Of a DNA stretch of 37,619 bases, positions 1 through 37,619 are shown in pieces. A program made the position numbers and the translations under genes. A model generated the notes under the pieces. The model did no database searches, had not been told where the DNA came from, and was given only the letters and a program-made list of their open reading frames with translations. Location: IMG/VR virus record IMGVR_UViG_3300021791_000005, positions 1-37,619 of that record. The stretch is one strand, 5' to 3'. The stretch is from a virus. Its lineage: Duplodnaviria > Caudoviricetes. Every line of letters starts with the position of its first letter. The first letter of the stretch is position 1.

Positions 1-59
1 AAACCAACAACAATATCAACAAGACCTTCTCCATCTTTTTTAGACACTTCTTTTATCCT

Positions 60-284
60 TTATCCTTTAATTTTTTCGATATAGCCGTCTGAGTCTACCG
101 AAACGCTTGCGTACCACTTGTGAGGCTTCGGATAATGTGGTCCCTCGATTGTAGTGGAGCAATTTGAAGGACGAAAAGGAAACCCTGTTACGTCTGCATT
201 CGGTTGATGTACACGAATCTTAATTCCGCTCTTAAAGTCCTCTTTAAGCTGTTTTTTTGTTTTGTAGTCTTTATCTGTATACAC
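60..284 (-). CDS. Hypothetical early protein, 74 aa (GTG start)
   Basis: ORF with AAGGA upstream; 9 of 11 differences from the second copy are synonymous, which indicates real coding. Confidence 0.85.
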   Translation of the reverse strand: MYTDKDYKTKKQLKEDFKSGIKIRVHQPNADVTGFPFRPSNCSTTIEGPHYPKPHKWYASVSVDSDGYIEKIKG

Positions 285-313
285 CGTAAATCCTTATCGT
301 TTGTGTTGTTCGT

Positions 314-348
314 AGATAAAGAGAATCCATCATCTTGTGCTCTGATAC
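314..348. repeat. Arm of 35-bp inverted repeat (partner 1247-1281)
   Basis: AGATAAAGAGAATCCATCATCTTGTGCTCTGATAC is the reverse complement of 1247-1281 at 31/35 positions. Confidence 0.95.
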
Positions 349-368
349 TGTTGATACGGTGTAACGTG

Positions 369-1226
369 TCAGCCGGAAACTACTGTTGAATCGCTCTCCT
401 CTGGCTTGGTTGCTTCGGAGAGCTCTTCATCTGTGAGGACCGAGTCCCAGTCGAGTGAAGGATTTTGTGCTCTCAATAGTCTAATCGTCGATATCGTTGC
501 GGAGGAGTCTTGACCATTGGCTCCCACTAGAGCTTGAACTACTCCTCTCATCGTGTCGGTTGCTACCTTGTCGGCTTTAACCGAACCCCTAAGACTCTTA
601 CGCTCACATGCGCTTAGGAATATTTCTATGAGACTTTCAATCGTCAAGTAAGTGTCCGACGCATCATTAATTGTAATCTCACCACCTGTAACGATACCGG
701 TTATCGATACCGGCGTAATTCCGCTTTTATCCGACGATTTTCTTTTAGCAACCGTAGTTTGTTTTTCTACTCTTTCTTTTGTTTCGGCGTTTCGCTCAAG
801 TTGTACGGAAATCAGCAGATGCCTAATATAACCTTCTCCTATCTGTATTTGTGATACGAGTTGACGGGCACCTACACTATAGTGATTTTCGATGGCATCA
901 CCAATCGAGCCGTCAAGCAGTTCTACGACGTCTTCATATCTTGTGGTGTCAAGTGCTTTAAGCAGCCCGACAAGCGACATCCAATCATTTGTCGCGTTAA
1001 CTTCCACCTCAGCGTCGGAAAGAAGCGATGTGTAAAAGTTATCCCAATGATGGTCCCTTGTGGTTATCGCGCCGAAAACCCTTCGGCACAAGGTCACGAG
1101 GGCATCATCATTGAGCGCCAGAGCTTCACCCGAAGCGCGAAAGCAAAACAAATGATTAATGTTGTCTGTCGTTTTGTGCGCGAATGCCGTGTGCTCTTTG
1201 CTGGTGTTAAATGTATTGGATAACAT
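369..1226 (-). CDS. Hypothetical first early protein, 285 aa, acidic C-terminus
   Basis: Long ORF; ATG at 1226 follows AAAGGTAGGG; the upstream ATG at 1292 would read through the repeat arm and is less likely. Confidence 0.8.
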   Translation of the reverse strand: MLSNTFNTSKEHTAFAHKTTDNINHLFCFRASGEALALNDDALVTLCRRVFGAITTRDHHWDNFYTSLLSDAEVEVNATNDWMSLVGLLKALDTTRYEDVVELLDGSIGDAIENHYSVGARQLVSQIQIGEGYIRHLLISVQLERNAETKERVEKQTTVAKRKSSDKSGITPVSITGIVTGGEITINDASDTYLTIESLIEIFLSACERKSLRGSVKADKVATDTMRGVVQALVGANGQDSSATISTIRLLRAQNPSLDWDSVLTDEELSEATKPEESDSTVVSG

Positions 1227-1246
1227 GATCCCTACCTTTATTTTAT

Positions 1247-1281
1247 GTACCAGAGCACAGGATGATAAATTCTCTTTATCT
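1247..1281. repeat. Arm of 35-bp inverted repeat (partner 314-348)
   Basis: GTACCAGAGCACAGGATGATAAATTCTCTTTATCT. Confidence 0.95.
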
Positions 1282-1400
1282 GGTCCTTTCATGGTTTGGT
1301 TGACGTCAACCGTCTGAACCTTACCAAGCCTGCTTATAGCCTTTACAGCTTCGTTCGTCGGTTTACCGAGGTCCCTCGTACGACGATAGCAGGAATCAAA

Positions 1401-1412
1401 TTGTCAAAGATC
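1401..1412 (-). promoter_or_regulatory. boxA-like antitermination element (GATCTTTGACAA)
   Basis: Resembles rrn boxA (E. coli TGCTCTTTAACA); lies ~45 nt downstream of the predicted TSS, just after a hairpin. Confidence 0.6.
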
Positions 1413-1461
1413 GTATAGCGAAATCCGATCGGAGATACTAAAACCGATCGGCTGATACGGG

Positions 1462-1490
1462 AGGATACCGAAAAACGGTTCCGGGGTCAA
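1462..1490 (-). promoter_or_regulatory. sigma70-type early promoter
   Basis: TTGACC-17 bp-TATCCT, A-tract upstream of -35, CCCG discriminator. Confidence 0.75.
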
Positions 1491-2031
1491 CACTTTTTCC
1501 GAGAATTCGATGTTCCGGTAATGTTCGGGTCGACGAAAGGCCGGACCGGCATTAAATGCTATATACGCAGAAGAAAAAGAAACGACGCTCTCGTGTTATA
1601 GCATGCCCTGGGCCACCCAGGGGCAACGACGGCGCACCGATACGACGAAGAATACGGGCAAGCTGTAATACAGTCGGGCGTTCTGGCGACGCGGGAATTG
1701 TTGACGCGGGGAGCGGGCGCCGGACAGAGTGATACTTCTATCGCGTGACCGAGAGCTGGTGACCGAGAGCGCTCCGTCGTCCCGTATCTGGCGTGACGAT
1801 TCCTCGAGGTTTGCGCTCTCGTCTATCGTGGGACCGTCGAAAATAGCCGGTACCCCCGTAAAATCATAGCCGTATTTCTATAACTATAGCCCATTACACA
1901 GGTTGCAGTCTTATCCGCCTGCTTTTGTGCGGGGGGCAGTAAAGATAACGAAACCCCCGGAGGAGCGAAGCGGGGGAGGGGGTTTTCCGTTGACATAAGA
2001 AAGATCCCCACCTCCGGAATTTTTTTTTATT

Positions 2032-2060
2032 TTCATAGGGTCAAGATTTTGGAATAGAAT
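2032..2060 (+). promoter_or_regulatory. sigma70-type rightward promoter
   Basis: TTCATA-17 bp-TAGAAT preceded by a T-rich UP-like tract. Confidence 0.55.
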
Positions 2061-2067
2061 TGTAGTA

Positions 2068-2192
2068 GTAGCCGGGCAGGTATTAGTTTTAGAATTTAAG
2101 GAGAGCCTTTAAATTCTGGACAGAGCACTCGTTTACTACGTGACTTTGTTGGTTGCACCCTAATTTCCGATTGTTGCCCGGCTATTTTTTTT
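2068..2192 (+). ncRNA. Candidate structured small RNA or attenuator leader
   Basis: Closing stem TAGCCGGGCA (2069-2078) / TGCCCGGCTA (2175-2184) followed by T8; two internal hairpins; begins at the predicted TSS. Confidence 0.5.
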
Positions 2193-2212
2193 AGAAGGAG
2201 TCTTTTACGCCC

Positions 2213-2494
2213 ATGGACGATCAACTACGCGACGAGCAACATGCTCGTGAGTGCCGAGAGTTAGTCAATATTTCTAGGAAGTTTACCGATATTATTCATA
2301 ATTTGCCGTCAGTCGTTTCTAGTGAATCAGTGGGAGAAACATCTAAGATTGCTGAATTATTCAGTCACACGCTTACCGCTTTTATTGAGCGTCATTATGG
2401 TTCCCCCGATCTAGACATTCGTGTTTACACATATGATGAGATTATGTCCGGAGAAATGGACCATAATGGCCCCGTATCTTATGATAATGAGTAG
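2213..2494 (+). CDS. Hypothetical acidic protein, 93 aa
   Basis: ORF with AAGGAG upstream. Confidence 0.75.
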   Translation: MDDQLRDEQHARECRELVNISRKFTDIIHNLPSVVSSESVGETSKIAELFSHTLTAFIERHYGSPDLDIRVYTYDEIMSGEMDHNGPVSYDNE

Positions 2495-2511
2495 GAGGGA
2501 GGAGGCGGTTA

Positions 2512-2640
2512 ATGCCTAAGGTCGGTGGTCGTAATTTTTCATACAGTAAGAAGGGTCGAGCAGCGGCCAAACGGCACGCAGCGAAGACCAGTCAAAAGGT
2601 CAATAATCAGCGTATCAAAGGTAAATCACGAGGTAAATAG
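2512..2640 (+). CDS. Small basic protein, 42 aa (MPKVGGRNFSYSKKGRAAAKRHAAKTSQKVNNQRIKGKSRGK), not in the ORF track
   Basis: GGAGG RBS, ATG to TAG, fills the gap exactly, no acidic residues. Confidence 0.8.
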   Translation: MPKVGGRNFSYSKKGRAAAKRHAAKTSQKVNNQRIKGKSRGK

Positions 2641-2648
2641 TTATGCCA
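2620..2648. repeat. 29-bp direct repeat copy 1 (RBS/start unit)
   Basis: GGTAAATCACGAGGTAAATAGTTATGCCA, identical at 3060-3088. Confidence 0.95.
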
Positions 2649-3056
2649 GGATCACAATCTTCTATCCCTAATCCCACTTACGGACAACCGGCGCGGCCAG
2701 GACGTCGAAAGAAACTCAAGAAAAATAACACCGGTATGCGGCTACCCAAGGCTCCTAAGCGTCAGAATAAGAAGATCAGGGCAGCGGCTAAAAAGACATC
2801 AGCTCTCGAATCAGCTTATACAACAGCAAAGGTTAAAGGTCTTACCGACCTTTCTAAAATCGGTCCCGGCGCTAAGAAGAAGGCGAAAAAGGTCAGGAAG
2901 GATTACGTTTCTAGCGTTGGTCTTAAAAAGAAGAGGGCCAAAAAGAAGATGTCTAAAATTGGAAAGGCTCTTACTCGGGCTCAACAACAGCGCTTATTTA
3001 AGAAAATGGCGCAGGAATATGGGTTATTTGGTGGTGTCAATCAGGCCGGGCGATAA
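2643..3056 (+). CDS. Lys/Arg/Ala-rich histone-H1-like basic protein, paralog 1
   Basis: About 30% K+R with 4 acidic residues; GAGG RBS; ~75-aa core shared with 3083-3616. Confidence 0.75.
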   Translation: MPGSQSSIPNPTYGQPARPGRRKKLKKNNTGMRLPKAPKRQNKKIRAAAKKTSALESAYTTAKVKGLTDLSKIGPGAKKKAKKVRKDYVSSVGLKKKRAKKKMSKIGKALTRAQQQRLFKKMAQEYGLFGGVNQAGR

Positions 3057-3059
3057 ATT

Positions 3060-3088
3060 GGTAAATCACGAGGTAAATAGTTATGCCA
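3060..3088. repeat. 29-bp direct repeat copy 2
   Basis: Identical to 2620-2648. Confidence 0.95.
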
Positions 3089-3616
3089 AAAATTCGGAAA
3101 CGACCACCGGGTGCGAAACCACGAAAATCATATCCCCTGGGCATATATTCGTATGATAAGGAGTTTGCGGCATTTGCTGAGCGCGTTCATAGTTCCCCTC
3201 CTTCCGGTAACCCACGTCGAAAGAAAACCGGTCGAAAGCCTCCTAAGCCACCTGCCCGTCAGAAGAAGAAGATCAGGGCAGCAGCTAAAAAGACATCGGC
3301 TTCAGCTTATGGAAAAGCAAATGTTGAAGGCATGGCCGACTATTCTAAAATAAAGGGTGGCTTTGGTCTTAAGAAGAAGACCAAAAAGGTCAGGAAGGAT
3401 TACGTTTCTGGCGTTGGTCTTAAGAAGAAGAAGGCCAAGAAGAAGATGTCTAAAATTAAAAAGGCTCTTACACCGCCACCCATCCCCCGCCTCAATGTCA
3501 AAGGGAAACCTACCTTTGATTACGCCGGGAAAGTCGCCCGGCGAAAACGCACAATCCAAGAGCTAAACCAATCCAAGAAAAGGGTTCGTCGGCCGCCTCT
3601 GAGTCGTAGGCCCTGA
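3083..3616 (+). CDS. Lys/Arg/Pro-rich basic protein, paralog 2
   Basis: Shares KKIRAAAKKTSA and KKVRKDYVSxVGLKKKxAKKKMSKIxKALT with paralog 1. Confidence 0.75.
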   Translation: MPKIRKRPPGAKPRKSYPLGIYSYDKEFAAFAERVHSSPPSGNPRRKKTGRKPPKPPARQKKKIRAAAKKTSASAYGKANVEGMADYSKIKGGFGLKKKTKKVRKDYVSGVGLKKKKAKKKMSKIKKALTPPPIPRLNVKGKPTFDYAGKVARRKRTIQELNQSKKRVRRPPLSRRP

Positions 3617-3649
3617 TGAGTTTGGACCGATTAAGGAAGCTCTATTAGG

Positions 3650-3676
3650 TTTTGTTAGTTTTGTTAGTTTTGTTAG
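3650..3676. repeat. Tandem 9-mer (TTTTGTTAG)x3
   Basis: Directly visible, followed by degenerate copies. Confidence 0.9.
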
Positions 3677-3747
3677 TTAAGTAGTTTTGTAGATTTCGGG
3701 TGTATCTACCCGAAAGGGGGTTTTGTTAACCCCCCCCGTCACTCTTG

Positions 3748-3776
3748 CCAGGGGGTTCCACCACCCTCTGGTTTTT
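3748..3776 (+). terminator. Probable intrinsic terminator
   Basis: CCAGGGGGT/ACCCTCTGG stem followed by T5. Confidence 0.5.
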
Positions 3777-3916
3777 ATATCCAGCTTATACGGGGTAATT
3801 TGCCAGTGATCTAAACTAGGCGTAATACAGGGAAATCAGTTATGGCTATCTGGGAATTCACTCCCTGGATAGCTTTTTTAATATTCCGAATATCTGTTAT
3901 TAAGAATGACTTAAGA

Positions 3917-4285
3917 ATGACACCCAAGCTTGAATACCATAACGACCTCTACAAGCGAAACGCCAAGGTCCGTCGTGTAGTTGACGGCGACACCATAGAC
4001 GTGGACGTTGATCTTGGATTTCATGTATATACAAGGCAAAGACTTAGGCTACTTCGGGTAGACACACCAGAGGTTCGTGGCAAGGAGCGCGAGGAGGGTC
4101 TTAAGTATAAAGCCTTTGTAGAATATCGTTTACCGGTAGGCTCTAATGTAATAGTCCAGAGTTACAAAACGGGCAAGTATGGACGATATCTTGCCGAGGT
4201 TTGGTACCAGGTAAGCCCTGACACACCCAGGCCGTTAACCTATATAAACCTTAACGAGGAGCTATTGGAGAAGCTTACCGGTTAG
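3917..4285 (+). CDS. Thermonuclease (SNase-like) family nuclease
   Basis: VVDGDTIDVDVDLGF, RLLRVDTPE and GKYGRYLA motifs; start could be 3842 or 3917. Confidence 0.9.
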   Translation: MTPKLEYHNDLYKRNAKVRRVVDGDTIDVDVDLGFHVYTRQRLRLLRVDTPEVRGKEREEGLKYKAFVEYRLPVGSNVIVQSYKTGKYGRYLAEVWYQVSPDTPRPLTYINLNEELLEKLTG

Positions 4286-4704
4286 TCACTGGCTGTAAAG
4301 GTAGCGTCAGTCGTATCGTCAGTAGCAACGTCTATCCTGTTCTTGAGCTCTACGAGCTTTGATAGCTCTTCTGTAAGTTCAGATTTAAGGGTTTTTACCT
4401 TTTCGAGCGTAAGTTCAGGTGACATTGCCCAGGCAAGATCATTGGGTTTAAGCGGTAGGATCTTGGCCAAGAAGTTTCGGGCGCTATTACGATTACGGTC
4501 ATTTCCATCGGTAGCATCCTCAAGTGCTGTAGTAATAACTTGAGACCACCGTTTTTCATCTACAGCTCTACCAGTCCATTCCAGAATCTTTACTAATTGA
4601 AATACAGCAGCCCGTGGGACTTGACGTTGCCCTGACGGGCTACGGGGAGAGGCGGCAGCTATAACTTCACGACGCCACTGTTTAATGTTGTTATTTTGAT
4701 TCAT
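4282..4704 (-). CDS. Hypothetical protein with C-terminal coiled coil; possible terminase small subunit
   Basis: 140-aa helical ORF adjacent to and divergent from terL; function is inference only. Confidence 0.55.
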   Translation of the reverse strand: MNQNNNIKQWRREVIAAASPRSPSGQRQVPRAAVFQLVKILEWTGRAVDEKRWSQVITTALEDATDGNDRNRNSARNFLAKILPLKPNDLAWAMSPELTLEKVKTLKSELTEELSKLVELKNRIDVATDDTTDATFTASD

Positions 4705-4852
4705 GATAATTTTATAAGTTATTAAATAGGAGGGGGATGTGCAAGTCCCCCCCCTAAACCAGAGGGAAAGAGAATGAGAAAAGAAGTTGTTTTGTTATAG
4801 ATCATTATTAATTATCTTGCAGTACAGACCTATTCAGTTCCACAATTGTTTT

Positions 4853-6430
4853 ATGGAAAAGGAATTATCTCGTATAGATCTTAATAATGAAATTGAGAAC
4901 GTTCGGGCTGAAATTGAAAGATTAGAGGCTAAGGAGTTTGATCTTGATAGGTCTAATAAGATCTCTAATCTCAACTTTTTACCTACACAGCAGTCTTATC
5001 TGGATGCTGTAAACGAAAAGAAAAATCACCTTATAATGTTACGTGGTCCTAATGGTTGTGGGAAATCACACGTAGCTGGTGCTGATCTTTCGGCTGAAGC
5101 ATTGGGATACGAGCCTTGGAGTGGGAAGCTCAGACCGACGTATTCGGAGATTCCATACCCGATTGCGTTAATCCTGCCGGATTATGAGAATCATGCTCGT
5201 AAGTTCTTAGAGCAGAACATATACCAACTATGGCCTCGAAAAGACGTTCGTGTAGAAAGAACACATGACGGTTCTCCTCGAAGTATATGGCTTCCAAACG
5301 CTATTCGTCCTATTAGGATCTATACTTCAAAACAGGATGTCTCTTCATTAGAGGCCCCAAACCTTCAGCGTGTCCATATAGACGAACCCTGTTCCAGGGA
5401 CCACTATATTGCTTTAGCTCGTGGTCTACGTGGAACTCGCGGTAAAGTTACAGCTACCCTTACTCCTGTAAGCGAACCATGGATGGTTGAAGATATCATG
5501 GAGCGTTGTGGGAATATGGGTGGTGATAAAGATAACTACGTTCTTTTTGTAGCATCACCCTATGAGAATCTTGCTTCTAAGGGTGGTTTTCTACCCGACG
5601 AAGACCTTGAGAATTTCTGGGATAAGTGTAATCCAGACGAGCTTGAGGCGCGTAAGTGGGGTAATCCATTAAATCTTACTGGAAGAATCTATCAAGATTT
5701 TGACCCCAAGGCTCACGTCATCAAAGAAGATCTTGTATCAGAAGATGTTCTTAGGGAATGCCCAAAAATTTTAGTTATAGATCCACATCAACGTAGACCG
5801 TTTGCAATGATCTGGGCATATATAACACCAACGGATGAGCTTGTCGTTTATGACGAGTTCCCTGGTGACGATTTTCAGAAGATGAAAAACTCTTCATACA
5901 CTTACGATCAGTATGCAGAGATAATTAATAATAGTGACCAATGCCTGTGGAACCTTATGGACCCGAATGCGGGTAGAACCCCGACTACTGGTTCTGGTGG
6001 TTTAACAGTTTCTGATGAGTTAAGTATTCGAACGGCAAGAGGTTTTATAACGAAGATAGTTGATGATCTAACAGCAGGTCATACTGCTGTTCGTCAACGT
6101 CTCGATTATAACAAAGATAAACCGATCGAGTTTCTTAACAGACCGTCTCTTTTTATTAAGGCTAATTGCTTTAATACCATTAAGGGATTTCAGAAATATA
6201 TATGGCAAGAGCATATGGGTCGCTCTGCTGATATAAAGGCTCCACATCAACGTCCACAAGAGAAGTATAAAGACTTTATGGATTGTGTCAGATATCTATG
6301 TATGTACCCAATTAGATATATAAATATATCCTCGATTAGCTCTGGTAAGTTTCATAATAAACGAGAAAGACCGAAGCATACTCGTGGTTGGGAGTCACAT
6401 GGAATCAATCTTTCTAACTTCTACGATTAA
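4853..6430 (+). CDS. terL: Terminase large subunit
   Basis: Walker A GPNGCGKS, Walker B VHIDEP, coupling motif TLTP, nuclease VIDPH and DFMDCVRY; lies upstream of portal. Confidence 0.93.
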   Translation: MEKELSRIDLNNEIENVRAEIERLEAKEFDLDRSNKISNLNFLPTQQSYLDAVNEKKNHLIMLRGPNGCGKSHVAGADLSAEALGYEPWSGKLRPTYSEIPYPIALILPDYENHARKFLEQNIYQLWPRKDVRVERTHDGSPRSIWLPNAIRPIRIYTSKQDVSSLEAPNLQRVHIDEPCSRDHYIALARGLRGTRGKVTATLTPVSEPWMVEDIMERCGNMGGDKDNYVLFVASPYENLASKGGFLPDEDLENFWDKCNPDELEARKWGNPLNLTGRIYQDFDPKAHVIKEDLVSEDVLRECPKILVIDPHQRRPFAMIWAYITPTDELVVYDEFPGDDFQKMKNSSYTYDQYAEIINNSDQCLWNLMDPNAGRTPTTGSGGLTVSDELSIRTARGFITKIVDDLTAGHTAVRQRLDYNKDKPIEFLNRPSLFIKANCFNTIKGFQKYIWQEHMGRSADIKAPHQRPQEKYKDFMDCVRYLCMYPIRYINISSISSGKFHNKRERPKHTRGWESHGINLSNFYD

Positions 6431-6438
6431 GGAGCCCC

Positions 6439-6837
6439 ATGCCTAAGACGTCATATTCTGATCTTCTTAAGAAGAAAAATGAGCTTGCTGAAGAGAATAG
6501 AGAATTGAAGAAAGAACTAAGTATTCTTAACGAAGTTAAGAACAGCACTAAAAGTGTTTGTCATGATAGTGAAGATTCCAGGGTATTTATTTCTAACTCT
6601 GTATCTTCAATTAATGAAGCAGTATTTATTGCTCGTTCATTTATTGATAAATGTTGTCGACATAAAGTTGGTCGTCTATGTGAAAGTTGGGGTTGTTGGC
6701 AAATTTTACAGAGCATTAAACCTTTAGAGGATCTGTTGGTCTCGGAAGCCGCGAATAAATATCTTTCTGCGGTTTCAGAAGAACTTTCTTCTTCTAAATT
6801 GAATCTAGACATGGCCGGTACAGATAATAATAAATGA
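6439..6837 (+). CDS. Hypothetical protein (N-terminal coiled coil, Cys cluster)
   Basis: AAGGAG RBS; CCRHKVGRLCESWGC. Confidence 0.75.
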   Translation: MPKTSYSDLLKKKNELAEENRELKKELSILNEVKNSTKSVCHDSEDSRVFISNSVSSINEAVFIARSFIDKCCRHKVGRLCESWGCWQILQSIKPLEDLLVSEAANKYLSAVSEELSSSKLNLDMAGTDNNK

Positions 6838-9002
6838 AAAAGATTCATCCGATTGAACAAGATGGAATTAAGGGATTTTCACCTAATGACCTTAATGGTC
6901 TAGTTCAAAATATTATCGGCAATGTTCAACAGGACGATAATGATCGAGCTCGTTGGCTTCAACGCCAACAACATTATTATTCTCGTCGTTATTGTCGAAC
7001 AGACCGTGGAACTAATTATCCATGGCCAGGTGCTTCAGATATTGTTATGCCAACTATTGACATGACAATTGATCGATTGAAGTCTGCATTTCTTCGTCTA
7101 GCTTTTCCTGGTGACAAACCAGCTATATTCCAAACACATCGCCAAGAAAATGATATCGATATTAGACAGGGAGAAAACTTCTTCAATTGGCTGATTACAC
7201 AGGGAATGAAGGATCTTCAGTCTCAATTATCTGTAGCATTTGATTATCTTCTTCAATATGGGATTGCACCAGTAAAGACGTTTTGGGATTTTCGGTCTCG
7301 TAAAGTTAAACGTGTTATTTACAAGGCAGAAATCCTTCGTCGTTACAACACTATAATTAAAGATCTTTCTAAGACTATCTCCAGAAGCAGAAGGAATCTA
7401 AATAATAACCCAGAGATAGTTAAGCGAATTGGAGATGAAACTATTGAGGCTTTAAGACCCTTAATAGCTAGAGACTACGGTCTTAGTAAAGAAGAGCCAG
7501 ATGACATTGAAACGTTAAATAATATTATGGCTGGATTAAAGACTAGTAATTCAGCTATTGAAATCGAGATTCTTGAAATCGAATATAATGCTCCCAGAAC
7601 TATTGCCGTTGCTCCAGAAGATTTGATTATTCCTATTGGGACAAATGATTTTAGAAACTGTACAAGGAAGACTCATCGTTTATTTCTTACAGAGTCTACA
7701 TTTATTGATAGAGCTTCTAATAATGGGTGGTCTCAAACAGCAGTAAACAAAGTTCTAGATCAAAAGAATAAAGATCCATACGGTAATTCTAGTTCTACAT
7801 TTTCTCAATTGAGAATTCTTGATCTAGAAAGAGATAGCCGAGAAGGTCTTATATCTACAAATACTGATGATCTTATTGAGATTTGGGAAACACATTTTTG
7901 GCTTCCAAAGAAAAAGAATGTAAAGGGCGGTCGTCATTCTCGTGTATGGTCGATGATTCATCCAAGTACTGGATCATTGCTTAAAAGCATTAAAGAAGAA
8001 CCATATATTCATGGCGGAGACCCGTTTGATTGTTTCCGTTTTGAAGTTAATGACGATCGTTATTATTCTTCACGAGGCGTCCCAGAGAAAATCGATGATC
8101 TTGATTGGGAAATAACTCTAAGGCATCGAGCAAAGCTGAACAAGATTGAGATGATGGTCCCTGCGTTTACGAAAAGAATCTCATCTATTCTTGATCCAGA
8201 TCAAATTAACTGGATACCTGGTGAGTTTTATAACGTCAATGACCATGACGATCTCAGACCAATTGTAATTCCAGATCAAACTTTACCAGATGATCGTGAA
8301 GAGCTACAGCTATCGACATGGATCGAGCGTTATCTTGGTGCCTCTGTTGATATGCTGGCTTCACAAGGTCGGATACATGAAGCTAGAACTGCGACTGAAA
8401 TTTCAGCTATTGGTCAAGGTGCAGATCTTGCATTAGATATGCGTATTCGAACACTTCACGATGGTCTTCGTTTAGTATTTGATAAGATTTGGGATCTTTG
8501 GAATCAGTGGGGTGATCTTGGTATTGAAGCTCAAGGGGCATATTACAAAGTTACTGGTGAAGTATTTTCACGAAATAGTCCTATAGAAATACGAAATAAC
8601 TATTCGATTATCCCTGCTGGCAAAGTAGCTAATAGTGATCCAAGGGTTGAGGCAAATAAAGCATTTAATCGTTATCAAACATTACTTCAAGCCAAACAAT
8701 TAGAGCTTCAAACTCAGGGGACCATTTTCAATGGTACGCATACTATTGATCTTGGAGAAGCACTTTCTCGCTGGTTGGAACGTGATAACTTCGTGGATGC
8801 TCGTGCTCTTATTAGGAAGTACACGCCAGAAGAAATACAAATGCGTGAGGCCCAAATGGCACAAGAAATGCAGCAGGCTCAAGAAGCTGAAGAGAGAAGA
8901 AGTTTATCTGAAGCCCATGATCTATCGGCTCAAAGAGAAATTGAAGCGATGGATGCTATGGAGAGAACTGTAAATTCTACAGAACAAGCAATTGGTCAAT
9001 AA
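6834..9002 (+). CDS. Portal protein (P22-like size, C-terminal helical extension)
   Basis: 722 aa after terL; PWPGASD, ARTATE and YSSRGVPE motifs; Gln/Glu-rich tail. Confidence 0.88.
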   Translation: MKKIHPIEQDGIKGFSPNDLNGLVQNIIGNVQQDDNDRARWLQRQQHYYSRRYCRTDRGTNYPWPGASDIVMPTIDMTIDRLKSAFLRLAFPGDKPAIFQTHRQENDIDIRQGENFFNWLITQGMKDLQSQLSVAFDYLLQYGIAPVKTFWDFRSRKVKRVIYKAEILRRYNTIIKDLSKTISRSRRNLNNNPEIVKRIGDETIEALRPLIARDYGLSKEEPDDIETLNNIMAGLKTSNSAIEIEILEIEYNAPRTIAVAPEDLIIPIGTNDFRNCTRKTHRLFLTESTFIDRASNNGWSQTAVNKVLDQKNKDPYGNSSSTFSQLRILDLERDSREGLISTNTDDLIEIWETHFWLPKKKNVKGGRHSRVWSMIHPSTGSLLKSIKEEPYIHGGDPFDCFRFEVNDDRYYSSRGVPEKIDDLDWEITLRHRAKLNKIEMMVPAFTKRISSILDPDQINWIPGEFYNVNDHDDLRPIVIPDQTLPDDREELQLSTWIERYLGASVDMLASQGRIHEARTATEISAIGQGADLALDMRIRTLHDGLRLVFDKIWDLWNQWGDLGIEAQGAYYKVTGEVFSRNSPIEIRNNYSIIPAGKVANSDPRVEANKAFNRYQTLLQAKQLELQTQGTIFNGTHTIDLGEALSRWLERDNFVDARALIRKYTPEEIQMREAQMAQEMQQAQEAEERRSLSEAHDLSAQREIEAMDAMERTVNSTEQAIGQ

Positions 9003-9352
9003 TGGAAGACGTAGAAAAATTTAGTGATTCGCCAGGTGTAAGAGAAGATTTTTGGAAATCTTCCTCGGGTAAATCGTTTTGTCAATTTCTTGAATCTGAA
9101 ATTGATAGTTGGTTTGCCAAAATGATATCTCTAAATAAAGACTCGTCTGGCGCTCGTGATTTTTATGCTGGTGGTATTCGTTTTGGAACTTTATTGCTAT
9201 CTACTGCTCATGAAGATTTTTCTTATAGTAAGTATCTTAATTGGAAATTGAAAGAGGATGGAGAGAGAGCTTCAGAAGAAAAAAAACGTCGATATAAACA
9301 TTCTGTTGAAAGACAGAGAAGTAACAATATGAATGTTATTAACAGTCAATAG
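9002..9352 (+). CDS. Hypothetical protein, 116 aa
   Basis: Coupled TAATG overlap with portal. Confidence 0.75.
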   Translation: MEDVEKFSDSPGVREDFWKSSSGKSFCQFLESEIDSWFAKMISLNKDSSGARDFYAGGIRFGTLLLSTAHEDFSYSKYLNWKLKEDGERASEEKKRRYKHSVERQRSNNMNVINSQ

Positions 9353-9361
9353 GAGATTGTC

Positions 9362-9595
9362 ATGAGTGTTTTTAAGGGTAAGCCACTGCTTCCAAGTCCT
9401 ACAGTAAAGACTGGGGCTCAAGGTTCTACTCGACATGGTGGCGGGAAAATTATTTCCTCTTCTTTGTCTAGCATGGGCATTAGCTCAGTCAAAGTTCGTA
9501 GTGTTGGAGACATGTCTGGTAAAAGATCTATCTCTATGTCTTTCCCAAGCCGTGGCTCAAATATTATTAGTAGTCCTTCTTCTAGTGGTAATTAA
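9362..9595 (+). CDS. Small Ser/Gly-rich basic protein, 77 aa
   Basis: AGGAG RBS; low complexity. Confidence 0.7.
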   Translation: MSVFKGKPLLPSPTVKTGAQGSTRHGGGKIISSSLSSMGISSVKVRSVGDMSGKRSISMSFPSRGSNIISSPSSSGN

Positions 9596-9637
9596 TAGCT
9601 CTCTATATCTTCCAAAAAATTAAACGGATAATTTATT

Positions 9638-10450
9638 ATGAATCAGGAATTTCCGGCATCTGCTAACGAATCCGGTAATGAACCGACGAGTTCGCAGGAT
9701 CAGGAAGACCACAGGAAGCCTACCCAGGCTCAAAGATATCGTAGGCAGCGAGATGCAGCCTATCAAAGGTTTGGTGATATTGATAATCGTATCAATTCAA
9801 CTGAACAGAAAATTGATAAGCTGCTAGAAAAATTTGATGAGAAGCCTCAAGACACAGTATCGTCTGATCCTTGGTCACGTCTTAATGACCAAGAGTTAAT
9901 GGACATTGTAAATAATAATGAAATGTCCCAAGAGAAGCCAAGTGTTGTTAATACTGCAATGATGCGATTGATGCAGAGGCAGATAGATAGCAAATTGGGT
10001 TCTATGAAAAATGAAGTGGAAACAAATTCCGCTGAACAAATGCAGATTAATACTGTAAAGCAGGGAGTCTTTAACCGTATTACTTCAGACTATGGTGAAG
10101 AGGCTTTGAGTCCAGAGACTGAACTCTGTAATAAAGCAGGCATCCAGTACGAGTCTTTTAAAAAAAGATATAACAACAAGTTTGATATCGAAAAGATTCC
10201 TGAGTTTCTATATCTATCTGTGCAGCTTGCTGCCGAAGAACTGGGTATTTCTCCCAGAGATAAGCCTGGAGTTGAAGCTATTGAACGTGTTAATCCGCCT
10301 ATTCGACCAAGAGTACCAGCGCCAGAAGATAGGCCCGAAGGTCTTTCAGAAGGTCACGCTGATATAAATTTTGAACGTAACAATTTACTAGAAAAGGGAG
10401 ACACTGATGGAGCTATTAGTAGTTTTGTTCGTCAATTAGGTTTCGGATAA
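9638..10450 (+). CDS. Capsid scaffolding protein
   Basis: Acidic, coiled-coil, immediately upstream of capsid gene. Confidence 0.7.
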   Translation: MNQEFPASANESGNEPTSSQDQEDHRKPTQAQRYRRQRDAAYQRFGDIDNRINSTEQKIDKLLEKFDEKPQDTVSSDPWSRLNDQELMDIVNNNEMSQEKPSVVNTAMMRLMQRQIDSKLGSMKNEVETNSAEQMQINTVKQGVFNRITSDYGEEALSPETELCNKAGIQYESFKKRYNNKFDIEKIPEFLYLSVQLAAEELGISPRDKPGVEAIERVNPPIRPRVPAPEDRPEGLSEGHADINFERNNLLEKGDTDGAISSFVRQLGFG

Positions 10451-10481
10451 TACTAATAACTCTGATGTGTTTTATTGAATA

Positions 10482-11456
10482 ATGGCAGCAGCCGACGTAC
10501 ATCATCAGGTATATAGCAATATTTTTACTGGCGACGCAATCAAAGAAGGCGTCATGCAGGTTATCTATCAGATTCGGCCTGAAGATAAACCTCTTTACAA
10601 TATTAGTGGTGATACAACAGCGACAAATGTTCAGCACGAGTGGTTGAAAAGAGATCGTGGTGCTGATCGCTTCGGGGAAGCAGGTTCAAATGCTGCTGTT
10701 CCTGAGGGGCAGGATTTCATGCTCTCTCACACTAATTTTGAAGATCTTGCTCTACCTAGCCGGGTGACTAATTACTGTGAAATTTTCAGGCAGCTTCCTC
10801 GGGTAACTGAGAGTGCTGCTGCTGTTAGTATTCATGGTATTTCACAGTTGATGCAGGATCAGATTAAGTTCCGCTTGGAAGATTTCGGTATTAATATCGA
10901 ATATGCCTTGTGGCTGGGAGAGCAGAGTTCTGGCACGGAGACGGCAGCAGCTGATACCGCAGCGAGGACACTGAAGGGTATTGATGAGGCTATTACTACT
11001 AATTCAGTAGCCGTTGGTGGGGCTGGTTTTTCTCTTACGGAAGCTCAGTTGAAGGAAGGTTTCCAATTGTGTTGGTCAAGGGGTGGTCGTCCACAAGACT
11101 TCTTCTCTGGTCCTCTTGTCCGAGAGATGGTTAATGGTTTTAATGCAGGTGGGGCAACGAAGTTCATTGACGTTAATGAACGAAGGATTGTTTCAACTGT
11201 TGGTGTGTATGAAGGTACACTCCAAACCGTAATGCTTCATCTCTCAAGGGATATTGTGGATGCTTCCGATGATGCGGCAAAAGCATATCTTCTTGATCGT
11301 TCATTCCTCAAGAAGGCTTGGTTGCGTCGTCCATTCATTGAGAACCTTCCTCGCCATGGTGGCGATAATAGGGCGCGCATTGAATGTGAGGTAACCCTTG
11401 AGTTCGGTGACGAAATGGCTATGTGTGAATACACCGGTATTGATGGAAACAACTAA
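10482..11456 (+). CDS. Major capsid protein (DUF5309/SU10-like)
   Basis: 324 aa; ATNVQHEW, RVTNYCEIF and EVTLE motifs; followed by a strong terminator. Confidence 0.88.
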   Translation: MAAADVHHQVYSNIFTGDAIKEGVMQVIYQIRPEDKPLYNISGDTTATNVQHEWLKRDRGADRFGEAGSNAAVPEGQDFMLSHTNFEDLALPSRVTNYCEIFRQLPRVTESAAAVSIHGISQLMQDQIKFRLEDFGINIEYALWLGEQSSGTETAAADTAARTLKGIDEAITTNSVAVGGAGFSLTEAQLKEGFQLCWSRGGRPQDFFSGPLVREMVNGFNAGGATKFIDVNERRIVSTVGVYEGTLQTVMLHLSRDIVDASDDAAKAYLLDRSFLKKAWLRRPFIENLPRHGGDNRARIECEVTLEFGDEMAMCEYTGIDGNN

Positions 11457-11475
11457 CGTCGTTAGTTGTTATTTT

Positions 11476-11513
11476 AAAGGACGGGGTTTCCTCCTCGGCC
11501 CCGTCCTTTTTTT
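11476..11513 (+). terminator. Intrinsic terminator after capsid gene
   Basis: AAAGGACGGGG/CCCCGTCCTTT stem with T7 run. Confidence 0.88.
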
Positions 11514-11524
11514 AGGAGATAACA

Positions 11525-11908
11525 TTGAAGATTAAGAAGGCAAGTAACGGGATTTATTTACCCGATACTTTAGTTATAGAACGCAATATTGCGGAAACAA
11601 TTGATAATCTCATCAAGACGTTTGTAAGGAATACTCCTAAAAAGGTTATTAATGCATTCGTTCGTGGTATTAGCCAGACTAGATCTTCAATCTCTAATGA
11701 GAAGTGTTTTACTCGTGAGAAGAGTATGCTTCGAGTCGCTGATATTCCAGTCTCTATCAACAATGTAATGATGATGCTTTTTGGTAAAGAGTGGATAAAC
11801 GACAAGGTTGTATCTCGTATCTTTTGGGAGCGGATAAAAGATTGGAGATACAACCAAACAACTGTTCCAGGTTGTATAGAAGACAAGACTGAACAACTGA
11901 AAGATTAG
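11525..11908 (+). CDS. Hypothetical protein, 127 aa (TTG start)
   Basis: AGGAG RBS; fills the gap in the operon. Confidence 0.75.
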   Translation: MKIKKASNGIYLPDTLVIERNIAETIDNLIKTFVRNTPKKVINAFVRGISQTRSSISNEKCFTREKSMLRVADIPVSINNVMMMLFGKEWINDKVVSRIFWERIKDWRYNQTTVPGCIEDKTEQLKD

Positions 11909-11913
11909 CAAGG

Positions 11914-12321
11914 ATGAGTAATGATAATCCATTCAACCCCACGGGTAGATATAAAGACCCAATACAAGAGTACCTCGAACAAATCGATACTCTCGCAGAT
12001 GAAAGCGAAGCGGAAGAAGACAGGCTTGAGGAATCTTACAATGCCTCCGAAAGAGCAAAATCAGATCGTGCTACTTTAATTGCAAAGATTTCTCCAAAGA
12101 TAAGAGAACAATATTTCCCATCGTCTCATCTCCCCATTGACAATGGCAAGGTAGAGACGATTGTCTCTTACATGGTGGATAAGAAGAATGTTAACACCGT
12201 AGATCTTGCGGGTACTGTTCTTCGTAATTTAATTATTCAGTCCCATAAGAAGAGCCCACTTCAACGTGTAAGAGATTTGGACAAGGTATATCTTCTTGTA
12301 AAAATGGGTAATGCCACATGA
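11914..12321 (+). CDS. Hypothetical protein, 135 aa
   Basis: ORF in operon, ATGA overlap with next gene. Confidence 0.75.
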   Translation: MSNDNPFNPTGRYKDPIQEYLEQIDTLADESEAEEDRLEESYNASERAKSDRATLIAKISPKIREQYFPSSHLPIDNGKVETIVSYMVDKKNVNTVDLAGTVLRNLIIQSHKKSPLQRVRDLDKVYLLVKMGNAT

Positions 12322-13283
12322 TCCGTATGACACTTGGCGAGATGATTAAAGAGGTTGGATCATTTATATCTGACACCTCTCCTGATTCAGTTGCTATTAT
12401 TCGAGCAAAGATTAACCAGAACTACGATCAGATCGCACGAATGCACCCATGGCGTGAGCTTATGGGTTTTATTAATGAAGGGATGACATTCGTTGCTGAT
12501 ACTAATTATCTGGCTCTACCTGGTGATGCTCAAGAAATCATTCAGTTGTCAGATAAGACATCAAACTATACGCTTCAGCGTAAGCAGTTGACGCATATGG
12601 TTCAGGATAATATTAATATTGTTGATTCTTCTGGTAGCCAAGTTTTGACTTATTCTGATCTTGGATATCAGGCTACTAAAAGACCTTTGTCAATAGATGA
12701 CAAGGTTGAAATAGTTGGTGAACTTACAACAGACACTTCTGTTGAAGTAAGAATATCTGGTCTTCGATCTGATCCAGAAGTTGAAGACCGAGAAACTATT
12801 ATTACGAATAGTGATGATTCACAAACAGGTGTAACTGGAGCTATTACATTTCGTGAAGGTTGGTCCATACGTTCACTAAGTGTTAATCAGCCATTGAACG
12901 GTTATATCGAGATTAGAGAGAACGCTACAGGGACTAATGTACTTGCTCATATAACTGAGTTACGTAAAGATTCTCAGTATCTTGTTCTTCAATTTCAGAA
13001 TCCTCCAGCTTCCGCTGATAATCTAAACGTTATTTACAAGAAGCGTGTATCACCTCTTCAAAAGGATGATGACGTTCCTGTTATAGCAGCCAGCGAAGCT
13101 ATTGTTGAATCTACAATTGCCGCAATGCGACGTTATGAAGAGCAGTATAGTCAAGCTCGTGAGCATGAGCGTCTTTCTGGTAATCTTATTGGCGCTGCTG
13201 TTGTAGGACAAAAATCTTCCGAAAGAACATCTTTTCAATCACGACCTGATCGTCGTTCCAGAAGATTTGTTAGAGGTTATTAA
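12318..13283 (+). CDS. Head-tail adaptor (tail tubular protein A-like)
   Basis: MTLGEM...IN...HPW...YLALPGD...DDDVPVI pattern and position. Confidence 0.7.
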   Translation: MIRMTLGEMIKEVGSFISDTSPDSVAIIRAKINQNYDQIARMHPWRELMGFINEGMTFVADTNYLALPGDAQEIIQLSDKTSNYTLQRKQLTHMVQDNINIVDSSGSQVLTYSDLGYQATKRPLSIDDKVEIVGELTTDTSVEVRISGLRSDPEVEDRETIITNSDDSQTGVTGAITFREGWSIRSLSVNQPLNGYIEIRENATGTNVLAHITELRKDSQYLVLQFQNPPASADNLNVIYKKRVSPLQKDDDVPVIAASEAIVESTIAAMRRYEEQYSQAREHERLSGNLIGAAVVGQKSSERTSFQSRPDRRSRRFVRGY

Positions 13284-15028
13284 TGGCAATTCTACCAGCC
13301 GATAAGGAAGATCAGATTTTTCAAGTTGATAATTTTAGTGGTGGTTTAAATTCTTTTTCTCCACCAAACAAAATAAATAACAACTCTTTAACTTATTCTA
13401 AAAACGCATTTTCAGTTGAAAGTGGTTCTCTTATTTGTAGACCTGGGATTAAAGAGGTAGCTTCACTTGATTTTGATAATGTGTTCCCAGATTATTTTAC
13501 CAGTATAGATGAGATCCTTGGTATTACGGTTGTTGGTGAAGGAACCACTAGAAAAATAGCTCTTATATTTAAAGCTACTGATAGTTCAGCTGCTTATCAA
13601 ACAAGGGCTTCAGTTGCATTTTATGACGGCATTTCTTGGGAAATGCCTACTGGCGATAACATTTTGGCTATGCCAGATACAAATACAATTGAAGATCGCG
13701 CAGGCTATTGCTGGCTGCGTACAGGAAATACTGCCGCTGAACAATTATGGGTAACTTTTCCAAATGATAATACTATTCCTAAATCTAGTTGGTATTCATT
13801 TACGTTGCCAGATCAAGGGTCTGCGCCAGTAGGTAGTGATATTGGTATTGACGTTACAGATGGAACAATAAGTGATGATCCTTTTCACGGCCCAATGGAT
13901 AATTGCCGTTATGTAATTAACCATGTTGATAGATTATGGGGTTGTGGTGTTCGTGGTGATAATCGAGAGTTTCTTTTTTTCTCTTCTGCTGTATCTAGTA
14001 TCCCAGGTGCTTCAGGTAATGAAAAATGGGATCAGCAACAGAATTGGGCTGCATTTAATACTGGTTCTGGCCAAGGTATCCGTGGCATTTCTGCATTTAC
14101 TGAAGATACAGTTTTTGTAGGTCTTGAGTCTTCTTGTTGGCTAATGTCTATCGGCACTGGCAGTTCACTTCTAGATAGTGTTATAACTATGGTTTCTAAC
14201 AGCATCGGTGTTGGTTCCCATAAATCTATAACTAATGTTGGTGAAGATCTTTTGTTTATGGACCAGCATGGAGATATTAGAAGTCTTACTCAGCTTATTC
14301 AGGAAAGATCAACTCCGATAAGTAGCCCAAGTATTTCTCTTAGCATCAAAAATAGAACAGATGATATTTCTCAAGACGAACTTTTTAAGTCTGTTGGGGC
14401 ATATCACAAAAATGTTTTTTGGCTTTCTATAAAAACAAATTCTGGTTGGGAACTTTATACATTAAATACATCTCTTCGTATTTGGTCTGGTCCTCATGTA
14501 TTAAAGAACTCTTCAGGAAATACTCTTGATGTGATTGATATTGTTTCTACTTCTGGAGCACCGGGGATTACAGATCTTAATAAAAGATCAACTCATTTGT
14601 ACTTTGCTACAGATGATGGAACCTCTACAAGTACAAGGTTCCAAATTTATGAACTAGACAAAGATGCTACTTCTGATAATGGATCTACTATAGATTTAGA
14701 TATTCAGACAAAAGCGTTTAATTTTGAGAACGAGATAGAAGATAAGATTATTGATTGGATTGAGATCTTTTATAAAAAACAGGATAGCGCTAGTGGTCTT
14801 GTAAAAGTTGAAGCTAAATCTGACTTTTGTGTTAATTGGACTCAAGTAGGAGAGTTCGATTGTACTAGTGGTACTAAAGATATTGATTGGGTAAAGTTTT
14901 CAGTTCGCCATCTTGGTAGAGGAAGATTTTTCCAATTTAGATTTACTTATTCAGACGTATTAACAAATCCAGAATTGATTAATTTTTCAATGCAAGTTAG
15001 AGGCTTTGTAAGAAAGTCAGCCGGTTAA
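13283..15028 (+). CDS. Tail nozzle / stabilisation protein (tail tubular B, P22 gp10-like)
   Basis: N-terminal NFSGGLN, beta-rich body, C-terminal GRFFQFRF. Confidence 0.75.
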   Translation: MAILPADKEDQIFQVDNFSGGLNSFSPPNKINNNSLTYSKNAFSVESGSLICRPGIKEVASLDFDNVFPDYFTSIDEILGITVVGEGTTRKIALIFKATDSSAAYQTRASVAFYDGISWEMPTGDNILAMPDTNTIEDRAGYCWLRTGNTAAEQLWVTFPNDNTIPKSSWYSFTLPDQGSAPVGSDIGIDVTDGTISDDPFHGPMDNCRYVINHVDRLWGCGVRGDNREFLFFSSAVSSIPGASGNEKWDQQQNWAAFNTGSGQGIRGISAFTEDTVFVGLESSCWLMSIGTGSSLLDSVITMVSNSIGVGSHKSITNVGEDLLFMDQHGDIRSLTQLIQERSTPISSPSISLSIKNRTDDISQDELFKSVGAYHKNVFWLSIKTNSGWELYTLNTSLRIWSGPHVLKNSSGNTLDVIDIVSTSGAPGITDLNKRSTHLYFATDDGTSTSTRFQIYELDKDATSDNGSTIDLDIQTKAFNFENEIEDKIIDWIEIFYKKQDSASGLVKVEAKSDFCVNWTQVGEFDCTSGTKDIDWVKFSVRHLGRGRFFQFRFTYSDVLTNPELINFSMQVRGFVRKSAG

Positions 15029-15531
15029 TGAAAATTAAATCTTTTATTAGTCTTGGAGATTCTATCGACATATTTGAATTTCTTTCGAAGGTAATGGACC
15101 CTAAAGAAGTAAAAGATTTAATAACTAACCATGTACCACGAGCTGAAATTGTCTTTTCAAGAGATAGCTCAAAAAGCATTTCTTCTGTAATGATTTTTTC
15201 TCAAATTAATGATCCGTATGATGTTGATATTCATGATGGACCAATCTCTCCAGATCCTTTTGGTAAATATATTTATATTTCGACTGTGTATATAGATAAG
15301 AATAATAGGAATACATCTTTTAATAATTTTAAAGATAGTATTATTTGGAATCTATTTAAACAAGCCGCCAAAACATGCCCTGGAGCAATTAGGATCGCGT
15401 TTAAAAGACGTGATGTAAGCCGTGATTTAAGAAGATTTCATATCATTGAATTGAAAGATAATAAAAATGCCCGACGAAAGAAGAGCACCAACAGCCAGAA
15501 CACGCACATCGCATCCCTCTGTTACAGTTAA
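15028..15531 (+). CDS. Hypothetical protein, possible GNAT-fold protein
   Basis: YIYISTVYIDKNNRN resembles GNAT motif A; position after nozzle is typical. Confidence 0.5.
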   Translation: MKIKSFISLGDSIDIFEFLSKVMDPKEVKDLITNHVPRAEIVFSRDSSKSISSVMIFSQINDPYDVDIHDGPISPDPFGKYIYISTVYIDKNNRNTSFNNFKDSIIWNLFKQAAKTCPGAIRIAFKRRDVSRDLRRFHIIELKDNKNARRKKSTNSQNTHIASLCYS

Positions 15532-16771
15532 TCCGAGTGGTGTTGGAAGAAGTGAACTGGGGCATCCGGAGTATGAAACCACTACTGGCCTTCAGTACGG
15601 AATGTATCAGGGGAATTCTATTGCCAATGGCATAGATTTTGACAACTTAACCAGGATCGATTTTAAAGAAAAAGCAATCTCCAAAGGTGCTGAACGTGGC
15701 TGGGAAGTAGTATCCCCTGGCACACAATATAGACCTGGCACGTATGGTGAACCTCGACCCTATCAAGAGAGAATAGGTAAAGAGCATTGGGATGCGACTG
15801 TAAAAGAGCTATCAAAAAAACACTATATTGATTTAATTTTTGATGGTTATGAATATGTAGATGCAGACGGTAATACTCAAAAAGTCGAAGGTAGAGAGAC
15901 TATCTCTTTGCTCGATTTTAGAGAAATACAACAAGAGCTTGAGGATAATTTATCTGCTGAAGGAAAGCTTTTTACTGCTCCTCCTCTTACTGATTTCCTT
16001 CTAAAGTCTAGAAGAGAAATCGCGAGAAGAAAACAATGGATAGATAAGAAGGGTAATCTATCTCACGAGAGATTTATTGGAGATGATTTTTTTGGTGTTT
16101 CTCCATTTACAACACCAGATGACCCATACGGCAGAGAAGCACAAGATAGAGAAGAAGCAGTATTCGCCCAACTTAATTCAGATGCTTTAGATCATATTAC
16201 TAGGGGCGAAGATCTTATAGAAAAGGGTATTGATATTGCCAGCGGTGATTATTCAGGTGACTTAGCGAAATCTTTTCTAGAATCAGTAAATGAACAATTT
16301 TCTACTAATCTAGCTAATCGTGGTATGGCTATGACTGGTATGGCTGCTATGGAGGGAACACTTACTGGGCGAGCTGCTCTGGTAGGTCTTGGACAAAGTC
16401 TTTCTCAGCTAGGTCTTTCTGAACAGAACTTTGGTATGTCTAATTTGCAGCAAGTTAACCCAGGTGCTTTCCCTGCATTTAATCTTGAACGTTCAGATGT
16501 AAATTACGCTCGTGATATGTCCCAACATCATTTTGCAAAGATGTTGGAAGATCAACATAAGGCTCGCAAGATGCAGGGTGCTGGTGAAACATTTAAACGA
16601 AGTTTTGCTGCATCGGGAGGATCACTTCTTGGTATTGGAGGAATTCTTGGTGGTGGTGGTGGCGGCTACCAACCAGTAGCCCCACTAGGAGGTGGTATGG
16701 CTGCACCTAGACAAGGATCTAATACACAACAATCTGGCGGTGGTTTTTTGAATAGTATTTTTGGATGGTAG
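15467..16771 (+). CDS. Probable internal virion / ejection (pilot) protein
   Basis: LANRGM motif, Gly-rich hydrophobic C-terminus, first of three genes of increasing size. Confidence 0.6.
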   Translation: MPDERRAPTARTRTSHPSVTVNPSGVGRSELGHPEYETTTGLQYGMYQGNSIANGIDFDNLTRIDFKEKAISKGAERGWEVVSPGTQYRPGTYGEPRPYQERIGKEHWDATVKELSKKHYIDLIFDGYEYVDADGNTQKVEGRETISLLDFREIQQELEDNLSAEGKLFTAPPLTDFLLKSRREIARRKQWIDKKGNLSHERFIGDDFFGVSPFTTPDDPYGREAQDREEAVFAQLNSDALDHITRGEDLIEKGIDIASGDYSGDLAKSFLESVNEQFSTNLANRGMAMTGMAAMEGTLTGRAALVGLGQSLSQLGLSEQNFGMSNLQQVNPGAFPAFNLERSDVNYARDMSQHHFAKMLEDQHKARKMQGAGETFKRSFAASGGSLLGIGGILGGGGGGYQPVAPLGGGMAAPRQGSNTQQSGGGFLNSIFGW

Positions 16772-16783
16772 AGGTAATTAATA

Positions 16784-18958
16784 ATGGCTACAACAGTATC
16801 TCCACAAGGAATACTTTCATTTGACGCTAGTGATTATAGCGCTCAAACGATGTCTGCTATCAATGCTTCTAATAACGCAGTTAAAATTGCGTTAGAAACA
16901 CAGAAACACTTGGTATCGGCTCGTATTGCAAATGCTAATCGGGCTCTTAAACGAAGGTTTCTTGAGAATCAAATATTAACTGACGATCTTAATAGACAAG
17001 TTCTTCAAAGAAAGATTAAGAAAGCAAAAGATACAGAAGACGTACTAGATAAGATATATGGTACAAAGACTCCCCCTACTTCTCCCCCTACTTCTCCCCC
17101 TACCACTTCTCGAGTAAATCCAGAAGACCCTGGTATTGGTGGTTCTGGTGGTTCTGGTGGTTACAGGTTTCCCGGAACTACGACTTTAATGAATATAGCT
17201 GCTCTTGGTGGTGCTAGTAGTCCTCAAGCGAGTGGTGAAGGACCACCTGATCTACATAGACAACTTCATAATAGGGGTCTAAAGGCTCTTGAAGATAAAC
17301 ATGAAAGTGATAGAGCCTTTCGAGCAGATCCAGAAGGTCTATTTGAATCTTCACCACATCCAGATCCAAAACCAAATTACAAAGATGTAACTGGTAAATA
17401 CCCACCAGAGTCTGGTCGACAGGTAGCGGAGGGAGAAGGTTATACTCAACCGTGGCAAAAAAAAGTAGCCGATAATCCGTGGCAAAAAAAAGTAGCCGAT
17501 AAGAAAAATGACCCAAAGAGCTCCCAATATTGGTCAGATTCAGGGTCTAGTTCATACCAGGAAATGTTTTCGGAAATGTATGACGGCCCGTCGTCTGCAA
17601 AGGAACTCGGATTAACTGAATCAGTTTCTGATTCATTTATAAAAATTATAGATGAGGTTTTTCCTAAAGAAGGTGAACTGCCATCAGACGCATCTAGTGA
17701 AACATTTATTCGTAAGATAGCTACCGCTATGGGTATGGATATTGCCTGGAGCGACGTACCAGAAGCTGCACCTGAAGAAAGAAATAAACTTTATAATGAA
17801 ATTAAATCTAAATTCTTGGTTAGCTCGCTAGATGCAAAAAGAGACATGTTAAACCACGAAGCTCTTATATCTAAAAATACTGATGATCTTGTTGAGCTTC
17901 GGTACCCACAAGATAGTTTGATTACAGATAAAAATCCAATTGCCCTAAATATTTTAGAGAACATATCATCACCACGACGACCTGGTGATAGGTTAAGGAA
18001 AATTCATAGAGATCCTGAGGGTAACTGGACAGCTATTAGCCCTGAGGATATTACAGCTAGTCCTGGGGATATTGGTGAAGATCTTTCTGTTAAAGAGATT
18101 GAAGAACATCATATTAAGTTAGAAAAATCTGGGCTTGATCCTAGAGATATTCCTATTACTTCAAATTATAGTGATCCTTCACGTAAGCCTGTAAATACTC
18201 TTTTTCGTATGGTTAATTACAATGCTAAGGAAATGGATCGTATTGAGACGTTTCTTAAGGGTGATATCACCCCACAACATCGTGAAATTGCATCTGGGCT
18301 TCTTCGATCAAAACAAGAGTTTCAACTAGAACTCGAAAAAGGGATTGAGGAGATTAAAACTTCTGCTGTCAGAAGAGCTCGTGAAGAACTGATTATAGAT
18401 TCACTGAGAGACTCTACTATTAGCGAGGATGATAGAAAATATATTGAAGAAGAAAGTGTAAACCGAACGACTTCAAATTATTTTACTAAGTCATTAACTA
18501 ATTGGTTTACAAGTTTTGATGATGCAAAACGAAGAAATAATGAACTACAAAAATATGTTATTGGAACGAGTAAATGGGGTTATGGTAAAGATACGGTTAA
18601 AGTAGATTTTAACGAAATAGTTTCTGACGGTCGTTGGTCACTTATTAACGATCTATTTCAGAAATTTAAAACCTCTCATCACGCTGTCTTTGATAGTAAA
18701 AAAGATAACAAACTAGCGTATATGATATTTAAGCATCATCTGTACGCTACAACTAATTTTAATTTGACTCCTGACAAATACCTTAACTCTGTTAAGCGAT
18801 TTGAATATCGCGGTCATGATTTAGTCCCATTGGATAAAAATACTAATACCGTTGAGGATTCTGAGGCGTATTTGTCTTTGATTAATAATCTAACGAGTAA
18901 AGAGTTTATCCAGAATTCTATTCGTACAGATCGTAGAAGAGAGCAAGTTCATAACTAA
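16784..18958 (+). CDS. Probable internal virion / ejection protein, 724 aa
   Basis: Position; helical N-terminus with disordered repeat-rich linker. Confidence 0.55.
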   Translation: MATTVSPQGILSFDASDYSAQTMSAINASNNAVKIALETQKHLVSARIANANRALKRRFLENQILTDDLNRQVLQRKIKKAKDTEDVLDKIYGTKTPPTSPPTSPPTTSRVNPEDPGIGGSGGSGGYRFPGTTTLMNIAALGGASSPQASGEGPPDLHRQLHNRGLKALEDKHESDRAFRADPEGLFESSPHPDPKPNYKDVTGKYPPESGRQVAEGEGYTQPWQKKVADNPWQKKVADKKNDPKSSQYWSDSGSSSYQEMFSEMYDGPSSAKELGLTESVSDSFIKIIDEVFPKEGELPSDASSETFIRKIATAMGMDIAWSDVPEAAPEERNKLYNEIKSKFLVSSLDAKRDMLNHEALISKNTDDLVELRYPQDSLITDKNPIALNILENISSPRRPGDRLRKIHRDPEGNWTAISPEDITASPGDIGEDLSVKEIEEHHIKLEKSGLDPRDIPITSNYSDPSRKPVNTLFRMVNYNAKEMDRIETFLKGDITPQHREIASGLLRSKQEFQLELEKGIEEIKTSAVRRAREELIIDSLRDSTISEDDRKYIEEESVNRTTSNYFTKSLTNWFTSFDDAKRRNNELQKYVIGTSKWGYGKDTVKVDFNEIVSDGRWSLINDLFQKFKTSHHAVFDSKKDNKLAYMIFKHHLYATTNFNLTPDKYLNSVKRFEYRGHDLVPLDKNTNTVEDSEAYLSLINNLTSKEFIQNSIRTDRRREQVHN
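17450..17502. repeat. In-frame 27-bp tandem duplication (PWQKKVADN/K)
   Basis: CCGTGGCAAAAAAAAGTAGCCGATAA occurs twice. Confidence 0.95.
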
Positions 18959-18978
18959 AAATAATTTGGTTATCAATA

Positions 18979-21900
18979 ATGTCAATTTTTGATTTTCCAA
19001 TTAAAACTATTGGCCCAGCAAGCCAGTTAACATCTGATTTAGCTAATCCTAAAATTGGAGTTAACTATCCAGAATTACCAGACCCACCAATTAGTGATGT
19101 CGCTAATCGAGATCCTCTTCTAGCTAAAATGTTGGATTTTGGTATTTTAGATAATGATACGGCTAGAATTCTTATTAGTAAGGATAACGACAGAATTCAT
19201 GAAGCTCGTGTTCAAGAGCAAATAAAGCGAACAGAATTAGATATTGCCACAAAAGATATTAAGCGTGGTGTATTTGATAAAGAAAGAGGTCTATTCACTC
19301 ATATAGGTGGAGTTCCTACTCCCTTTATGCAAGTAGGGACTTTTTTGGGGATTGAAAATGATTGGCTTCGTTTAGCCGTAGACATGATTGTTGATCCGCT
19401 AAACCTTATTAGTGGAGTCGGGGCACTAACTAAACTTGGTCGTGCTACTCGTTTTATCGCTAGAAGTAGTGATAGCAATATTACTGCGAAACTTAGCACA
19501 TTAAATGGCGGTCTAAATTTTTTAGCCCAAGAAGTATTAGGTCCAAAAGTTCATAAAGAAGGGGTAACTGCTCTTCGTGAACTCATAGAAGAATTTATGA
19601 ACACTCAAAGCCCTGAACTTGCTAATAAGGTTGTTCATGGCTTTAAAAAATTAAGTAAAACAAAGTTTACTAAAGAACAGTTAATAAAGTTAAAAGAGAG
19701 AGATCCAGATCTTGCTAACCTTTTGGTGAATGATAACTTTACAAGGAAAGCTTTTAGAAACGCCTTAGAGGTTCTTGACCCTCATGATAACGTAAAAGAG
19801 GCTTCTAGCTTTCTTGGCAAGATTCAGTCTGGAGAACGTGGCATTGTTCGCTTTGGGCTACCATGGACTGATAAAGAAATATCTGGGACTTTTGACAAGT
19901 TCTTTTCTGCAATAAAAGCGAATGATGAAGAAGCAGCAAGATTTGCAGGTAAAAGTCCAACAGACATTGATACCAATCCACTTAACCAATTCCTTAATTC
20001 TTTAGGTCGTGGTACAGCATCTGTTCTTACTGGTGTTAAAGATGCTTTTTGGTCACCAAGTACATTTATTAAGTCTGCTGATTCTGTTGGTATGTATACT
20101 CGTGAGGCATTGGAGAATCCTCACTGGAGTGATTTAGAAGCATTAAAAGCTTCTAAAAAACATACTATGGAAGCAGTTAATGGTACTTGGCATACAGAAG
20201 TAGAAGTTGCTGCAAATATTGGTAATAATTCAGGGGCAATTGGTAAACCATCATATAGTACAAATCCAAAGGGCATGTATAGTGCGGCAATGTCTGCTGA
20301 TAATTTGTTAAAAGGTGCAGCAGAACAACAATCCGTATCTTTAAATAGAATCTTTGGTAATGACCCAGATAAACTTAAACAACTTTCCCATTTAATGGGA
20401 GATGAAGTATGGACGACGGTTGAGACTGGGATTAAAGGAAAAGAACTTGAAGTTAAATTAAATGCTAATTCTATTTATAAAAACTTCAACGATACACAAA
20501 AAGCCGCTGCTCATGAACTTCGTGAATTACTAGATGAAATTGGCAAGAGTGCATACGAAAAGGGACATATTGAGGAATTTGTATCAAGCTATTTCCCAAT
20601 AGTTGTTCATGTTCCTAAGAGTCCTGTCGCTGAAGGTAAAAAAGTATTAGAAGATTATCTTAATAATTTTAAAAATATTAGCGCTGAGTTGACGTCTAAA
20701 GCAAAAGAATTAGCAGAAGTAGTATGGAACCCCAAACTAAAACTTAGTGATCGTCAACGTTCTTCTGAAGAACTATCGAAAGTTCTATCCGAAATATTTG
20801 GTAAAAAAGCTGTTGGTGGTAGTGGTGGGTTTTCAAAACATACAATAAATAGAACTTTTACTAACCTAGCAGAAGCAGAAGAATTTTTAGCGGAAAAAAA
20901 AGCATTAGGCATTAAAGCACCATTTGAGATTACTGCATCAAGAGCAGATCATGTAATTGTTGAGTATATAAAATCTATTGGAAAACTTTCTATACAAGAT
21001 CATCTTCTTGAAGGTCTTAGTAAAATGCCGGTAGATGATTCTCATCTATCTAAATGGGCTAAGAAACAAATTGGTGATGCTAGTATTGAAGATAAAGAAT
21101 TATTGTCTAATTTTTCTAGGGTAGTTATAACACTAGACGATCTTTTAGATCGAGGCACTGTCGCATTAGGTAAAGAACATATACTAAAGAAATTTGGGGG
21201 TAAAGCTGGTGGCCGTTCATTAGAAGAAATAGAAGAACTTAATACATTCTTGTCCAAGAATGAAATTAAGATAAATTCCATTAGGGATAAATTTGTTAGT
21301 CTACAAGATGATATTGCTGACTTTGCAGGAGATAAAAGGAAGGCCAAATTTAAAAATCTTAAAAATAGAGCAGAAAAAGTTAATGAAGAATTAGAATCTT
21401 TATATCTTGGAAATGACGCAAAACTTATAGAAAAGAAAAACGTTATAAAAGATTCATTTAGTGAAGTTTTTAGAGTCCTTGATTTCATGGGTGATCCAGT
21501 AAAGGGGTCAAGGCATTCATTGGCAAGCAAGTTTAAAGAAAGAACAAAACCACTAGACTATCAATATTTTGAATTAGAAGATTCTCATAGGAAGGGCATC
21601 TATTTTCACAGAAGTGTTGCCGAGGATATGCTTAGTTTTTTTGACAATAGTTCTTGGTCGAATTTCTTAAATAAGAATACAGGAACTATTGGTCCTAAAG
21701 CATTTGGGATAATTGATAAGCTTAATAAGTTAGCAAAGACTAGTCTCTTTAATCTTAATCCATTCTTTCATGCTACCGCTCTAACACTTTCAAACTTTGC
21801 GTTATTGCCACTACCTGCTGCCGCTAGAAATTTTAAAGACATGACTGTCATTGGTTGGCATTCAATGTTAAAGGGCGGAGTTGGTAAGGGCGGAATGAGT

Positions 21901-23223
21901 AGTGAAAAAGCTACTGAAGCAGTATTCAGGATTATTCAAAGAACACATGATGCTGTTAATGGTGGTGGTGTTGATGCTTCAGATATTATAGCTGAAATGC
22001 ACAAATCAGGCGTGAAGCTTGGTCGTGCTACTCTGGATGCAGATGATGGATATGATCTATTTGATGGCTTCATGAAATCAATGATTGAGTCTCTTGATGC
22101 CAATGATTTACCATCACACCCTTTACGAGGGATTAAATGGTGGAATGATCTTTCAGATAGGAACCTTTGGACAGTTCTACAGAATTCATTTAAGGTTTCT
22201 TCATGGGCTCATATTCGTAAAGCAGAAATGCTTCGGCAGGCCAAGAGGTTGGGCAGAAATATTGATAGTCTTGATCAGAACTTAATGAACAAGATCAATA
22301 TTGAAGCTGGAAATATTGTCAACCAAGCTTACGGTGGTTTGGCTTGGGAACGACTGTTGTTGAATAGTGACCACAAAAACTTCCTTAGATTTGCAATATT
22401 AGCTCCTGATTGGACTATGTCCAATATGTTAATGGCCAGGGATCTTTTCGTTAACATGCCTGGTGTTAAAAATGCAGCAATCATGGGAAAAAGTATTGCT
22501 CCAGATGTCATGTTAGGTGACATGAGATTCCATTGGGCAATGCAATATAATATGCGTGCAGCTACATATGGCTTCTTGTTTGGAAGCCTTATGAACTATA
22601 TGGGAACTTGGTATCTATCGAGAGAAGAGACTGGCGTTGGGAAAGGTAAGTGGATACATGAGAATGATAATGAAGCTATAGATAGTAGGACTGGAATTAA
22701 GAGTCGTGTTATTCTTCCATGGATGAATAATGATGGCCGAAGGCAATACATGGATGTCTATCGGCAGTTCTCTGAACCATTGGTAGGATTTAATGATCCA
22801 CAGCATTATGCAGTAGGTAAGATGGGTATCTTGCCTAGAGTATTTTTGAGTGGAATGATTGGTCAAGACTCAATGGGTAATCCAATTGCTGGTGCAGAAG
22901 ACGGACCATTTGCAAAGATTATAAAACAGCTATGGGCAACAGGTCTTCAGTTCGCTCCAATTGCTGTACAACAAGCAGCCAAATACGCTATGGGTGAAAT
23001 CCCTGGTCAGAATGTTATTATTGGAACTGCTGGTTTCCCAATTGCCAGTCAGTCTAAAATTAACTACCAGAGAGAATTAAAGCTTAAAGAACTGAATCTT
23101 TTAAAGAATATGTCTGCTGCTGAAGCAAGAGCTTATAGAGTTGAAAAAAGAGATCGTAGAATGCTTGAGCAGTCAATGAATCCTCAACGATACAGACCAA
23201 CACCACCATTGCCGCCAATATAA
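18979..23223 (+). CDS. Large internal virion / ejection protein, 1414 aa
   Basis: Size, position, helical composition, VDPLNL and LAPDW motifs. Confidence 0.65.
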   Translation: MSIFDFPIKTIGPASQLTSDLANPKIGVNYPELPDPPISDVANRDPLLAKMLDFGILDNDTARILISKDNDRIHEARVQEQIKRTELDIATKDIKRGVFDKERGLFTHIGGVPTPFMQVGTFLGIENDWLRLAVDMIVDPLNLISGVGALTKLGRATRFIARSSDSNITAKLSTLNGGLNFLAQEVLGPKVHKEGVTALRELIEEFMNTQSPELANKVVHGFKKLSKTKFTKEQLIKLKERDPDLANLLVNDNFTRKAFRNALEVLDPHDNVKEASSFLGKIQSGERGIVRFGLPWTDKEISGTFDKFFSAIKANDEEAARFAGKSPTDIDTNPLNQFLNSLGRGTASVLTGVKDAFWSPSTFIKSADSVGMYTREALENPHWSDLEALKASKKHTMEAVNGTWHTEVEVAANIGNNSGAIGKPSYSTNPKGMYSAAMSADNLLKGAAEQQSVSLNRIFGNDPDKLKQLSHLMGDEVWTTVETGIKGKELEVKLNANSIYKNFNDTQKAAAHELRELLDEIGKSAYEKGHIEEFVSSYFPIVVHVPKSPVAEGKKVLEDYLNNFKNISAELTSKAKELAEVVWNPKLKLSDRQRSSEELSKVLSEIFGKKAVGGSGGFSKHTINRTFTNLAEAEEFLAEKKALGIKAPFEITASRADHVIVEYIKSIGKLSIQDHLLEGLSKMPVDDSHLSKWAKKQIGDASIEDKELLSNFSRVVITLDDLLDRGTVALGKEHILKKFGGKAGGRSLEEIEELNTFLSKNEIKINSIRDKFVSLQDDIADFAGDKRKAKFKNLKNRAEKVNEELESLYLGNDAKLIEKKNVIKDSFSEVFRVLDFMGDPVKGSRHSLASKFKERTKPLDYQYFELEDSHRKGIYFHRSVAEDMLSFFDNSSWSNFLNKNTGTIGPKAFGIIDKLNKLAKTSLFNLNPFFHATALTLSNFALLPLPAAARNFKDMTVIGWHSMLKGGVGKGGMSSEKATEAVFRIIQRTHDAVNGGGVDASDIIAEMHKSGVKLGRATLDADDGYDLFDGFMKSMIESLDANDLPSHPLRGIKWWNDLSDRNLWTVLQNSFKVSSWAHIRKAEMLRQAKRLGRNIDSLDQNLMNKINIEAGNIVNQAYGGLAWERLLLNSDHKNFLRFAILAPDWTMSNMLMARDLFVNMPGVKNAAIMGKSIAPDVMLGDMRFHWAMQYNMRAATYGFLFGSLMNYMGTWYLSREETGVGKGKWIHENDNEAIDSRTGIKSRVILPWMNNDGRRQYMDVYRQFSEPLVGFNDPQHYAVGKMGILPRVFLSGMIGQDSMGNPIAGAEDGPFAKIIKQLWATGLQFAPIAVQQAAKYAMGEIPGQNVIIGTAGFPIASQSKINYQRELKLKELNLLKNMSAAEARAYRVEKRDRRMLEQSMNPQRYRPTPPLPPI

Positions 23224-24992
23224 TGGGCTTACTATTAATAAGAGCAAGAAGGTTCGGTCGCGGTTTTACTCCACCGCCAAATACTGTGATTATATATTCT
23301 AGTGATGTAACAGGTTCATATCCTGTTGCCCGTTTATGGAATACTAGATATATAAATCTCACCGGTACAACTACTGGTGGAATATATGAATCTCTTCAGG
23401 CTTTAAATACATACAGCCCTAATGGTGGGAAAATATTACTTAGCAATGGGAAGCACTACATTACTTCTACTCTAGTTATAGAAAGAGATAATATAACTAT
23501 TGAGGGTGATAGTTCTTCAAAGACTATAATCTGTGCCAATTCTTCAATTGATACGTCAGATAGTAATAGATTCTCTAACAAGGGAATGATCCATATTAAG
23601 GACTCAAATAACTTTGAGCTAAAGAATTTAACGATTCTTTATCCCAACAAGGATCGTCGTGGGGATGATATTACTATTCCCTCAGCTCAATATGATAGTT
23701 ATTTGGTCTCTATAGATAACACACTAGAAACTAGCACTCTTAAAGATATTTGGATTAAATCGGTTCATATCGTAGACCAGGTGGGCGGTGTTGGTGGGAT
23801 TCAGTTTACTTCACTTACTAGTACTTCTCTATTCAGTAACATTAATATCTTTGATTCTGAAATAACGAGTGAAGTTTCAACTGGTACAAATACCGTTGAC
23901 TACGATGATATCGGTGCTCGTGGGATTCTTTTTAATGGTAAGAATGGCACCAATGAAAAGGTTCTGATATCCAGGTGTAAAGTCGATGGTTGTTGGCGTG
24001 GTTCTTTGGCTGTCTATATTGATACAGATGGATATTCAGGTATGTGGGGACCGTTATCAATAGATAACTCTTCATTTACCAACTCGGATAAGTATGGTCT
24101 TTACCTTTATCGTTTGTATCACGGGAGTCTACAAAACAGTGAGGTTACTGGACACTTAAGCGATGGTATCTTCTCTTTTGATACTCATGATTTGTTTAAG
24201 ATAACTAATAACCTTATTGTTGATAACATAGGTAAAGACTTTAATTATAACCGTAGTTGGGCACCCGAGGGTGGAACCGCAAGAACGTCACATTTGATGT
24301 TATCCGGCAATACTTTTGGTACATTATCTGATGTTCCTTATTATTCTGGTTCTAGTTATTCTGAAACTGGAATTGATATTAGTGGTGATTTAAAAACCGG
24401 AACTATTAGAGATAACACATTTCTAAATTGTATTGTTCCATTTTCTATTTCTAGCGCTCCTGCCCAGAGTGGCACTGCTGGGATAAGATTCTTTTCTGGC
24501 AATAACTTTTATAACTGTGGGACACCTCATCATTCAAGTAGTGAAGTAGCGTATCAAGATGTTATATGGGGTGATAATTCAGTAACATCAGATGATAACT
24601 TTGTATCTGATGATTGGGACAATGCAACAGATATGAAGGGCTCTAGTTTTGATAAATATAAACTTATTGATTCCGGATCTTCTTCTGAAGAGAAGAGCAA
24701 TATTGGTATATATGAAAATATAGTTGGAGTTGATACAACTGGTGGTGACATTACGTTAATTCTTTCGGAGTATGCCAAAGCTGGAACTTCAGTTACTATC
24801 AAGAACTTAAGCGTAGATAGTGATAAAGTTATAGTTGAAACTACTGGAGATCAGAAGATTGGAGATCCAGATAATGACAGAACGTCAGTAGATCTTCCAG
24901 ATGGTCCTAGTGGATTTCCTGGTGTAGCAGCATTATTCTTCTTTGACGGGTCGCATTGGTATCCAGCATTTGAAAAGACGTTATCATCATAG
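23223..24992 (+). CDS. Tailspike / right-handed beta-helix (pectate-lyase-like) receptor-binding protein
   Basis: GGKILLSNGKHYI, NITIEG and repeated I..N.F rungs; C-terminal VDTTGGDITLIL module. Confidence 0.78.
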   Translation: MGLLLIRARRFGRGFTPPPNTVIIYSSDVTGSYPVARLWNTRYINLTGTTTGGIYESLQALNTYSPNGGKILLSNGKHYITSTLVIERDNITIEGDSSSKTIICANSSIDTSDSNRFSNKGMIHIKDSNNFELKNLTILYPNKDRRGDDITIPSAQYDSYLVSIDNTLETSTLKDIWIKSVHIVDQVGGVGGIQFTSLTSTSLFSNINIFDSEITSEVSTGTNTVDYDDIGARGILFNGKNGTNEKVLISRCKVDGCWRGSLAVYIDTDGYSGMWGPLSIDNSSFTNSDKYGLYLYRLYHGSLQNSEVTGHLSDGIFSFDTHDLFKITNNLIVDNIGKDFNYNRSWAPEGGTARTSHLMLSGNTFGTLSDVPYYSGSSYSETGIDISGDLKTGTIRDNTFLNCIVPFSISSAPAQSGTAGIRFFSGNNFYNCGTPHHSSSEVAYQDVIWGDNSVTSDDNFVSDDWDNATDMKGSSFDKYKLIDSGSSSEEKSNIGIYENIVGVDTTGGDITLILSEYAKAGTSVTIKNLSVDSDKVIVETTGDQKIGDPDNDRTSVDLPDGPSGFPGVAALFFFDGSHWYPAFEKTLSS

Positions 24993-24994
24993 CC

Positions 24995-25231
24995 ATGGAA
25001 GCAATATTCTTAGAAATGGTTAAAGATGCGCCAATGGCTGTCGCCTTACTTGTTGTATTTTCTCTATTTATGAAGCATATGAAGGAAAGGGAGTGTGCAT
25101 TTGCTAGGAGATATGAAGATCTATTAAAAGAGAGTCATGAATGTCAGCGTCATTCTATGAAGGCTGTAACAGAAATGACACAGGTTGTAAGTGAGCTTAA
25201 AGGGATAATCGCTTCCAGCCTTAATAATTAA
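24995..25231 (+). CDS. Small membrane protein (N-terminal TM + coiled coil), holin-like
   Basis: MAVALLVVFSLFM followed by a charged helix. Confidence 0.6.
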   Translation: MEAIFLEMVKDAPMAVALLVVFSLFMKHMKERECAFARRYEDLLKESHECQRHSMKAVTEMTQVVSELKGIIASSLNN

Positions 25232-25244
25232 TTGGTTTACCTAA

Positions 25245-25634
25245 ATGCGTATAATCCTTTTAATTGGCGTAATAACTTTTACTGGTTGCACGTCCTTTTT
25301 TCAGGGAAGAGTGACGAAGCATGATGAGGCAATTAGTTCAATCCAAGAGGAGAGAATTTTCCTTCTGGCCAAAAGAAGAGAACTCAAAAGAGATATCTCG
25401 TCTTCAGAGAGAGAAGGAAAAGATACAGCAGGTCTTCAGCGAAAGCTTAAAGAACTGCAATCAGGTATTGTCAGAACTGAAAAACAACTTGAAGAAGAGA
25501 AAGGATCTCAGAGAGAAGCTCTCAAAGGCGCTACGTATGAAATAAAATACAAGCAGGAGATGTTAGCAGCTATTCTCGGTATAGGTGCTACAGCTATTTC
25601 AGCCCTTGTAAGAAGTGCGAAGAGAACGGTATGA
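25245..25634 (+). CDS. Lipoprotein with coiled coil and C-terminal TM; u-spanin-like
   Basis: MRIILLIGVITFTG-C lipobox; MLAAILGIGATAISALV then RSAKR. Confidence 0.6.
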   Translation: MRIILLIGVITFTGCTSFFQGRVTKHDEAISSIQEERIFLLAKRRELKRDISSSEREGKDTAGLQRKLKELQSGIVRTEKQLEEEKGSQREALKGATYEIKYKQEMLAAILGIGATAISALVRSAKRTV

Positions 25635-25816
25635 AGGATTTTTTGCGTAACTCTAGTAAGAAATTGTGGGTAGTTATTTCAGCCGCAATTGTTCTTTTGC
25701 TTAAGGATGTGTTTGGTCTGTCTGAAGAGACAGCCCAGGAACTTACAGCTATTGCTGGTGCTTACCTTGTTGGTCAGGGTATTGCCGACATGAATAAGCA
25801 CAAGCCAGGTGGTTAG
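25631..25816 (+). CDS. Holin-like protein, 61 aa, two hydrophobic segments
   Basis: SKKLWV...AYLVGQGIAD pattern. Confidence 0.7.
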   Translation: MKDFLRNSSKKLWVVISAAIVLLLKDVFGLSEETAQELTAIAGAYLVGQGIADMNKHKPGG

Positions 25817-25827
25817 GAGTATTTGAT

Positions 25828-26274
25828 ATGGCGAATAAGTTTTTTACAGAAGCGATTAAAACTGCCCTTGACGGTGATTTGGATATTAGTAACGGAACCT
25901 ATCAAGTTAGGCTATACACAACCGCACCAACGTCTGCTGAACTTGGAACAGCAGCCATAAGGTTAGATGATTTATCTTCTAGCGCTGCTGCTGGGCAGTC
26001 TTATGCTACCGATATTGGCATTACTACTCCAACAATTGAATTTAATAGTGGTGATGTTAAATATGGAGATAACATTGAAACTATAGTCATTACGCCTGCT
26101 GCCATTGATGAAAGCGAGACAGTTATAAATATGGTTGTGTATCAGGCTAATGATACTGATGCAGCCTCTATACCAATTGTTTCCTGTGATATTACTTCAA
26201 CTACTACTAATGGTCAAAACTTGACCATTACAGTAGCCGGTAATGGGTTCGGTAATGTTGCTGTTAATGCTTAG
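25828..26274 (+). CDS. Virion structural protein, 148 aa
   Basis: AGGAG RBS; acidic, Thr/Ala-rich beta protein; VRLYT and NGQNLTIT motifs. Confidence 0.65.
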   Translation: MANKFFTEAIKTALDGDLDISNGTYQVRLYTTAPTSAELGTAAIRLDDLSSSAAAGQSYATDIGITTPTIEFNSGDVKYGDNIETIVITPAAIDESETVINMVVYQANDTDAASIPIVSCDITSTTTNGQNLTITVAGNGFGNVAVNA

Positions 26275-26340
26275 TAGGTAATATCCCGGTAAGAAATGCA
26301 AAGTTTAATAGGTGTCTAAGATTATTGTTGGGGATTAGAA

Positions 26341-26664
26341 ATGCCTTCACCCGGCGATGTTGTTACCTATTTTGAAGCTTATGACGGAGGCTTTGACTGC
26401 TTTTCGGCTAGCGTCACGTCTGTAAGGGGTGGCAACCTTTTGGATCTTAGCTTCCCGCTCGGAATTCGCGTATCGATACCATGGCTTGAGGATTTCCCTG
26501 CTGATCCGACGATAGACTTCTGGTCATTTGGCGAACGGCCAGAGTTATGGCCACAGAACACAATCGACTTGTTAGACCGTGTGGATGTCGGTTTTATTCC
26601 GCGCCCATTGACGCCAAGGAAAAGCTACACCTACAAGGATGACACGTGGCGGTATCACGCATAA
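26341..26664 (+). CDS. Hypothetical protein, 107 aa
   Basis: ORF with PSPGDVVTY start; GC-richer than its surroundings. Confidence 0.65.
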   Translation: MPSPGDVVTYFEAYDGGFDCFSASVTSVRGGNLLDLSFPLGIRVSIPWLEDFPADPTIDFWSFGERPELWPQNTIDLLDRVDVGFIPRPLTPRKSYTYKDDTWRYHA

Positions 26665-28196
26665 ACGCTTGGGCTAGGGACGAGGACATAGCCGGGGAGC
26701 CTACGCTTACCGTTGCGTCGGGAGGCAATCGAATCGTCGTGGCCTTTTGTACGGTGGAACATAACGGCGCAGGCGGCAATCCGAATACAGACGAGATTGA
26801 ACTCCCCGATGGTAGCACCACGGGACAGATCCATCCCACACTAAAGCTAGATGATACCGCGTTCACGTATTCACATGGGGAGACGACTGGGTACCCTTGG
26901 ACCTATTCAAACGCTCTCTTTGTTTTCTACTTGCTCGAATCAGATATCGCTTCTTTGACTGCCGGGGCAGCGTTTTCAATTGAATATGATTTCGATGATG
27001 CCAGTGGTACTAACTTCCCAGCTTCTGGCGGTGACGTAGTAAAGATACACTACGCTGCATACGAAAATGTTGATCAGACCGACCCATTTAGCGGTCAGGG
27101 AGGATTCGAGGGCTCGGACAGTCGAATACAGACGCAAGACGTACCAGATACCAACGCCTTAGAGAATGAGCAATGGCTTCTCTTCTGTTCGGGCGACAAA
27201 GAAGACTCTGAGTTTTCCATTACGAACGTCGCGCCAGCGACCTTCGCCTCCGAGTGGACTCCGGTTAGCACGTTAAATGACGGCTCTTCTCCAGCGACCA
27301 CCCATGAAGCTAGTTACGTCTTTGAACGTAATAATACCGATGCATCGACTGACGAGTGGGATGACATAACGGTTGATTCCACTGAGCCAACTCGTTTAGG
27401 CGTCATCTCCCTTGTCTTACAGAATGACGATGCTGTCAGTGGGCAAGACGCTACCGCTGAACTTGCTACAGCTACTTTTTCAGGTCTCTCAGCTACAGCC
27501 ACGCTTAGTACTCCTGCTAGCTTGGCAACTGCAAGTTTTACTGGGTTAGCAGCTACTGCTGAACTTAACTCTACAGCTAACCTGGCCACTGCTTCTTTTA
27601 CGGGATTGGCAGCTACATCCCAACTTAGCGCTACCGCTGGTTTAGCTACTGCTACATTTGAAGGCTTGGCTGCTACAGCAGCACAAGATTTGTTAGCTAA
27701 TGCTGAATTAGCCACAGCTACATTCGTTGGTTTGGCTGCTACTCCAAAGCTGAATGCTACAGCTGGTATAGCAACCGCCACGGCTGCTGGCCTATCAGCT
27801 ACTACTACACAAACTACAACAGCTAGCCTAGCTACAGTTACATTTAATGGCCTAAGCGCCACGCCTGAACTCAAAGCTGTATCTGGGTTAGCTACTTCTT
27901 CTTTTGTAGGATTGGAAGCTACTGCTGATATAGATGGCTTATCTGCTACCGCTGAATTAGCTACAGCGGAATTTGTCGGGCTATCAGCTACAGTTACGCT
28001 AAGTTCTACTGCTGGGTTAGCTTCTACAACCTTTGTTGGTTTGGCTGGGAGAACTGGTGAAATCCTAGTAGTTGGACAAACTACAGATACCCTTCTAAAC
28101 ACTGCTGTTATTAATGACACCTTTATGGATAAGACTTTGAGTAGAGATAGCAATATAACTATCACCTCAAACGAGGATGTATTCCTAGGAGCCTGA
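26646..28196 (+). CDS. Virion fibre/decoration protein with acidic N-terminal domain and Ala/Thr repeats
   Basis: AAGGA + GTG; about 10 repeats of A(G/E/S)LATATFxGL(A/S)AT. Confidence 0.7.
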   Translation: MAVSRINAWARDEDIAGEPTLTVASGGNRIVVAFCTVEHNGAGGNPNTDEIELPDGSTTGQIHPTLKLDDTAFTYSHGETTGYPWTYSNALFVFYLLESDIASLTAGAAFSIEYDFDDASGTNFPASGGDVVKIHYAAYENVDQTDPFSGQGGFEGSDSRIQTQDVPDTNALENEQWLLFCSGDKEDSEFSITNVAPATFASEWTPVSTLNDGSSPATTHEASYVFERNNTDASTDEWDDITVDSTEPTRLGVISLVLQNDDAVSGQDATAELATATFSGLSATATLSTPASLATASFTGLAATAELNSTANLATASFTGLAATSQLSATAGLATATFEGLAATAAQDLLANAELATATFVGLAATPKLNATAGIATATAAGLSATTTQTTTASLATVTFNGLSATPELKAVSGLATSSFVGLEATADIDGLSATAELATAEFVGLSATVTLSSTAGLASTTFVGLAGRTGEILVVGQTTDTLLNTAVINDTFMDKTLSRDSNITITSNEDVFLGA

Positions 28197-28198
28197 GA

Positions 28199-28513
28199 AT
28201 GACCCAGAAGACACTCACCAAGGGAGACCATACAACCTTCAGTACGACCTTTAAGAACGCTGAGACTGGCGCTGTGCTCGATTTCAGCTCTGGTCAGTCT
28301 GTTTTTCTCTATCGGTTCGATGATGGTGTTTGGTCCTCTGTTGCTTCTACTGGTGGTACCCTGTCGGAAGGCACTGCTACTTATCAATTCCCAGATGGTA
28401 TTCCAGAGTCTGGCCTGATGGAGTACAGGTTCCAGGCTGAAGATTCTGATTCGAAGAAATACACTGGGAATGATATTCAAAGAGTTAGAGTCCTGAAGGT
28501 AATGGGTAATTAG
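28199..28513 (+). CDS. Small Ig-like / BppU-N-like structural protein
   Basis: AGGAG RBS; KGDH...GAVLDFS...GTATY pattern. Confidence 0.55.
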   Translation: MTQKTLTKGDHTTFSTTFKNAETGAVLDFSSGQSVFLYRFDDGVWSSVASTGGTLSEGTATYQFPDGIPESGLMEYRFQAEDSDSKKYTGNDIQRVRVLKVMGN

Positions 28514-28532
28514 GTCTATACGGCTTCCCTTG

Positions 28533-28597
28533 CTATTCGCCTATCGACCCCTCCCCCCCCTTATAAGGGGGGGGGGATGGGTCGAAAAAGGCGATAG
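28533..28597. other. Large imperfect palindrome (C8-TTATAA-G10 core): origin candidate or bidirectional terminator
   Basis: CGCCT-TCGACCC-C8-TTATAA-G10-GGGTCGA-AGGCG between convergent operons. Confidence 0.6.
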
Positions 28598-28713
28598 TCG
28601 CAAGTTGGGCGGTAACAAGCACTTACATGATGGCGATTCTGCCGAAAAACGTCATAAGTCGTTTTCTCGTAAGGATATAAACCCCCATTTCGGGTTTGAA
28701 AGTTGGGTTGATG

Positions 28714-30045
28714 TTAGGTCAGCGACCACTTGCCATGCCCTACTTTTTCAATATATCCAGAGTCCGTTAACTTATTTAGTAGTTTAGACATAGACTGTGA
28801 TGTCTTCTTAAGTTTACGTGAGAGTTCGCTTGTGTCATAAACTACACCCCACCTCATTGAGCGTAAGATCTTCTCTTGTTCAGTACTTTTTAAATGTTTA
28901 CATGGGACAGCAGAGGGCGGTCTACCTGTCTCTGAGAAGGTCTCTCTTAACCAGAACTCTTTCTTGTTTGGTATCTTGGCATCCTTCATTTTTTCCCAAT
29001 CAAGAGTATATCTACCGTTACCGAGTTCTGTTTCTTGAGCTTTTATTACTGTATCTGCCGCTGCAAGAAGAGCGGTAGTGCCCCTAAGACCTCCTCCCTT
29101 ATTGGCATGATGAATTACCAAGTTAGCACAATTACAGGATATAATTATCGACTTAAGGCTTTCCAAGAATAAGTGCATATCCTGAGCACTATTATCATTA
29201 CCACCTATAAGTGCATGACTTAAGGTATCAATGACTATCAATGCTGGAGATTCATTTAAAGAATTAATGAAATCAACTAAATCGTAACCTCCACGTTTAA
29301 ATTTATCGTCGATACTCCAGGTATGAGACTCAATGATAATAAGGTTATTTAATTCTGAACTTGGGTTTCTTCGCATCCATGCGTGAAACCTCGCAGGTGC
29401 TCCTCCAGAGCCCTCTAGCAGCATGTAGAGCACTCCCCCCTTGCTAGTCTCCGAAGTCCCTCCTGTGGTCGCCAGAGACCATTGAGTGCCTGTTTGAATG
29501 CAGCACGCCCAATCTATTGCGACGAAGCTCTTTCCACTAGCGGGAGGGCCATAAAGTACTGTTAGACTATTTTTGGCAAGAGTATCGTCTATCAGCCATT
29601 CTGGTGGTGGACGGTTCAAGAAATGTTTAAGACGACACCAAGTAAATGGGGCTACTAATTCTGTCTTTTTCTCTTCAATATTATCTTCAATATTCTCTTC
29701 ATATAATTCCTCTGTATCTGTTCTATCAAACCAAATATCGACCAGTTCTTTTGCTGTCGATCGTTTGGTATTTTTAAGACTTAGATATCCGATAACAGAT
29801 AGTATCGTTTTGATATCGTCTTCTTTGTAGTCGTTAAGTCTTCCATTCATAAAGGCTTGCTTTGACCTATAAACAAGCATTTCCCATTGAGAAAGATTTA
29901 GTTCTGTTTCGTGATCTACCTCACTAAGTTGTTGTATGGTATTAAATAAAACCGGCTCTTTTAGAACTATAAGCTGTTCTTCTCCACGCTCTTTTCTTTC
30001 TAACTGTTCCATAAAAGAATGTTCCGTTACGGAAAATTTACCCAT
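28714..30045 (-). CDS. RepA-like AAA_25 (SF4) replicative helicase with C-terminal winged HTH
   Basis: EWLIDDTL, Walker A GPPASGKS, LIVIDTLS, VIHHANK, LRGTTAL. Confidence 0.88.
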   Translation of the reverse strand: MGKFSVTEHSFMEQLERKERGEEQLIVLKEPVLFNTIQQLSEVDHETELNLSQWEMLVYRSKQAFMNGRLNDYKEDDIKTILSVIGYLSLKNTKRSTAKELVDIWFDRTDTEELYEENIEDNIEEKKTELVAPFTWCRLKHFLNRPPPEWLIDDTLAKNSLTVLYGPPASGKSFVAIDWACCIQTGTQWSLATTGGTSETSKGGVLYMLLEGSGGAPARFHAWMRRNPSSELNNLIIIESHTWSIDDKFKRGGYDLVDFINSLNESPALIVIDTLSHALIGGNDNSAQDMHLFLESLKSIIISCNCANLVIHHANKGGGLRGTTALLAAADTVIKAQETELGNGRYTLDWEKMKDAKIPNKKEFWLRETFSETGRPPSAVPCKHLKSTEQEKILRSMRWGVVYDTSELSRKLKKTSQSMSKLLNKLTDSGYIEKVGHGKWSLT

Positions 30046-30063
30046 AGCCCGACATTGGTGGGA

Positions 30064-30123
30064 TTAGGGGTAAGAGTTCGAAAAGTAGTGTTTAGTATCT
30101 TTGTGTCGGGCTGAAGTGAACAT
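30064..30123 (-). CDS. Candidate 19-aa uORF / leader peptide (MFTSARHKDTKHYFSNSYP)
   Basis: AAGGAG 9 nt before ATG; in frame with helicase; ends CCC-TAA. Confidence 0.4.
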   Translation of the reverse strand: MFTSARHKDTKHYFSNSYP

Positions 30124-30182
30124 CTAGGGTATCTCCTTAAGAATATTTTACAAGAAATACCCTAGATAATTATTAATCCTGA

Positions 30183-31013
30183 TTAATTGATATCAATTCC
30201 GATTTTTGAAAGCATTAACTTTTCGTTATCTTTCAAATCTCTGTCAGACCAATTAATTTTTGAAAGTTTTTCTTTTTTATCTTCAAGTGTTATTCCACTA
30301 ATCTCATGAAGCTGACAGAGGATAGTGATTGTTTCAGAATTAGTTAGGCTTTCAGAGGGCATTAGATTTGAAGGATCAATACCATACCGTTGGTCATTCT
30401 TATCAACGATAACAGCAGATCTAACTCCGTCATCTACTTGGAATGATTCAATTACTCCGTCAATTGTTTGAGTCTTTCCAGATCCATCTTCAGAATCTAT
30501 ATAGGTAGATACCTTATCGCCTATTTGGAACAGAATCTCAGGTTCACTTGGAAAGTTTAATTCAGATCCATCGTCAACCTGATTGATATAGATATTTGTC
30601 CAACCTTCTTTCTCTGGGTCTTTATTAGGTTTTGTTCTGAACTCTGCTGTATATGTTGGAGCTCGTACACAAAGATCTTCTAATGATTTATTAACAGCCA
30701 TTGAGAAAGAATCGGTTTCACTATCTGGTTGTATTCCAAACTGTTGAAACCTCTTTGAGCATTCAGTAATTTTGAATGCAATATTAAGTGTTAGATATTC
30801 GTTATGTGTTGCCCCTTCATATTCTCCGTCAATAATTTTATGTTCCCATCTCAGCATCCAGTTACCTGCTTTACTGAGTTGGAACTGTGCGTCATGAAGT
30901 TGGCACTTATACTTCCCGTCTGGTATTTTTCTATAGTCACTAGTGTTTGAATCGTCTGGGGTATACCACTTACTTTTAATAGATTCCAAATGGTCATTAA
31001 GTTCTGGATGCAC
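30183..31013 (-). CDS. DUF669-like ssDNA-binding protein
   Basis: IPDGKY...SKAGNWML...IIDGEYEG; acidic; follows the AAA_24 gene. Confidence 0.75.
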   Translation of the reverse strand: MHPELNDHLESIKSKWYTPDDSNTSDYRKIPDGKYKCQLHDAQFQLSKAGNWMLRWEHKIIDGEYEGATHNEYLTLNIAFKITECSKRFQQFGIQPDSETDSFSMAVNKSLEDLCVRAPTYTAEFRTKPNKDPEKEGWTNIYINQVDDGSELNFPSEPEILFQIGDKVSTYIDSEDGSGKTQTIDGVIESFQVDDGVRSAVIVDKNDQRYGIDPSNLMPSESLTNSETITILCQLHEISGITLEDKKEKLSKINWSDRDLKDNEKLMLSKIGIDIN

Positions 31014-31038
31014 AATTGATCCTTTCTTAAATTAAAAA

Positions 31039-31947
31039 TTAGTTGGTGGTATTTTCCTGATCTTTTCTTTTTACAGATCGGATAAGTTTCTTATTTGAAT
31101 TGCTTGCGTCCTGAGCAGCCATTAAAGTTTGTGGGTCAAGTCCCTTATACTTACCAATAGCTGCTTCAAGAAACATTTCATAACCGTTAGTTTTTGTTAA
31201 TGGAAGTATGGTGGGTAAAGTGATGCCGTTAATAGGTCTTGAACCTGCAACGACAAGTTCATCGGGAGAAGTAAAAATTATCCGTATATCACTTCCTTTC
31301 ATATCTTTTGCATGACTTACATAAAATTGATTATCAACAATAGAACCCACTTCTGTTTTAGCTATCTTGCTTAACTTTGGTTCTATGATAGCAAATGATT
31401 CTCCAGACCTACGGTTTATGTCTTCTCTACTTGTATGAGCTGTAAATATAATCCCTCTACCTGTGTTTATAAGCCTTGTAAGCTGTCCTGAGAATTCCTT
31501 TCTAACAGCACTCCAAGACTTACCGAAGTCGTCTACGTCTCCAGGGTGAACAATACCAAGTTTCTTACTTACATATTCGAGACATTGATCGTAAGCACGT
31601 TCAACGGTATCAATTACTACGGTTTTAAATCTATCTGTTTTTTCTAATAGATCAACACCACGTCTAAGAATATCCCAGTTAGTAACTCCTCCATTCTCTC
31701 CATTAAAATTAAAGATAGTAAGACCTTTAGCTCCTGGCTCTGTCATGAAGAAGATTGCTTCAGGAAAAGAGGAGCACCAGGTCGTCTTGCCTATTTTAGG
31801 ATTACCGTATATTAGTGTGTGATAAAGGGAGGGATCAGTTATCGCCTTCTGTTTCTCTTCCGGAAGTAATATTGGATTTGTTTTTTGAATATCCTTCTTC
31901 GGTTGATTTGATTTTTTCCCATTCAACATTCTGATTTGCGCTGACAT
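31039..31947 (-). CDS. AAA_24 / Sak4-like ATPase
   Basis: LIYGNPKIGKTT, FKTVVIDT, IIFTAH. Confidence 0.85.
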   Translation of the reverse strand: MSAQIRMLNGKKSNQPKKDIQKTNPILLPEEKQKAITDPSLYHTLIYGNPKIGKTTWCSSFPEAIFFMTEPGAKGLTIFNFNGENGGVTNWDILRRGVDLLEKTDRFKTVVIDTVERAYDQCLEYVSKKLGIVHPGDVDDFGKSWSAVRKEFSGQLTRLINTGRGIIFTAHTSREDINRRSGESFAIIEPKLSKIAKTEVGSIVDNQFYVSHAKDMKGSDIRIIFTSPDELVVAGSRPINGITLPTILPLTKTNGYEMFLEAAIGKYKGLDPQTLMAAQDASNSNKKLIRSVKRKDQENTTN

Positions 31948-32896
31948 CAAAACCACCTTCTTTTAGTTCTTCATGTAAGATTCTATCTTGTGAATAACCT
32001 ACAGAAGTTCTAGTACTACAGAAATCAATGAATTCACATTTTCCTTTACCGTAACAAGAGTTAGTATTTCTATAAGTTATTCCGTCCTTGTGCCACTTTA
32101 CTAATTCAACTAGCTCAACATTAAGTTCTTTAGAGAATTGTCCAATCTCTTGTTTTGAATAGATAACTTCTTGTCTTTTAAAATAATGTTCTGGACGACT
32201 TTGTATATCTTCAATAATACGTTTAAAGAAATCACTTGGCTTGTCGTATTTCCTAGGACGAAGACCAGGATTTCTAATGTAATTTGCCATTACTCCTTTA
32301 AGTTCACTACGAACTAATTGATTAACAGCGGTAAGATAAAATGGTCTTTGAAAATCTAAAGAAGCTTCAAGGTGCATAGTCTCGTCTGTTAATTGGCTTC
32401 TTGTTTTACTTTCAAATAACCAGAAACCTTTCTTGTATACAAGAGCATCAATTTTCCCTTTACGTGATGGAATCCACCTATCAATTGTCTTTAGTTTTTT
32501 AGTATTAAGTGTTTTAGAAGGTATAGTGAATGTTTGTTCTACTGCACAGAATCCAAGTTCTTCATCTATGCTTTGATACCAATCTGTATATCCTTTCCAA
32601 GTAGCTTCTATCTTTGAAAGCTCGAGCTCATCTTCTTGTGATGTACATTCGTTGTCGTATCTTTGTAATAGCTCTCTTATATTAAGCCCATATGGGTTCC
32701 AACCCTTTCCACTAGCTACGTCTTTATAAAGACTCTCCATAAGTTCGTGGAATCTTGATCCAAAAATAAGGTACTTAGATTTTGGACCCTTCTTTTGCCA
32801 TTTATTTATTTTTAATCTATATCGTTCTCTACAATCTTTAAAGTCACGAAGCATTGATTGGGTAACGCCTTGTCGAAGAGTGTATTTATCAGCCAT
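31835..32896 (-). CDS. PD-(D/E)XK Cas4/RecB-like exonuclease with probable Fe-S cluster
   Basis: FGSRFH, GKIDAL, FESKT, Q..FY; one N-terminal and three C-terminal Cys. Confidence 0.85.
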   Translation of the reverse strand: MADKYTLRQGVTQSMLRDFKDCRERYRLKINKWQKKGPKSKYLIFGSRFHELMESLYKDVASGKGWNPYGLNIRELLQRYDNECTSQEDELELSKIEATWKGYTDWYQSIDEELGFCAVEQTFTIPSKTLNTKKLKTIDRWIPSRKGKIDALVYKKGFWLFESKTRSQLTDETMHLEASLDFQRPFYLTAVNQLVRSELKGVMANYIRNPGLRPRKYDKPSDFFKRIIEDIQSRPEHYFKRQEVIYSKQEIGQFSKELNVELVELVKWHKDGITYRNTNSCYGKGKCEFIDFCSTRTSVGYSQDRILHEELKEGGFDVSANQNVEWEKIKSTEEGYSKNKSNITSGRETEGDN

Positions 32897-33399
32897 TAGT
32901 TACCTGATAATTTCCCTAATAAGAAAAACCCTATACCAATAGCATCGGTTTCATGATCTCGTAGCGTTATAGTGTATTCCTGTCCTGGTAGTGCATTATC
33001 TTCTACGTATTTAGAGATAATCCTTCTTACTCGTTCTTTTACTACCTTTTTTGTTAATTGACCTTTCCATGCTGTAGGTTTAACAAAGACAGGCCATGGG
33101 CATCCGCCCAAGTAAAGTGCTGTAGCTATAGCGCCAGTAACATGAGCCAATTTGAAGATATCGCCCTTACGTACAGCTACTGATTTGCTTGGGTAATATT
33201 CTTGTGACTCTATAAAAACGATACCTATATCAAATTTAAGAGAAAGACTTTGGAAGCTATCTACTATTTCCCAATACTCGTCTTTTCTTATTACTCCAGT
33301 GGCGAATGGTACTAACTCTTCTTCGGTTAGGTTTTTCCAGTAACTCCAGCCACTAGCCGTTTTACCTGGGTCTATTGTTAATACATGTTGAAATTCCAT
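32896..33399 (-). CDS. RuvC-like Holliday junction resolvase
   Basis: LTIDPG, VFIE, PTAWKG, HETDAIGIG. Confidence 0.85.
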   Translation of the reverse strand: MEFQHVLTIDPGKTASGWSYWKNLTEEELVPFATGVIRKDEYWEIVDSFQSLSLKFDIGIVFIESQEYYPSKSVAVRKGDIFKLAHVTGAIATALYLGGCPWPVFVKPTAWKGQLTKKVVKERVRRIISKYVEDNALPGQEYTITLRDHETDAIGIGFFLLGKLSGN

Positions 33400-34783
33400 T
33401 TAATTCAACACCTTCTATTAGTTCTCTTCTCTTCTTACGAAGTATTTCGAATACTTTATCAAGAAAGGCAATTCCATGTTGATCTTTAGATTGAAGAGCT
33501 TCATATACAGCTTCGTCAATTGTACCTTCACTTATAAGAGACAAGATCAAAACTCCTTTCTTTGTCAAATCACCAAGTATTCTATCTTGTGATTGACTCC
33601 AAGCTAGAGAGCTCGTTGGTAAGGAATAATAAATTGCTGTATTAGCTTTACCCAGTTCAATGCCTGTTTCAGCTATCTTGATTTGACAGAGCAGTATACG
33701 TTTTTTACCCTGTCTAAATGATTCGAATCTACGTTCTCTTTCCTCCATACTTATAGAGCCCTCGACCCATACAACTTCTTTTCCTAACATATCTTTTGCA
33801 GCGTGTAGTTCGTTGTTATAACAAAACCAAACTACAACACTCTCTTCAGATAGCTCTCCTTCTAATAGGTCTTTAAGGCCATTAAGTTTTGATTTATCTA
33901 TAACCTTTTTATCAAACATTCCTCCTGCTATTTGTCTTAACCATCCGTACTTTACAATTTGCCATTGGGTAACCTTTACTTCTCCTGTGCTATAAGGGCC
34001 TGCTGGCGTTAATGTTATTTGGAATTCTTCGTCAGCTTCTTTGTAAAGTCGACGTGCTTGTCCGGATAGATTAAAGTGCCTGTTTTGATATATTTTAGGT
34101 ACGTCAAGATTCACATGTTCTCGACGTAGGACACAAGCACGACGACTAATTTCATTTTTAATTTTTACAGCGACACCACGTTTAGGTCTCCAGTCATATC
34201 CTATTTCGTAAAAGTATCGTTGTCGCCATTGCCAAAAGTTAGTACAGCCCATCCAAGAACCGTTATTGGCAAATGCTATTTGAGGCCAGTAGTCCAACAA
34301 TCTATTTTGTGGATCTGGACGGCCAGCCATTACTATTCTTTTCTTAGTATTATTAAAGTTAGTTAAAAAGTATTTAGTTATTTGAGTGTCTGGATACCTG
34401 ATACAAGAAGCACTTTCATCTAATACAACAAGATCCCAAGGTAATTGTCCTATTATTCCACAGGACCTATGAATCTCTTTATTGACCAGTGTCCATCTTG
34501 TGCTATCAGAAGAGAATTGATCTGTAAGTGTTTTAACTTTCTTCTTTCTGTTTCCAAGAACACGAGTCCACGATTCATTTTCTACGTCTAATTCTCTCTG
34601 CCAACTACCGAGGGCAGAGCTTGGAGCGACAACGAGTATATGTTTAAACTTAACATTAGGTTGGTTGGCATACCTAATAACACACAGTGTTTTACCGAGT
34701 CTCATTTCAACCCAAAGAACAGGGGAGTATACACTATTCATATATTCCAATATGTCTTTTTGGTAGGGTCTAAGTTCTCTCAT
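33362..34783 (-). CDS. SNF2-family helicase
   Basis: LRPYQ, EMRLGKT, VVLDES, AGRP, QSQDRI, GTIDE. Confidence 0.9.
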   Translation of the reverse strand: MRELRPYQKDILEYMNSVYSPVLWVEMRLGKTLCVIRYANQPNVKFKHILVVAPSSALGSWQRELDVENESWTRVLGNRKKKVKTLTDQFSSDSTRWTLVNKEIHRSCGIIGQLPWDLVVLDESASCIRYPDTQITKYFLTNFNNTKKRIVMAGRPDPQNRLLDYWPQIAFANNGSWMGCTNFWQWRQRYFYEIGYDWRPKRGVAVKIKNEISRRACVLRREHVNLDVPKIYQNRHFNLSGQARRLYKEADEEFQITLTPAGPYSTGEVKVTQWQIVKYGWLRQIAGGMFDKKVIDKSKLNGLKDLLEGELSEESVVVWFCYNNELHAAKDMLGKEVVWVEGSISMEERERRFESFRQGKKRILLCQIKIAETGIELGKANTAIYYSLPTSSLAWSQSQDRILGDLTKKGVLILSLISEGTIDEAVYEALQSKDQHGIAFLDKVFEILRKKRRELIEGVELNGISTCINNRPR

Positions 34784-34800
34784 TTTATAAATTTAATGAT

Positions 34801-34843
34801 CCGGCCACTAGCTTGAGTTAATTAAACGGCCACCATCTTGAGT
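34801..34843. repeat. Pair of 17-bp motifs CGGCCACYA(T/G)CTTGAGT
   Basis: Copies at 34802-34818 and 34827-34843; second pair at 37087-37123. Confidence 0.9.
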
Positions 34844-34876
34844 AAAAAAACCCTACGGTATAGATATACCGTAGGG
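34844..34876 (-). terminator. Intrinsic terminator
   Basis: CCCTACGGTAT/ATACCGTAGGG stem followed by T7 on the - strand. Confidence 0.85.
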
Positions 34877-34896
34877 ATAAAGGAAAGGAAAATGAG

Positions 34897-35145
34897 TTAA
34901 GTCTTATTTTGTATCTTCTTCTTACTTCTTTTCTTCTTTGGTCTTCCTATTTTCCGCTTCTTTTCTGCCCATTCAATTAATGAATTAGTGTTATAGAGTC
35001 TACCAAGTGGAGTTTCTATTACATCTTTAATGTCTCCTCTGGCTGTTACTCTTCTAATCCAGGATGTACTTTTACCAACAAATCTTGCAGCTTCAGCGGC
35101 TGTAAGTACTGGTAGTTTAATAGGGTCATTTCCAGAAGTACTCAT
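34897..35145 (-). CDS. Excisionase/MerR-like HTH DNA-binding protein with basic tail
   Basis: LTAAEAARFVGKSTSWIRR; C-terminal GRPKKKR. Confidence 0.8.
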   Translation of the reverse strand: MSTSGNDPIKLPVLTAAEAARFVGKSTSWIRRVTARGDIKDVIETPLGRLYNTNSLIEWAEKKRKIGRPKKKRSKKKIQNKT

Positions 35146-35900
35146 TAGTGATTAAAGAAACCAATACCTTTAATTTTCTGTTTTTCTACAGACCATATTT
35201 TATGGTTTACAGAACAGAGCCCACATTCGTTGCATTGAATCGGTTCCTCAACTCCTTTAATTTTCTGTGTTTGATTCATACAGGCAAGTAATGCTGTACC
35301 TTTAGAGGTGTAATAGATGTTGTTTTTATTCTTTGGTGTATCTTCAGGGATTATAGCAGCTGGGATAAAACCTTTATTAATAGCTTCGTCAGCTTGATCT
35401 ATATTGTCACATGAAGCCATTAAGCTATTCTTTAATCCTCTATTGTTCCAGTCTTTCCAGAAGTGAGTGTACCCAATAATATCTAGTGGTTCTTTGCGTA
35501 TACGTTTTATTGTAGAGTTAAGTTCTTTTCTGTCAGCTCTTGCTGGGTCACCAATAGAGGACACTCTAAAATATTTAGATCTATGACTTCTATTTTTAAG
35601 TGCATATTCAAGTGTGTATCTTCCACCGTTCTTTGTAGCTTTAGTTCCTACCATAGTGGTATGAGACTTGCCATTTGTAGCGGAAAGATAAGCAGCTCCA
35701 GTGGACAATTTAACAGTACCGCTCCATGCGTAGCATTTAAACTCTCTTGTATCTTTTATCTTCTTGTTTGGACGGAACAATGCACAGCCAGTACAAGATT
35801 GTTTTGTTTGTTTTATTGATTGACCGACACAAGCTGTAGGTATGTTGCCTGTTTTAGAGTTCCTTGTACCAGGCTGAAACCATAGTTTTATTTTAGTCAT
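35145..35900 (-). CDS. Cys-rich GP88-like putative Fe-S protein
   Basis: NSKTG, SCTGC..CYA, FRVSSIGD, GYTH, ASCD and CNECGLC motifs. Confidence 0.65.
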   Translation of the reverse strand: MTKIKLWFQPGTRNSKTGNIPTACVGQSIKQTKQSCTGCALFRPNKKIKDTREFKCYAWSGTVKLSTGAAYLSATNGKSHTTMVGTKATKNGGRYTLEYALKNRSHRSKYFRVSSIGDPARADRKELNSTIKRIRKEPLDIIGYTHFWKDWNNRGLKNSLMASCDNIDQADEAINKGFIPAAIIPEDTPKNKNNIYYTSKGTALLACMNQTQKIKGVEEPIQCNECGLCSVNHKIWSVEKQKIKGIGFFNH

Positions 35901-35926
35901 TCCCTTACCTTTTTATTGGTCTATAA

Positions 35927-36232
35927 CTATTTTTTACTATTTCTATATTCTTTTCCGAGCATTCGAACAGACATAACGTAGTCCATTATGTTGCACCAAT
36001 TTGGAGTACGTTTATGCAGCTTGTAATCTTTGTAGATATTCCGAACTACAATAAGATTAGTCTTATATGCAGAGGCAAGTATCCGTTTAAATCTTGAGCT
36101 GTAGAATTGGTCATTATTTTCCCCACCATTCCAGGCTTTAATCCAATCACGAGTGTAGTCTGGATTGCATAAGGAATCGGCAGTAGATACGGGGCCATAG
36201 GCCAGGTAGCCTTCTTCTTTTTCAAAGTCCAT
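35927..36232 (-). CDS. Hypothetical protein, 101 aa
   Basis: ORF in tightly packed early operon. Confidence 0.7.
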   Translation of the reverse strand: MDFEKEEGYLAYGPVSTADSLCNPDYTRDWIKAWNGGENNDQFYSSRFKRILASAYKTNLIVVRNIYKDYKLHKRTPNWCNIMDYVMSVRMLGKEYRNSKK

Positions 36233-36392
36233 CTTTGTACTCTACTTTCTCTGTGAAAATTTCTTCTGTACATGCTGAATTAGGATCAAGAAGTGGGGAG
36301 AATAGGTCATTTGCTATATCCTCAGCATCTACTTCATTGTCAGCTTCAAGTTCTACTTCTTGATAAATTGTGTAGGAAACTTTAAATCTCAT
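36222..36392 (-). CDS. Small acidic protein, 56 aa (MRFKVSYTIYQEVELEADNEVDAEDIA...), not in the ORF track
   Basis: Fills the gap; ELEADNEVDA pattern common in small phage early proteins. Confidence 0.7.
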   Translation of the reverse strand: MRFKVSYTIYQEVELEADNEVDAEDIANDLFSPLLDPNSACTEEIFTEKVEYKDGL

Positions 36393-36402
36393 ATTAACTT
36401 TC

Positions 36403-36624
36403 TTAGTTCAAAGAATCTTTTTGTTTAAATTGGTCATTATTATTTTTTAGGAGTTTCATATTTTTAGATAAGTTATCGAGTCGATTCATCACTATTTTAT
36501 TTACTTTTACCTGATGACTATTTAGCTCTACCTGATGACTATGTATATCTAGTATTTTATCTAATACGAGATGCGCTTCGTGTAATACCCTTAAAGATTG
36601 TTTGTATAGTTCATTAGAATCCAT
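36403..36624 (-). CDS. Hypothetical coiled-coil protein, 73 aa
   Basis: ORF with internal SHQV duplication. Confidence 0.65.
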   Translation of the reverse strand: MDSNELYKQSLRVLHEAHLVLDKILDIHSHQVELNSHQVKVNKIVMNRLDNLSKNMKLLKNNNDQFKQKDSLN

Positions 36625-37051
36625 AGTCGTTTGTCCCTATCTGTTTTGAGTATATATTTATTTCTTCTTTGCACGCGTAACATGGGACGTCTTCATACAC
36701 TACTCCGTTAAGGGTAGCTAAATAACAACTATTTTTGGCCTTAAAGCTTTTGGAGTAAGAATAGTTTTGGTAAAAAAGTTGTGGGTTAGGGATAACGTAT
36801 TCGTATGACTTCTTTTCTTTACTTCTATCAGGAATTATTTCACCGAAATACATATTCCTAATAATATTCTCCGCACTCTCTTCGCTGTCAGTATCTACGA
36901 TATATATATTTGTGATTGTCCATTTAAATATACCGGAGTAATCGAATCTAAATATCTCACGATATATTATTTCTTCTACTTCAAACGTGTATGGTTCAGG
37001 TGCATATAATGGTCTAAAAGACCAATCTTCCTGTTCGTTTGGGTATCTCAT
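36614..37051 (-). CDS. Hypothetical protein, 145 aa
   Basis: AAGGAAGGA RBS before ATG at 37051; C-terminal CxxC. Confidence 0.7.
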   Translation of the reverse strand: MRYPNEQEDWSFRPLYAPEPYTFEVEEIIYREIFRFDYSGIFKWTITNIYIVDTDSEESAENIIRNMYFGEIIPDRSKEKKSYEYVIPNPQLFYQNYSYSKSFKAKNSCYLATLNGVVYEDVPCYACKEEINIYSKQIGTNDYGF

Positions 37052-37084
37052 TTCCTTCCTTTTTATTTTGGAAAAAGTTATTAG

Positions 37085-37124
37085 ACCGGCCACCAACTTT
37101 AGTTACCGGCCACCATCTTGAGTT
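37085..37124. repeat. Tandem 20-bp motif pair ACCGGCCACCAWCTTKAGTT
   Basis: Two adjacent copies; same motif as 34801-34843. Confidence 0.9.
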
Positions 37125-37142
37125 AAAAAAAAGAAATGTAGT

Positions 37143-37180
37143 AAAAAAACCCAGGTATACCTTTGTTGGTATACCTGGGT
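37143..37180 (-). terminator. Intrinsic terminator
   Basis: ACCCAGGTATACC/GGTATACCTGGGT 13-bp stem with T tract on the - strand. Confidence 0.88.
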
Positions 37181-37209
37181 AACAACTGAACGTATTATTT
37201 TTTGTACCC

Positions 37210-37314
37210 TTACGACCCGAGCATACTAAGACAAACAAGGAAGATAAACGCTACTCCGAACCAAGCTAAACCAACAACAATATCAACAAGACCTTCTCCA
37301 TCTTTTTTAGACAC
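37210..37314 (-). CDS. 34-aa single-pass membrane peptide (MSKKDGEGLVDIVVGLAWFGVAFIFLVCLSMLGS), not in the ORF track
   Basis: AAGGA + GTG start; one hydrophobic helix; ends just before the terminator. Confidence 0.65.
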   Translation of the reverse strand: MSKKDGEGLVDIVVGLAWFGVAFIFLVCLSMLGS

Positions 37315-37619
37315 TTCTTTTATCCTTTATCCTTTAATTTTTTCGATATAGCCGTCTGAGTCTACCGAAACGCTTGCGTACCACTTGTGAGGCTTTGGGT
37401 AATGTGGCCCTTCGATTGTAGTGGAGCAATTTGAAGGACGAAAAGGAAACCCTGTTACGTCTGCATTCGGTTGATGTACACGAATCTTAGTTCCGCTTTT
37501 GAAGTCCTCTTTAAGCTGTTTTTTTGTTTTGTAATCTTTGTCGGTATACATCGTAAATCCTTATCGTTTGTGTTGTTCGTAGATAAAGAGAATCCATCAT
37601 CTTGTGCTCTGATACTGTT
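37268..37619. repeat. Right copy of imperfect terminal direct repeat
   Basis: Matches 1-352. Confidence 0.95.
37327..37551 (-). CDS. Allelic copy of the 74-aa early protein (ATG start)
   Basis: One amino-acid difference (I/T) from 60-284. Confidence 0.85.
   Translation of the reverse strand: MYTDKDYKTKKQLKEDFKSGTKIRVHQPNADVTGFPFRPSNCSTTIEGPHYPKPHKWYASVSVDSDGYIEKIKG

Follow-up and report, generated by a model that had tools for sequence, protein, structure and literature searches.

A long-range inverted repeat around the first early gene of a marine tailed phage, and its likeness to a ribosomal RNA leader and stem

Close to one end of a phage sequence, two stretches of 35 nucleotides that are almost each other's reverse complement enclose exactly one gene. 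What does such a bracket do? The sequence is IMG/VR record IMGVR_UViG_3300021791_000005, and the whole of it, 37,619 nucleotides, is called the window here. The answer leaned towards below is that the two arms pair in the RNA as a leader-trailer helix around this gene, gene 1, and that the helix is cut by host RNase III.

The window comes from a tailed phage. Its plus strand encodes terminase, portal and a capsid protein of the SU10 type, while its minus strand carries replication genes, with family assignment from 39 of 84 ORFs scanned. A search with the capsid protein matched 117 records; the 25 listed share 22-28% identity with it, and LUZ24-like Pseudomonas phages are among them, as is a Pelagibacter phage. 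The sequencing runs in which the window occurs are mostly labelled marine; no RNA dataset is among the matches listed. The record is classed as linear and 40% complete. Positions 1-352 recur at 37268-37619 with 11 differences, and this terminal repeat is probably the overlap of two strains.

Some other parts of the window are unusual in their own right. Short tandem units at 1714-1770 and 2213-2240, presumed to be a genome-end region, vary in copy number among strain contigs, with insertions of 14 nt after 1744 and 15 nt after 2215. The lysine-rich small ORFs at 2494-3616 are partly duplicated internally, over 497 nt, and a stop and the next start are covered by an exact repeat of 29 nt. A 516-aa ORF at 26646-28196 consists of 60-nt repeats without a family match, and is possibly a fibre.

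The 5' arm lies at 1247..1281 and the 3' arm at 314..348, both on the minus strand, as given by an inverted-repeat scan, its scoring and a fold. A second copy of the 3' arm is found at 37581..37615 (-), within the 352-nt terminal overlap. The arms are 35 nt long, 898 nt apart and 89% complementary. Their score of 29 is the best for any ungapped repeat in 1-3000, where 60 Markov-resampled sequences reached a mean of 12.4 (sd 1.2) and a maximum of 16. In the window from 1 to 37267 no stronger inverted repeat occurs within 2.5 kb. The initial annotation had described the arms as inverted repeats matching at 31 of 35 positions, and this holds up against the resampled sequences.

That the repeat is due to chance, or to faulty assembly close to the end of the contig, has next to no credibility. 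The 3' arm does sit in the terminal overlap of two strain versions, but the score is far above what resampling produces and both arms are unchanged in independent strain contigs. The arms also differ at 4 positions, so neither is a copy of the other.

Relatives of the arms were sought by protein, arm and DNA searches of viral contigs, metagenomes and cultured phages, which returned no diverged one. A 21-mer from the arm has 0 matches in viral contigs and 4 in metagenomes; these 4 are all single, lie inside unrelated sequence and were judged to be chance. A loose contig end at 1261 (run X3) was considered as an arm with other cargo, and is likely chance too, given a match of about 30 nt that is less than 95% alike.

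The enclosed gene, at 369..1226 (-), is the first minus strand gene beyond a non-coding region at 1500-2200. Between the arms are a 20-nt leader with a Shine-Dalgarno-like stretch (1230..1238, -), the ORF of 285 aa running from 1226 to 369, and a 20-nt trailer. The ORF and repeat coordinates thus agree with the earlier statement that nothing but a ribosome-binding site, this ORF and a 20-nt trailer is enclosed. An alternative start, the ATG at 1292, would give 307 aa and read through the 5' arm. By eye this ATG has no ribosome-binding site, and in one strain contig (depth 4.2) it is destroyed by 1290 C>T.

The gene 1 protein is an acidic orphan (pI 4.9). It belongs to no Pfam or PHROG family, and its only relative is one protein, P0002, with 91-92% identity and without genome context. 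A search of viral contigs reported 3 matches, none of which is among the matches listed, leaving 0 loci. In an atlas search all hits stayed under 0.8 and gave no function, and the structure model has a pLDDT of 44, unusable for function. Cultured-phage DNA gave no match, and a search with a neighbouring 251-aa gene yielded no relatives. A scan of 1-2400 at E values up to 5 found no Rfam match, and the enclosed unit is a 285-aa ORF, not an rRNA gene. There is no tRNA in the window.

On the minus strand, the sense strand of gene 1, the arms pair through 31 Watson-Crick and 3 G-U pairs, with 1 C-A mismatch. These are the same counts, 34 of 35, that were reported initially. Folding the minus strand transcript, as the initial annotation had proposed, does form the helix, with a pair probability of 0.9-1.0 at 34 of the 35 positions. 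Its uninterrupted runs are 21 and 13 pairs, it has no bulge, and the C-A is the single mismatch. Signal and background could not be told apart by duplex energies of 80-nt flanks.

A long leader-trailer helix enclosing a unit, as in the rrn type, is present here. RNase III acts on A-form duplex that continues for some two turns, and the 21- and 13-pair runs offer this. An unbroken 21-pair duplex is an ordinary substrate of the enzyme, and the rrn-like leader described below points toward a processing route as well. The helix might nevertheless stay uncut, and simply clamp the ends of the gene 1 message, for protection or for the tuning of translation or read-through. This is rather unlikely, even though the structural evidence is silent on cleavage, and RNase III could react less readily with a helix that has a C-A mismatch and tandem G-U pairs. 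The recognition rules also vary between RNase III enzymes, going by excerpts of PMC3074117.

Is it RNA that pairs? Three of the four imperfect positions are G-U on the sense strand and A-C on the other, where the tally is 31 Watson-Crick, 1 G-U and 3 A-C. This had been taken as a sign of selection on RNA pairing, a conclusion that the numbers do not support: three out of four gives p=0.31, and both strands fold the helix. The fold energies are -50.7 kcal/mol for sense and -45.4 kcal/mol for antisense, and with DNA parameters the two strands come out at -28.8 and -28.3 kcal/mol. Given that antisense folds the helix nearly as well as sense, RNA cannot be told from single-stranded DNA in this way.

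Tallies of G-U against A-C across the other phage loci introduced below behave similarly. They are 19 against 25 in a set of 99 repeats, 14 against 15 in a set of 949 genes, and in two further tallies 11 against 6 (p=0.17) and 26 against 17 (p=0.11). The 11 against 6 follows a rule under which 13 of the 21 bracketing rows fell away, 11 for palindromic arms (including L010 and one stem of L033) and 2 for being too far, and 2 rows from the boxA set came in. Two other tallies, 12 against 3 and 13 against 6, were set aside as hand-picked. The excess of G-U over A-C is significant in no tally.

This leaves room for a DNA-level reading, in which pairing takes place in single-stranded DNA or a cruciform at the leading genome end, during entry or replication. 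It draws on a helix that is stable on either strand under DNA parameters, and on a strand asymmetry that is not significant. It is very improbable all the same. The arms keep to the gene borders within 20 nt and follow an RNA-level signal, and tailed phages inject double-stranded DNA.

That signal lies in the leader. A sigma-70-type promoter-like site, TTGACC-17-TATCCT, is found at 1462..1490 (-), with 9 of 12 consensus matches, and an early transcript start is predicted near 1455. Sites of this quality number 5 in 1-2300, where shuffles give 2.9 +/- 1.9, which alone is weak evidence. The predicted transcript begins with an 8-bp hairpin (1425..1451, -) that appears in both the MFE and the centroid structure. 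It occupies the boxB position, by prediction 12 nt before a boxA-like motif. Its arms are two copies of a palindromic 8-mer, and the hairpin may alternatively be read as an operator pair.

The boxA-like motif, GATCTTTGACAA, is located at 1401..1412 (-), after the promoter-like site and on the transcribed strand. Counted by hand against the B. subtilis and E. coli consensus sequences in excerpts of PMC13753749, it matches 11 of 13 and 9 of 12 positions respectively. The gammaproteobacterial consensus GYTCTTTAANA, given in 10.1101/091223, is matched imperfectly; that paper also places a small hairpin immediately upstream of boxA in B. subtilis leaders. A relaxed boxA pattern has 2 matches in the window where 0.36 are expected, a number reached in 6 of 100 shuffles, and the pattern was picked after three cases had been seen. 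A search of 5 genomes with a boxA-like pattern gave 6 matches in 3 of them.

From the motif to the 5' arm it is 119 nt, so the two are not adjacent as they are in rrnB. The spacer (1292..1393, -) is predicted to fold into several hairpins. The leader fold has z = -2.16, with a low MFE frequency that makes the details of the spacer uncertain. Going along the minus strand, the order is promoter-like site, hairpin, boxA-like motif, arm, gene 1, arm, gene 2 and a terminator-like hairpin.

For the RNase III reading we infer the following steps. Transcription would start near 1455, and the boxA-like leader would load NusB-S10 and its partners in the host Nus complex. The complex would hold on to the 5' arm and deliver it to the 3' arm. 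Once gene 1 has been transcribed, the helix could close, and host RNase III would make a staggered cut, as it does at the 16S and 23S stems. This would release a gene 1 message with paired ends, and a separate gene 2 message.

Gene 2 is the second early gene, and encodes 74 aa at 60..284 (-), with a second copy at 37327-37551. It is part of a phage family, and has the motif EGPHYPKPHKWY. Its own ribosome-binding site is outside the helix, which means that no cut is necessary to free that site. After gene 2, at 37149..37180 (-), there is an intrinsic-terminator-like hairpin of 13 bp plus a U run, and this would end the first transcript on a circular reading of the contig.

The gene 2 family (A1) is of interest by itself. 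It has 117 relatives in viral contigs, is 67-74 aa long, widespread and early, has EGPHYPKPHKWY as an invariant motif and corresponds to no Pfam or PHROG family. Members occur in cultured Pseudomonas Abidjanvirus phages. In locus L001 the 74-aa homologue is flanked by local hairpins of 27-30 bp (3909-3978 and 4209-4271) and not by a bracket, whereas L010 brackets the 74-aa gene with a long-range stem; these are two designs around one gene family. Around the 74-aa homologue of phage Lucjan, and in a LUZ24-like early region, neither a bracket stem nor a boxA was found.

Terminator-like hairpins also mark another pattern in the window. Two such sites on the minus strand (37076-37180 and 34791-34876) each lead straight into two tandem copies of a 17-nt motif (at 37123, 37103, 34843 and 34818), ahead of the next gene block. 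By chance 0.04 would be expected. The pairs are likely an operator, or a middle promoter activated by the phage. Just before the second site lies an HTH_17 gene (34897-35145).

Brackets of this kind do recur. A set of loci was anchored on the gene 2 family, giving 89, or 78 after dereplication, to which the window was added. Repeats were found using a strand-neutral score, and these 79 loci contain 99 long-range repeats. Exactly one ORF is enclosed by 11 of the 99, counting the window and palindromic repeats in L022, L048 and L104. Random shifts produce 1.56 +/- 1.23 (maximum 7 in 300), and the antisense strand 2. Among 949 called genes, 6 brackets score at least 20, where 0.85 are expected. 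Gene borders are respected in these other phages too.

The clearest layout is that of L033 (4596-6587), which has three stems end to end, each around one or two genes, and where each 3' arm is followed by the next 5' arm within 4 nt. In L045 and L047 a boxA-like motif, by a pattern chosen once these loci had been seen, lies at or just before the arm; a search with the bracketed protein of L047 returned only the protein itself. L061, L072, L104 and L031 have something else between their early genes, namely repeated families of 16-26-nt palindromes that look operator-like.

The arms could also be DNA sites that belong to an insertion element, to a switch that inverts or to a swappable gene cassette. 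One ORF between imperfect inverted ends of 35 bp, in 968 bp or about 1 kb, is reminiscent of an insertion sequence. The gene 1 ORF has 46% G+C, compared to 36-37% in two other early genes, although the leader outside the arms has a similar 48%. The duplicated contig end stops 4 nt inside the bracket, and the other strain could differ there; it may carry different cargo after the 3' arm. Unlike an insertion sequence, however, the element exists as a single copy, and there is no target-site duplication, with no abutting repeat in the 20-nt flanks. No transposase, integrase or invertase family turned up in the Pfam and PHROG scan of 39 of the 84 ORFs, where a novel enzyme is possible.

Strain data bear on the same question. 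An arm is crossed by three contigs, which come from two runs of the same study and all have the reference orientation; contigs drop rare variants. No inverted joints are listed in 8 runs, 6 of them with contigs and few of those crossing an arm, which is thin cover; the contigs of runs X10 and X11 miss the arms. In favour of the paired helix, if only at p about 0.07-0.09, non-coding strain differences number 7 beside the arms and 0 inside. In different phages the arm sequences are unrelated and have nothing in common, and the enclosed proteins are unrelated to that of gene 1. Unrelated arms fit a structure better than a recombinase site. All in all, arms that serve as DNA sites are improbable.

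Does boxA predict a stem? A second set of viral contigs was collected using the boxA 15-mer, for 120 loci, 98 after dereplication, with 67 long enough. A stem after the 15-mer is no commoner than before it (5/61 downstream, 5/65 in the mirror position), and only 3 of 90 genes in these loci are bracketed. BoxA is no general predictor of a stem.

The 15-mer does keep other company. In 7 of 39 intergenic occurrences (L121, L143, L150, L154, L159, L167 and L180) it is inside a cluster of 3-25 phage tRNA or tmRNA genes, and all 54 of 54 genes are on the strand of the motif. Within genes, 1 of 28 occurrences has a tRNA cluster, on the opposite strand. Among 139 background tiles, 7 hold a tRNA and 0 hold at least 3. 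An Rfam scan of 40 loci agrees with the clustering. Such same-strand clustering would be the behaviour of an antitermination signal for untranslated RNA, and suggests that phage tRNA operons use Nus antitermination.

If the RNase III reading of the window is right, the host's route for transcribing and processing rRNA serves a protein-coding phage message. The Nus complex and RNase III would then have a role beyond lambda antitermination and the processing sites of T7. The bracket would also flag the most urgent orphan early gene of a phage, and be a guide to host-takeover and counter-defence proteins.

A broader proposal is tentative, and more doubtful than the reading of this one locus. It holds that in many lytic phages, unrelated to each other, the first early gene passes as pre-rRNA, with arm delivery through boxA, Nus, SuhB and S4 and release by RNase III. 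If true, the production line that builds host ribosomes makes the mRNA of the phage's first takeover protein, and which gene is the cargo would be arbitrary. The window is an example from a distant marine lineage, where boxA is apart from the arm, and is itself a weak test case, its gene being an orphan and diverged relatives lacking.

Long-range RNA duplexes are not new. In B. subtilis mRNAs, RNase III acts on long-range duplexes of 10-36 bp that span more than 100 nt, with cuts spaced 2 nt apart; the runs of 21 and 13 pairs in the window fall within this range (PMC11780869, in part). The passages seen of that paper concern mRNA decay, and do not describe the enclosure of a whole gene or a boxA leader. 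The initial annotation knew of no description of the arrangement for a phage mRNA. For a boxA followed by arms of this kind around a phage gene this stands, since none was found in a literature search that was mainly open-access, but long-range mRNA duplexes as such are known.

Another earlier suggestion was that the message forms a panhandle that could be circularised. In archaea, circles are formed from a bulge-helix-bulge, which has two 3-nt bulges around a 4-bp helix. The helix in the window has no bulges, and the circle has no support.

Phage T7 is similar in that its early polycistronic RNA is transcribed by the host, from promoters A1-A3, and that a boxA is matched at 813, ahead of gene 0.3. 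Gene 0.3 differs by having no long stem around it (best score 10.8), and the RNase III sites of T7 are local hairpins. RNase III cuts at five sites divide the early RNA into mono- and dicistronic messages, according to the part of PMC4858673 that was seen. Separate messages are also what the cut proposed for the window would yield.

The bacterial rrn operon is closest in layout. It shares with the window the order of hairpin, boxA, 5' arm, enclosed unit and 3' arm. Using the same scanner, the stem is 35 long in the window and 36 around the 16S of E. coli rrnB, which boxA also precedes. The rrn leader has the order boxB-boxA-boxC and a Nus/SuhB/S4 complex. This complex keeps the 5' RNA close to the exit channel in rRNA operons, and is proposed to bring the 5' arm to its partner, per excerpts of PMC8632103. 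In the window the enclosed unit is not rRNA but codes for a protein and has a ribosome-binding site of its own, and no boxC was identified. The gap between boxA and arm is 119 nt, compared to 0-11 nt in rrnB, the SP6-type phages, L045 and L047. The likeness to an rRNA processing stem has thus gained from the order, the recurrence and a promoter-hairpin-boxA leader that had earlier gone unseen, and has lost from a boxA that is not adjacent and from the lack of rRNA. At best the layout would work like an rrn leader and stem; it is not an rrn unit.

Early regions of SP6/K1E/PM85-type phages (Molineuxvirinae) come with a boxA, an arm of 18-30 bp, one to four genes and the partner arm. Compared to the window, their arm follows directly after boxA, there are two or three units per genome, and both the sequence and the phage group are unrelated. 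In 11 cultured SP6/K1E-type phages, a stem with a score of at least 13 starts 0-9 nt after 18 of 27 boxA sites, versus 0/26 upstream and 1/27 in reversed controls; 8 of the 11 were chosen because their sequence resembles the boxA and arm of SP6, and are not independent. Older genome papers on SP6 and K1-5 may already carry annotations of these sites. One homologous SP6-type stem, in 8 distinct versions, has 101 of 104 core cells paired and 3 columns changed two-sidedly, and its outer part adds 6 two-sided columns, all from one version. Since cultured SP6/K1E-type phages have the layout, it is already open to testing.
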